Source of the DNA: Psilocybe cubensis
Lineage: Eukaryota
NCBI GenBank assembly: GCA_017499595.2
Contig: CM039008.1
Location: 2,170,001-2,234,000, forward strand
DNA length: 64,000 bases
Direction of reading: 5' to 3'
Every line of letters starts with the position of its first letter. Positions within the stretch are counted from its first letter, which is position 1. This document shows, piece after piece, positions 1 through 64,000 of the stretch. The position numbers and the translations under genes are program-made. The notes below the pieces were generated by a model, which worked only from the letters and a program-made list of their open reading frames with translations, was not told the origin of the DNA and ran no database searches.

Positions 1-3000
1 GCCGTACAGACCATGATACGGAGATTGCTCTATCATATCCAAACAATGGGAGAAGTCGGACTGACCAGGGCACAGGGGCATTTGAAAGGAGAAATTGCTG
101 TTCCTGGTGGGAAGCTGCCATTTAGCCGCCGTGTTCTGTCGCGCAAAGGAACTTATGAAAGCCAGCTATCTATGTATGTTGAATGGGTCACAAGTCGTGT
201 CAGGGTGTGGCGCATACCCAACAGAGTTCAATGGTACGTTATTTATTATCCTATCGTTTTCAAAACGAAGGCCTATGGCGTAAATGGCGGAGACAACACA
301 AGACTAAGCTACGTGTAATGCCTGCGAAAAGCAATAAAATCGCTTCCACGGAGTCATCATTACGTCGTTTCGTGGTAAAATGTAGTGCTGTACTTACGGT
401 AATCATAGTGTTTAATTCCTTAGATTCAAGGTTAATGAAGAGTGGAGATGTTATATTTATTGGCCATTACCGTCCACTCTCGGGATAAATAGACAAACAA
501 GTTGATTGGGTCAGTGAATTAAATTTCCGCTGGCAGAATCGTTCAACAGCGTTCGAACCTCTCATAGAATGGATGTTTAAATAGAGCTCCTTTCTTTCGA
601 GAACTATCCTAAAGAGATGAAGATTTATAACGACTTACGAGTTGCGACTTTCGACTTTCGGAGTTGCGGTCGTCGAGGTTCAATGCGGCGGGGGCCGGGG
701 GAGATAACAAGGGAGACGGATCAACAGACCAATAACCGTGTAAAATCTAAAAGCATTGAAGGAATTATTTGTAGAGTCAATAAAAGCATGGAGATACTTG
801 AAAATACGAAAAGCGACTTTAAATCCTTCCAGCTCTGTATAGATACCAGAAACAATGTCATATTTCAGGTCGTTTGGGTCTTTGGGTCAACTGTTCCCGC
901 GAGAGTAGTTTGTTTACTTTTCGTTGTGGATGGTTATCACGGTTTGATATCCAAAAACTTAAAAAAGATCTGGCCGTTCATCATTTACCTTCCAATTGTC
1001 TTTACGAACGTGTCCGAGATCAGTTGACCCTTGGCAAAGCTTGAATACCCGTTAGATCCATTTTGAATTTCTGTAGTTAAACAACTCCAACGCATTTTGA
1101 ATAACATTCGATCATGTCAACCTTTCAGCCTTGGTATCAATTACCGATGCAGAGTTGTGTTTTGATAGGTCGATTGGATATGCTCAAGGAATGCCAGGGT
1201 TCCGGTAAAACGCTTGGTCTGATAATTTTCAACCAAAGAAATATGCCTACCAATTTTTTACTCCGTGTCTGAGATTATCCAGGATTATACAGAGCTTTTG
1301 CTGGAAATTTTGAGTGTTACATGAGGTTTGAAATGATTGTCGATGGCGTCAAAATGGGCACTAATCGGTCAGAACTTTGGGGTATACTTTCCATCTGATT
1401 GTACGAGCTAACCACACACCTGCGTCAATCCAAGAACGCCAGTTTGGACCTGTTGGGACCCAAGCGCTCCAAGCCATTAAAATAGACTTTACATAGACGA
1501 AATAGAGCAAGTGATCTTGCATGTGAAATTTGAAGTGCATATGCGCAGTCGATAAGCGTATCACGCTATCATCACCGCTTTACTATGGTTGCATTGCCGA
1601 GCTCAACAGAACGTCGGCATCGAACGCCGCCCAACTCTGCTTACAGACTGGAGCGCTCAATCTATCGTTGCTGCCACGAAATCGTAGTATTTTGGGTAGG
1701 GTTCACGAGGACGAGAACTTAATTTGGGGTTAATTTTAGGAGGTTTGCGCCGGTTTTTCGTACTTGCTCCAAGGACTTTGTGATTCTTTCTGTATGTTGA
1801 ATAATGGCACATGCTTGTACTTACTTAGGGCTTGCCGCAAAGTCTAGAAGATCCCCGTGAGAGGTCTAAAGCACTGCCATTGATCAGATACTCAAAGATA
1901 AGGCGGATCATACCTTGAGCTGGTAGAGAGCGCTAATGTTGACGAGCAGCCAAGAAGATGCAGAGAGGTCCGCTACAAGCCTACAACGAGTTTGCAAGTG
2001 GGTCCAGGTTGTACACCGGTCTCACGCATCTTAAAGAGTGGGAGTTTTGCCTGCAGGAAGGGGCGTGCGGACTGGGAAGACGACGGTAAAGCCATTTGGG
2101 TATCACGGTGAAGCCATTCTCGCCAGCAGTGTATACTTACGCATCATGACCGATACGTGGGCCAATAATAAGTATGACAGACCGATTCAGATGTGGCGGG
2201 CTGTAATTATGGAAACGGGCAGTCGGAAGTCCGTTCTGGGTGATGGTAGTGGATAATCGCATACTCCGAGAACGAGGAGGCAGCGGTTAGAATGGATATT
2301 GAAGTGCATCAATGAACAGGGATGGTTCATTGTGAGTGGAAGAGGGTACAAGACAGTGTTATGTTGACAATAAATGAGACTTCGAATGCGACCGAAAACA
2401 TCGGGAAGGTTCGGTGGGAGAGCATGATTAAGATTCCTCGCTCAAGCAACTTGGAAAGAGAGAACCGAACGTATGGTGAGACCCATGGTATGACGACAAA
2501 AGCTATATCTCAAGGTGTGGGGAAGGTAAACCAAGAAATCCTAAGACGCACTTGGAAAGGTGTTTACTAAGGATTGGAAAGAGGTTGGATGCAATTTTCT
2601 ATGCGGCGCTTTTGTTGTCGGTAAGCGAACTAACACCTGTCGATCTTCCATCGCCATTTCACAGGTACCAGGATGCCTGGGGAGCAACTAGAGCAGGCCG
2701 ATGGAAGACTCACACGAGCAATGATGGTGGTCAACAGATAATAATAACTCGGAGATACATATCTGTAGAGTCAGTGGCTGTATAAGGACCCCTGAGACTA
2801 GGGTTGTGTTTACCGTTTCTATCCGAATTCGCCCACAACTTGTGAAAATAATAGCCCATCGTCATCCGGCATCTAAGATACACTGATTGTGTGAGGGAAG
2901 GTTGACGATCAGAAGGAGACAGATTGGTACTAATGCATGTTATAAGTAGTGGACTTTGTCAATTGGGAAGATGAAACCTTGATTGCGCGGTTAATGACTT

Positions 3001-4166
3001 CGTATATTTGAATCTCCATTCGAATATTGTTTATGGGTTTACCCGGCATTTGCGGCATTTATAAGTTAGTAATGACTGACTATGGTCAAACTTTTAAGCG
3101 GAGATTGTATCACTAGCATTCGATATGCCGAGACCGCGGCACACTGAGGAGACTATATTACATATTATAATACTGTTGATAAAACAGTTTAAAAAGAACT
3201 AATGCAACGAGCTTCATAATACCAGCTTTACAAGGGAGTGACGTTATTAAATAGACTGAATCCAGAAATATGTTGGTAGCTAGAGGCTCTCTCGATTGAC
3301 TTGAGTTCCAAACTTGACCATGCTGGTATTGAACGTGTTGCTTGATTCAAACCTTTCAGTAGTTCCACTGTGTGTCACAACACAGAACTTCAACGGCATC
3401 CAGTGCCGGAATCGGGAATTTGGGAGGCCAAACGGGATTGCATGATTAACGGAATACCCGGGGTCCCTCGATAACTACTGATGTCCAAGCCCCATATATG
3501 GCCGCCTCGTCAGGCACAGTTTTCAATTGCAAGGAGCTCACAAAGTCCGCGTAAGTTATTTGAAACTTGAGACCGATTTGAGCCACGGTAGCTCTCACGA
3601 GCAAGTAAATGAGCATATGAACAGTAGGCGCAGAGGATGTGAAGCCCAGCGTCGAGCTGAGGAGATCTGTGCTACACACATTGGGGTATTTCTGCAAGAA
3701 AGATATATTTCATCAGTGTTGATTGGCAGTTGGAGAAGAGATAACACGCCAAGCAGGATGAGATAGTGTTAAAGTTCACGTGACAGGTGACGGTGGTGCC
3801 TTGTCCAAGTCGGTCCATCTTTCCGTCCACTTCGAATGAAGTGAGGGGCAGTTCACAACTTTACAACTGTCTCCGTCCCTCTTCCTTTCTTTCTTCGCAC
3901 ACCCTCTATTCCCTGGCTCCGTCCTATATACCACCCCAAATTTTAATATCTATACCATCCTGGACGACCTCCCTTCCTTATCACACATCGCTAACCGGTA
4001 CGGCGCCCAGCTCGTCGTCAGGTTAGCTGCTTCGACTGACTATTTGCATTCAGTTTTATCCTGAAATTGTTTCCCATTTGCGCTGGAAGATTCAGTACAC
4101 ACCTATCCGCCGGCTCAAGGAAGTAGCAGCAGCAGTAGCAACGCGCTTGGTGGGAGGAGGGATGCC

Positions 4167-7100
4167 ATGAACGGGTTTGAAGTTAAGGATGATATACCCC
4201 CGTTGGACGAGTATGTGCTGAGGGATGCAGAGAAGTCAATCGGTGCGTCTAGTATATTGTTCCTTCGTGGTCTTGTCCACCGACGCCAGTACTAGATCAT
4301 CACGCCGATTCAGCGTCGTCGTATTCCGGACGCGGCAGTGGTATATTGAGCCTCTTTGACCCCAACTACGACAGCAACTCCGTCCTTGGTACGCGGCATG
4401 TCTGTCTACACGTTCAAAGTTGGCCATAACACATTCCCCCTTCCATCTTTCTGTAGAGGATGATTCCCCATACCCCGAGGTTCGCTCTGCCGTGGCGAAC
4501 TTTGATGACCCTGATATGCCTGCTTCCACCCTACGAGCTTGGGTGCTCGGTATTGCGTGGGCTATCCTGTTGCCAGGCATGAACCAATTTTTCTATTTTC
4601 GATACCCCTCAGTGGCGATTGGAGGTGTATGTGGCCACTCTCTGTGAGATATGATGCCGCTGATTTATTTCCCCGCATGCAATAAAGCTTGTCGCTCAAT
4701 TACTAGTGTTCCCTGTTGGCCGAGCGTGGGTCCGCATATGTCCTCAGTGGTCGCTTTTCGGGACAGAACTAAACCCGGGCCCATTCACGATTAAGGAGCA
4801 CGTGAGTTTCCTCTACAATTCAGTGTTGACACAGTGACGGCCGCGCGCGCAGTGCGGTGTCCCTGTTAGATGGTGTATCTTACGTTATTTTCCTACTAGG
4901 TGTTAGTCACAATAATGGCCAGCGTGGGCGCTCAAAGCGCCTATGCGACAGATATTGTTGCTGTCCAACGCGTCTCCTACGGACAGGCATGGAGTTTTGC
5001 ATGTAATGTTATTTTCTGTTGACAATGTCTGCACACCTAACGTATACCAGATAACTGGATGCTTGTGATGTCTACTCAACTGATCGGATTTTCAATGGGT
5101 GGTATCGCTCGACGTTTTCTCGTTTCACCTCCTTCCATGAGTTGGTGCTCTCCATCAAACTATCTGTCATGTTTCTGATGTTTCTTCATAGTTTGGCCGA
5201 ATACTTTGGTGTCATGTGCTCTTTTTAATACCCTACATTCCCAGACGTATGCTGGAATCGGACCTCGAGACGGACTTAGTAGGGAGCGTTTCTTCCTTTA
5301 TGCTTTCGTTGGGGCCATTATTTGGTGTCAGTACTTAAATCTTTCTATTACCCTAATCCTTACTAGTTTGCTTTCGAGTTGCGAACTAAATGAAATCTTT
5401 CCCTCAAACAGATATTATTCCCGGATACCTGTTCCAGGCTTTGAGGTGGGATTTTCTTTCGCCTATTCACATATAAAGGCACCGACTCACATTTTTCATT
5501 CTCCCATACAGTGTCTTCAGCTGGGTAAGCACTTCATATATGAGACCTAGGTTTGAGGACTGGAAATATTTTCCATAGGTTTGCTGGATTTGGCCAGAAA
5601 ACGTCGTAAGTACTTTCCTTTAGACTTTTCAGGATCACGAAGTGGCTCATCAAGGGACGCTAATCGTCATCAGAAAGTCAACCAAATATTTGGGTATGCT
5701 ACTTTAACTTTTGCTACCAGTGTATCTTCTAGGCTTTGCCGCTCACGAAGCACTTTAGATACAAGAGCGGATTGGGATTTTCTCTAATCACTTTGGATTG
5801 GAACCAGATCGCATTCATCGGCAGTCCGTAAGTGCTCGTCTGCTCTGTTTGAGTGGCCTTGTCGGATTGAATTGTGATGGTGTTCTCCTATAGACTTTCA
5901 ACACCATGTAAGTATCAATATTGTATTCATGGTGTTCTTCTAGGGATTGACCATCACGGTCCGAAGGGTGGGCAGAAGCGAATGTTATGATTGGCTTTTT
6001 CTTCTTTTACTGTAAGTTTCCTAGAAGTTGCATGTTTCTTTGTCTGAATGCTTGACGTTGTTAGGGTTCCTCACGCCACTACTATATGTGTGTCCAAGCG
6101 CTTGCAACACTCGAAAGATCCAACTCACCTAACTCCCATTTAGTATAAGAACGTTTGGCACAGTCAGTACATGCCGTATGTGTTGTTCTTCACCGCTGGA
6201 CGTAACTGGGTATGGATTGACATTGTTCACAGGATATCATCGTACAATGCATACGACAATACCGGCGCGATCTATAACATAACCCGGGTTGTCAATCCCG
6301 ACGCTACTCTTAATCGCGAGGGCTACTCACAATACAGCCCTCTTTATCTTCCGTGAGTCTTTTTCACATCGGCATAGTAAGACCTGTTGGCTTATCTTTC
6401 ACCAGTATCGCTTTCGCTATGTCTTATGGGTTGTCATTTTTGTCCATTACTGGTTCGTCAATCAGCTCATTTTCGTAATGAATTTATGACTTACCACAGC
6501 CATCATCCAGCCACTATCACACACGGTGAGGGATACCCTTCCAATGCCGTTCAGGATGAATACTGAAAAATCCTCGGCGGTCATCGTAATGTCTTTAGCT
6601 ATCATCCATTTCTACAAACCTATCCGATTACAATTTGGCCGTTCTATGCGGGAGCAGCCAGATATTCACGCCCGATTGATGTCCCAATACCCCCAAGGTA
6701 TTGTGTTTTTCCATTCCGTCACCGTCCTTCTGTTGATGGCACGCTCAAACGTCTGACTGAACTCGTTGACGATAGTTCCGGACTGGTACTACGCTTGTAT
6801 ATTTGGTTAGTCTCGGGCATTTCCGCTCCGATAAGTTTCGACGTGAATGCTGACCTTTGTGACTTGTTTCTGATGCAGTCATCACTTTTGTCTTTGCTTG
6901 CATTTGTATACAGCTATGGCCGTCAGGCATGACTATTTGGGCGCTTGTCGTTGCCTTACTTATTTGTAAGTTCATTTTTTGATTCTTTCGTTTACTCCGT
7001 ACTTATGAGAGTGTATAGCTGTTGTCTATGTCGTCCCGATTGGGATGATTCAGGCCGTTACTAACCGGCAGGTTGGGCTAAAGTCCGTTTTTTTCATTAA

Positions 7101-9061
7101 GCCCTGCGAACTATGTTATTGATCCAATGTATCATGTATAGTGTCATAACGGAGCTCATCGTCGGCTTTATGATCCCTGGTATGATATCATTTCAATTCT
7201 TGATACTGGCGCTTTGTTCTGATCCGATGTTTTGTCAGGGAAACCGAACGCGATGATGATGTACGAGCCTTGCTTTGAGATCAGGCTGATGTTTTTACTC
7301 AGGCATTGCGTGTTATAGATTTAAGGTGCGCTTTACTCCTATGTCATTTTTTTTACTTGGTGAAGGCTTATGCTGTTGCATTTGATTAGACCTATGGTTA
7401 TATCACAATGGCTCAAGCTATGCAATTCACTGCCGATTTCAAATTGGGACAGTAAGTCGCGCGTGTTTATCAAAATGCATCCATGATCACTGAAAATTTT
7501 GCCTCTTTCAGCTATATGAAGGTGATTTTGGTTGCTTTCTGATTCTGCCGAAGTGCCAATCTTGTAACTAGGTACCACCGCGACCCATGTTTTGGTGTCA
7601 GGTTCGTGTTCAGTTGTGTTTGTTTGTTGGGGAACTGATGGTTGACGTACGTTGTAGATCGTTGCGACTGTTATTGCTGGAACGGTTCAGTTGGGTGTCC
7701 AGTCGTGGTGGGTTTGATTTCTCAGCCGGTAGTAATGTGGTTTAGCTAATGCCCTGTGGCCTATTTCAGGATGTTCAGCAATATTGAGTACGTGAAATTA
7801 TTCTGATCCTTTCAGCGACTGACCTTTGATCGACGTTATTCAGAGATATTTGCACATCGACTCAGAAAAACAAGTATGTATTATCGTTTTTGACTTTTCC
7901 TTTGCTCTAACTTACTTTGTGTTGTCGTAGCTTTACTTGTGCTTCAACACAGGTCTTTAGCACGGCATCTGTCATCGTAAGCTTTGCATCCACATGATAC
8001 ACCTTGTGGGTTTCTGAGAAGATAACACAGTGGGGTTTGATTGGTCCTGGCCTGCAATTTACGAGAGGCCAAGTTTACTAGTACGTTTCTTATCATTTTG
8101 CTATAAGGGAAACACGATTACTGATACTTCCGATAGTGGTGCGTCTCGTGTCCTCTCAATTTCCTCGGACGTCTCTGTAATGGTCGAGAACAGGCTTAAG
8201 TTTCTTCTTTCTCATCGGCGCCGCGTGCCCCGTTGTGCTTTGGATGCTCACCCGACGATACCCCAATACCATTCTAAATTACCTTAAGTGAGCACTCACA
8301 AGACCCTCTTTGACCCTAAATTTCCCATCCTAATGCTTATTTTTATCCCACAGTTTCCCGTGAGTTATTTTTAAAGATGTGGACTTCCGTTTTTCTCCTG
8401 CAGACGGGCTCATGTGCTTTCATATAATGTGTTTTTCGGCCTTAAAGTCTTATTTTTTCGGGCGTGGGTCAGATTCCTCCAGCGACCGCAGTCAACTACG
8501 TGCCATGGGCCATAATTGGATTCATCTTCCAGTACGTCGTACGACGAAAACATTTTTCATACTGGGCCAAGTATAACTGTGAGTTCCAATGGATGTTCTG
8601 TGGGGTCTCCGAGGGCTATCACTCAACTTGCACTGGGTTCCTGGTAGATGTGCTATCGGCCGCATTGGATGCTGGCACGGCTGTCGGGTTGATTCTAGTG
8701 TTCTTTTGGTAAGACCTTTCTACTTTTGCTTGCTCTGCTATTTCTGCGGAGATTGATGTTGGCGTTTGCCTTTTAGCCTGCAATACCCCCTGGACGGCGA
8801 TGTCGGGCGAAATACCATTCAGCAATGGTACGCTACCTCGTTTTATTGTCGGCATTCGCAACAGTTACACTAACCATGTTAAACGTTGTACGCTAAGGTG
8901 GGGGAACACTGTGTACAAAAATACCCTGGACTGGGAAAATGTTGCATTTCGAAAGGTGGAGGACGGGGGAACTTTTGGGTGCGTATCCCCTTTCTATACT
9001 TTCTGTTTTAGGGTTAGCTGTATTAACATTTTATATGTAATTCAGACCCAAGAAGTGGTAG
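4167..9061 (+). CDS. OPT-family oligopeptide transporter (Isp4/Opt-like), about 40 introns
   Basis: Spliced peptide contains [19 protein letters not shown] (OPT SPYxEVRxxV motif), [19 protein letters not shown]...DFKLGHYMKVPPR, WGLIGP and [13 protein letters not shown]. It ends GPKKW* at 9061. The start ATG at 4167 is the best guess. Confidence 0.93.
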
Positions 9062-10007
9062 AAATGTGTATTTATCGTGTATAATTAGTTAGGTATCTAG
9101 ATATGGTGGTGAACAGGCGGCAACGGCGGGCGTCATTTGCAAAGGCAATTTAGGTCAAGGACAGATTTTCAGCTGGCTTGCGGTGACCGGTCTTTTTTGT
9201 GGTTGTCGTCGAATGATGAACGCTTTGGTTAAATTAAATGAATCCCCTTCGAAGAACTTTAGAAAAAATTGTACGGCTGTGAACTAACTGTCTACTATTT
9301 TGCTTCAGCTTTCAACCCTTTGATCCTAGGAGCTTTTTCACTGGGTTCTAGCATTTCGCAATATTTACTCTAGACATTCTTAGCGAGCTCCCTCCCGCTA
9401 TTCTCTCTACTATTGGTATCTGCTGTATAACTACTGCACACTACTCGCGCTATATGAAAGCGGGTATCTCTAGTCTAAACTAGAAACATTTCATTCTACT
9501 TAGCATTTGGCAATGGTAGAAACCATTCAAGAGGGCTATACAACTTTTCTCTGACTTTATATTACGATGAGAATGCTTATAAGGAAGTAGTTACCAGTCG
9601 CCTATATGTTGTTTTCAACTCTCTGGCCCCTGTTTGAACTGTGGACCATCGTGGACCTACATTGTATGGGTATTTGTCATGACTCTGTGAAACAAACAAT
9701 GGTGCACTGACTCGAATGGCCAGCCGATTGCCACCGACCCTTTGTACATATTCCCCACACTCACAGCACAATCATCCTTTATAAATTGTTTACTTGAGTC
9801 ATGTTTACTCGTTGAGTGGTAAGTGAGTCATTACCAACGTCTGCAAATACTTATAAACTACCCACAGAATCAGAACTGTAAACTCATTTCAAAACAACCT
9901 ACTACCTGACAATGATCACTCGAATATTCCACAACATCTACTATTCAAAGCAAAAACTATATCTATACACATAGGTCGTCGATATACACCACACACAATA
10001 CTCACAG

Positions 10008-11348
10008 ATGTTTGGAGAATCCGAGTCTGAGAGTCCTAGAGTGCCTAGCCCCTGGGATTCATTGATATCCGTTCCACCATCGCCTGTGCCCAGTCAAGGA
10101 CGCGCGCACACACCCAGCCCTCTTGCACTCGAGCTCATACCACGACTTGTACCGGAGTCTGACGATGGGAATGTGGAGTACAAATTGCAGCTTCTCAATC
10201 CATCTCCAGCCCGGTTCGCACGATTAGTTACTCAAATGAAGTGGAGGCTACTTGAGGGAGGCGGACAGGCTTACTACGAGCTCGGCGTAGCGGATTCTGG
10301 GGACTTGATTGGACTTCCTAGGGAGGAGCTCGAGCAGAGCTTAGAGACTTTGGAGATGATGGCAGGAGAGATTGGTGCTAGTGTGATTGTGGTGAAGGAA
10401 ATTGAAGTACCTGCGGCAATGGTCACCCTGGCGAGGCGTAATGGCGAATGGGCAGCATCTGGTGGGAAGAGAATAAATAAGCAAGACAGTGGAGGTTACT
10501 CTACCGTCACCACTGAGACCGAAACGGAGATGGAGTCATTGTCGGGAACGGATGTTGACATTGACGACATGTCTCTCACCGTTGTGCTGGATAAAGAACC
10601 CCCACAACAGACAGCCACTGTGCCAAATTCTTCCCCGGAGTCCGACTGCGATGACCCTGCTGACGCAGCAGACGATGAACGGGTTTCAGCTCCGAGGTTT
10701 TCCATTGATCTCGAGATATCTTCCGTCTTCAAGCCACGTCCAATACGGACTCGCGTACATAATCACCCGCACTATGCCCATTCAACTGGAGGCAAAGCGA
10801 GAAAGGTCAAAAAGTATAAGCACCTCAACATGCTTTCGTCTTCTCATGCGCACAACACCGATCAAACTGTCATCAATGAAGTTAAGTCTGATAAAGGTCT
10901 CAACCGTCGTCAGACTCGTGACAAGCGGCGTGAAGAAAAGAGGAAAGCATTAGAAGCCCGAGCGATGGGGACTGCGGCCAACGAGACTTCGGTACTCATC
11001 CCTGCTCTAGAGAATCTTCACGTCGGTATTGTCGAGGAGCCTGCACAAATACCTGGCGTTGAACCGTCCGCCACTCTTGAAATGTCCAGCGTAGATGACC
11101 TGGGAGACGATGACGATGTGTTTCCGTCCCCCAAAACGGCAGTGCCCTCCTTCCCGACTTTCTCTGCATCTTCGACTGGAGAATCTCATTTGGATGTTGA
11201 TGCATCTGCTATAGGAATGGTTGGTGCCCTTAGTGGTGGAGAAGACGGATCAAAAGATCAGCCTCGACTTATCGTCGAGGCCCTGGTAGTACGCAAAATG
11301 TCTCTTGGAGAAGCTTTCTTGGACTTCGGTGGTTTTTCGTTGACATAG
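10008..11348 (+). CDS. Intronless protein consisting of the GTPBP1/GTPBP2 N-terminal domain with a large disordered insertion; no G domain
   Basis: 446-aa ORF. PESDDGNVEYKLQLLNPSPARFARLVTQMKWRLLEGGGQAYYELGVADSG resembles the GTPBP2 N-terminus. The C-terminal IVEALVVRKM...FLD resembles the segment just before the G1 box. No GxxxxGKS is present. Confidence 0.8.
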   Translation: MFGESESESPRVPSPWDSLISVPPSPVPSQGRAHTPSPLALELIPRLVPESDDGNVEYKLQLLNPSPARFARLVTQMKWRLLEGGGQAYYELGVADSGDLIGLPREELEQSLETLEMMAGEIGASVIVVKEIEVPAAMVTLARRNGEWAASGGKRINKQDSGGYSTVTTETETEMESLSGTDVDIDDMSLTVVLDKEPPQQTATVPNSSPESDCDDPADAADDERVSAPRFSIDLEISSVFKPRPIRTRVHNHPHYAHSTGGKARKVKKYKHLNMLSSSHAHNTDQTVINEVKSDKGLNRRQTRDKRREEKRKALEARAMGTAANETSVLIPALENLHVGIVEEPAQIPGVEPSATLEMSSVDDLGDDDDVFPSPKTAVPSFPTFSASSTGESHLDVDASAIGMVGALSGGEDGSKDQPRLIVEALVVRKMSLGEAFLDFGGFSLT

Positions 11349-12467
11349 TCTCCCGGGCAGAAAGGCAGAACATATTTGCTTCAATGTTGTTGGTATTTTT
11401 AAACTTTTTTCGATCTGTGTAAATGACTCTTGTAACTGTTGATGTTGTAGCGACTAAACCCTTTCGAAGTCATTCACGAAAACCATCGTTGAACATTGTG
11501 AGAAATACCTTTCCGATGGATCCTACTACCGTGTCAATAGGCACATTTGCCTCGATCGATGTGGTGCGACAAACTTTGACTTTGGTGTAAAATTTGAAGC
11601 AGACTAGTTATTCGATATTAAGGCTCCAAAAGACATATGTGTAAACCCATTGAAGGGGTCAGCCTTTGAGTTTACAGAAATATCCCACTGGCTTTCATTG
11701 GAGTGGGCGCCGTTTTAGTTTTCCATCTATGTGCTCACCTTGCATTTCAAGCGTCTTCCTCTACGTTGTTGTGATCGGCATTAGAAAATGCAAATTTTTT
11801 TGTCTGCTGGACGGGATTTTATCACGATTTTACCTTCAGAAACCTGTCTATTGGCCATGGCATCGTCAAACGCTTATGTGACAGATGCCATAGAAGGGAG
11901 GATAATATGAGCCATGTTGTCGGGCGCCTCAAGTGCTAAATTAAACTTGTAGTATAGCAACCACAGAGCGGCGCTCTGCTTACTAGGTGGGGCACTGGCG
12001 AACAGAATTGGACATTACACACCGCATCTTCCGAGAACTCTCGTTGTTGTGAGCGTCTCATATATGGGATACAATTAGCCTAATTTAAACTTGTACGTGC
12101 TTTCTCTACAGGGCGATACTGCTTCGGGAATCGACATTGTCATCCCCTCATGATAGGCAAGGCTTGGTCGTAACTCGTGTTCGCAAGGCTCAATAGATCG
12201 ACCTCGATATTGAACCGAAAAAGACCAAAGTTATTTCTCCTGTCCAGATTTTTACCGTTCCAATTGATCCATCAACCGAGGACTTATGACTTGTCCATCG
12301 GCGCTCTATCGTGGTTTGTTGTTTTTAGGACTGAGTGGCTTACAGTTGCAGTTCGTAATTGGCCCTGCTCCTGTATATAAATTCAAGTAGTTTCAGACAA
12401 GTTCAAAACCATCAAAGTAGCGCTCTTCACTCCACATCGAATCATAGCGATACTTAACACCTCTCAA

Positions 12468-14819
12468 ATGACTTCTATCTCTTTTTTCCACGCTGCAGCT
12501 TTCTTTCTTGTCGTTCTTCTTGTTTATAGTGCTCTTCGCCGACGTCGAGTACATCGACTTGCAAACCCTCGAAATCTTCCATATCCACCCGGACCTAAAC
12601 CCCTCCCAATCATAGGAAACCTGTTCGACATCGCGCGTGATAATGAAACGGCAACCTATCAAGCGTTAGCAAGACAATATGGTAAATTTTGATTTGCCAC
12701 GCTCCAGTGCCCACGCTGACAATTCTACTTCGTAGGCGACTTGGTCTTTCTCAGTGCCCTTGGGAAGCATATCCTTTTCGTAAACTCGTTCGAAACCGCG
12801 AATCAGCTTTTTGAGAAAAGGTCGGCAAATTATTCGGACCGCATACAATCGACTATGAGCCATGAATTGTAAGTTCTATGAAACTTTTTAACTTTCTAGG
12901 TTTAGCTAATGGATTGATCACAGGATGGGGTGGGGATTCAGTCTCGGCCACATGCGCTATGGTAAGTGAGTTATGTAGTAACATCAGCATTGTTTTGATC
13001 ACATATCATGTTAGGTGATCGCTGGAGGAAACACCGTCGCATGTTTCACCACCAGTTCCAACAGTCGGTCTCCCCATCTTTCTGGCCCATCCAGCAAAGA
13101 GAGGCGCATTCACTGCTTCGGCGTCTCCTTCACTCGCCCGATCGACTTGACCACCACCTGCGCCAGTGAGTAGACTATTTAAATGAAACGCCGACACAGA
13201 CGTTCGTCTTCGCCTGTTCTAATCATTGAGTCGTCGTAGCAACGCCGCCGCCGTCATAATGAGTGTGACCTATGGCATAACCATCGAATCGACGGATGAT
13301 AAATACATTGCACTTGCTGAAAAGGCGCTGGAAGGTATGGCCAAATCTGCTGGCCCAGGGGCGTTTTTGGTGGATCTGATGCCCTCCCGTACGTGAATCC
13401 AATATAAGAACATTGAATCCGCGTTCATCCCCTCTTTTTTCAGTGAAATATATTCCGTACGTCCTATTCTTATCCGCATGATGGTTTCGGGTTACTCAAG
13501 TGACGCTATGATTAAGTGAGTGGGTCCCTGGCGCTTCCTTCAAGCGCAAAGCACGTGAATGGCGTGCAGCTGTAACAGGAATGAGGGAAGCACCCTTCGC
13601 AACTGTAGTTGCTGATATGGTACTTGAACCGGGATTCAGAATCTACTATCTAATGCTCACCCCGTACTTTAGGCATCGGGAAAGGCACCCCCGTCGTTTG
13701 TCAGCAACTTGCTGAATGACATCGTTTCCGAAAAGATCATAGAGGATGATGAGATTGAAACTATCAAAAATTGTGCTGGTATTGCGTATGCGGGTACGTA
13801 ACATTTTTCGGTTCCAACAAAACACCCAATGATGACTATCTTATTTTTGTCTGCATTGCAGCTGGGGCCGAAAGTGTACGACACGGTTTGAAGTCCGTAT
13901 CTGAATCCATGGAATACTCTAACTGTCTCATACCAGACTGTTTCCACCATAGCCTCGTTCATTTTGGCAGTTCTAACACACCCGGAGGTTCAAGAAAAGG
14001 CACAGAAAGAACTGGATGACGTAGTTGGGCGTGAACGACTCCCGCACTTCAATGATAGGCGCCTGCTTCCATATACATCAGCCGTTGTGAAAGAAACCCT
14101 ACGGTATGTTTTGCAATTATTTTAAAATATTCAAAGAGGTGAATTCATTATCTACATTGAAGTTGGAATCCTGTGGCACCTCTCGGTGAGTCCTTCAACG
14201 TTCGCCATTTCCATGTCGCATCGATATATAGCCACTTGAAGGTCTTCCACATATGGTGACCCACGATGATGAATTCAACGGGTACTTCATTCCAGCTGGA
14301 ACCATTGTAGTTGGAAACTCTTGGCAAGTTCTATTTGTACAGGTTCTTCTTCTAAGTCTTTGCATTAACCGGACTTCCGCACTTTCTAAAGGGGGATATT
14401 GAATGACCCAAATTTGTATCCAAATCCACGGCGCTTCGACCCAGACAGGTTCATGAACGAAGGAGATAAAGGCCCAACCCAGCATCTTTCGCCTACGGAT
14501 ACACTCTCCGTAGCATTCGGGTATGGACGACGATTCTGTCCCGGTCGTCACATGGGTGAAGCGCAAGTGTGGATATCCGTCGCATGTATCTTGAGCGCTT
14601 TCAACATTACCCCAGCGTTAGATGAGAATGGACGTCCGATTGAGGTGGTACCGGCGTTTTCTTCCGGCATGATCTGGTGAGCTGGGGACTTGGCATGGAC
14701 TCGAACCGATGAATCATGGCTGACAATTTTCCTCAAGCCACCCATTGCCATTCAAATTTTCAATGGCCCCCAGGGGGGAGTGGTCTAAGGCGCTAATTGA
14801 GCAAACAGAGGCTATGTAG
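12468..14819 (+). CDS. Cytochrome P450 (basidiomycete CYP64-clan/CYP5144-like), multi-exon
   Basis: N-terminal TM helix plus PPGPKPLPIIGN, I-helix AGAESTV, ExxR (ETLRW), PRRFDPDRF and heme motif FGYGRRFCPG. Stop TAG at 14817-14819. Confidence 0.95.
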
Positions 14820-16210
14820 CTTAACTAGGGTAATTTCGTAAATTCTCCAGCCCGGATACTTTACTCAATACAAGTCATTTCAACACTATTCTCAAAATCT
14901 CGATAATTTTTCTAATTACCAGATAAAATCATAAAATGATCCTATTGCCCTCTTGTTTAACATTTGACTATTGAAGGTTTTCTTTTATCGTTACATGTAT
15001 TAGGAAGACACGATTATGTAATTGATACTTTACTTGAGAAAAACGGAATGGGTTCCAAGACAATGAAACTTGTTAAGCGCCCAGACACGTTCCAAGAGCT
15101 TAATCATCACTGGATATATGTGTTATGCTGAGAATATTCAGTGTACCTCTTAGGAACGGTTGTGGTGCGACGAACCACAAATGAGCAACCTCGCGTTCAC
15201 ATATTTACTTGCAGTACAATGCCCTTCCTCTCCAAATCCGCCTTCCGATCCATTTATATTGCTTCTTCTCATATCAGGAGGCACCCTATTAAGGCCAATT
15301 CATCAGTGTCATTCAGCGGGCCGGAGGCACGGTGAGGAGCTACCCTGGCTACTATAAACGTTCTACCAAAGAAAAAAAAAAACATATCGGAAAACCATGT
15401 TTCCGGTCCTTTCCTGTTGTGAGGGTGATGCTGGAATCGCTAGGAATTGCGAAGGAAAAGGCGAGCTCGGTATTGCCTGATTGCCGTTTGAGAAGCTGAA
15501 AACGAGTCACGTTGTGAATGATGAATGAGCGCTTCAGCCTTTGGTTACTGGACGACGGTGGATGGTGACTGATCAACTTGTAAATTTTCTAGATTATGGG
15601 TACCCTGCTGTTCTGCTTGAGCGACTTCATGGAGAACGGATCACTAGATCGCCAGAAACAAAGTCCAAACCGAGCAACTGAGTGACTGTCCATCCACAGT
15701 AGATAAACTTCATGAAATAGACAGGGTACCTGAAACTTGGGTCACTGGGTGAAATTTGCAAAGAGAATCAGATTGGCAGAGCAACAATTTGAAAATGAGC
15801 ACATTGGCGGGAATGATGCCAAGTTGCCTATGAGACTATTGCTGCCCAGGTACACGCATGGTGACGCCGATCTTCTGCTGCCTGGGCAGCATCCTTCACC
15901 GCTGGCGTTGTACATATGTAAACAAAACAGTAAATTGAGAAGAAACAAAAAGTCGCAAGTCCGTTATGTCTTCTGCTCATATTCAAGAAAATCGAAGTAC
16001 TTCTCTGGGTACAAAATGTCGGGCCGTAGAGTGGTTCAAACTCCGCTCGCGCGCTAATTCTACCGGAAGATTACAGATAGACTTCGTGGTATCGACGGGC
16101 CAAAACACATGATGATCAAACCAAGCTTCGCGTCGTGCATAAGATATAACTGGCGAGCGAGCAGCGGTGAGCCATATTTCTTTTTTCTTTTCCTTTCCCA
16201 GCTCACCACC

Positions 16211-18342
16211 ATGGCCCCGCCACAGCTCACCCGCTGTGCTGCCACCATCCTTTTCCTTTCCTTCCTCTCCCTTTTCCCCCTTACTCTCGCCCAGACCGGT
16301 CCTTCCAAGGTCGCATGCCCTCGCAATTTCATCCGACCAGCTGGACCTGTAGCTGCACCCGCTCTTTCTGCTGAAGAACGCGCTTATGTTTCGGGCCGCA
16401 CGGCGAACGTCCTCCCAGATGCATGGAAAACGTATCTCGCCTCTGTGCGCGCTGCCTTGCCTCCTGGTACCGATCTCCCTTCGTATGTGTCCGAAATCCT
16501 CGACCCCAAGCCACCGAAACGCCCATACATTCCTTCCCGACCCGCTGACCTGCCCAAGCTCGGCATCGCGCTTTCTGGTGGTGGTTTAAGAGCAACGTAC
16601 TTTGCTGCGGGCGTGCTCACCTCAATTGACGGCCGGAACACAACCCATCCTACGGGATCGAACGGGCTTCTGCAAGCTGCTACGTACCTCGCCGGACTCT
16701 CAGGAGGCGCCTGGTTTACCACCGCGCTCGCGCAGGCCAACTTTCCCACAGTCCCCGAGCTCGTGTTCCCCTCCAACGCGCCCGCGTCCAATGATCACTT
16801 TGGCGGGTTCCTCAGCGAGCTTGATATCACTGCCCCAGGTGCGGATGAGCTCCAAAACGCTGGGTACTTCCAGGCCGTTCTGAGTGAGCTCGTGCCAAAG
16901 GTCGTCGCAGGCTTCCCAGTCACTCTGGCCGACGGGTGGACGCGAATGATTGCAAGACATTTCGTGAATGGAACAACAGCTGATACAATTTTGAACCCTG
17001 GCCCCCATGGCGATGGGATAACTTTCAGTGGTCTGAAGGATCTGTGAGTTCATGACGTCGTTTCTCTCATGTCCTTTTGCTCAAAAAATTGTAGACCAAG
17101 TATCAAAGCACACGCCCAGCCTTTCCCTATTGTCGTGTGGAATGCGATCCCTCCTGCGCTTGTCGAAAACCCGAACGACCCTAAGCAGTTGGCCGATATT
17201 GTACCTGGGAACAGTGTCCCTGTTGGAAGCGAGATTTGGGAGGTTAACATGTGTACGTATTCTTGCCTTTGCGTTAACTCGGTATTTAAATACCCTTCAG
17301 TTGAAACCGGCTCTTGGGACCCCTCGCTGGCGTCTTTCATCCCTACGCGTCTGCTTGGATCGACCCCCGCCTTTGGAACAGGCCCCAACAAGGTCGACGC
17401 GCAGTGCTTCGAGGGTGTCGACCAGGCCGCGTATGTTGCTGGGATCAGCAGCAGTGTGTTTAATTATCTGAATGGTTCGTTTCCGCTTCGATATATTCGA
17501 GTGATGGTTAACAGGAACCATGAACAGGAACGACAAACTTGCTGCCTTATACACAAGAAGGCGCGTTGATAAATGTGATCAATGCGACGTTCCCGTCGCC
17601 TGTGAGCGTGCGGCTGGACTCTGCCGCGCTGCCAAATCCATTCAAGGGTGTTAATCCTGTACGTATATGTTCCTTGTGAAATACATAAATTAACTCACGT
17701 TAATAGCGTACATACCCATCTTCCTCGGAATCATATCTCTCTCTCGTCGACGGAGGCTCCAATGGAGAAGTTCTACCGCTCCAACCTCTGATTATGCGCT
17801 CGCGCGGCGTAGATGTCATCTATGCAGTTGACGCCCCCGCCGACCTGCCAAATTCTTACACCAACGGTAGCGACATCGTCAACACCGCCGCACGCGCGAA
17901 GCGTTTCTCGTCCGGAAAGTTGTACCCTTTCCCGCGCGTGCCAGCGTCGCCGCAGACCTTCATCGACAAGGGGCTGACCCTTCGCCCTACGATCTTTGGG
18001 TGTCTTCCTGAGGATGAGCGGAACGGTGCCCCTATCGTTGTATATGTCGCCAACGGCGGTGCCAGTGCCGAGAAGCGCGCAAAGGGTGAGGCAGGCCTGA
18101 CGGGTACACCAACGGTACAGACTACGTATTCGAAAGAAATGGCGCAGGCGTTCATGGACGAATCGTTCGCCATTGCCACCCAAGGTCTTGGGCTCAACTC
18201 TACATCTGTGGCGCCAGGACAGCAGTGGAGTACCTGCTTGGCCTGTGCCGTTGTTGACCGTGCGCGCGCGAGGCGCGGAGAGCGAAGGCAGGGTGTTTGT
18301 GCTGAGTGTTTCAACAATTATTGTTGGGACGGACGGGAGTGA
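16211..18342 (+). CDS. Secreted lysophospholipase / phospholipase B (PLA2c family)
   Basis: Signal peptide from ATG 16211, ALSGGGLRA, catalytic GLSGG, LVDGG and a C-terminal CLACAVVDR...CF.NYCW. Four introns. Confidence 0.93.
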
Positions 18343-20265
18343 AGGGGTTTGAGGTGAGAGATATTGGAGAAGACTTCATCCTGGTGGTGGCTTTACAAGC
18401 CAAACTTGAGCTCTTTTATACATGACTAACCAACGCACCGACCGATTGTTAAAGCTTTATTTTTATGAAGCTAAAATATTTGGGACTTGCAGTAACATTT
18501 ACATCTCTGCTTAGATCCCGCCGTTCTTTGTTCGACTAGTACTACACTCTTTTTTGTTATTAAATATTGTTGTTTTAATGTGATATTCTGTTGTTAGTGT
18601 TGTTAATCTAATACACACCGGTTGATATCTGAGCTAGATTGCTAACTCCGAATTTTAAAGTTTGAAAGGCGCCTGAAACTCTGAAACTGAAAAAATACCG
18701 CGCTTTCCGTTGAACTATCTCAGGTTTGAGCAATGTTGCTCATGGACATACAACTAAATCAACTCAGCATAATGCCGAGTTTGTAAAATGTTCGGATGAA
18801 AGGAAGCGGATTTCTCCAATGGTGATATGTCGCAAATGGAAAAAGTTACTGATCTGTTCAGGTTTCGGAAAGACTGCCCGGCGCTTGCATATGTAGTAGA
18901 CGCTGGTCGGCGTTTTCGTTACTGTAGTACATGCGCATTCTTTTAGGAACCGCTTATGCGGGATTTTGTCAGTGATGGATAAATGGAGTCTGAAACAGGA
19001 ATCGAAACGACTTTGATGCATCGAACTTCATCTCATATGACATGACACAGACCTCCTTGGAAGGCTGGAGGATGAAGTTTTTGTAGATTATTAACAAGGG
19101 TTTGAACGTTTTGTGTTAAAAATATCGAGAAAGGAAAATGGATGGAACTCGACCCGGAACTTGAACTTCGTACTGCATTCTGAAAACGGTACCGACTCAA
19201 AAGCATACGAGCAGGCTGATAGGTTTTTCATCTTGGGGATTCGCTTGCTTCGACCAACTTTAAAAATCAAGAAAACGACGAGAGGTTAAATTTTTTAGAA
19301 AGTTGTAGATGCATTACTTCTGCACTCGTCATTATAAAGATTTATTATGACTTTGTAAAAGGTTATATAGGCAATACGGTTGAGCCATTGACTCACCAAC
19401 TTATCACGAATTTCAATCGGAGTCATTGTTCTATAAATAAACACTTAAATCCGTTCGGAAATATCCGTTGCCGGATCACTATACCCTGTTTTTACCGAGC
19501 AACTTTTTCAAATGCTATGTTCGTCTTTACTCAGCAGTTACTCATCCCAACAGTGAGCAACCGAGTGCTTAACCAGAACTAGGTTATTTCGAGTTATTTA
19601 TCTAGTAATTGTGCTAACGGACCACTGTGAAGTACCTGTCTTTCGGCCTGCTCGGATTCCAGCTACTAAATTACAAGGTCACGGAGCAGATTTCTGAATG
19701 GCATTAATTTGTATGGGATACGGACAAAAGGATCGAATATCGTGTGATGAGTTTGTACCTTGGAAGAGGTTTGCAGATAGAAAATTCTCGGTGTTCTATG
19801 CACGCCTTGATGGTGGGTTATCATAATGCAAATCCCAATAAGATCATGTCTTGCCGCCTACGCAATGTACCTCCGCTCGGCTCGTAAACGCCAACTCGTC
19901 ATCCATTCGGAGCGCCAGTCATGTCCGGATCTGGTGGTATCGGCGATTTTCGTATGTCTTCTGGTTCCTACGGGTTTGTTTCCAATTTAGGTGGCAGGAT
20001 GAAGCAAACGGACCAGTGAAACTGTGTGGCCGATTTTGTGGATGCACGTTTTACCGTTCGCTGTCTTCATTCTGTTCACTTTGCAATAAGTCTATGAAGT
20101 CCTACTGCCACCGTGCTCGGGATTTCTATTTGGAGTCTGTTATGTTTTGGGCGAGTATGTCAGAATACGTCTGCCTTGGAATCTCGTATAAATACCAGTG
20201 CTACAGGTATGTCTCTGTATTAACTAGCATATCTCATCTACACAGGGCTCTTTTCTTTTACTACT

Positions 20266-22528
20266 ATGCTCACTGATTTTTTGCCTCAAGTCTCCTCTTT
20301 CTCAGTTCTTTTTACAGCCACCTTAATTTTTGCCATGTTGTATCAAAGGCGTATTTCCAGGAACACAAATCCAGGGAGAATTCCATATCCTCCTGGACCT
20401 AAGCCTCTGCCACTTGTCGGGAACTTTTTTGATATTCCACGGACCAACGAAAGTGCCACGTTCCAGGATCTGTCCAAGAAATATGGTAATGCCTTCCGAG
20501 TTAATGCTAGAAATGACACCGACCAACAACATCGAAACATTTTTATAGGCGATTTGGTGTACATGAGTACAATGGGCGTCAACATACTGCTAGTCAGCTC
20601 TTTCAAGACTGCTGGCGATTTATTCGAGAAACGATCTGCTAATTATTCTGATCGTTTCCAATCTCCCATGAGCCATGACCTGTGAGAATTCATTTATTAT
20701 TTTGTTTTGAAGTCAAATGCTGATCTACCTTCATTTTAAGCATGGGATGGGATTTCAGCTTATCGAACATGCCTTATGGTAGGTCATCGAATTCTGCCAA
20801 CTTCTCAGTAAACTAACAACTATGTACTAGGCGACCGATGGAGGACACATCGCCGTGTTTTCCATCATGAATTTCAACCGTCCATGGCCCCATCATATTT
20901 CCCTATTCAAACTCGCGAAGCTCATGGATTGCTTCGTCGATTCCTTCGATACCCGGAAAGCCTGGAATATAACTTAAGACAGTTCGTACCTTTTACTTTA
21001 TACGTCCCATACAACTATATGTATTTTTTGTTTTGTACAGGAATGCAGCATCCCTTGTGATGAAAGTGACTTATGGAATCCAGATAGCTGATATAAATGA
21101 CCCGTATGTATCGATCGCTCGGACGGCACTAGAAGGAGCAGCAGTCGCTACTAGCCCAGGTGCCTTCCTCGTTAATTTCATACCAATCCGTGAGTCTGGT
21201 TTGCCCATTACCAGGTCTAAGTATCTAAAATTCTTCTGAAAAACAGTCAAACACGTACCGTACGTTTTTATGATACTGATTCGATTTAAAAATAACCTGA
21301 GATTTTGAGTACAGTGAGTGGATACCCAAAGCAAGTTTCAAGCGCAAAGCCAGAGAATGGCGCGACGCAGTCAATCGCATGAGGAACGATCCTTTCAAAA
21401 CAGTTGTTGATGGAATGGTAAATTAATTTTAATCTACGTGATACTAGCATCTGACACTTTTTGAAGAAAGCGGGAACTGCAGAGCCTTGCTTTGTTTCCA
21501 ATCTACTCAATGATCTGGATTCGAGGGGTGAGGTCATCGAGGACGAGCAACTAGTTGTTAAAGATTGTGCCGCTTTGGTGTATGCAGGTATGAGCTACCA
21601 AATCTCTACAGGTTTCTTGCCTCTAAATTCAAATGCTTCTTTCTTTTTCGTAGCCTCTGCTGAAAGCGTATGCAATTTGATTTCAAGGGCTTCTTTGTTG
21701 ACTGATGGTTTTACTTCAGACCGTATCCACTTTGGCTACTTTCGTTCTTGCGATGCTTACACATCCTGAGATACAAGCAAGGGCACAAAAAGAACTTGAT
21801 ACTGTCATTGGCAGAGATCGCCTTCCGGAGGCTATAGACCGCGAATCACTTCCATTTATCTCAGCGATAGTCAAAGAAGTTTTCCGGTATGATACATTCT
21901 TGCCTTATGATTGATGCCCTCCTCAATTTTGAATTTGTTTCCAACTTTAGGTGGAATCCAGTTGCCCCACTAGGTACGTGTTTTAAAAACGCGATAAACA
22001 GCCCGCCTTACAATTCCACTACAGGACTGCCACATGTGGCTACCAACGCTGATGTTTACAACGGATATTATATCCCAGCCGGAACTATAGTTATCGGAAA
22101 TACATGGGGTATCTTCAACGACGAGGAAACGTACCCCGAACCGCGTCGCTTCAACCCAGATAGATTTATGGGTGATGCAGATAAAGGATTGCAGCAGCTC
22201 TCTCCCATGGACCCACTGTCTGCCGCGTTCGGCTACGGTCGTCGGGCATGTCCAGGAAAGTACATGGGCGAGTTTCAGGTCTGGATATCAATTGCTTCTA
22301 TTTTGAGCGTATATGATATTCGGCCTGCGCTGGATGACATGGGCCGTCCTATTCACGTTACCCCAGAGTTCTCAAAGAAGGGAATGGTTTGGTGGGTTTT
22401 GTGTTTATATACCGATTTGTTAGATTGATACTAATATGTTTTCCAGTCACCCGCTCCCTTTCAAATATTCGATTAAGCCAAGGGATGATGCCGCTCGGAG
22501 ACTCATTGAACAAACTGAACTTAATTAA
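20266..22528 (+). CDS. Cytochrome P450, paralog of the P450 at 12468
   Basis: PPGPKPLPLVGN, ASAESTV, EVFRW, PRRFNPDRF and FGYGRRACPG. Intron positions are mostly shared with the first P450. Confidence 0.95.
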
Positions 22529-22828
22529 ATTATATGTAGATGGATATCACTTAGACAGTATTCTATTCAAGTTGTAATTATTCGAAGAGTATCTTCGTTT
22601 AAAATGGGTCATTCATGAATTTTATAAATTGGGAATTTTAAGCTGAAATGGTTGAAGTTCAAAACAAAATGACGCAGAATTAACGCGTTGAGCGAGGCTC
22701 GAATTCGTGTCCTCGTGTACATCGATCGGCCCGGCCGAGTGATCTGATGTCAGTGGCTGTGCTGTTTTTACTCCCATCTGGACTTGCTGGGTCTTGACAC
22801 TATTTTGGACCTTATTCACATCCACCTG

Positions 22829-25800
22829 ATGGCCAAAAATCTCAAGAGGAAGGTCGCAGGACCATCATCACAACGAGAGGTACGTTATGAATAAGATTTT
22901 CTGGATAGCAACGTTGGCTAAATGTTCCTTCATGACAGAAGTCGCCTAGGATTGAGGAAGATGATGCTATGGACCAGGACCAGGACAGCGTTATGGACGA
23001 TAGTGAGGTAGAGGGAAGTGACGAGCCCAGTGATGCGGAAATGCATGGATTGGATGTAGGAGAAGAGGAAGAAGAGTGGAAGGGAATTGGATCGACCATG
23101 GACACGCTACCTGATACACATCCTACCGGCAAGAAATCGCACAAACCGCCGACGGGAGAAGAGCTGAGGGCCATCAGAGATGCTAGCGACTTATTCAAGT
23201 CGGGTTCTTTCAAATTGCAAGTACGTATCTCTATTACTCAGTCTCAAATAACCAAATTAATCGTAATTATTCCAGGTGGATGCTCTGCTACCTAATGTTC
23301 GACCGAAAGCGTCAAGAGTGCCTCCTCTCGAACGATTCCTCTTCCAATTACACACTTTCATCAAAGATATACCCTCGGTTTCACCCGCGCATCCGCTAGA
23401 AGCAGCCAGAAAACTCATGAAAAAGGGCGTTGCCGTCCCATACTCGTTACCACTACCAACGGAAGATACCAACTGGAAAGTCGCATACGAGCCCCCGACC
23501 GAAATCACATTAGTTGGGAGCTGGGGGAACAAAATCAGCGTGAAGGCGAAGGACGGACAACCATTCGGAGTTGATTTGGCTTTGGAAATGCCGAATGTAC
23601 GTCTCATTTGATGTTTTTTTCTTGACGCCTCTGACTTGTTGTTGTTGTTCTCAAGACCCTGTTCCAAGAAAAGGATTATTTGAATGGTCGTTATTTCCAT
23701 AAAAGATCGTTCTATCTCGCCAATATCGCAGCTGCGATCCAAAAGTCGAAAACACTCAATGTGGACGTTTCTTATGAATCACTACAAGGTGATCCACGTC
23801 TCACGAAGCTTGTTTTGACACCAAAAAAAGGTACTATATATCGGAGACGATGCTAAAATTTCTCACTTTACTCTGCACAGACGATTCGGCCACCGATTTC
23901 ACCAAATTAAACGCCAAAATCTGCATCCTACCTGTGCTATCACAAACCTCACCCATCCCCCTCCACCGACTTTCGCCTTCGCACTCAAATATTCGCGTCA
24001 GCGCCGCGAGCGAGACGGCTCACGACGACACTACACACCCCACGCACCTTCCCACCCCGTTGTACAACACTGCCCTTCTACAAACTCTCCTGCCCAAATA
24101 CCAGCTTATTGTGGTGCATGCGCTACAAAATGAAGTCCCAGCCTTCTCCGACGCGCTGACGCTTCTCCGGGTGTGGGCCAACCAGCGTGGGTACAGTGAG
24201 GGGACGAAAATGTGCATCCAGGGGTTCGAGGGTGCAGGGCCTTGGTGGTGGTCTCTTCTTGCATTGCTGTTGAATGGGGAAGAGGCGCGCCCGAACGCGC
24301 CCAAGTCTAGCCGGAGACGGTCGGTTGGAAAGGGTCTCAGTTCGTACCAGCTTTTCAAAGCCGCTTTGGAATTTTTAGGTGCGTCTTTTTTCTGTTGCTC
24401 GTTTAGAGGGTGCATACTAACAATGTATGTTTTAGCCAAACATGATTTTGAGAAAGATTCGGTGTTTGTGAAGGCTGCTGAGGGCCATAAGGTCTGTCGT
24501 TCATTGTCGAAAAGATATTCACTTTCTGATCGGTGTCGCTTGTAGTTCCCACCTGAGGAATACAAGGAGCATACAGGCGCTGTTTTCGTCGATTCGTTAT
24601 CCTTGACAAATGTTTTGGCTAGAGTGCCGCTTGGATCTCTGGAGCTGGTATGTCTACTCATTTAACCATCAATCCATACGTATTGACACTCGACAGCTAC
24701 GTTATGATGCCACGAAAGCACTCGAAGCGCTCAACCAAACCACATTTTCCGGAGACCCATTCAACGGAGTCTTTTTGAAGGACTGTAGAGATCTTTCAAC
24801 GCGTTTCGATGTCATCCTTCGGTACACAATCTCAAGTTTTTATGCTCTGAGCGACATCTGATTTGCTTCTGTACAGTGTTGATCTCACATCCGCGAAACC
24901 TCGAAACACCTCCGTCCACTCGACACTCGACATCGGATCCCCTGCTAACGCGCTTCTGTCGTCAATAAGCACCATCGTCCGACAAGGTCTCGGCGACCGC
25001 TCGCGTGCCGTGGCCCTCCTTCACCCTTCGTCTCTCTCCCGCTCCGTGTCCCAGGCGCATCCTTCAAGTCCCGACACGATCTTCATCGGCATCATCCATA
25101 ACCCCGAACACGCATTCCGCCTCGTCGACCACGGCCCAGCAGCCGACGCCAACGACCAAACGGCGCTCGAAACGTTCCGCGCGTTCTGGGGCAGCAAATC
25201 GGAGCTGCGCCGATTCAAAGACGGGCGCATTGCGGAGAGCGTGGTGTGGGATGTTAAAACTGCCGACGAGAAGGCGCATGTGCCTGCTATGATTGTGAGG
25301 CATTTGCTCGGTTGGCATTTTGGGTTGGGGGAGAAAGAGGTGGGGACGTGGGATATGGCGTATGATGCGCTTATACGGTTGCCGCCTGTGGTTGCGGGTG
25401 AGATTGTGGCGGCGAAAGTGCAGACTGGGGTGAAAGGCGCGATGATGGCGTTCGACGCGCTCGTGAAGGAGATCAAGAAGCTCGACGATGAGCTCCCGCT
25501 GGCGTTGCTTAATGTCAGCCCTATTGCGGAGGCGTTGAGGTATACGAGCGTGTTCAGCCCCGTGGCGATGCCACCTTCACTTGCCCAGCGGCTCCCGCCG
25601 ACCGCGCGCTATGCGCCGCCTATTGAGGTTGTGCTGGAGTTTGAAAAGTCCGCGAGGTGGCCGGACGATGTTCGCGCGGTGCAGGTGGTCAAGATGGCGT
25701 TTATGGAGCGGTTGGGGTCTGCGCTGATGGAGTCGGTTCAGGGGATGCAGGCAAGGGTTATCACTGGGCACCCGACGGACTCGGAGCTTGTCGACCGTGC

Positions 25801-27286
25801 GGTTCTGGAGCTTATCACACCCGAAGGATGGGCGTTCCATGCGCGGATATGGTATGATCGCGAAGTGAACTTGCTCGATAACATCATCGGCGGGAGAGCA
25901 GCTCTCCAGCCACACATCAAGACAAAGGACAAGGAGAAAGAGAGGAAGGGCCCGGATTATCACGCCGCGCTCAAAGCGAAGGAGGTGTACACGCGCCTCT
26001 TCGTCCACGCGCCGCGGCACCATCGGGCCATCGCGGCGCTCGCGCATCGGTACGGTGCGTTTGCGGGGACGGTGCGCCTTGCGAAGCGGTGGCTTGCGGC
26101 GCATTGGGTGTTGGGTGCGCATGTGGGCGAGGAGGTTGTGGAGGTTATTTGTGCGTCGTTGTTTGTGGGTGCTGGTGCTGGGAGTGGTGGTGTGGGTGTG
26201 GGTGGTGTGGGTACGGGTGTGGGTGAGGGTGTGGAGCAGACGGTGCGACATCTTGTTCCTGGTAGCAAAGAGCGCGGGTTTGCGCTTTTCGTGCAGTTTT
26301 TGAAGGAGTGGAAGTGGGAGGAGGGGTTGTTCGTGCCGCTTTACGGGGGCAGCAACGTCCCCGCTGCTACTACTACTGCGGCGGCGGCGGCAACGAGCAA
26401 AGCGTCGACGGCGAGTGTGGCGGGCCCGAATAAGAGCGTGTGGAAAGTATCGACGGAGCACGATCCGTCAGGACACGTGTGGACGTACAAAGGCCCCGAC
26501 CTCGTCGTTGCGCACCGTGTACGGGCTTTAGCGAGTGCGACGTATGCTTACCTAGGCACGCTCGAGTCCGGCCAGCTGGATATCCGTGGTATGTTCATAC
26601 ACCCAACGGACGACTACGATTTCGTGCTGTGTCTTGATCCGGGTGTGATACCGCGCTATGTGCATAATGTTGGTGTGGATGTGGAAGTGTTGTTGGGACG
26701 CGGTGGAAAGTATGCGAATAGGACGAGGGAGGAGGAGGAGGAGAGTGTGCGGGTGATGCCTGGGTTTGATCCTGCGCGGATGTACTTTGATGATCTTCAG
26801 GTACGTTTGTGTTTACGTTTTGGTGTTTGTGTTTATGCTTGGTGTGGTGTTTTCTTGAATCACTTGTTTTCTCTCTCTCTCCTTTTTTTTTGGTTCGTTT
26901 TTTTGGATAATGGACATTTTAACTGATACATTATGTTCTTATTATCAACAGCGGATTTACATGGACACGTGTAAATTGTTCTATGACCCGCTTGGTGGGA
27001 CACAGATTGGTGGTGTGTGGGATCCGACGGTGAGAGAGCCGCGTGCGTTTAGAGTTTTGGGCGGGTTCTCTTGTGCTCCTGTTAAAAGGGCGAGTGTAGC
27101 TCTTTTTTTTTCTTTTGTTCGTGAATGCTAATTAACTGCCTGTCTGAATTTTAGACGGAGGACGCGTCGAAGTCTAAATCGAAGGAAAAGGATAAAAATC
27201 TCGTCGTGCTTAACCAGGACTCGGTCCTTGCTGAGATGGAAAGGATGGGCACGGGGATGGTGAAGAAGATTGTGGTTGTGAAGTAG
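22829..27286 (+). CDS. UTP22: U3 snoRNA-associated protein 22 (Nrap/NOL6 family)
   Basis: LFKSGSFKLQ, LFQEKDYLNGRYFHKR, VWANQRG, FWGSKSELRRFKDGRI.ESVVW, FEKSARWPDD and RLAKRWL. The large exon is 24863-26800. Confidence 0.92.
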
Positions 27287-27648
27287 AACAATAGGAAAGG
27301 AGAAAAGTGGGAAATTGTTGGTTGGGTTGGGTTTTGGGTTGGGCTGGGGTGGGGTTTGGGGTTTGGAGGGTGCTCTTACAAAAGTATATCTTCTGTCTCA
27401 TGTTTAATGTTCAACGTATTGGTTGCTTTAATTTTTCAACTTTTTGCTGTGCAGGCTAGATGTAGTCGCTGCGCATTTGCGTTGATGTATGTTTTTCTTC
27501 TTCAATTCTTTCATCATCTCGTCCTACCTCTGTCAATCTGTGTGTGCGTACTCCTTGGGTTCAGTTTTTATAGTCAGAGGTTTTCCTTTCTCATAAACTG
27601 GTGCTTTTACAATGAAACCCGAAAAATCTGTCTTATGCCGCGATGAAG

Positions 27649-27850
27649 ACGCGTCGAGATCGTAGTCTTTGACGTGACACTATATTCTAGTCACCCACCA
27701 AAGCGCCGCATAGCTCGATTTTTGAGACTTGTCGAGAAAGTTTTTCTAACAAAACATAAATGAGCTGCTTTTCCAGTGAGCTTGAGTGTCTTTGCTTAAC
27801 TGCACCGATGGAGTTCTTGTTGTTCCGCGTGGGACAAACAAACAACGCGT
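27649..27850. promoter_or_regulatory. Two ACGCGT (MCB-like) boxes upstream of PSF1
   Basis: ACGCGT at 27649-27654 and 27845-27850, just upstream of a DNA-replication gene. Function is inferred from yeast MBF biology. Confidence 0.4.
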
Positions 27851-27898
27851 CTGTCACAGAGTGACATGATCATCTTTCACCACCACTCTACATCGATC

Positions 27899-28495
27899 AT
27901 GACTGAAGCGCGTCAATACGGAGAGCTCGCCACCCAACTAGTCACAGAATCCCGACGCTCGACACAGACCGACACGCTCCTGAAATACAACGACTCCCTC
28001 GTGCGCTCGCTGCTGCGCGAACAGCGCTCGCTCGAGTCCGCCCTCTCAACACTGCTCATCGACGGGCACGCGCCGCCACCTGCACTGCTCATCATCCAAA
28101 CGGCGATCAACCGCAACAAACGCTGCCTGCTCGCGTACCACGCGCACCGCACGGACCGCCTGCGGGACATGTACTGGGCGGCGGGCGGCGCGCTGCCGCA
28201 TGTGCTCGGGAACCAGGAGACGCGGGCGAAGATGTCGCCGTATGAGGTGGACTATCTGCGCGCGTACCATGCGTCTGTGATGGAGTTCCGCGCAGAGTTT
28301 GCGTATGAGTTGGATATCACCGCGAGCATTGTGGATCCGCCGAAGGATCTGCAGGTCCTCGTGCGCGTCGTGCGGGACTGTGGGATGATACAGACGGAGT
28401 TGGGGGTTATAGATTTTCAGAAGGGGCAGCGGTTTATGGTGCGCAGGGCGGATATCGAGCATCTCATTGTGCAGGGTTACTTGGAGGAGGTTTGA
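27899..28495 (+). CDS. PSF1: GINS complex subunit Psf1 (GINS1), intronless
   Basis: RNKRCLLAYH..R, DPPKDLQVLVRVVRDCGMIQTELG and RRADIEHLIVQGYLEEV. The likely start is ATG 27899 (MTEARQYGELA). Confidence 0.93.
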   Translation: MTEARQYGELATQLVTESRRSTQTDTLLKYNDSLVRSLLREQRSLESALSTLLIDGHAPPPALLIIQTAINRNKRCLLAYHAHRTDRLRDMYWAAGGALPHVLGNQETRAKMSPYEVDYLRAYHASVMEFRAEFAYELDITASIVDPPKDLQVLVRVVRDCGMIQTELGVIDFQKGQRFMVRRADIEHLIVQGYLEEV

Positions 28496-28587
28496 GGAGA
28501 GGGTTGTTTGGTTCTGAGCAGCGAGCCAAACACGTTTCATCATTTCCATTTCCATTCGGAAACTTTGTTCTGTTCTCTCGTCCAGAC

Positions 28588-30184
28588 ATGCTCAACAGGC
28601 ATGTATATCTCTCCTCAGCTTCCTCTCGCTCTCTCCGTATTCTCGCCCTCCGCGCAAAGCAGCCGAATGATTGTCTATCGCGTTCGGCTTTGCCCGTAGT
28701 TGTCTCACACCAGTCTCCGTACCATCAAAGCACCAGTTGCACCCCTCCGCCTCTCGAAGTATCTGCATCATCCCTCACGCACTCAGATCTTGCCGTGCGC
28801 TCTTCACGGCTCCCTCCCGACTCCCTCCCATCCAACGACACCACAAACACCCCCAAAAACGACAGCAACCCGCACAACCAGCCAAACCACATCTCCGACC
28901 AAGAATGGGAGATCCGCACAGGTCACTATCACTCTCTTCTCAACTCACACACAAACACAGCAACACAGTTTTGTTGATATATGGTCCACTTTCCAGGGCG
29001 CGCGATACACGTTATCCAAGAGACATTACCAGACTTCTTCGAAGTGGGGCTCGTAACGTCCGTGAACAAAGTGACAGGTCTACCACAGCGCCCGCACAGC
29101 GTTAGCCCTATCCCAATTCATATCCCCATCCCGATCCCGCTCCCGAGCGCAGCGGCGGAGTTTTTGGAGGGGCATATGGTTAGAGAGGACGAGGAGCCGA
29201 TTTATAGTGATGATGTTAGACTTTCGTATACGCCGCCTGTGGTGTTGCCGCCGCCGTTGCCTCGGACGTTCCATATTGACGGTGCGTTATCCATTACACA
29301 TGCATATACATGTATTATTATATACTGACGGATCATTAATTTTCGATTCTGACTTGTTATCGTTATCGTTGTAGGTCTGCAGATGTACGTCGCATCGTCA
29401 AGCTTCATCCGACACACTATGGCAGCGCTATACACCGATTTGAAAGTGCAGAATGTGAAAATGACGATTGACACGCCGACACCGAGTCGCTCGCCTGCTC
29501 CTCCTGCTCCTCTGAACGAGAAGCGCGGCGAGGGTGAGGTTGGGGCTGGTAGGAGGGAGAAGAGTGTTATTTTGCGGCAGGTTGTGACGGGCTTGGCGAG
29601 GGTGAGTGGGAAGCGGGGGGAGTGGGTTATGTGCGTCTTTTTTCTTCTTTTCTTTTTATCTTTTTATCTTTTTTCTCTGTCTCTCTCTCTGTCTCTCCAC
29701 CTCTATCTATCTTTTGCCTTGCTGTTTTCTCCACGTTTGGTGTTCCAGTTGGATTTTTGAATCGAATGAGATTTCAATCTGTACAACCAATTTTTTTCAT
29801 CGACAAGGAAATTCAAATTCACTTTCGTCTATATCCTCATTCCTCATTCCTCATCCCTCATTCCTCTATCTTCATCTTCATCTTATCTTTATCCCTCCCT
29901 AACTCTAACTCTGACACTGACTTTTTATTCTTATTCTTCTCAACATCGCCATCTTCCACCTCCACCTCCACTTCCACCTCCACTTCCACCTCAACCTCAC
30001 CAGCGAATCAACATACACATTCTCCCCACTCACAGGGCTGATCTATAAACATACCATCAACTCGATCCATCCGGCGCCGCATCGCGCGGTGTATGAGTCG
30101 TTGAGGGTTGGGTTGAGCAGGTTTAATTTTGAGTGGAGGGGGGGGACGGGGTCGGGGGCGGCGTCTGGGGCTGGGGGTGCTTGA
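28588..30184 (+). CDS. Conserved hypothetical protein, possibly mitochondrial and DUF2358/NTF2-like
   Basis: Four exons splice in frame: Arg/Ser-rich N-terminus, EWEIRTGRAIHVIQETLPDFF, IYSDDVRLSY, and ESTYTFSPLTGLIYKHTINSIHPAP...* at 30184. The family call is tentative. Confidence 0.65.
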
Positions 30185-30322
30185 ATGTTGGGTGTTGGGT
30201 GTTGGGTGTTGGTGTTGGGTGTTGGGTGTTGGTGTTGGGTGTTGGGTGTGTATATGAGGTAGAGGTTGGGGAGAGGTAGGGAAGAGGTAGGGGAGAGGTT
30301 GAGGTAGAGGTAGAGGTAGAGG
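29950..30322. repeat. Simple repeats: (TCCACC/TCCACT)n in an intron, then (TGTTGGG/TGTTGG)n and (GGTAGA)n downstream of the stop
   Basis: Directly visible tandem arrays at about 29950-30000, 30186-30250 and 30257-30322. Confidence 0.85.
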
Positions 30323-31365
30323 AGAATCACGGACGGTTGAAGGCACGAAGTCGAAGAGATGGAGAAAGTACACGCACGCACGCACGGCGGTTTTATTTCC
30401 ACTTACATTTTTTTACACTATGATACACGACACAGGTTTAGATTATTCGATGCGATCCTTGGGATTGCGATTGCACCCCCACACCCCCCCCACACCTTAC
30501 AGAGTCGCACACCACACCCCCGCTCAAAAGTAAAGTAGAATTAAAGTAAAGTAAAGGAACAGTATGTAGATAGTCATGGTTAAATTTAACTTATAAATGT
30601 ATGCACATTGGTTTTTGGTTTTGGTTTTACGCGTACGTTTGGTAGTAGTCATTGCTAGTTATTAATTATGACCGATATTTCCCACTGACTCTGTGATTTT
30701 ATTCAGAGTCCCATGAGCCTTTTGACCCTTTGTTGTTTTTTGGTCTTTTGTTCTTTTGGTTTTTGTCTCCTGGTTCCGGCCCTGGTTGTCCATGTCAACC
30801 CTTTCCCTTTGAGACCTTTGAGATGTCATGTCAATGCATCTCCGAATTCTCTTTCTATTTTTTATTTTTATTCTACGCATTGCTCGGAATTGTGATCGCG
30901 AGGGGATTCAGTGCATGCGATTGGAGGGTACATAGTGATGGAACTCACTAAAATTTGGATCGCCTCGCGTGAACCAGGTGTTCATAAATCACAACATCAC
31001 AAATCAGTGCACAGTGCACAGTGCATGAACAAAAGGCACGGCGGACGCGCATGTGTCTGTGTCTGTGTCTGTGCCTGTGTCTGTGTATGTGTATGTGTTA
31101 TATATATGTACATGCTGCGACCGACCCACTAGAATCTGCCTTTCAAGAATCAAGTTGTAGAGATGATGTTATATAAGGCACGATTCCGATCTCGCGTGTT
31201 GTCTTTCTTTCTTTCTTTCTTTCAATATAAACAAACCAGAACAGAACAGAACAGAACTGCGGTTTTGGTATATCGTATACGACCCGGAATTCAATGATCC
31301 CCTGGACAATCTCATCATCATCATCATCATCATCATCAACCTCCACCTCGACCTCCAAATTCAAA

Positions 31366-33992
31366 ATGATATCCCTCCCCATCCTTCTCTCTTCTCTCTC
31401 CGCTCCCGGGCCGTTGGGTGTCCACGCGTGGTTTAGAGTCGCGTGTACGACGCCTTTGGTACAAGGTCGCTCTCTCTTTCTCTTTTGCTGTTTCCCTTGG
31501 AATACAATGTTCACTTAACCCATTAACTGTTTTCTTTTCTTTTCTTTTTCTGTTTTTTGTCTTTTTCAGAGAGGATCGACCCGATTGTGTCCCCGGGAGA
31601 TGTCCCGTCCAACCACGTCCATGTACGTCACAGTCACCTCCCATAAACTCCAAATCGTCCAGTTCAAGATCAATATACCGTATGACTGTAACTGTAACTG
31701 AAACTATAAACTTTTGAAAACGATAGACTGTACACGGTGGAAACGGTACGTACTTCTTCCCCCCCAACTCCCATTTTTTCAGCGTGAAATTAAAACGCAG
31801 GACGGACGTCGGACGATGCAATGCCATTGTGAATTATCACCTGATTATCTGTTACCTCTTACCTATGATGTCGTTACTTGTGCGCGTCGACGCTATGTAG
31901 GGTTCGCGGCGAATAGCACGTACGATGCTCTGAGGCAGTCTACGTGTTCCAATTGTCTCGTTGATCAAGTGAGTGTTGCATATCAATTATAATTCATAGT
32001 GCAAGAAGTCGACCCTTGGCGGGTGCGGTATCTGACGCCCATTTAAATCGAATCGCGCCCTTTTGAAAATGTGAACAAAGGATATGTCGAATTATTGTAA
32101 GCACCTACTTCATCCCTGATATGCCTTGCTTCCAGCTTGATGGTGGAAGGTGGAAGGTGGAAGAAAAAAGGAAAGAAAACATAGTCAACTGATGAATGCA
32201 CACTCACAGGGTTCGCGAAGCTTTACTTCCAGGATCCAAAGACGAAGATGTTCGAGGCTGTTCCAGACGGCGGTAAGCCTTGTTCCCCGCCTCCCCTCGG
32301 AACATGGATAACTGAACAAATGCATACAATTAACCCAACATTCGCTTCGCCGTTTTCAGGTCTGCTCGTGTACTACGAAAATCGCGGTGCAGTCGACGCG
32401 AGCAACGGCGGGCCCGGGCTTCGCGCGTTCCCGCCCGGGTTGAGGATGGTAAGCGGGGACCCGCAGAGGCGGGCGCGGAGGTACGTGCGACGTGCGACGT
32501 GCGATTAATTGGCCCCTTATTTCTTCCATTCCATTTCATTCCCTTTCCTTTCCTTTCCTTTCCTTTCCTTCCCGGAGTGGAATTTAAACTTCCATATTCG
32601 TATTTTGATGCGTGGTTGATTATTGATTATCGATTTTATTTGTGTGTTGCAGATATACCACGGGCGAGGGGTCGCAGGCCGAACTGGCGGAACGCGCGGT
32701 CGAGTGGGAGTGTTTGAGGTATACGACGGGCGGGGCGGCCGCGGCGGGGTATAATAGCGTTGATAATGGTGAGTCTTGTCGTTTACGTGCTCGTTTGGTT
32801 TGGGAGTGGGTGGTTGGGATAAGTGTTGATACTGATGGTGCGGTTGGTGTACTTGCCATACAGGACCAGGGTTCCCGAACACCGATTGCGAGGTTAGTCG
32901 TCCTCGCCATTAAGTAGAACGAAAGATAAATTATCCAACTCGTCGCTCTAGGCAGGCTTGAACGCGCGTATACATATGCCTGCGTGCTGGGATGGCGTGG
33001 TCAGTCCTTCCTCAACTTCGAAAAACGCCATAAATAATAAAAAAATGTTTCGTAGAATCTTGATTCGCCGGACCACACAACACACACTGCGTTCCTGTCT
33101 GACCTGGACAATGGCGCGTGCCCGGATACGCACCCAGTCGGGTTTATGAAGCTGTTGTATGAGGTATTGTTATTTTGCGGGCTATCGCTGTTGCCGAGAT
33201 CGGTATTAATGGCATTCTGTTTTGGAAGGTCACTTGGGACGTGCATTCTTTCGCGGATCGTTGGAATCCGGCGAGAGATGCGTGGCCTTTTGTGTATTGT
33301 AAGTTCCTCTTCAATGTGTTGGCGGTAGTGCTTGATCTGACGTTCTGAAAAGCCACAGGGTATGTCCCCTTGCGAAATGGACTATTGAAAGACTGAAGCT
33401 TGAGATGCAAAATCGGTGATACCTAGGGATCCTACAGGATTTTCGTGGCATGCCGACTTCCAGAACGGATGGGACACAACGTAAGTCCTGTCTCAAGGCA
33501 TGCCTACACCTTCAAGTGCTAACGTCTACCATCAATCAGCGCGCTCCAAAACGCCATCGACAAATGCAACAACCCGTCCGACCCGACCGGTGCAGGAATA
33601 ACAGAGGCGTGCTCCTTCCTCACCGTCCAAACCAACACGACGCTCGCTGGAGAGTGCAAGCTCGCATCTGTGGTGGACGAGGCGGTTGACGGGGTATTGG
33701 CTCGGCTGCCTGGGTGAGTGCGATGGCGTCATGACCGCCGCAGGATGCATTTTGACGTTGTTTTGCTAATTTTCTGGCATGTGGATATCGTTGACGATGC
33801 AGATGCAATCCACTGCAATATGGACCACAGGACGCAGTGTTGCAGACGGATGACGCGTGTGATTTGAATGTAGGTGGGAAGACTAGTGGGGCAGCCAGGA
33901 GCTTGTGGTCCATATCTTTCAACCTTGAGGTTTATAGTGCTGCCCTCGCTTTAGCAAGCGCAGTCGTCTGGCTGGTAGAGTTATACATCTAG
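31366..33992 (+). CDS. Secreted, probably GPI-anchored DUF1996 domain protein, multi-exon
   Basis: Signal peptide, ERIDPIVSPG..SNHVHTVHGG, DMSNYW, FPPGLRMVSGDP, MPACWDG and HADFQNGWD. Hydrophobic C-terminal tail; stop at 33990-33992. Confidence 0.88.
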
Positions 33993-35271
33993 GTCAACTA
34001 AAGATGCGGTGTAGTTTAGTTTTTGTTTTATTGGATCGAAAAGACTTGCCGACCTGCAGTCATTGCCCAGAAATTGCCCCACGTCAGATTCGTCCATATA
34101 TGCACCCTCAATTCCATGAGAGGTACCCGGACTACCTATATGAGACCATCTGGTAACTAGGTCGTGAATAGGGTTCTTCTAGTATAAGACTAATAATTTG
34201 CCAACAAAGCAGAAGGCGGAGAAGTCGGTGTTGCAGGAAGTTGCCGGTGGAGATATATTCGGAGTCTTAACATATTTTATTCGGGCCAATTATCCGAGTG
34301 GTCGGCTTTACAGGAAGGATGTTGCAAACCTGTTGCAAACTCTGAGGTAAGATATGATTCCTCAAGCTTCATAGACGCCAGTTTATTCTCGTACTCTTCC
34401 TCACCACTAGGTCATTTGGCGGTGAAAATCCGAAGAACAATAACTGATGTTCTCATTCCTATCAGGGTTTGAATTCAACTGGCAGTCAATATGATTCTCG
34501 ACGTCAATTAGGTCCTGGTGTTCGATTTCTCGATGTGTGTTATTTGCAAACAATTGTCCACTGTATTCCATTCTGTCTGATCAATTTCGCTTTGCTTTCA
34601 AGAACCAATATTGAAAATCATCCCTTCAATCCTTATACATGTATCATGTACTCTTCGCTTACGGTCGGGGACATATGGGCGCATCATAGGAGGCATTCGG
34701 AGCCTTGGCTGAATGCGATGCAATAACATGGTCGGTTTATGCCGTTCGGAAGAAAGACATATACACCGTCGGTTCACTGCGTTCAAGCCTTTACAAAAAT
34801 GACTTCAAATGCCCAACTCACACTCTTGGTTCTCTCTACACGCACTTGTATTCGGCAGTCACGTCATCACAACAGGCCCGACTACCGTAGGCTGGGTAAT
34901 ATATAATCTGCATGTAGATCAACACCGATTTATGCGCGTTTCCCATGCAAGACTCTCGCTCTTATCCTACGGGACCCTCTTACTCTATACGGGGTCATCG
35001 AAGAATCTTGTCTGTTTCCCTGCGGAATCTAGAATTTATAAGCGATTAGAGGCGTCCAATTCGACAAGGGAACCCTGCAACGATATCGGTCGTCAAATTT
35101 ACGGACTCGGAGCAATGATAACAGCGTCAATCGCGTGGCCGACGCTGCCTCCCTGTTGATGTCAAAATCATATAAAATAGACCTGGGTGGGTTTCCAGTA
35201 TTCTGTAAGGAGTCCAAAGCTTGTTTCTAATTTCCTACTTGCTTTTTCTACAAATTTATCGGTCGTCAAGC

Positions 35272-37373
35272 ATGAATCACTTTGTCTTCACTCCCATGCC
35301 ACTGTGGGGTAAGCACAGAGATTTCTTTACTCAAACCGTGGTATTTATAACTGTTGTTATAGGACATTCCAGAGCGCCTTGCGTTCTGGCAGCCCGGCTT
35401 GTTAAGGAGCACGAGAGCCTTGTAGTCTCCATGATAATCCCCCCAAACTATTTCAAGAACGCGGAAGCGGAAATATCAGCAGAATTCGACGATGCACCAG
35501 AGGAAACTCGTCGACGCCTTAGGTAAAACTTGAATCCTACAACATTCCCATGGATAACCGATTAATAAATGCTCCAAACCAACAGGGTTTTCTCACCGTA
35601 CAAATCCGACAAGGATGACATCTTCTTCAATATAACAGCACTGTTTGGCTCATTCTCAACCACCTATAAATCTCTACTAGAGGCAAACGCGATTACTTGC
35701 GCTCAGACGGGGCAGGTCTTTGATAGCGCTCCATCCCCATGTGCTGTTTTTCTTGATGTGCGTATCAAAATGTTTCTACAAGCCCTTTCTTACTCATGAT
35801 GCTTCATGTTATGCCGAAATGTAGGTTTACCTTAGCCCTTTGATGTTTGCCGTACGCGCTATGTCAGGCAGCACCGTGCCTATCGTGGGTCTCTGTCCCC
35901 TCCATGCCTCGTTTCTTGTCCATCTTTATGGTCCTGAACGAATGGACGGTCTTGGAGACCTCGATGCAAAGATTGAAGCGGAGGCAGCTCGGCTCGGAGT
36001 CACAGCCAAGGATATCGGAGACACGGTATTTCCTATCTGTATTGGCAAAGCGTATCTCTGCTCACGCGCGTGAAGGTGTTTTACCATACGGAGGGAAGAG
36101 TTTCCAACGTTCCAGGACTTCCGCCAATGTATGACTGGGAGCATTTCCCGCAAACGGTGATACAAGACCATCATTAGTTTACGACGGCACTTCTGATTTA
36201 CAATTGTAGCTTCACACTATGCCTGTGGTATCCGATTTCCTGAAATTGGCATACAAGTAAGCTTTTGATGATATGCAGATTTTGAAAAGAGGATTGATCA
36301 CATTAAAATGGTAGAGGCTTCGAGACGAGCAACGCCATTTTCTCGTTTTCTTCATACAATCTCGAGAAGCAATCAATAGATGCAATGAGGTCGTGGTTTT
36401 CGGAAGACTGGAATAAGGAAGTATACACCGTTGGCCCGCTGTTTCCCTCCAAGCCTACCACCTATAGTATTTCTTCAAAAACAGCTTCCGGATCATCACA
36501 GGTCGAAGAGTTTCTGGAGACGTCATTAAAGAAGCATGGAGAGAACTCGCTGGTTTTGGTATGTTCATAGACCTGTTCATTTTGATCAAACTCATGAGTC
36601 CTTAGATTTCATTCGGTTCACTGTTCTGGCCCATAATTTCTGAATATATTGAAGAGGTTCTAGAGGCTCTGGTGGAAAAAAATATCCCATTTGTAGGCTA
36701 ATCTTGCATCGATGATTTCATTCTAACTATTTGGCAGATACTATCATGTGCATCAATCTATGCAACAGTATCAGACGAGTTAGTATCAAGAATACACGCA
36801 ACCGAATCTGGGCTCATTTGCAAATGGGTGCCGCAAAAATACGTGCTGAATCATCCAGTACGTATGAGCATTTTTTGCTGTGTATGTTGTTACCTCTATT
36901 GCTAATTGACCCCTCCCCAGGCTACAGGCTGGTTCATGACACACGCCGGACAAAGCGGCGTCTTGGAAGCTCTCGATAGTGGTACTCCAATGTATGTCTC
37001 ATTCCCAGAGCTATTATATTTGCCATCATTCAAAGGAATTCATAGGATATGCTGGCCATTTGAGTTCGATCAGCCGTGCGCAGCAGCACATCTATCGGAG
37101 AATTTACATGTTGCCTTTGAACTCGTGCAGGTTAGAACAGGGGTACACGGTATGAAACCGCTCTACCGACACGGTATGCAGGCCAAAGGCACCCGTGAAG
37201 CTGTTGGAGTCGAGATCCGAGAGGTTCTCGATGCATGCCGTGGTGATAAGGGCGCGGAGCTACGAAAGAATGCCCTGGAAATCAAAGCCCAATTCTCCGA
37301 GTCCTGGAAAGCTAATGGAGTCAGCCGAAAAGACATGCACTTGTTCTTGGAAAAATTTAACATTAGACTTTAG
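35272..37373 (+). CDS. UDP-glycosyltransferase family 1 (UGT copy 1)
   Basis: N-terminal PLWGH (catalytic His), ISFGS and PSPG-like box [44 protein letters not shown]. Confidence 0.92.
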
Positions 37374-37753
37374 TAACCGGTGCGCAATATTACGAGACTC
37401 TTTGGAAAATTAATGATTGCTTTGTGCCATCTTTCCCACTGATAGCCTTGGATATGATGTGAAAAATCTGAACGATATGGAGAGTTACCACGGGTTACCT
37501 ATCAAATCGCTCCTTCCTAAGTCCACTAGACTGTCATCTGACCAACTTGAACCAATCATAAATCGACGCCGTTTCTCGAAGCTAATCAAGCGCCCCAGCA
37601 CTCCTCTTTAGCTCCCCGCGTCAAATGTGATAATATTATCTTCATTTAGTTTAATTATCAGGATGATCTGGCCTACAAAACCCGAGAGCTAGTCTCACTA
37701 TCCCTGCAAAGCTCCCATTATCAACTTTCCGTAAGACGGGGTTCAAGCTGAAA

Positions 37754-39931
37754 ATGAGCAGCGCACTTTCCTCAATGCCGCGGAAGAGACAATACCATTT
37801 CCTTTTCTCTGCGTTTCCCGCCTGGGGTAAGTACCTTCAAAGTTTTCCTAGTCCCATAGTAAAGCAGCTGATTTATTTGTAGGCCATACCAGGGCGTTTT
37901 GTATCCTGGCCGCGCGTGTTGTAAAAGAAACAGAGAATATCACATTCACGCTGTTGCTCTCTCCCAATCATCTCGCAAAGGCTAGGGCAGAAATGACGGC
38001 AGAGCTTGGTTACGAGATGCCAGATGACAGGCTGAGGTACGCATAGTATCATTGACATTCTCGATGTGCTAAATTCAATGACACCTTGTCACTTTCGTTG
38101 TTCAGAGTCCTTTCACCGTGCAAGACAGATTCAGATGATGCATTCATCCTTATTCCGCTGATGGTTCAAACATATCCAGAGGCTTACCGAGCCTTATCCG
38201 AGGCTAAACCCGGTGTCTGCGCTATGACGGGAAAAATATTCAATGCTATCGATGCACCAGACATTGTATTCTTAGATGTATGTATTATAACTGTTGTGAC
38301 CTATCCAAAGCCAACGTATTGTCTGAATCTCATTTCCAAATAAAAACAGGTCTACACCAGTCCACAGATGCTCGCAACGCGTGCCATCACAGGACAGAAG
38401 GTACCAATAATTGCTTCAGTTCCCTTACACGCTTCATGCGTGATTCACCTGTACGGTCCTGAGAGACTGGGAGGAAATGGGGACCTGAGCGGTAAAATTG
38501 AAGCAGAAGCTACTCGACGAGGTGTCACACCGAGAGAAATTGGTGACTCGGTAATTTATCAACCCTATACTCCAATACGAATTAATTTCTTACTAGATTA
38601 ACATATAGATTTTTTATCATACCGAGGGTAAGGTCATCAAGGTCCCAGGTCTTCCTGACATGTACGACTGGGAACATTTTCCACAAGTGGCAAGTCATCG
38701 AAGCAACGACCCTTGGGGTAGAAACCTGAACAAATTAACTTCCAGCTTCCAGACGCGTTCCAGAATACGGTATCTGATGTTATAAAGCTAGCATACAAGT
38801 ACGCATTTCTGTTACCGCCCCTTTTGAGTCCCGAAATGACGCAAATGAAAGAGGGTTACAGGAGTGCAATTCCGTTTTTTCACTCACGGCGGAAGACTTT
38901 GAACCCGTATCGGTGGATGCCTTGAAATCATGGATACTAGAGGAATGGGACAAGGAAGTATTTGTTGTAGGCCCTCTTCTTCCTTCCAAACCAACAACGT
39001 ACGGAATTGAATCCGATGGTGGCGGTCATGAATCATCAGAGATACAAGATTTTCTAACAAAAACCTTGAAGCTTCACGGAGAGAAATCCCTGGTTTTAGT
39101 GCGTCGTTTTATACTGACTGGAACATCTGAAAATTTTCACCATTGTCTTGCGTAAGATTTCATTTGGGACCCTATTCTGGCCCTCAATTGTGGAGTATCT
39201 TGAAGAAGTCGTCGAAGCGTTAATAGAGAAAGACTTCCCATTTGTAAGATCTCAATTTACGGAAGGCAAATATTTACCTCACTGATCTATATTAGATCAT
39301 ATCATACGCATCACCCTTTGGAAAGATATCCGACTCCTTAATCGATAAAATTCGTCTGGCTGGCTATGGCTTGATCTCAAAATGGATCCCACAAAAATTT
39401 GTTCTCGACCATCCAGTAACTGCGTTTCATTTTCTTCTTTTACATGGCCCTAAGTTCTACATTAGGCCACAGGATGGTTTGTCACTCATGCCGGGCAAAG
39501 TGGTGTGTTAGAGTCCCTCGATAGCGGTGTCCCAATGTGCGTCATTCGAAACTTGAAAACCCTTCTATTGCTGAGAATGGTTCATTTTGGATTGACACCA
39601 TAGGATATGCTGGCCGTTTGAATTCGACCAGCCACTAGCCTCTGCGCATCTCTCAGAAAATCTGGATATAGCATTTGAGCTAATTGAAGTTAGAACAGGG
39701 GAACATGGCATTAAACCCTTGATGAGAAACGGAAGGGTACCAAAACGGTCCCGTGATGCCGTTGGAATCGAAATTCGGGACATACTGGAGAAGTGTCGTG
39801 GGCCCAAAGGAGCAGTCTTGAGGGAAAATGCCCAAAATATGAAGGCAAGACTAAAGCAAGCCTGGGAACCTGACGGAGTCGCCAGAAGGGACTTCAACAC
39901 TTTCTTGAAGAAGTATGGAATTAATACTTGA
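37754..39931 (+). CDS. UDP-glycosyltransferase family 1 (UGT copy 2)
   Basis: FPAWGHTR, ISFGT and [44 protein letters not shown]. Same exon layout as copy 1. Confidence 0.92.
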
Positions 39932-40174
39932 TGTTTGAAGTCCCCACTCTCTGGATATGACGTCTTTGACTACAACATAGATACATATATTATATCAACC
40001 CACCAAATTAGTGTCATTAATCTTATCTAACTGATGCAACCGCAACATGTCCATCATTGATCCACAATCAAACAACTTGTTTTAGTGGGCCACCGCGGAG
40101 CGTGGCATGACGAGTCTTTACGATTCAGCGTCACGCTTTGTAATAATATAATATATATATAATATAATATAAAT

Positions 40175-41149
40175 ATGTCCAACTTTGACGTGGATATCGG
40201 TGCAATGGACGAAGTGATATTCAGACTCCAAGGCATAGTTAGCGACAAGATGCTACCACCAATGGCAAAGCCTGCTTCGTACGTCCACTCCATTGAGGTG
40301 AATTAATTACAAATGAGGACTGTTACAGCCGCGACAGAACGGTCAAGCAACAACCATATTTACGTACCGCCATTGCTATCACGGGACTCGGAGACATTGT
40401 GTTCAATAAGGTGATGGAAAAGCTAGAAGAAGTTTTCCTCCGTTTTGCAAACAATTTTCCCGCGGACAGCGTCAGCGGCTATGACCCAGTTCTTCACAAA
40501 GACACGGGTTTCAATGTTTTCCATGCGCATAGCCAATATTTCACGAAGGTATCCGCATATCAAGACAAATCTGACAACATAGGTTTTCATCCCCTGGTCG
40601 ACCCTGATAACATGTTGGCGTCCATGGTAGGGGACAGTTTCATCCACGCAATCAATAACAAGGTACAGTTTCTTCGTCGGGAGATACTTCCTGACGGAAC
40701 AGCCAGGTATGTTTAGAAAATACCAACAACACATCACAACCAAACTAATATCATGTTGCAACAGATATTATTCTTATAATCCTGCCTCCATACGAATTGG
40801 AGACATTGTCGAGATCAGTGTTGCCTTTGTCGCATTTCCTGCCCAAGGAAACAAGTACAAATTTGTTGTTGCTCTTCGCGGAATACTTGTCTTGGACCAG
40901 GAGGCCAGAGAGGTAAGCAATGTTACATTGAACAGTCTCATAGCCATTCATAACTTCCAACAGAAAGCTGATATTCTCAGAATGCGGTCGCGCTATACTC
41001 CAGCGAAAAGACAGGTTGCTGTTTTGTGTAGGACAAAGAGGCAGCTGTACAAAGGTCAGATTGACATTGAAGACACGCAACAGAGGATGGCACGTATGCG
41101 CTTAAATGAGGACACAGTCCACAATAGCAATACTATGTCCCAAGATTAA
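40175..41149 (+). CDS. Element-borne hypothetical protein (agaricomycete 'FRLQGI...DPxxxL...GDIVE' type; possibly OB-fold)
   Basis: Four exons with GT-AG introns give EVIFRLQGIVSDKMLPP, AITGLG, YFT, VDPDNML, HAINNKVQF, PASIRIGDIVEISVAF and VALRGILVLD. May be 5'-truncated. Confidence 0.6.
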
Positions 41150-41292
41150 TACATATGTACATAGAAAGACAAGGATATCATAAATGTGCTGAACGAACAA
41201 TCAATCCATTTGCGTGAACATTGTAAATAACAAGGAATAATTTGTCAAGTCATTTTCATGACAGAAATTATCTGAAGGTGTTAGTTGGCACC

Positions 41293-41475
41293 CCATGGGA
41301 GAATCCTGCGTACACTGTACGCAGAATATTCCCACACTCGGCTGAATATCGGCGAGGAAGTCCGTGGGAGAATTCTGCGTACACTGTACGCAGAATATTC
41401 CCACACTCGGCTGAATATCGGGAGAGGTTGACCGTGGGAATATTCTGCGTACACTGTACACAGGATATTCCCACG
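41293..41475. repeat. Three tandem ~69-bp units, each containing a ~40-bp palindrome
   Basis: Unit core GTGGGAATATTCTGCGTAC-ACT-GTACGCAGAATATTCCCAC (consensus), starting near 41296, 41365 and 41435. Confidence 0.9.
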
Positions 41476-41555
41476 CTCATCCGCAAGTCAAACTTACAAA
41501 TTAAGACAAAAAGAATGAGGACGAGAACACAAGTTTATTTCGAACAAAAATTTGA

Positions 41556-42531
41556 CTAAGGATGGAAGAAATTACAAATATCCATTCCACAAGAGGCTTT
41601 GTGGTTGAGGGCAATGCAACCAAAAAATATCTGCCTTTCTGGATAGCAAATACAAAACAGTTGCATGTACACGGTCATCTTTTTGCCTACATTACAGGAA
41701 TTAAATTGACAAATACTAAAACTAAAGAGCACACACCTTATACCCCTTTCCCAGGATTTGATAGCTTTTTTGACACGCTTGTGTAATTGGTAAACATCTG
41801 CCGCTGTGTAGTGAAAATCTAATGCAATACCGCTGATGCGACGGACACCAAAATGCAAACAATCAAATTCATTGAGCAATAATGCCCACAAATTGGCTTC
41901 AACAAAGGAAGTCTGATTTGCTTTGGGTAAAAGAGGCAAAGAATAAACCCAACAATGCCTGTCGCCAACCCGTCTAATCCCAGGAGAGAACAACTCTGGA
42001 TAAGGATCGTAATCCAGCACAATGAGAACATGACCACGAGATGAACTATACCCAACATTTACATTGTCCCTGATAGACTGTATTCTGCTTTGGATATGGC
42101 GGTCCATTTTCAAAGTTTGCGATGGAATGGAAAAAACAAATTTCAAGCCATGGGAATGATATTTTGCAAGAAATTTTTGCGCGCGCTTGAGGTCGGCAGA
42201 AGGTTGCAACAGAGAGACTTGATGTCCAAAGGTAGCATTTGGATACAAGCTGTACACCTTCTCAAAGGTAACAAAATTCATGACGCTGGCTGCAGTAGAA
42301 CAAAATTGAAGTTAACATTGTTTTGACACATGACATTGGGGACATACTGCTATGATACCCCAAAATGCACTCTACCACCGATTGACAAGTCGTAATCAGT
42401 TGGACAAAAGAACCTTGGCACCATAGGTTAACAACCACTCCAGTAGTATTGTAATGTTGATGAAGAGGATGTTTATCTGTGCTCGACATACATGTCCATG
42501 TCACCCGGAATCCATATATTAGCACGATTGA
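41556..42531 (-). pseudogene. C-terminal half of a split nucleotidyltransferase-motif gene
   Basis: Reads NRANIWIPGDMDMYVEHR, then a stop/frameshift, then VQLITT..VVECILGYHS, MNFVTFEKVYSLYP, KY..HG and RRVGDRHCW. Joins in frame to 50153-50465 when the nested element is removed. Confidence 0.7.
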
Positions 42532-43132
42532 TTACAAAACTTTATGTAAGTAAAGCGAGTTCTTTTATCCCCACAACCCACTGTACAAAAATATGTCCTT
42601 GCCAATTGTCCCCATCAGTAAATCATTGATGCCATCAAAATTGCGTGATTAATACCGGTTTTTTACTTAACCGGTATGCTTGACTTAATAATCGGTTACT
42701 ATCATAGAATTTCTGTTAGTTTTTGTTCCTACCAAGGGGATATGGAAATTAAAATACTAGATATTAGCTAGGTAGATAGGTTAGCTGCCATATGGTAGAA
42801 AACAAAATTAGATACCATTACATTATGACTTTTTAATTGCAAGTTAAACATTTTGACACAGATAATCATTGCTCATAACCAAAAATTTTATAATAATGAC
42901 CTCATTCAACTGATTTAAGGCCATTAATTAGTCACAATCAATTACATACCAACTGTTTTGCATGCTTTATACACCTCTAACGGCAAGTAGAGGTAAATAG
43001 AATGCTTTATTGTTATCAAAAAAAATTTAGCATGAATGACTAGCAGACTGTGGTGGCATAGAATAAAAAATAATAAACATTATGTATCTAGCTATTATCT
43101 TTAATGCCACTTCAAATAACTTGTCATATTAA

Positions 43133-43485
43133 ACTTGTTGTGCTGTTCATACTGGCCATGAATTAATAAGCAGACTGTGGGAATAACTTGCATATAGTGT
43201 ATGCAAGTTATTCTCACGGTTGCCGCACTTTGCATTGAGCAACTTGAACTTCTCTGGTAATTCCTGATATATTACTGAGATGCATTGCATATACTTTAGG
43301 TAAAATACAAGTATTTTTGGCAATAATAATTATTTTCAGTCCTAGTTTAGATGATCTTATTATATTTTACTTGCTGTGGTGTTTGTACTGGCCGTGAATT
43401 AATAAGCAGGTCGTGGGAATATCCTGCGTACAGTGTGCGCAGGATATTCCCACGGTCACTACACTCAATTTGCATTGAGCACTGG
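43133..43485. repeat. Two diverged direct repeats (~236-bp spacing), each with the same palindrome family as 41293-41475
   Basis: ACTGGCC[A/G]TGAATTAATAAGCAG followed by GTGGGAATAACTTGCATA..TATGCAAGTTATTCTCAC (about 43178-43217) and GTGGGAATATCCTGCGTA..TGCGCAGGATATTCCCAC (about 43413-43453). Confidence 0.85.
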
Positions 43486-44102
43486 CCACTTTGGTCAAGA
43501 GATGGTCATTTTGAATAATGTTTTCCATGCATTGAATGTATTTTGGGGAAGAAATAATGCACTAACACTTGCAAATTATGCTTGAAATATGTTTCCACAC
43601 AGCCAATTGTGTTCACAGCAACATCAAACTATACCAAAAAGAAATATGCGCACCAAACAAATGTTTTTGCACACAATATTGTTTCACTCTTGATGCACTT
43701 TTCAAAAATAAGAAAATTATATTTATGGGAAATATGTCCCCACTTGGGCAGCCATACACATGAGCATTCTTCCATCAGTTTTCCATACGGGATTCTCCCA
43801 GACTCGACTCCAGTCTAGTTGGGTGGAATACACTTACTAATAGTATGTACATGTTGTATCCGAATACCTAGCCACCAAAAATGCCAAGAATTGTATTTGT
43901 TCCCAAATCAGTAAAACCCGGGTTGGGTATTCCACCTAACTAGACTGGTGGGGATTTACCGTAAAGCAGTGCGTGGATGTTTTAAACTCCGTCTACCCTT
44001 TTTCGGACACGCATCAGATGCGCATCAATGATTCATGTGCATACGCGTCAACGCGTCATCCCCTAATTACTGTTTAACTGGCCGTTTAGCCTCACGAAAA
44101 AC

Positions 44103-47100
44103 ATGTCGTACCCTACTCCCACCTCGCCGCGCAGGTCGCGACCCTATAACGATGAAAACTCAAGCTCGCCGTTGATGATTCGTACCCCCAACAATCCATT
44201 TCGAAGCCCGCTGACCGATCTGTCAAGCCAAACTAGCCCAAACTTCTCCACACCCGGTGTCAGCCACTTTTCTCAGCCCCTGCTGTACACGTTCGTTTCC
44301 ACGCCTGCCATTGCTACCCCAAAACCTCGAAAAAAGCGTCGTGTTGCTCAAAATGTCTCGCCGAACACTAGACGACGACTTACAGAAGATTGGCAAGAGC
44401 GAAATAGTGCTTCTGTGGAGATGCAAAAAGAGGAAGAGGATAGGGATAATCGGGCCAAAAAGACCCGAATGCTTGACGAGGCATTTAAATCGATACGAAA
44501 GGCGGGTTTCCCAACGTTTCGGCACTTCTTGGAGGACGCACTTACCGCTCACGACCCCTCTCAAGCATCACAAATATCTCAACTTGTCAAAAACCACGGG
44601 CCCGCCTTGTTTTCTTTAGGTCGGAAATTGCAGCCCGCCATCGTCGATGACTGGATTATTTCTTCACACCGAGAGCTTGTCAGCATGCAGTGTAAGGCAC
44701 TGGCAGAGCTATTTCAGCCGCCGCAACTGTCCAGAGTCACGGATACGCTTTCTCATTTCTCAATCAAGCAGTACCTTGCTGATGCGGAACGTGTAGCACC
44801 TTTAATATGTGACATTCTTCGACAAATTGGCTACCCGAACGGCGCTCGAGAGTCAAAATACAAGAACCGTGAACTGGTAAGTAAAATTCTAGCAACTATT
44901 CTTCGATATTCTACTCAATATACATGTATTCTAGATCATTGCAACCGCTCTGTGTATGCTTGCAAAGTCACGAAACGAGCATGCTACAGAGTTTCAAACA
45001 ACAATGGGCATGTACTTTCTAGCGTCTGGAACTCAAAGCTCTCTGTTTGCTGTTCTCAACCATGCGGGCATTTCATTATCGTATACTCAGGTGATTTTGA
45101 AGCTAAAGCAGCTATCTCAAGAGCGGCTCAAGCTTGCACAGACTATTGCTCGACTCCAAGCCTTTATGCTTATTTGGGACAATTTGAACTTTAGATTCAT
45201 TGTTGCTGAGCAGCGTCATGATGCAAAGTCGCATTTTGACAGTGGAACAACTGCTACAATGGTGCCATTATATGGTTTTAAACACGGCGAGCTTTCTTAT
45301 TCTTTAAAGCCTCCCCGTTTGCGGCATGTCTTAGAACTGGATATAAAAGCTGAAGACCTTTTACCGAGTGCCGAAGAAGCTCTTCGAGTTCAACAAGCGC
45401 AAATCTGGCACATTTCCGATATACTATATGATGCGTTTCCAGATCTACGAAAGCGTATAGCTAAGACTATTCCACCTTTTCCTTCCGTGCTGCAGATTCC
45501 ACTCCACAAAACTGAGCAATATCCGCTTCCAGCAATGCATATCGATGAATCAAGCCTCGACGGCACACTACAAGTCTTTAACTCCATTCTGAAGGACTCG
45601 CTAAAGCTGACCGAAGAGGAACTCAAAGCTCATGGACTGATCATTTGCGCCGGAGATCAGTTGTCGTTATCACTTCTTGACAAGGTATGTCGATGCTTAT
45701 GTACTACAAATATTATTGTTTACAATTACTTCTATCAAGGTGTCTGCAATCCGTCGAGATGATACAGACTTTATGGATAACATTGGCAAATATACGCTAG
45801 GTCAAGACGGCCTTCTTCATGTCAAGTTCTCGCACACGCGAATGGTTGCTAATGAGTACTGGGGTAAACCGAACTCAAAATCACCGTGGTCGCTATGGAG
45901 AATCAACACGCTTCTAGGGCGCAAGCCTGTCTGCGCTGGATGGACAGCAAAATCTCCTGCTCCGTTTCGGCCTATATGGGAGCTTATTTTGAATCTCACG
46001 CTGCCGGCTCATATTCTTGATGCGTTTCGCATCTTTTGTTCTGAAGAAACTGTTGAAGCGTGGGTGAAAAAGGTTGATCATCATGATACAATTGCTCTTG
46101 TTGCCCAAAAGATACATGACGAACTCTGTTCAGGCCACCGAGTGGCCCAGCTTCGTCAAGAGAGGGCTATCAAACGTGACGTACCTCTTGAAAACATTAT
46201 CTTGTTTAATCGTGATGCTTTGCACCTTCGACAACTCAAGTATGCGATCAAACAAGGTGATGTGGGTGCCGTTTTGGACCTTATTACTCATTTAATGCTC
46301 GCCTTTCGAGGAACGGGACATACACCTAAATATGCTGATGCATTATTTCACATTGTCATCAATTTAAAGCGGATGGATCCATTGCTTCGGTAAGACATTA
46401 TCCTTTCTATTTATGATTAGAATGCTAATGTTATAATTTAGACGTGCCTGGCTGTTTAACTGGCTTGCAAATCTGACCGGTAAACCCAATGGTTTCAAAG
46501 AGATGGATCTTCTTCAAGAACATTTAAATTTTTGGCTAAAAGTATGTTTAACAATCTTTTTATTCTAATTGGACTCATAAATTAGTATTACTAGGTAATA
46601 TACAGTGCCAAGGGTGTTAACCGAACGTGGGCATGGCTGAGCATGGTCTCCGTATGCATATTTGCGCTTCGAGACGTTATTCGCAATGTGCGCGAGGAGT
46701 TTTCAATTCCATTTAACAGCATACGTCATGCTATGCCATCAACATCAACAGACGTAAACACAATCCGCACCTATCTTCAGGCCCATCGACTTCAAGAATT
46801 CTGTCCAGCTAGGGAAAACAATGCCGCTGCAGTTGAAGCACGGGATCTCATGGTAATAGGTGCTCATTATGCTAACAAACCAAGTGCGTTTCGCAATTTC
46901 CGACATACAAAGTTCAAAACAAAAAATCATGGTAATGCTGGCGAGCCAGATTGCGTATCCGCTGATGAAGCAGAAGATGAAGAGGCCCAATGTTTGGGTA
47001 ATATTGACGTGGGAGAAGACCTTGAAACTGGGCTCGAAGACTTGCTTTTGGATGAAGAAGAATACCCAGAGGGTTTAGATGCGGAAAATGTTTTTGCTGC

Positions 47101-47140
47101 GGTTAATGAGATTATAAATGAAATGCGTAGTTTAGATTAA
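44103..47140 (+). CDS. Putative Academ-type DDE transposase (DUF6589-like), five exons
   Basis: Motifs IWDNLNF, PLPAMHIDESSLDGT, AGDQLS, GLLHVK, IKQGDVG, FRGTGHTPKYA and EMDLLQEHLN. The exons appear to splice into an intact frame. Confidence 0.8.
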
Positions 47141-47159
47141 GGTGAGTAACTATATATTT

Positions 47160-49431
47160 CTAACTACTATCGCTCATATTACCACTTTCATCGCTTTCAT
47201 AGATTGTATTCATATTAAATTCTGTTGCCACTGTACACCATATAAGTGGAACTTGAGGTAACGCATCCGAGAAAACGTGAGCGGTTTTTGGCTTTTTCCA
47301 TTTTAATGAATTTGTGCTGGTAGGCTGCTGTTGCTTGCGCTGCAAATGTTTGCGAGCTTCGATTGGCTGGTTTTGCTGATCAAGCACTTCGTAAATGACT
47401 TCTAACTGTTGTATAAGCATACGTCCAAGCTCATTTGGACCACCTGTTTCTTCATTATGCCCCCGGTTCCATCGCACGTGAGCACAAAGTGTTGTATAGT
47501 CACAAACCGATTCTAATCGATGACCGCAGGTTGAGATGGTGGCAATGGTTTTGTCGGAAAGAATCAAAGACCCAGAAAGGCTAGTAATACCTGGGTATAC
47601 CTTTCCAAAGAGGATGGTGTCGCGCCATTCCGTAAGTTTTTTTCGAATGTATGCAGCTTCTTCATCCGGAACCTTTTTCTTCTTTCCTCGCTTTAAACCC
47701 TTTACCAATGGTACGGATGATATTTGAGGTACAAGAAACAAATGTGGCTGACAGTTGTCACAACAGCGTACATTGTTTCCTGGTCGATATGTGCTTGTGA
47801 TTCCGTAAATTAAACCAACTCAAATATTATACTGTTAGTATATTATATTGTTCAAACATTTAACGCACACTCACGTTTCTTGGAATTTTGAAAAAATCTA
47901 TTCCAAATGATGCGCCGGCATAATTTGGTCTGTGCATAAAGCAAAAGTGCCCGCCGTTCATGAATGTTGGTTTCTTTACCAAAACGTTTCAGCCGTTTTG
48001 CAGGAGCTGTTGATTTTTCTTGACGTATCCCTTCTTCATCAACATCTTCCGTGACTTCATTATGCTCAATGGTCTCAGGTTCAGCTACTTCCAACTCGAA
48101 AATGGAATTAATTTCCGCAGGTGAATTGGATACATTTTCTTTCATCACGCTTTGCGGAATAATCATTATAGCTTCTCCCTGAGTATCCAAGTCACGGGCA
48201 GCTCTACCAGCCTCCTGGACAAATCCACAAAAGGTAAGTGAAAGCCCCCATACAATAACTCGGGAAATGTTTCGATAGTCGCATCCCTATATGTATAAAT
48301 GTAAGTAACCACTAATTAAATGGTACAAGAAAGAAATTTACCATTCCAAGTGCAGTAGTAGTAAACAAAATGCGAACCTTGCCTTTTCCGAGTAGAGATT
48401 CTAGCTCGCGCTTTTTTTTTCGCCTAGATAGGCATGATAAAAAGCAATGCAGCTTGGTATAATCCCTTGCTCGTTAGCCCAATCTCGAGCACGATCTGCA
48501 CATATTTCTGCTATATCTCGTTGATTACAGTATACCACTGAAACCAAAATGTCGTCAGGACAGGTTGCATTTTCAGGAATCAGAAAGCGAAGATCTGCTT
48601 TTGATTCATCTGAATGCTTCATAACCCGAACAGACAGAGCAACATTTGGTCTCTCATTAGTAACTGCAATTGTGCGCACCTCTTTTGTTAGACTAAGAGT
48701 GCTTTTAACGTTGTCAAGAATGTGATCTGGAAAGGTTGCTGATGCCACTACAATTGGTACATTGCGTGGAAGCCTGCCCCGAAGTATACCTAGTTGCTGA
48801 TACTCAGGACGGAAAGTACCTCCCCACACTGTGATGCAGTGTGCTTCATCAATGTTTACAGCACGTAGTGCATCAGTGAATGAAACCTTCATAAACACTT
48901 CACGGTGAAACTCTTGAGATACAATAATCTCAGGAGACACAATGACATGCCGAAACTTCAAGTTAACAATATCCTATTAATAATTAGAGTGTTATATTGA
49001 TTTAAATTAGACTTGTGCTTGAAATTTTACACATACCAAATACATTTGGACCTTGCCAACACGGATAGCAGTTTCTTGACATACTGCAATGGTGGGAATA
49101 GGACTACCATTGGCCTACATGACTCCTCAATTAGAGTTTATTAAGAGAAACACCTAAAAATTACCTGCTCTATCATCAAGGCTGACAATGGAGATACAGT
49201 CACAGATACTGTTGTCTCATCAAGCAGCAAGGGCAGAATAAAGCATATGGTTTTTCCACATCCCGTTCCAACATCAAGAATAAGATCATGGCCACACAAT
49301 ACCGTTTTTGCGGCATCAAGTTGCCACTGAAACGGGCGCCTATCAAGAACCTCAAGCGCCCTTTGAGCAAGAAGAGAGATATTAAAATCTTCCTCCTTGT
49401 ATATCTTCACTCTGGACTCGGGTGGGGACAT
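47160..49431 (-). CDS. RecQ-like superfamily 2 helicase of the transposon; apparent -1 frameshift in an A9 run at about 48412-48420
   Basis: Walker A GTGCGKT, VSPLSALM, IDEAHCI (DEAH), SAT, YCN, FYHA, TTALGMGCD, motif VI QEAGRAAR and Zn-like CRR...CCDNC. Confidence 0.85.
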
Positions 49432-50152
49432 GAAATTAGGACCACAAGAGTGGCCTATATTTTCGGGGTTCTTATAAATAAAACTTGTTAAATTTCAGGC
49501 TTCAAAGTATTCCAAAAGTACAGAAACGAGATTGAGGTGACTGGATCAATCTTGTTCCTCATCTTTGTATTGTGAATTACATGCGAATTTTGGGTGCTTT
49601 TATTCACAATATTTGAGCAGTAGACTTCCATTATATGCTATTTAATATTGGTTATACTTACACAGATTAGAACATATGTATTTGGGTAAACGATACAAAA
49701 GTTTTGCAAAGGTACGAACGCCAGGGGTTTTGATTCCCAAAATAGATAGACGGAGTTTAAAAAGTCCATGTACTGCCTCACGGTAAATCCCTTCCAGACG
49801 ATCTGGTACGAATATCATTGATGGGATACCCAATGCGGGTGCAACCCGTTTTCGGACAAGATCGGCTGGGGTCGAGACTATTTAGCAGGTATGAAAATTA
49901 TAATAGACAAGTTCTTCCTTACAATTAGGCCTTATAACCTGTGCAGCTATTTTTTGTGTCTGACACAACTAAGCTTGTAGTAGACCTAAGTCATAGTAAT
50001 TAATCATAACCTTGCCCAGTATCTGGCTGTGCATTCGAACATATTAATATATATTAACTATGTTATATAAATCTAGATTAAAAAATATTTTATACAATTG
50101 TGAGATGTAAAGTCTTGTCATGCCACACTTTGCGTTGGACCACTAAAACAAG

Positions 50153-50465
50153 TAAAATGCAAAACGGTGGAACCTGAAATAACCAGGCCAGTCTTGAACT
50201 GGAGAAGACGAAACAGCAAATGTTCATTGGGTTTGAAGATAGGAACAAATAAATTTTTGGGACAGAAGGCGCGGCGCATATAGCCCGAAATGCAGTTGTT
50301 TAGCTCCTTGCAAGTCCAAGAGAAACGGTAGAGGGTTTTCAGATCCATCTGATCCATGTACACATCGTCCATGGGAGCCGGAAAGACTCTAACAAATAAG
50401 TAATAACCAAATGAGATAAAACAGTGAACATACTGTTGGAAACGGGGGGATAACGCAGAAGCCAT
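50153..50465 (-). pseudogene. N-terminal half of the split gene (F-box-like start followed by ISGS)
   Basis: MDLKTLYRFSWTCKEL...FRLLQFKTGLVISGSTVLHF. The reading continues into the element end (TCFSG) exactly at the insertion point. Confidence 0.7.
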
Positions 50466-51759
50466 GGGTAAAACAGTGCGGAGAAAAGTGCATTGTCTAT
50501 ACTATGTCAATAAATATATTAACCGTAAGCCGATAGACGCCCGACGTAGGGGAAGAACAAATTGGTATGCATGAGAAACAATCATGAATCAGAAAATCAA
50601 ATTCAAATAGTACAGAACACCCAGAACCCAAGAACGCGTAATTATTTCTATTTGAACTCTGATTGATGAAGCTACCGATATCAAGGAACGTGTGTGCCTG
50701 CACAGTTCTATTTCCAACCTTTCAGACCCATAGTTCAAAGAGTGCATTTGTTCCATCTCTAAGTATTAGTACAATATATAAGCACGTTGGCTAGACAGTT
50801 CCACATGGTTTTAAAAATTAAACAACAACGCAAAAAAGTGAATTGAGTAGGACTATTGTTGTTGGGTATAATTAATTTTATAGAAACGCACATTCACATT
50901 GCGATCAAAACAAATCAAAAACAACCTTTAAAGTAACCAATGGTAAAAAGAAGTCGTAGAATGAATTGGAAAGGGGTTGCTTAGGGGGTCCGGTGACCGC
51001 TTAAGGAAAATACCGATAGCGGTAACGACATTGATCGCATCAATAATATTTTGATGGGGACAATTGGCGAGGACATTTTTGCTCGCTGGGTTGTGGGGAT
51101 AAAAGAACTCATCTTTACTTACGTAAAGACTCGTAACATACGTGTGCTGAAATCAAATAGTGTTATTAGGTTTTTGTCTCTTTTTACTCAAGAAACACTA
51201 CGACTTTGGTGAAAGAGATGATAAGCTGTGGCCATTTGCTATTATAGATATCTAATAGAGCAATGGAGTCAATGCAACGTTACTTGCCTTTCATACAGCT
51301 TCAGACAACTTCTCGTCGATTTTCAGGCAAATTGGCATGCCAACACCGAGGGCATTTGCCGGGTATTGCCCAGCGTCTCTGACCACACGCCGTTTCCCGC
51401 TGCCAGCAAGTGGTACTGTACAAATACCTTTTAATATGAAGACGAAGCTATCGGCAGTTTGTAATCTGAAATCTTAGTCAATTTATTCATCCTTCGTCTC
51501 GGAACTCAATGGTAGAACTCTGGGACAAAAGCTATTATTTTGTTGAAAGTCAGATAAGATAAATTCACACTTTGAGAGATATCTATAGAGATATACATTA
51601 CAATTTACATAACGTAACAGAGATGGTCGTATGTTAATTTCACATCAGGCTTTCCTGATGCAGTGATCGTAAGTATAAAGGGGGAATCTGGTAGCATGGA
51701 CATTTGATATACTATTAAATCTCAATCTCGTTCCTTCCCACTATTTTGAACCTCAGAAA

Positions 51760-53881
51760 ATGTCATTGAATGGCAGGAAAATGCACCATTTCATCTTTTC
51801 TCCCTTGCCGTTGTGGGGTAATGTGCTTCATCCATCTTCAAACATTGTCTTATTGAGATATACAATACTAGGACATCTTAGAGCCCCGTCGATTTTGGCT
51901 GCACGCCTCGTTAAGGAACACGATAATCTTATCGTCTCCATCATAACCTCCCCAAGCTATTTCAAAAATGCAGAAGCCGAAATATTGTCAGAGTTTGGTG
52001 AAGTCCCGGATACAACTCGTCGACGCGTTAGGTCAGATTCCTAGACCAGGGTTAAATCACAATCACACATACTCACCATAACAGGCTATTTTCCATCTAC
52101 AAGTCAGACACGGACAACGTTTTTACGCACATAAGGTTACTTTTCCAAACATATTCTGTTGCCTATCAAACTCTTTTGGATGCAAAACCCATCACATGCG
52201 CTGCAACGGGTATGATTTTTGAGGCGGCACCTCGCCCCAGCGCCCTATTTCTCGACGTGAGTCTGGATATTCATTTTCATACATGCATTCACTCCTGCGT
52301 TTGAATATAGGTATACGCATCTCCTTTGATGCAAATCACGCGTGCACTTTCAGGGACTACGGTCCCCGTCATAGCGTTGTGTGCTATACATGTATCCTTC
52401 ATTCTTCACCTTTATGGTCCCCAGAGCATGGGTGGCGAGGGAGATCTGGCATCCAGGATCGAGGCAGAAGCAGCTAGACGTGGCCAGCCTGTCTCCTCTG
52501 AACTTGGTGATGAAGTAATCCCACTTTCCAGTAGCAAGAGCAACCCATATTGATGGCTGTCGATTTCAGGTTTTTTACCATACGGAGGGAAAAGTAACCA
52601 AGGTTCCAGGACTACCCCCAATGTACGATTGGGAATACTTCCCACAGAAGGTAACTGTCGCCAGATTCATCGAAAAAATTTATCAGACTGACGCATAGCC
52701 AGCTCTCTCCCACACCGAATGTGTCTGATTTTCTGAAGTTAGCCTACCAGTGAGTGTCATACCCAGAATCAAATCTGATCGTACCTGACGTTTACCGAAG
52801 AGGACTTGCTTCCTGCGATGCGGCCTTTTCCTTCTCTGCTTACGATTTGGAGAAGGATTCTATTGACGCAATGAGATCGTGGTTCTCGGAAGAATGGAAC
52901 AAGAAACTATACACTGTTGGCCCGTTGTTTGCATCGAATCCGACCACTTATGGGATGGTATCGGATAGTAACAATAGTTCGTCGGATATCGAAGCATTTC
53001 TGGATAAATCATTGAAGGAGAGAGGAAAGAACTCATTGGTGTTGGTACGTTGATTTATTCGTAGCTTGATAATTTAGCACCGAGCACTAAAAAATTTCGG
53101 CGCTTAGATCTCATTTGGATCCCTTTTCTGGCCTATCGTGCAAGAGTATATTGAGGAGGTGATTGACGCTTTGATTGAGAAAGGATTCACTTTCGTGAGA
53201 CGATTTCGATTTCTTTGTTTCTTCGCATTAAGTCCTTGCAATAGATCGTGTCATACGCACCACAATTCGCAAAAATTTCGCAAGACCTGATCGATAAGGT
53301 CCAGGCAGCTGAGACTGGGTTGATTTGTAAATGGATACCTCAAAAATTTATTCTAAACCATCCTGTAAGTCTCCCTTTTAAACATACCACTATTTCTCCG
53401 TATAATTATGGACTCTCCCGTTAGGCTACTGGTTGGTTTGTCACTCATGCAGGTCAGAGTGGTGTTATGGAAGCCCTTGACAGCGGAACCCCAATGTATG
53501 CTTCCATTGTATAGCCTTAAACCATCGCTCAAGAGGTTTTCGATGCCTAGGATTTGCTGGCCATTCGAGTTCGACCAGCCATGTGCATCGGCACACCTTT
53601 CGGAAAACCTGAATGTCGCTTTCGACCTCATTCAAATCCGGACAGGAGAAAAAGGCATGAAACCCCTGTACAGAAACGGTCTAAAGGCTGAGGGCACCCG
53701 TGAAGCTGTTGGTATCGAAATCCGAAAGATTCTGGATGAATGTCGAGGTCCCAGAGGGGAAGAACTACGAAGAAATGCCCAAGCGATAAAAACCAGATTC
53801 GCCGATTGTTGGAAGGTCGATGGAGTCAGCCGAAAGGATTTCAACTCATTCCTGGAGAAATATAAGATTGACTTATCGTAG
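51760..53881 (+). CDS. UDP-glycosyltransferase family 1 (UGT copy 3)
   Basis: PLWGHLRAP, ISFGS and WIPQKFILNHPATGWFVTHAGQSGVMEALDSGTPMICWPFEFDQ. Looks closest to copy 1. Confidence 0.92.
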
Positions 53882-54486
53882 ATCTTATTGAGTACCCAGA
53901 AAATCACTTTTGGCCTCGGCGGAAACTCAAAAACAACTAATAAGCAGTCCATGAATCGGATGGTACTAAACCTGAATGCGAGCTTCGATGCTTGTGGGTT
54001 TGAAGGCCCTGTGACTCATCATAGATAATGTTTATTGTAGGACTTGTCTGGATATAGATACCTTCATAATACACCCCAATTATCAATGAGAACCTACACG
54101 GGCACCGGGTGCGAATGTTTCGTCATATGGACAGGTTGAGAGCAGAGAAACGAAGGAGCCGGAGCAAATAATTTACTTTGTACTCAATATCTTTATTCCA
54201 CTTCAGTTTTCAATATTATGTAGCAATCTCGTCTTTATAAAGAGATTTTGATTCATTTTTAGGCACACCGCTGCTACATTTGTTTTTTTTCCAGGGCCAA
54301 TCTGTCACCTCGACATTTGGTCCGACTCATATTCGTATGATTAAGCAATATCCTCTGGTGCCCGACCCAGGCGTTTTTGAATAGTAAGTGTGAGATTCTG
54401 TGACTTCATTTAGGATGACTCTGGCGTGCTCGAAAGTAGAATTCAGATCATATTTGTAACGATACCTTTAAAAGAGCAAGCCAAAG

Positions 54487-55493
54487 ATGGCTTTCAGGCT
54501 ATTCAGCAGACTTGCTACAACCACGTTACGCACGAACATGCCTGGACTCACATCTCCTGCCACTGTTACCACAACACTCACGTACTTCACTCCCCCTACT
54601 GACGGAGAGAGAGCATACCAGAAGATTCTCGGCCCCGTGAACGGAGAGCGGGAACTGTTGAAAAACTGGGATTCAGAGGAGAGGCATAACATCACCATTG
54701 AGAATGTGAGGGGGAAAGAGGACACAGTCTCGTTGGATAAAACGGGCTTCCAGTTCTTTCAACATACTTCAAAGCATACGGCGTTCACGAATGACGAAGA
54801 TATCAAGGCCGAATACTACCCCGAGAGCATTGAGCTCATCAAAAAACTAACAGGAGCCAGCCGCGTCGTGCTCTTTGACCACAGTATGTCCCACTTTCAT
54901 TATCTCGGATGTCCGCAAGTTCATTGCATATTATCGTTAGCCATCCGACGTCACAGACCTGGTACAAAATCGCTGAACCAACCAGTGTCGCAAGTGCATG
55001 TCGATCAGACCAACAAAGCAGCCATTAATCAGGTGCACCGAAACCTCCCCGCCGAGGAAGTGCCCGAGCTTCTGAAGAAGCGTTTCCAGATTATTAATCT
55101 CTGGCGACCGATAGGGACCCCAGCCCTGGAATGGCCTCTAGCTATGTGCGATTATCGAAGTGTCGCTCCAGGTGACGCTGTGCCCGTCGCCCTGATATAT
55201 CCTGAGCGTGAAGGAGAGACGTTTATGGTCAAATATAATCCAGACCATAAATGGAAGTACCTTCGCGGCATGACTCCTGAGGAAATTGTACTCATCAAAT
55301 GGTACGCACAGCCGGCATCAAAAACATATAAATTCTTGACTGACATGATATCTTTGTTGTTAGTTTTGATTCACTACAGGATGGAAGTGTTGCTGTCTTT
55401 ACGCCTCACACAGGGTTTAAAGACCCTTCTACACCTGAAGGAACACCACACAGAGAGTCGATAGAACTTCGGTCGATCGTTTTCTATGATTGA
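54487..55493 (+). CDS. AsaB/CmcJ/NvfI-like non-heme iron oxygenase (hydroxylase/desaturase)
   Basis: LDKTGFQ, YYPE, VLFDH, HVDQT (HxD), RFQIINLWRP, PLAMCDYRS, TPHTGF and RESIELR. Two introns. Start is 54487 or 54538. Confidence 0.85.
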
Positions 55494-56463
55494 GCCCCAA
55501 TAAGTTGTCCATGGCTGTTTGGTAGTATATCATTCCCTTTGTAGTTGTCTCGTAATATTTCCTGAAATCAGCAGTTGTAATTGTATTTGTTGCAGACGAT
55601 TTTAACAAGAGTGTCTAAGTTCCTCCGAACGAACAGGAGTGACACTTCTCGGCAATATTTCGGTATAAATGGCATCAATTTCTGCCGAGCCTTGCCGAAG
55701 GTCCGGCTCACAGTATGCATATGAGCGGAGCATCACGATAATGCTGCCATAGAAGCCGGCCATATGTAGCCGCAGACCTCGGCCTTGCTATTAGTGTAAA
55801 GTATAGGTCAAAGTGAATTGTCAATTAGTTATCAACTATACCCCGTGAAATAATAGATAGCTTATCATAATATTGTCATAGTAGGGTTCTTTTTTTGCAG
55901 CGTTTCTCCCTGGTTTTTCCCGATGCTTGCGGTGGACGGTGAACACAAAATTGCCGAAATAAGCCGATTATTGAGGACATCGTGTGTTTTGGCGGTCTGT
56001 TATATAGGCCGACATCCAACGGATGGCTCTTAAATTAATCAAAATAGTCAGTAAACATGGGTAAAGATTTCACAACACATCACCTTCAGATGCTACTATA
56101 TCAATTACCTTTAAATTGTATATAAAATTAAGCACACCATGCATATGTTGACTTTCGATGCAACGCACACTGGTCAAAGGAGGGGTTTCCTTCCATTAAA
56201 TTCTTCATCCAATCTTCATCTCTTGAAAGATCGTGATAATAATCAAGTTTCCGTTCTTTGTCAAACTCAGTAACACTGCTGAACTTCCTCGTGGCTTGAT
56301 ATTATTGTAAGCGCTGGAAGCGAGCGGGTGTTTGGGGGTACACACACACTTCATACGCATGCTTTCTGACTCATCTGATCACTGGTGTGTGTATATAAGT
56401 GGGACATCAAGTGTGTGGATCCCGTTGAGTACCCTCAAACTTCTTTTTCACTTAATCTCAGCG

Positions 56464-57236
56464 ATGCGACCCACTGTGGCGTGTTTCCCTGTAGTACTTT
56501 TTTATACATCCTTTTTACTCACAGGTATGTATATTACATTGATTTTTCAGATAATATCCATGTTTTTACTGTTAATAGGAGTTTACAAGGCCTTTAGCGC
56601 AGAAAATGTAACGACACTTTTCGCTGTCCAACCCAATGGCACGCCTGCACCTACATTACCATCTGGGTACTCGGTAGAAGATGATGGAACGACCGTGTTT
56701 ACTCCAGAAGCTTCTGGCGTCTATGTCGCAGAAGTATTGCATAGCCGAATAGTCGTTCACGGACCTTCCACTGCGCTAACTCTGTTGAGCACACTGGAGA
56801 AAACACACTGTATGATTGTTCTCATATTCCTCTTTCATTTGTCAGACTCTGGTTGCTTACATGCTCATCTGGTGTTCCTGAAGTTACTTTCTCGGAGGAT
56901 GCTTCGAGCCTTCGTATCGATACGCGCCCACAAATAGGCGCGCATGCCGATATAGGATCATTGGAATGTGTACTGGACAAGAATTCTTCGACCGGAAGAT
57001 GTTCAGGCATAGTCGAGGGGACCTCATACACCTTGGAATCAAATGGGATGATAACCGTAGGCTCGACGTATACACAATTTACCACTTTCTCCGGAAATTT
57101 GGTACCGATCGCCACTGTCGTTGTGTCATCCGCTGGTGAATCTGTAGGGAAAGTGGCTCCGTGTTGCCTCTCAGCTTTGGTCAAGAGTATCGGAGTGCTG
57201 TATGCCTTTACCTTGATGATGAGTTTGGTACATTAA
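56464..57236 (+). CDS. Small secreted Ser/Thr-rich protein with hydrophobic C-terminus
   Basis: Hydrophobic N-terminus from ATG 56464, three exons, a Cys pair (ECVLDKNSSTGRC) and a hydrophobic tail. Confidence 0.6.
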
Positions 57237-57575
57237 AACGATCAAAATGTGATATCCTGGGAAATTACCCATATCCTGCACACAAAGATTGATAAGTGTG
57301 AGAGTAAATCGGGATGCTCGAAATCTAGCATCCACTTCATACATATACTAAGTAACGAGTTTACAATTTTAGGAGATTTAACAAATAACCTTGTCTATGG
57401 ATGCGAAAGAATTGTACAAAAACTGCACATAACAAGTCAAGATCCCTGCAATACCCCTGAGTCAAACTCCCACCAATCGTGACTCGGCGCGGGAAACCGA
57501 TGACCACGCGTCAATCGCTTATTAACGCGCCTTTTCACCCACCACCATCCCATTATCAATCGAATCCATACACCA

Positions 57576-59480
57576 ATGTCGACAGTTGAAGCGACGACAA
57601 CAGCATTGGTTACAGAGTGTGCATCCACTTTCTTCCCGTATGAAAATTCTGGCTGACATGAACTGTAACAGATCAGCACCGGATAATAAAACAAGGCGGT
57701 ATGATCGTCAGCTTCGGTACGTCGAGAATTCTGTGAGAGATGCTGATCAGCCTCTAATCGCGTTGATCACAGTCTATGGGCGGCATCGGGACAATCTGCA
57801 CTCGAAAATGCCCGCATCCTCGTCGTTTCAGGGGGCGCGACTGCGACATCCATTCTGAAGAACCTCGTTTTACCAGGCGTCGGGCACTTTACCATTCTCG
57901 ATCCACTACCAGTCACTCCTGAAGATGCAGGAAATAACTTTTTCCTTGATGGACTGAACAGCGTCGGGAAGAGCCGTGCGGAAGAGGGAGTCAGATTGTT
58001 GCTAGAGATGAATGACGGTGTGGATGGGAAGGCCGACACGCGGAGCCTGGAAGAGGTATTAGACACGCCGGGAGGAAAGGAGTGGCTGGGAGAGTTCACG
58101 CTTGTGATCGCTGTTAATCTGGAGAAAGGGCCACTGGAGAGACTGGCGGCAGTGTTGTGGGAGGAAGAAAGCTTCCCTCCGTTGGTTGTGGTGCGTCCTG
58201 CAGGATTCCTGGCAGAATTCTACATCCAGTACCACGAACATACAGGTGTGAATTATTCGTAATTTGCTTGCGACTAGGCTCATCTTTGTCAGTTATTGAA
58301 AGTCATCCGGAGACTGCACAATCACTTCAAATCGACAGACCATTCCCCGCACTGCTGGACTACGCGATGTCGCTCGATTTTGAAAACATGGACGTGACTG
58401 ATCACGGCCACGTCCCTTATGTCGTCATCCTTGTACGCGTTCTTGAGGAATGGAAAAAAACAGTAAGCTTACGCGTTCATTGTTTTTTCAGCTTTGCTCA
58501 CGGCAACTAGCACGACGGACTTCCGCCCCAAAATGCCGCTGAGAAAGTACAATTCAAAAAGAACATCCTTGCCATGCGTAAGAAGCCCGACGAAGAAAAC
58601 TTTGAAGAGGCTGAAGCGCAGGCGTATCGTGCATGGACAAAGACTGTGGTACCCTCAGAAACCCGGGCTTTGTTCGATGATGCAAAAGTTATCTCCCCGT
58701 CCTCAGTGGAAGCCCCATTCTACAAACTTGTGAGAGCGTTGAAGAAATTCGTAGAAGGGAGCGGCGCGCTGCCTTTGACCAGCACGCTCCCAGATATGAA
58801 GGCGAGTACCAGTGCGTATATAGACCTCCAGAAGCTCTACAAGACTCGAGCAGAAGAGGAGAAAGAGGTATTTAGAGGGTGCTTGAGCGAAGCGTGTGGT
58901 GGGGATATCAAAGCAATTGGAGAGGATATGATTGACGCTTTCGTGAAGAACTCACATGCTCTCAAACTTCTGAGAGGAAAGCGATGGGCAGCATTAGATG
59001 AGGACCACGAAGCTTTGGGTACGTACAAAGTGTTTTGTTATCGAATTATCGTTCTGATTAAGTATATTTGTAGTACTAGCTACTCAAACAAGCTCTAAAC
59101 AACTGGCTGTACACCTTGCGCTGAGCGCTTTATCCAACTTTTTAGCTAAATCAAAAACGTCTGGCCAAACGTTATCAGCCGAGGCACTCACCGCCGAAGC
59201 TCAGAAGTTGCTACCCGATGGAACCGAGTTGCCCGAAGAGTTTGAGGATTGCGTCGGTGAAGTGTATGTACTTCTTTTCCCGACTTATATTTCTTGCATC
59301 TTACCAATGTACTCAACAACACACAGTGTTCGCTCACCCACTGCCGAGCTTCCCAACACCGCTGCACTTCTAGGCGGGCTTGTTGCACAGGAGGCGATCA
59401 AGATGATCACACGACAGTATGTCCCCATCAATGGATACTGTATTGTAGATCTTGTGGAAACTTGGACCGGCATTCTTTGA
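57576..59480 (+). CDS. ULA1: NEDD8-activating enzyme E1 regulatory subunit (Ula1/APP-BP1/NAE1)
   Basis: RYDRQLRLWAASGQ, LKNLVLPGVG, GNNFF, DHGHVPYVVIL, EENFEEA, LPDMKAST..YIDLQKLYK and GGLVAQEAIKMITRQYVP. Confidence 0.93.
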
Positions 59481-60256
59481 ACGAACGAAGTATGATACGA
59501 ATGATGAAAATGAAATGGGATTGTCGATGTTTGATTTGTATGATAGGTAGATTAAGTACTACAATATTTTGTTGCAGGAGCATGACCGACCGAAGGTTTT
59601 ATGCTTCTTGTGCTCGTTTGATTCTTTTCCACACCGTATGTCAGGGATTAAGGACATGGTATGGAAGGAATGCGCCGATGGACATGTTATTATAACGGCA
59701 TGCTTTCTACTGTCGTTCTTTTGTCGTTGTCGCTTATGTTCCATTTTTGGACATCGTATATGATGTCACCGTCCGGTATTCAGCACTCGGCATCCACGGC
59801 AATCAAAATTTCGGCATTTAGCGTATGAACTTCGTAAATTGGCGATGAGATACTTATGAGTAATCGACTTAAAACTCATAGTTGTGGCAAACCATGACGA
59901 AGAGAATAGTAGTTCACTTTCTTTTTAAGTGGTAGACCTTATCTCTCGCAGATTTGAGGCTATTCTTTGTGTAGATGTATGTAGTCAACTCTTTAAGATG
60001 ATTATTTGCGAACACATCAAGTGGAAGTGTAAAGAAGGAAAGAAGGTCGACTACATATCTGGGTATGCACAGCAGAATTACCCATAGTGTAAATGTCACA
60101 GACAGTTATTCGAAACATCAAGCAATTCAAATATGGTTTTTCTTTGAAAATTGGAAAACGTAATTGTCCAAAGAACGGTAGTGCAAAAAGATGAAAAATA
60201 AAGTGGGCTTAGTAGTAAAAATACCTTCCGACGTATACGTAACTCGAACCAGAAAT

Positions 60257-60819
60257 CTATAAGGCCGAATAAGCAATACTGGTGGGAACTTGACTGAATG
60301 ATGCAGCGCTGCCGCTAGGAAAGGCACTGAACGACGCAGCGCTACCGCTGGGGAAGACACTGATTGAAGCAGCGCTGCCGCTGGGTAACGCACTGACTGA
60401 TGCAGCGCTGCCGCTAGGGAACGCACTAAACGATGCTGCACTACCACTGGGGAACGCACTGAACGATGCTGCACTACCACTGGGGAACGCACTGATTGAT
60501 GCAGCGCTGCCGCTGGGGAACGCACTGAACGATGACGGGGATCCAGTGGGGAAGTGGCTCGCTGCCGATGAGACGCTGGCGGAAGAGAAAAACAAGAATG
60601 ATGAGGATGCGTAGGAACCCCCAATGGAGGCGCTCCCAGCATTGCTAACGGAGCTCTCGTTAGGCTCATCCAGGCTTGATCTGTTCAAGTAGCCTGTTGA
60701 GCATACATTTTACTTGTTGGTCAAGCAACAAAAACTTACAATGCCCTTGGTATGGTAGCTCCTTGGGACGTCACCGCCATGAGGGTGACTATGATAACAT
60801 ACTGGACGGATACTTTCAT
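60257..60819 (-). CDS. Small secreted Ser/Ala-rich protein with 11-aa tandem repeats
   Basis: Signal peptide MKVSVQYVIIVTLMAVTSQGA, one intron (the second CAG acceptor keeps the frame), then about 7 copies of FPSGSAAS(F/I/V)SA. Confidence 0.7.
60298..60545. repeat. 33-bp coding tandem repeat, about 7 units
   Basis: Recurrent GATGCAGCGCTGCCGCTGGGGAACGCACTGAAC-like unit. Confidence 0.85.
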
Positions 60820-62228
60820 CGTTCTGAATCTAAGAAGAGCTGCAGGTGGGGTATTGGTTTGCAAGAATATCAGAAACTGTAGAATGTTTAACTGTATGTA
60901 CATCCTTTTATACATCTGTAGGCAAACTATCGACGGCTTGAATTGCCCTGCACTAGCACAAAGTATTGTGATATCATCGCAAATACGCAATGCAGCAGCC
61001 ATTGGAAATTTCGTTGCATATTTGTCCATTGACCATTAATTAGTGAAGCATCAGGATATTGTCTCTATCCGGTTCATAGACACGGTCTATCCAGTCCGCT
61101 GTAAATAAATATAGAATTCAAGGATCAATCTTTAGCCACAGGCAAGTTGGCGCCTTCAACTTTCAATGTGCAGATATTGAATCTTACCCACAATGCGCAG
61201 TCAAAAATGATTTTCTTCGGGGGTGGAGATTACCACAGGCTTCGGACTTGCGGAACAGGTGTATGATCGTCCAAATGTAATCCAATTTCTTTACATGAAT
61301 GCAACTCAAACAAAAAGTTTCGTCTGCCACAGAGGTAGATAGAAATTGTTGACTGAAATCATGCATGGGTTCTAGTTATACGCTGAGTTAATTCATTATA
61401 CCCCTTTCGGTGACCACGACGCCATCTCACATCTGAAACGTTTCTCCAGCGCTCAACCGGAGGCAATCCCCGTCGGTATCTAAGGGCAATAGTCAGTATC
61501 CGTAATAGGGAATACGTCTAACGTACACAAAACAAAATTAGATTGCCAAGGACCTCCTAGCCGCCATTATCGACGATCATTATGTAGTTGTCATACAATA
61601 GCGAGAATTATAGGAAACATATTGGTTGAAATCATATTATGCGCACAGTGGAATTGACATTGGTGAATTCACTTGCATAATTATACATCTCATTGTACCT
61701 TTTGTCCCAGCAGGTGAAATACGGTATAGATTGAATGTATTGAATACAGCAGGCCTGGATATTCTGATCAGCTCCTCGGCAAGAAATGATCGCCCGTCGT
61801 CGTTTGCTACACCATTAAAGGCGGTGTGCTGTAAGCTATATCGACCGTTACAAATGGGAACCTGTCTGGAGTCGTATGTATAATAGTGGGCTGGGGACTG
61901 CGCATTGCTGCGCATTAGCAAATTTAAACGCAAACCGAATCGTACAGTGCAGAGGAAATCAGGCTTTTTCCGGCTGAAAGACCGATAGCTCTTTGTTAAA
62001 TATAATTACCAGGCTAAGATAAACGTAAACACTCCAACTCCACAATGTACCTGTCACTGCATGTAGAACACATGTAGAAACGACTACAGGAAGTGGGAGA
62101 CCAAATCTGTGCTAACAGTGAGATTCAAACCGTTTTAAAAGTCATTTTCCATGTTTCTGAATCAAGTTAAATACTACTAATGACACTAATAGGTTTCAAG
62201 AAAAGTGTCCTTGATATACTTTCCGTGT

Positions 62229-64000
62229 TCATTGCGCCGCTTTGATTAAATCTGCTGCCCTCTCAGCAAGTAGATATACAGGTCCTTGTGTATGACAGCT
62301 CGGTGTAAATGGCTAGCAGTACCAAATAACCGAGAAACAATCAGCTATCCAAAACCAAAACCAAAAAAAAAAAAAAGGCAAACGACAACGTACAAACACA
62401 GACGCATCTACAATGCGCACACTGCCCCCCGCTCCCTTCAGCGTCAAATCCGGGTTAACCACACCCCACGTCGCACCGACAGGCGCCATCGCCGCCGTGC
62501 CAACCCCATGGAACGCGCTCAGAGCAACCGACCGGACGTATGCCTCGATAAGCGTGTCGTTTCCCGTCAGTGCAGCGGCGAACGTCTGCCCGAACGGAGC
62601 ACTTATGTACCCCGCCCACGCGGGCGCAGCAAGAAAGCGCTGTACACCGTGCACAGACTCGATCGCGGCAAGCTTGTCAAATTCTGCGGAGATGTATTGG
62701 GGGTCCACAAGTGGTGGTATAAGCGGGTTGGCACTTTGCAAAGCCACTGTTCCGCCTGTTTGGAGCGGGTGGATGGGATGGGTGAGCTGGTGATGAGTAC
62801 GGATAGGCCAGAGCGGAGTTGGTTTATTTATTACGTACGGGACTTTGGTGCGACTATGATTGTGACGACTGTAAGGAAATTTCCGGTGGGCGGTACTTCG
62901 ACGCCAGGCTGAAAAAATAAATTCTGATATTTACCATTCAATTGGATTCATTAATCACAAGTTTTAACATGCATGCATCAAACCACTCACGCTGAATATA
63001 ATCTCCCAGTGCGGAGAATTTGGGCCAGCCGCTGTATCAATTGCCATCTTGAAGATAGTAGAGTTATCCGGAATCTTGACAAACCCATAATTATTCGCAA
63101 CCGTATTCGCAAAGTCGCCCGTCTTATTCAACTTCCACTGGGCCATTGCGGCTGCCGCAGCACCACTTGTGTTTCTAAGTAGTGAGTCGAGGGTGTCGTT
63201 CGTGGTGACTTGGAAGATGTTTGGAATGAGGATGTGGTCGCTCAAGTTGGCCCCGACGGAGGGATTGTGGATGGTTGTGTCAATTTGGAGACGAGTTAGT
63301 GCGGTGCTGTCCCCGATCCCGGACAGCTGCAGGAGCTGGGATGTCCCAACTGTACCAGCTGATAAAATGATGCTTTTCATCGCAGTCACAGTATGCTTTG
63401 TGCCTAACCCACCAAACGCGAAAAAATTATAAGGGTTAATTTATCTCTATTAAACACTGGACGAATAAAAAATAATACAACACCGAGAGTAAGATTCCCG
63501 GGAGGCGGGGACTGGACAAACTGCAATTTTCCATATACCGGTTCGCCAGATGATGCGTTCATTCCAGTTTGGAGCAATACCACCGCGGTTGCATTGACGA
63601 GCACTACCAAATTCGGCCGGTCATTCGCACCGGCGAGATACGTACTCGACGAGCTGCTTCGAGTGCCGTCTCCTATACTGGACTGGATGAATCCGAGCCC
63701 AAGCATTGTGTGGTTCCCGCCGGCTGTGTCCTCGTTGAACGGGAATTCGGCCGATAATTGTTGTGTTGTGCTTAGAACGCGAGAGTCTATGGAGAGGTTA
63801 CTTCCTGGAAGGCTGATGGGTACTTCGCCGGCTGTTCCGTGGTCTGCAGTGACAATCTGGCCGGTGGTATCGTGGGCGTCTGCTGGTTGTACAATTTTAT
63901 CGTGCTATATTAATAGATTATGATATGATAACAGACCTATGACTCAGGAATGTCAAATAGACGATGGTGCACGGCTTACTTTGGCGATATATTGTCGGAT
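62229..64000 (-). CDS. GMC oxidoreductase (aryl-alcohol oxidase-like, AA3_2); the 5' part lies outside the window
   Basis: RSSSSSTYL, IILSAGTVGTSQLLQLSGIG, VGANLSDH, catalytic FHGVGTAAM, VRIVDASV and HTQGPVYLLAERAADLIK. Confidence 0.92.

Follow-up and report, generated by a model that had tools for sequence, protein, structure and literature searches.

On the minus strand between positions 40075 and 40122 of a 64,000-nt stretch of Psilocybe cubensis contig CM039008.1 (hereafter the window, meaning the whole stretch that was analyzed), a short subterminal repeat, a hairpin and the tetranucleotide CAAG stand in close succession, and the question is what kind of mobile element ends there. The original prediction saw in them a Helentron/DINE-1-like end structure. 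We interpret the motif as the right-hand (3′) end of a rolling-circle transposon of the Helitron2/HLE2 type that is non-autonomous and a deletion derivative of the 26.4-kb C3 element, and put the probability of this reading at roughly 0.93.

Ends, copies and target site of the outer element

The outer element occupies 40076-51136 on the minus strand (11,061 bp), as delimited by copy boundaries and by reads that skip it in two runs (X17 and X18), and measures ~5.1 kb if an AcademH-like insert is subtracted. A sequence check located all of the motifs previously named in this region where they had been said to lie. The 5′ end (51112-51136) has the form that was predicted, with TT (51136-51135) preceding a subTIR (51134-51122; ACGAGTCTTTACG on the minus strand) that overlaps a hairpin (51129-51112) with a 7-bp stem and a GTAA loop. 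The hairpin folds with a z score of -2.64 (5 of 200 shuffles equally good), and the 24-nt end is identical in 27 of the 30 outer-type 5′ ends found by a genome pattern search. At the opposite end, the 3′ subTIR (40110-40122) lies 34 nt before the terminus and is complementary to its 5′ counterpart at 13 of 13 positions. It is followed, after CAT (3 nt), by an 18-nt hairpin (40089-40106; 4 bp, a 1-nt bulge, 3 bp and a 3-nt loop), the terminal CAAG (40079-40076) and the T at 40075. This order, too, had been foreseen, except that the spacer from hairpin to CAAG is 9 nt and not about 10. With a fold of -5.7 kcal/mol (z -1.10), the 3′ hairpin by itself is unremarkable in stability; its support comes from conservation in 26 related ends and not from energy. 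Degenerate patterns of the 3′ and 5′ ends matched the genome 67 and 57 times, respectively, against 0 and 0 for reversed controls, so the end patterns are not chance; Rfam gave 0 matches within window positions 39900-51400. The element sits amid a tandem UDP-glycosyltransferase-like gene set (window ~35300-39950 and 51800-53900).

Collecting genomic copies and comparing their flanks, as had been proposed, fixed the ends at TT and CAAG|T, immediately beyond which the flanks diverge, sharply at both ends. A 3′-end search returned 42 matches (40/50 candidates scored), including 28 outer-type ends that begin at one identical base, and the 5′-end search gave a similar picture. The family has ~28-30 ends in the genome, mostly of 5-kb copies that are ~99% alike (98.5-98.9% identity when one 5-kb copy was compared with others). 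Among 26 elements paired by coordinates, a set that does not include the window copy, 18 measure 4.9-5.3 kb, one measures 5.8 kb, three are lengthened by nested inserts, three are long forms (8.4, 9.0 and 26.4 kb) and the remaining one is an inner-type element that stands free. In X17 and X18, which are other runs under the same species label, 36 and 38 reads (about flank depth) skip exactly 11,061 bases; therefore, the window locus is empty there and without duplication. Read depth on the outer element is ~20 times that of the flank. The outer family expanded recently, and strains are polymorphic for its insertions. In the raw reads over 40076-51136, C>T and G>A are about threefold commoner than the reverse in both runs, in line with methylation-driven decay of copies. 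Two composite structures were also seen: an outer copy inserted in the inner element of another outer copy (C1:4181389-4191566) and two 5′ halves joined head to head, without 3′ ends (C14:211452-215131).

T-adjacent insertion without a target site duplication (TSD) had been expected, and this is what the copies show: 24 of the 26 paired elements lack a duplication longer than 3 nt, no consistent TSD emerged, and the empty sites are exact. Exact empty/filled comparisons total four, namely the window locus, the site of the inner element (7,621 bases skipped by 39 and 40 reads) and two pairs within the assembly, where outer copies lie inside an inner copy (A|T) and in repeated sequence (T|T). The empty inner site holds a single T, and the F-box-like frame is restored there. 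At every one of the 28 distinct 3′ flanks, CAAG is followed by T and then by a variable base; the base preceding the element is A in 14, G in 11, T in 4 and C in 0 of 29 cases (purine in 25/29; binomial p 1e-4 against 0.5). The unit TT...CAAG inserts precisely before T, mostly after a purine, and without target duplication. Its target is mainly purine|T, not TT, and the family does not share the usual Helitron2 preference for T|T insertion. The boundaries fit TT...CAAG at N|T, T...CAAGT at T|N and T...CAAG with a 1-nt duplication alike, and these cannot be told apart. Direct repeats flank two of the 26 paired copies, one of 45 nt (C3:3668727/3695134) and one of 41 nt (C5:318230/313161); both start with TCAATGT, and the 41-nt repeat has 5 extra bases copied from upstream. 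There are weak signs that the target resembles the element's own end: position -5 is G in 15 of 29 5′ flanks (p 4e-4, several positions having been inspected), and CAAG immediately precedes the element at 2 of 29 sites. Joined ends, whether of a circle or a tandem, gave 0 matches in the assembly and none among 15 of 45 joints in reads, the latter being a weak test in short-read DNA at a 2% threshold.

The RepHel partner and the likely source of the 5-kb copies

The original prediction proposed a search for an autonomous partner that combines an HUH-type Rep with a PIF1 helicase and shares these termini, and such an element lies at C3:3668727-3695134. Over its 26.4 kb, the 5′ end is identical to that of the outer family, the 3′ end has 1 mismatch in 46, and shared parts are 95.7-97% identical to a 5-kb copy, with 67 of 97 transitions between the two forms at CpG. 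Its RepHel, a stop-free frame of 2781 codons antisense to the element ends, matches DUF6570 (E 7.5e-42), Helitron_like_N (3e-31) and PIF1 (2e-28) in Pfam, has the motifs HLH, YVTDYVTK and GMGGTGKT (Walker A) and is of HUH/Y2 type, and its helicase part is similar to Helraiser (PDB 7lcc, E 1.2e-10). The termini go with a DUF6570-Rep-PIF1 RepHel, and not with a DDE transposase or tyrosine recombinase. No Pfam match to an endonuclease domain was found at E 0.1 in the 2781-aa frame, which argues for Helitron2 rather than Helentron. The last 294 aa gave no significant PDB match, and a search for a tegument-like deubiquitinase reached E 0.4 at best, which lends that idea no support. This C-terminus (L114:699-1580), a stretch of ~290 aa following the helicase, has a W-x-x-x-x-x-S-C-A-Y-D-S motif and Cys pairs that also occur in metagenome relatives, and might conceivably be a cysteine-protease-like domain.

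The RepHel is integral to the C3 element and not nested in it, because a 451-codon frame crosses the joint where two copies of 8-9 kb lack 17.9 kb, and because a decayed, diverged element at C5:1778120 has a CAAG end, an F-box-like gene and a RepHel (69% identical) in equal order and spacing; the 5′ end of this C5 element was not found within ~35 kb. In the 5-kb family, everything between the second cargo gene and the last 101 nt of the C3 element has been removed, and the C3 element, with its predicted, unbroken RepHel frame, is likely the parent of that family. Only one copy of a cognate RepHel with an intact frame was found in the genome. Near either end of the C3 element lies an F-box-like gene (the two are 46% identical), and palindrome arrays separate its convergent genes, a layout that would be compatible with the reversed RepHel being of chimeric origin.

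In the window copy, the F-box-like cargo gene (41556-50501, minus strand) is split by the inner element into 50501-50153 and 42531-41556, and in the C3 copy its frame is open across the site. Look-alikes in Atlas belong to Basidiomycota clusters, in one of which F-box is found on 11% of members; no cargo frame, whether of the window copy or of the C3 element, had a Pfam match under E 0.05. The second cargo gene (40175-41149, plus strand), recognized as an ORF, is convergent on the first and starts at the deletion joint, and has a homologue at the equivalent place in a sister family (tblastn 32%, E 1e-11). Three palindromic repeats of ~47-70 bp (41293-41482), found by repeat search, lie between the two convergent genes, and related ones occur at 43094-43481.

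The sister family (22-24 kb; 7 DUF6570 matches, two copies 99.99% identical) has an equal terminal layout, a 5′ hairpin with a fold z of -3.77, a 2808-codon RepHel in sense, and short derivatives of its own. An alternative hypothesis is that the outer element belongs to HLE2 but that the 5-kb burst was driven by the RepHel of this sister and not by the C3 type. The sister is the younger and more numerous coding family, and its ends share TTACGAGTC, GACTCGT, the hairpin shape and CAAG|T with the outer family. However, its subTIR departs from the outer one at position 8 onward, the sister RepHel shares just ~50% identity with that of C3 over the core, the sister has short derivatives of its own, and the ends of the 5-kb copies match those of C3; we consider this a minority possibility, at about one chance in five.

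For the reading that we prefer, a deletion derivative of the C3 element, the steps of transposition can be sketched from Helitron biology and from the available portion of PMC3627910. A RepHel supplied in trans, most likely of the C3 type and possibly from the sister family, would nick at the 5′ TT, after which its helicase would displace a single strand. The stop may be marked by the two subTIRs pairing with each other, together with the bulged hairpin, and a second nick after CAAG would free a circle for insertion at an R|T site. Being decayed and on the opposite strand, the inner ends would be ignored.

Elements nested in the window copy

The inner element (42532-50152, plus strand) is of a related subfamily, lies on the opposite strand to the outer element at an A|T in the F-box-like gene, with limits given by the read skips, and is ~1.5-1.56 kb long without the AcademH-like insert. 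Its 5′ end (42532-42555) comprises TT, a subTIR and a partial hairpin; its 3′ end (50107-50153) comprises a subTIR, a weakened hairpin and CAAG followed by T, and the subTIR pair at 42534-42544 and 50108-50118 reads as originally written. The element is absent, at the identical base, from three long copies, and nested inner copies occupy one position in 24 of 24 cases; therefore, one insertion was copied with its host. Before the spread of the outer family, a related ~1.5-kb element inserted once, in opposite orientation, and the inner element is this single old, decayed insertion, copied passively. The decayed ends have a hairpin of -3.6 kcal/mol, or -1.4 kcal/mol (z +1.60) in the window copy. 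The claim that both inner ends had changed together held for T/A at subTIR position 6, which is two-sided, but not for the G-to-A change, which does not covary. That one of the inner changes could be CpG decay had itself been suggested, and correctly: nested 5′ ends read ACG in 18 of 24, ACA in 4 (including the window copy) and ATG in 2, so that G-to-A represents sporadic CpG decay.

Three free inner-type 5′ ends occur elsewhere in the genome, and the free element at C7:3335822-3343760 combines inner-type ends with Rep and PIF1 fragments. As the CAAG|T and A|T targets also resemble those of Helitron1, it could be argued that a canonical Helitron1 RepHel serves these ends, with CAAG as a variant of CTRR and the C7 element as the partner. 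This is very improbable, as the RepHel piece on C7, a broken insert of 2.8 kb, shares 95% identity with a distinct element on C13, starts where inner-family homology stops and had no DUF6570 match, whereas DUF6570 is present on all intact partners with these ends. The C7 RepHel was accordingly rejected as a nested piece of another Helitron. Helitron1/HLE1 elements have 5′ TC, 3′ CTRR and no subTIRs; here, the 5′ end is TT, the 3′ end is CAAG and subTIRs are present.

A separate AcademH-like DNA transposon (43800-49880, plus strand) lies within the inner element, with a DUF6589 gene (~44103-47140, plus strand) and a RecQ/DEAD-like helicase gene (~47160-49490, minus strand), both assigned by Pfam. 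The insert is 99.9% identical to a C2 element that has its own TIRs and a 9-bp TSD; AcademH TSDs are reportedly 9-10 bp, as Kojima is said to have noted in 2020. AcademH elements combine a transposase and an SF2 helicase with TIRs; the insert fits this with DUF6589 as the putative transposase, a DEAD-type helicase and, in the C2 copy, TIRs and a 9-bp TSD, and the helicase and a Basidiomycota range are described for AcademH in the available portion of PMC10799480. Both genes belong to this AcademH-like passenger and not to the HLE2 element. Within the outer family, the insert was seen in the window copy only and is missing from the other copies examined. Unlike its C2 twin, it has no TSD in the window; 19 bp of host sequence are missing where it sits, 2 bp at either junction are common to insert and host, and it looks like a capture by break repair rather than normal transposition. 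Although a repeat finder reports an 85% inverted repeat of 47 bp (40075-40121 and 50107-50153) that encloses a transposase-like gene and a helicase, the notion that these are the TIRs of a cut-and-paste element encoding the DUF6589 and RecQ-like genes is refuted by copy boundaries and can practically be discarded, as copies extend 984 bp beyond 50153, to 51136, the flank after the inner CAAG is identical in all nested copies seen, and the DUF6589/RecQ block is missing from the other copies and is bounded on C2 by TIRs of its own and a 9-bp TSD.

Relation to known Helitrons and reach of the end signal

An HLE2 (Helitron2/Helentron-type) assignment holds on end layout, on the absence of a consistent TSD and on the DUF6570-Rep-PIF1 partner, whose RepHel is placed in HLE2 by DUF6570, an HLE2 marker according to the available text of PMC11417382. 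What stands of the Helentron/DINE-1-like label is the HLE2 layout; a strict Helentron/DINE-1 identity does not, as no endonuclease domain was found and a TT target is not needed. The portions available of Bao and Jurka (2013, PMC3627910) and HELIANO (PMC11417382) describe for Helitron2/HLE2 asymmetric TIRs (ATIRs) of 8-15 bp, with the 5′ ATIR 0-2 bp from the T start and within the 5′ hairpin; a 3′ ATIR adjoining the 3′ hairpin, rare TSDs and a RepHel in either orientation (PMC3627910); and DUF6570 (PMC11417382). The outer element likewise has a 13-bp perfect ATIR pair with the 5′ copy 2 nt from the end, a 5′ hairpin into which part of that copy is folded, and a 3′ ATIR just upstream of the 3′ hairpin. 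It differs from these descriptions in ending with CAAG before T instead of a T run, in a target that is mostly purine|T (25/29) instead of TTTT|T/C or T|T, in a 3′ ATIR that lies 34 nt instead of 20-30 nt from the end, and in its two duplications of 41-45 nt, compared to 7-19 nt.

Helentrons and DINE-1/HINE elements, as far as the available text of Thomas et al. (2014, PMC4067079) goes, share a 13-bp subTIR with a nested inverted repeat close to the 5′ end, a 3′ subTIR with a stem-loop, deletion derivatives that outnumber the parent and, in Helentron-Da-40, an antisense RepHel. Unlike them, the present family has a single-T empty site, and neither an endonuclease domain nor variable T tails were seen. 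The Phytophthora proto-Helentron of the same source, revisited in PMC11417382, resembles it in 5′ TT, 3′ C-x-A-G, A|T insertion and an HLE2-type RepHel without endonuclease, but ends in CTAG, whereas here the end is CAAG and, at either terminus, subTIRs and hairpins lie where they normally do in HLE2. In Fusarium oxysporum, FoHeli1-5 (Chellapan et al. 2016, PMC5148889, in the part available) are fungal HLE2 elements with ATIRs and hairpins, self-insertion and, in some subgroups, a reversed ORF, and a FoHeli1 circle was demonstrated by PCR; their ends (TCAG...ATTTT or TGCCT...CTCCTGT) and target (TNAT|T) differ, with no sequence likeness to the ends here. HELPO1/2 of Pleurotus ostreatus (PMC4289320, in excerpt) are also mushroom Helitrons with cargo genes and short derivatives, but have canonical T[C/G]...CTRR/CTTG ends, a RepHel of ~1400 aa and no reported subTIRs. 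HLE2 has been catalogued in several Agaricomycetes by HELIANO (PMC11417382 supplement), and Helitron2 entries from Agaricus and Laccaria appear in the PMC12730594 supplement; the outer 5′ motif is absent from the available portions of both. Repbase and HELIANO element sequences aside, no description of CAAG ends was found in the accessible literature on Helitron2/Helentron in fungi. It is plausible that the family is undescribed, within a group already catalogued in Agaricomycetes by HELIANO and Repbase. It would then be a new family of a known kind; it is well bounded and has a conserved end signal.

A metagenome search with the 3′-end pattern gave at least 120 matches, 80 of which were examined. 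At positions that the pattern left free, 71 of these 80 ends form all four inner hairpin pairs, and pair 4-15 is Watson-Crick in 74/80 (shuffled mean 38). In an alignment of 26 hand-picked ends (21 of the 80 plus 5 from this genome, relatedness not controlled), the hairpin of 4 bp, bulge, 3 bp and triloop is paired in 98.9% of cells, a value reached by 0 of 500 shuffles, and slid controls are 16-47% paired. Two of its pairs changed on both sides, both by CpG/TpG exchanges, which mutation bias could favor. Among 12 loci for which a candidate 5′ end was identified, 11 have a subTIR position 8 that agrees with the 3′ copy (7 T-A, 4 C-G), a two-sided change not explained by CpG decay. A RepHel occurs at 3 of the 80 loci, upstream of the CAAG-type end and in sense in all three, and by RepHel likeness the metagenome contigs are probably fungal. 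At E 1e-20, the number of homologues of the Rep region is 535; DUF6570 is present in all 120 listed, and those that are named are from Agaricales. RepHels of CAAG-ended elements are 46-70% identical to that of C3, compared to 24-36% for other HLE2 types here. In a tree that includes 11 hand-picked members of the 120 listed homologues, and in which the C10 row is a long branch and L220 fills less than half of the columns, the RepHels of CAAG-ended elements form a single clade (support 100/99), separate from this genome's other HLE2 types.

We speculate, with the odds against us, that elements ending in CAAG represent a separate and widespread lineage of HLE2 in mushroom-forming fungi, and that their ends are hybrid, combining Helitron2 subTIRs with a Helitron1-like C-x-R-R|T end and a purine|T target. 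Their RepHel would read a bulged hairpin of fixed shape as the stop, their targets would loosely mimic their own 3′ end, and occasional extension of the target strand before joining would produce the ~45-nt duplications. If so, unbroken RepHels in both orientations within one genome would be a ready system for testing Helitron2 ends, which are defined from sequence and whose role, to our knowledge, has never been tested in a reconstituted system. For such a test, the family offers ends that are fixed to the base, naturally occurring compensatory changes in subTIR and hairpin, an unused decayed nested pair, polymorphic sites and stop-free RepHels. The subTIR-pairing model is itself a proposal (PMC3627910, available portion), and opposite-strand self-insertion, a proposed route to reversed RepHel orientation (PMC5148889, likewise in part), is visible here in one genome. 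The end pattern also detects elements that CTRR-based tools would miss. Other HLE2 families in this genome (the C10:2026465 region and C4/C9) have different ends and copies that are 99.9-100% identical, and one of them ends in a TGCCT hairpin like that of FoHeli3-5, with a RepHel that is 24-28% identical.

What the first reader, a model, noticed from the sequence alone, without database searches (positions are those of the whole stretch)
41556..50465. A cargo gene split by a clean, TSD-free insertion reconstitutes a nucleotidyltransferase-type motif
Seen: removing 42532-50152 joins the minus strand as CAT TTT ATC AAT CGT, giving ...LVISGSTVLHFINRANIWIPGDMDMYVE in frame with no duplicated bases. 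Known: hG[GS]-x(n)-DhD followed by a later beta strand (here VQLI) is the signature of Pol-beta-superfamily nucleotidyltransferases. Inference: the outer element carries an F-box-like N-terminus fused to an NTase-like domain, an uncharacterised mobile enzyme with a possible RNA-tailing, signalling or conflict role. This copy is decayed, with a stop/frameshift after VEHR.
Basis: partly seen in the sequence, partly recalled or inferred. Interest (0 to 1): 0.75.

Follow-up and report, generated by a model that had tools for sequence, protein, structure and literature searches.

The report
Transposon-split F-box nucleotidyltransferase-like fungal gene
A dead copy of a mushroom gene that joins an F-box to a nucleotidyltransferase-like fold rides inside a duplication-free mobile element and was cut in two by a second element of the same kind; the gene family is large, fungal and undescribed.

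Summary
Removing 42532-50152 restores the reading frame. An uninterrupted Psilocybe cubensis paralog (P0006) reads straight through the junction, and 39 raw reads of another strain carry the joined form. There is no target-site duplication, only one ambiguous base. This copy also has a private 119-nt frameshifting deletion after VEHR and CpG decay.

The gene is cargo. It lies in an 11,062-bp unit (40075-51136) whose empty site is seen in 36 reads of another strain, and the unit occurs in roughly 5-20 copies.

Outer and inner elements share asymmetric ends like those of Helitron2-type rolling-circle transposons. No RepHel gene was available to test this.

Most copies of the inner element lack its 6.1-kb DUF6589 and RecQ-like helicase module. 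DUF6589 folds like a DDE transposase.

The function of the F-box-NTase family is untested.

The parts
40075..51136 (-). Outer element: 11,062 bp including the nested insert, about 3.4 kb without it. The strand given is the Helitron2-style orientation, with the 5' end at 51136 and the 3' end at 40075.
   Evidence: Ends are shared with the inner element. An empty-site joint 40073->51135 is seen in 36 X16 reads from 25 starts. At 40075, 384 loose-end reads have only 0.39 agreement, which means many different flanks.
42532..50153 (+). Inner element, 7,621/7,622 bp (one A/T base is ambiguous), inserted in exon 2 of the cargo gene. The 5' end is at 42532 and the 3' end at 50153.
   Evidence: joint 42531->50153 in 39 X16 reads
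51121..51136 (-). Outer element, 5'-terminal arm of the asymmetric inverted repeat
   Evidence: 14 of 16 bases complementary to 40108-40123
40108..40123 (-). Outer element, 3'-subterminal arm of the inverted repeat, 33 nt from the 3' terminus. The stretch between it and the terminus holds a GC-rich palindrome.
42532..42547 (+). Inner element, 5'-terminal arm of the asymmetric inverted repeat
   Evidence: 12 of 16 bases complementary to 50105-50120
50105..50120 (+). Inner element, 3'-subterminal arm of the inverted repeat, 33 nt from the 3' terminus
50434..50465 (-). Cargo gene exon 1 (MASALSPRFQ...), followed by a 45-nt GT..AG intron at 50433-50389
50153..50388 (-). Cargo gene exon 2, part before the insertion (F-box-like region up to ...SGSTVLHF)
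42348..42531 (-). Cargo gene exon 2, part after the insertion (INRAN..DMDMYVEHR). A 119-nt deletion at 42475/42474 shifts the frame. The text then runs on to ...VQLI..GYHS. A 58-nt intron follows at 42347-42290.
41737..42289 (-). Cargo gene exon 3 (SVMNFVTFEKVYSLYP... to ...KSWERGI), followed by a 50-nt intron at 41736-41687
41572..41686 (-). Cargo gene exon 4 with the stop codon
40175..41149 (+). Second cargo gene ('gene A', about 250-270 aa, no known family)
41293..41491 (.). Three tandem copies of a roughly 47-nt palindromic unit between the two cargo genes. Related units lie in the inner element at 43164-43220 and 43400-43458.
43802..49878 (.). 6,077-bp module that most copies of the inner element lack; they carry 19 other letters in its place.
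   Evidence: Joint 43801->49879 is seen in 358 X16 reads and in contigs of word depth 336-606 in X1, X5 and X7. The interior has word depth 28-64.
44067..47140 (+). DUF6589 gene (P0156-like, 917 aa), read here as ORF pieces in different frames
47160..49494 (-). RecQ-like superfamily-2 helicase gene (ORF pieces)

Best explanation
The window comes from Psilocybe cubensis or a very close relative. It holds two nested mobile elements of one family that leave no target-site duplication.

The outer element is about 3.4 kb of its own DNA. It is non-autonomous and carries two complete genes with introns. One belongs to a large, unnamed fungal family. Its N-terminal F-box-like three-helix module is followed by a Pol-beta-type nucleotidyltransferase fold that keeps the GS turn and the DxD pair.

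A second element with the same ends landed in exon 2 of that gene, between the GS helix and the DxD strand. The composite then multiplied to roughly 5-20 copies. The copy in this window later lost 119 nt, which shifts the frame, and it shows CpG-to-TpG decay. It is a pseudogene.

The ends have a 5'-terminal repeat arm whose inverted copy lies 33 nt from the 3' end, and a T at the junction. This is the layout reported for Helitron2-type rolling-circle transposons. I therefore infer mobilisation in trans by a RepHel protein encoded elsewhere, and capture of the genes as in other fungal Helitrons.

For intact copies (P0006 type) I infer an SCF ubiquitin-ligase adaptor. Its NTase-fold domain would bind, and probably transfer a nucleotide onto, its target.

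Shown: the split, the deletion, the mobility, the fold and the residue conservation. Inferred: rolling-circle movement, Skp1 binding and catalysis.
For: Junction: paralog P0006 and 39 joined reads.

Mobility: the empty site of the whole unit is seen in 36 reads from 25 starts. Loose ends at 40075 have 0.39 agreement. Depth over 40187-43669 and 49862-51022 is about 5-20 times that of the single-copy interior. Gene A relatives comprise 11 P. cubensis proteins, with at least 7 distinct contig lengths listed. The P0005 cluster has 20 member sequences.

Shared ends: 47 nt at 85% identity and about 145 nt at 79%. Each end pattern occurs nowhere else in the window, with 0 matches expected by chance.

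Asymmetric inverted repeat: 14/16 and 12/16 bases, at the same 33-nt offset in both elements. In 20,000 random trials, 5 reached 13/16 or more. Published Helitron2/FoHeli termini have a 12-16-bp repeat whose 3' copy lies 20-51 bp from the end, no duplication, and insertion next to T (PMC5148889, passages read).

Conservation in 60 aligned relatives: S82 58, G83 60, S84 58, D100 55, D102 59.

Sub-threshold Pfam hits concentrate on NTase families: NTP_transf_5 9/60, MdcG 4/60, Aminoglyc_resit 3/60, DUF2204 3/60.
Against: - No RepHel gene lies in the window, and the genome could not be searched.
- The terminal hairpins are not better than shuffled sequence (z -1.9, 0.1, -0.8, 0.8).
- The ends are not the canonical 5'-TC / 3'-CTRR, and only two insertion sites were seen.
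- hhalign of the family profile against 27 bacterial class II CCA/PAP heads gave probability 0.2.
- P0006 has no Pfam hit even at E<=10.
- No conserved third carboxylate was identified: Q173 in 54/60; position 164 is N 22, D 18, T 10, E 3.
- The best Foldseek E-value, 1.6e-3, is above the tool's 0.001 line.
- The only transposase-like gene inside an element with these ends is a DDE-type one.
Confidence: 0.7

Rival explanations
1. The 7.6-kb inner element is the autonomous member of a new duplication-free transposon class. It would be moved by its own DUF6589 (DDE-fold) protein together with the RecQ-like helicase. The 3.4-kb outer element and the short inner copies would be its non-autonomous derivatives.
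For: DUF6589 and RecQ are the only transposition-type genes found inside an element with these ends. The short form looks like an internal-deletion derivative, with 19 replacing letters rather than a simple empty site.
Against: DDE transposases as a rule need terminal inverted repeats and leave duplications (established knowledge). Helicase-encoding Academ elements leave 9-10 bp duplications (PMC10045372, passage read). Here two of two insertions have none. The 6.1-kb module has its own long imperfect inverted repeats at 43923-44007 and 49735-49833, which suggests a separate unit. In X16 part of the module has zero depth while the ends remain multi-copy.
Confidence: 0.2
2. The NTase-fold domain is a non-catalytic binding module (pseudoenzyme) that serves only as the substrate-recognition part of an F-box protein.
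For: No conserved third acidic residue was found, and Gln is kept in 54/60 at the VQLI strand. No curated NTase family is reached. No profile similarity to CCA enzymes was found.
Against: G83 is kept in 60/60, S82 and S84 in 58/60, D100 in 55/60 and D102 in 59/60 at about 20-40% pairwise identity. This pattern fits retained metal and NTP chemistry. The aligned bacterial class II CCA heads also keep only the two Asp of DxD at 90% or more in that region.
Confidence: 0.35
3. The repeated unit is not a transposon but a segmental duplication, or the insertion is an assembly artefact.
For: Repeats are hard to assemble, and no single contig of X1, X5 or X7 spans the whole stretch.
Against: Precise joints are seen at both pairs of ends in raw reads of an independent strain. 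Many different flanks are seen at 40075. Contigs from three further runs bridge the inner/outer boundary at 50153. Relatives of gene A show at least 7 distinct contig lengths.
Confidence: 0.03

Closest known systems
Class II CCA-adding / A-adding enzymes and bacterial poly(A) polymerase, head domain (PDB 3wfo, 4wby, 3aql, 3h37, 1miv, 9kma)
   Different: No profile-level sequence similarity. The family has S-G-S instead of GGxVRD and H-S-T-x-V-M-N where I recall RRDxTxNA in CCA enzymes. It has an N-terminal F-box-like module and no tRNA-binding body and tail region.
Minimal and other Pol-beta-superfamily NTases (ANT(2''), LnuA, TENT5/FAM46, MenT toxins, NTP_transf_5, MdcG, DUF2204)
   Different: All these matches are below curated thresholds, and none of these families carries an F-box.
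F-box proteins (SCF substrate adaptors)
   Same: Three-helix N-terminal module. Pfam F-box or F-box-like matched in 9/60 at E<=0.01. Superposes on Skp1-bound F-boxes.
   Different: P0006 itself gives no Pfam F-box hit. Two literature searches found no paper that describes an NTase fold as the partner domain.
Helitron2-type fungal Helitrons (FoHeli of Fusarium, PMC5148889) and gene-carrying Helitrons of Pleurotus (HELPO, PMC4289320)
   Same: No duplication. An asymmetric terminal inverted repeat whose 3' copy lies tens of bases from the end. T at the junction; the inner site TGAT^A fits the TNAT^A preference reported for FoHeli1/2. Non-autonomous copies and whole captured genes.
   Different: Different terminal sequences, hairpins not significant here, and no RepHel seen.
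AcademH (helicase-encoding Academ DNA transposons; Kojima 2020, not held here: only citations and one passage in PMC10045372 and PMC10799480 were seen)
   Different: I found no 9-10-bp duplication at its inverted repeats. Similarity to Academ transposases could not be tested because no Repbase was available.

Membership tests
Pol-beta-superfamily nucleotidyltransferase fold | hG[GS] at the turn between the first core strand and the following helix | tested here: met
   I81 54/60, S82 58/60, G83 60/60, S84 58/60. The model has strand 80-82 followed by helix 84-91.
Pol-beta-superfamily nucleotidyltransferase fold | [DE]h[DE] at the start of the next strand | tested here: met
   D100 55/60, L101 58/60, D102 59/60; strand 100-106.
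Pol-beta-superfamily nucleotidyltransferase fold | third acidic residue on a later strand | tested here: inconclusive
   The VQLI strand has Q173 in 54/60. Position 164 on the neighbouring strand is N 22, D 18, T 10, E 3. No residue-level superposition was available.
Pol-beta-superfamily nucleotidyltransferase fold | overall fold similarity to solved NTases | tested here: met
   [not shown]
Pol-beta-superfamily nucleotidyltransferase fold | match to a curated NTase sequence family | tested here: not met
   P0006 has no Pfam family at E<=10. Relatives give only sub-threshold hits, best NTP_transf_5 at E 0.0076.
Class II CCA-adding enzyme / PolyA_pol family | sequence-profile homology of the head domain | tested here: not met
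   hhalign of A3 (60 sequences) against A5 (27 bacterial heads taken from 27 of 115 loci) gave probability 0.2 and E 0.38.
F-box | match to the F-box profiles | tested here: inconclusive
   9/60 relatives at E<=0.01; 25/60 (F-box) and 19/60 (F-box-like) at E<=10; none for P0006 itself. The PDB profile hit to the KDM2B F-box has E 0.28.
F-box | three-helix fold like Skp1-bound F-boxes | tested here: met
   [not shown]
F-box | binding to Skp1 | not testable with these tools
   No Skp1 of this organism was at hand, and the complex tool takes references for bacteria, archaea and phages only.
Helitron2-type rolling-circle transposon | no target-site duplication | tested here: met
   2 of 2 insertions. 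The inner one has 1 ambiguous base. The outer one has 3 ambiguous bases (AAC), which the inner site does not share.
Helitron2-type rolling-circle transposon | asymmetric terminal inverted repeat, with the 3' copy tens of bases from the end | tested here: met
   14/16 and 12/16 bases, both 33 nt from the 3' end. 5 of 20,000 random trials reached 13/16 or more. Compared with the passages of PMC5148889.
Helitron2-type rolling-circle transposon | hairpins at the termini | tested here: inconclusive
   Palindromes are present, but the folding energies are not better than shuffles (z -1.92, 0.13, -0.83, 0.76).
Helitron2-type rolling-circle transposon | RepHel transposase in autonomous copies | not testable with these tools
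   None among 56 window ORF pieces scanned. No genome is held for the window.
Canonical Helitron (Helitron1) | 5'-TC, 3'-CTRR, insertion in A^T | tested here: not met
   The ends read TTAC...CAAGT, or CT...GTAA on the other strand. Only one of two sites can be read as A^T.
AcademH (for the 6.1-kb module only) | DDE transposase plus superfamily-2 helicase | tested here: met
   [not shown]
AcademH (for the 6.1-kb module only) | 9-10-bp target-site duplication | tested here: inconclusive
   No duplication was seen next to either candidate pair of repeat ends (43800/49879 and about 43917/49840), but the true ends are not certain.

The most novel reading that the evidence does not exclude
The F-box-NTase family would be an undescribed fungal system in which one polypeptide couples nucleotidyl transfer (or nucleotide or RNA-end sensing) to SCF ubiquitin ligation. 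Such a conflict-type or surveillance module would have expanded across Basidiomycota and Ascomycota. In Psilocybe it has been picked up and amplified by Helitron2-like elements, so the transposon spreads it.
Probability: 0.15. Interest if true: 0.75.

Novelty: new variant of a known kind. Interest (0 to 1): 0.5.

Why it matters
If intact members are active, this would be a large family of fungal enzymes with no annotation: 1022 representatives at 50% clustering and no Pfam model. It would link two well-known machineries, SCF ubiquitin ligases and Pol-beta-type nucleotidyltransferases, in an arrangement that two literature searches did not turn up.

The locus is also a clean, dated example of nested insertion, whole-gene cargo and strain-level presence/absence for a duplication-free element family in an agaric. 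It gives exact termini with which the rest of the family, and its transposase, can be found.

Separately, the fold result gives DUF6589 a likely identity as a DDE transposase.

Tried and rejected
- **Whole-genome search:** impossible, because no genome is held.
- **RNA evidence:** no RNA holder listed.
- **Earlier scan notes:** nothing found by place, sequence or words.
- **AcademH paper:** not held.
- **Taxon names of relatives:** The taxonomic range therefore rests on Atlas cluster labels only.
- **Profile search of PDB sequences with the family:** no NTase hit; 2 weak hits, one of them an F-box.
- **hhalign against class II CCA heads:** negative.
- **Terminal hairpins as Helitron evidence:** not significant.
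- **Canonical Helitron ends:** not present.
- **3-bp duplication (AAC) at the outer element:** rejected, because the inner insertion has no such repeat and the shared AC.../...AA bases belong to the element.
- **The 6.1-kb module as a simple insertion into the short form:** not supported, because the short form has 19 other letters there and no duplication is visible. The opposite reading, the short form as a deletion derivative, is also unproven.
- **Extra domains in 20 longer relatives:** 1 of 20 has PXA, probably a merged gene model; 19 have none.
- **Gene A:** no Pfam family, only unnamed Basidiomycota look-alike clusters.
- **Complex prediction with Skp1:** not attempted, for lack of a usable Skp1.
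Full report
**Where the window comes from.** The best relatives of the C-terminal half of the gene are four Psilocybe cubensis proteins at 75-99% identity (4 proteins with E<=0.001 among 140 candidates). The DUF6589 ORF is 100% identical to another P. cubensis protein. The rest of the window holds ordinary fungal genes: lysophospholipase, P450, Nrap, GINS Psf1, ThiF and GMC oxidoreductase. These gave Pfam hits in 12 of 43 ORF pieces, none of them a transposase.

**The observation.**
- On the minus strand an ORF runs from 50465 to 50154 and ends in ...GLVISGSTVLHF. It resumes at 42531 with INRANIWIPGDMDMYVEHR followed by a stop.
- P0006 is a 384-aa P. cubensis paralog. It reads LVISGSTVLHFINRANTWIPGDMDMYVEHRYALPV... 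with no break. tblastn places its residues 1-89 and 90-108 on either side of 42532-50153.
- Raw reads of another strain (X16) contain the joined form: joint 42531->50153, 7621 bases skipped, 39 reads from 28 starts, one base ambiguous.
- The decay after VEHR is a deletion of P0006 residues 109-148 less one base (119 nt). At 42474, 369 and 373 reads of X16 continue into other sequence with 0.98 agreement, so nearly all other copies keep that segment.
- The annotated protein P0004 (99% identity) starts just after this frameshift.
- The gene has three short GT..AG introns, at 50433-50389, 42347-42290 and 41736-41687. I read these against P0004 and P0006.

**The protein.**
- An exhaustive HMMER search with P0006 found 1022 representatives at E<=1e-3, 355 at E<=1e-10 and 12 at E<=1e-30.
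- I aligned 60 of the 150 listed representatives, chosen for one matched stretch and similar length, so the set is not random.
- P0006 has no Pfam family even at E<=10.
- Among the 60, F-box or F-box-like profiles match 9 at E<=0.01. At E<=10 they match 25 and 19. Also at E<=10, NTP_transf_5 matches 9, MdcG 4, Aminoglyc_resit 3 and DUF2204 3, all below threshold.
- The AlphaFold model built on this alignment has mean pLDDT 77.7 and pTM 0.79, and is confident over residues 10-250.
- Foldseek's top rows are all class II CCA-adding enzymes, with best E 1.6e-3, just above the tool's 0.001 line.
- The motif positions sit where the fold demands. S82-G83-S84 (58, 60 and 58 of 60) lie between strand 80-82 and helix 84-91. 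D100 and D102 (55 and 59 of 60) open strand 100-106.
- Results against: no conserved third acid was found. Q173 on the VQLI strand is kept in 54/60, and position 164 is N 22, D 18, T 10, E 3.
- Also against: a profile-profile comparison with 27 bacterial class II CCA/PAP heads gave probability 0.2. The heads came from 27 of 115 loci fetched with a recalled motif.
- The domain is thus an NTase fold by structure and motif. It is not a demonstrable member of the CCA family or of any curated NTase family.
- Atlas look-alikes are unnamed clusters of Basidiomycota and Ascomycota (318, 111 and 214 members). One lead points to Gad2-labelled proteins of giant viruses at 0.91.
- Two literature searches found no paper that describes an F-box fused to an NTase fold in fungi. 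each returned one paper, and I saw only the listings.

**The gene is cargo.**
- The sequence that starts the insert on the minus strand at 50153 recurs on the plus strand at 40075 (47 nt, 85% identity).
- The sequence that ends the insert at 42532 recurs, inverted, ending at 51136 (about 145 nt, 79% identity). The 5' pattern occurs only at these two places in the window, and the stricter 3' pattern matched only the outer copy. For both, 0 matches were expected by chance.
- X16 reads join 40073 to 51135, skipping 11,061 bases (36 reads, 25 starts, 3 ambiguous bases). This is the empty site of the whole unit.
- 384 reads leave the unit at 40075 into sequences that agree only 0.39, which means many genomic flanks.
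- Contig word depth over the unit is 234-650, against 28-64 for the single-copy interior. Read depth in X16 is about 700, against joints of single-copy size.
- The second gene of the unit (40175-41149, plus strand) has 11 P. cubensis relatives at 80-98% identity, with at least 7 distinct contig lengths listed (11 of 20 candidates).
- I estimate 5-20 copies.

**Most copies are already split.**
- The strongest joint is 43801->49879 with 19 other letters between the two sides. It is seen in 358 X16 reads and in contigs of depth 336-606 in X1, X5 and X7.
- One X1 contig runs from 43438 over that joint and across the 50153 boundary to 50827.
- So the usual unit is the outer element plus a roughly 1.56-kb inner element sitting at the same place in the gene.
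- P0005 (cluster of 20 member sequences) begins with residues that tblastn places 7 nt inside the insert's end. This fits the same picture.
- Uninterrupted copies are about as frequent as a single-copy joint (39 reads).

**What kind of element.**
- Read from 51136 to 40075 (outer) and from 42532 to 50153 (inner), each element starts with a terminal stretch of about 16 nt. The inverted copy of that stretch lies 33 nt before the 3' end: 14/16 and 12/16 bases. In 20,000 random trials, 5 reached 13/16 or more.
- The tail between the repeat and the 3' end holds a GC-rich palindrome. There is a T at the junction, and the inner site reads TGAT^A.
- Passages of PMC5148889 describe Helitron2-type fungal Helitrons in these terms: an asymmetric terminal inverted repeat of 12-16 bp, the 3' copy 20-51 bp from the end, hairpins at one or both ends, no duplication, and FoHeli1/2 inserting at TNAT^A.
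- Passages of PMC4289320 report whole captured genes in Pleurotus Helitrons.
- Against: the hairpins fold no better than shuffles. The ends are not TC...CTRR. Only two sites are known. No RepHel was seen, and the genome could not be searched.
- I therefore rate the Helitron2-like reading at about 0.55, within an overall confidence of 0.7 for the whole account.

**The 6.1-kb module.**
- DUF6589 (P0156, 917 aa) was modelled on 27 relatives, with pLDDT 75.7.
- Invariant WDN (D340), GDQ (G498 and D499 nearly invariant, 90% or more) and an acidic E745/D747 stretch fit a DDE triad. This assignment is my inference.
- The neighbouring gene is RecQ-like (E 7.5e-14 to 4q47).
- A DDE protein paired with a helicase recalls AcademH, which is said to leave 9-10-bp duplications (PMC10045372, passage). 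I saw none.
- It stays open whether the module entered a short element or the short element is its deletion derivative.

**Decay.** Of the 32 best-supported differences between this copy and the other copies, 29 are positions where the window has T or A and the others have C or G. Of these, 22 lie in CpG in the other copies.

**Verdict.** Function and transposition mechanism are inferred.

Noticed in passing
[not shown]
   Followed up: partly
window 43802-49878: The DUF6589 and RecQ-like gene pair is absent from most copies of the inner element, which carry 19 other letters instead. In strain X16, 45605-47539 has zero read depth, and a joint 45416->47900 indicates a further deletion derivative. 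Long imperfect inverted repeats lie at 43923-44007 and 49735-49833, and no target-site duplication was found.
   Followed up: partly
window 40612-50882 (32 listed positions): This copy differs from its siblings mainly by C-to-T and G-to-A changes at CpG (22 of 29 transitions). That is the pattern expected from deamination of methylated cytosines in silenced repeats.
   Followed up: partly
window 41293-41491; 43164-43220; 43400-43458: A roughly 47-nt near-perfect palindrome occurs three times in tandem (period 69-70) between the two cargo genes and twice in the inner element. Its role is unknown.
   Followed up: no
window 40175-41149 (+): The second cargo gene ('gene A', about 250-270 aa) has 11 P. 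cubensis relatives and unnamed Basidiomycota look-alike clusters. It has no Pfam family, only a weak CDC48_N-like hint (E 0.06).
   Followed up: partly
window 40073/51135: The whole 11-kb unit is absent at this locus in reads of another strain (36 empty-site reads). The insertion is therefore polymorphic within the species and presumably recent.
   Followed up: partly
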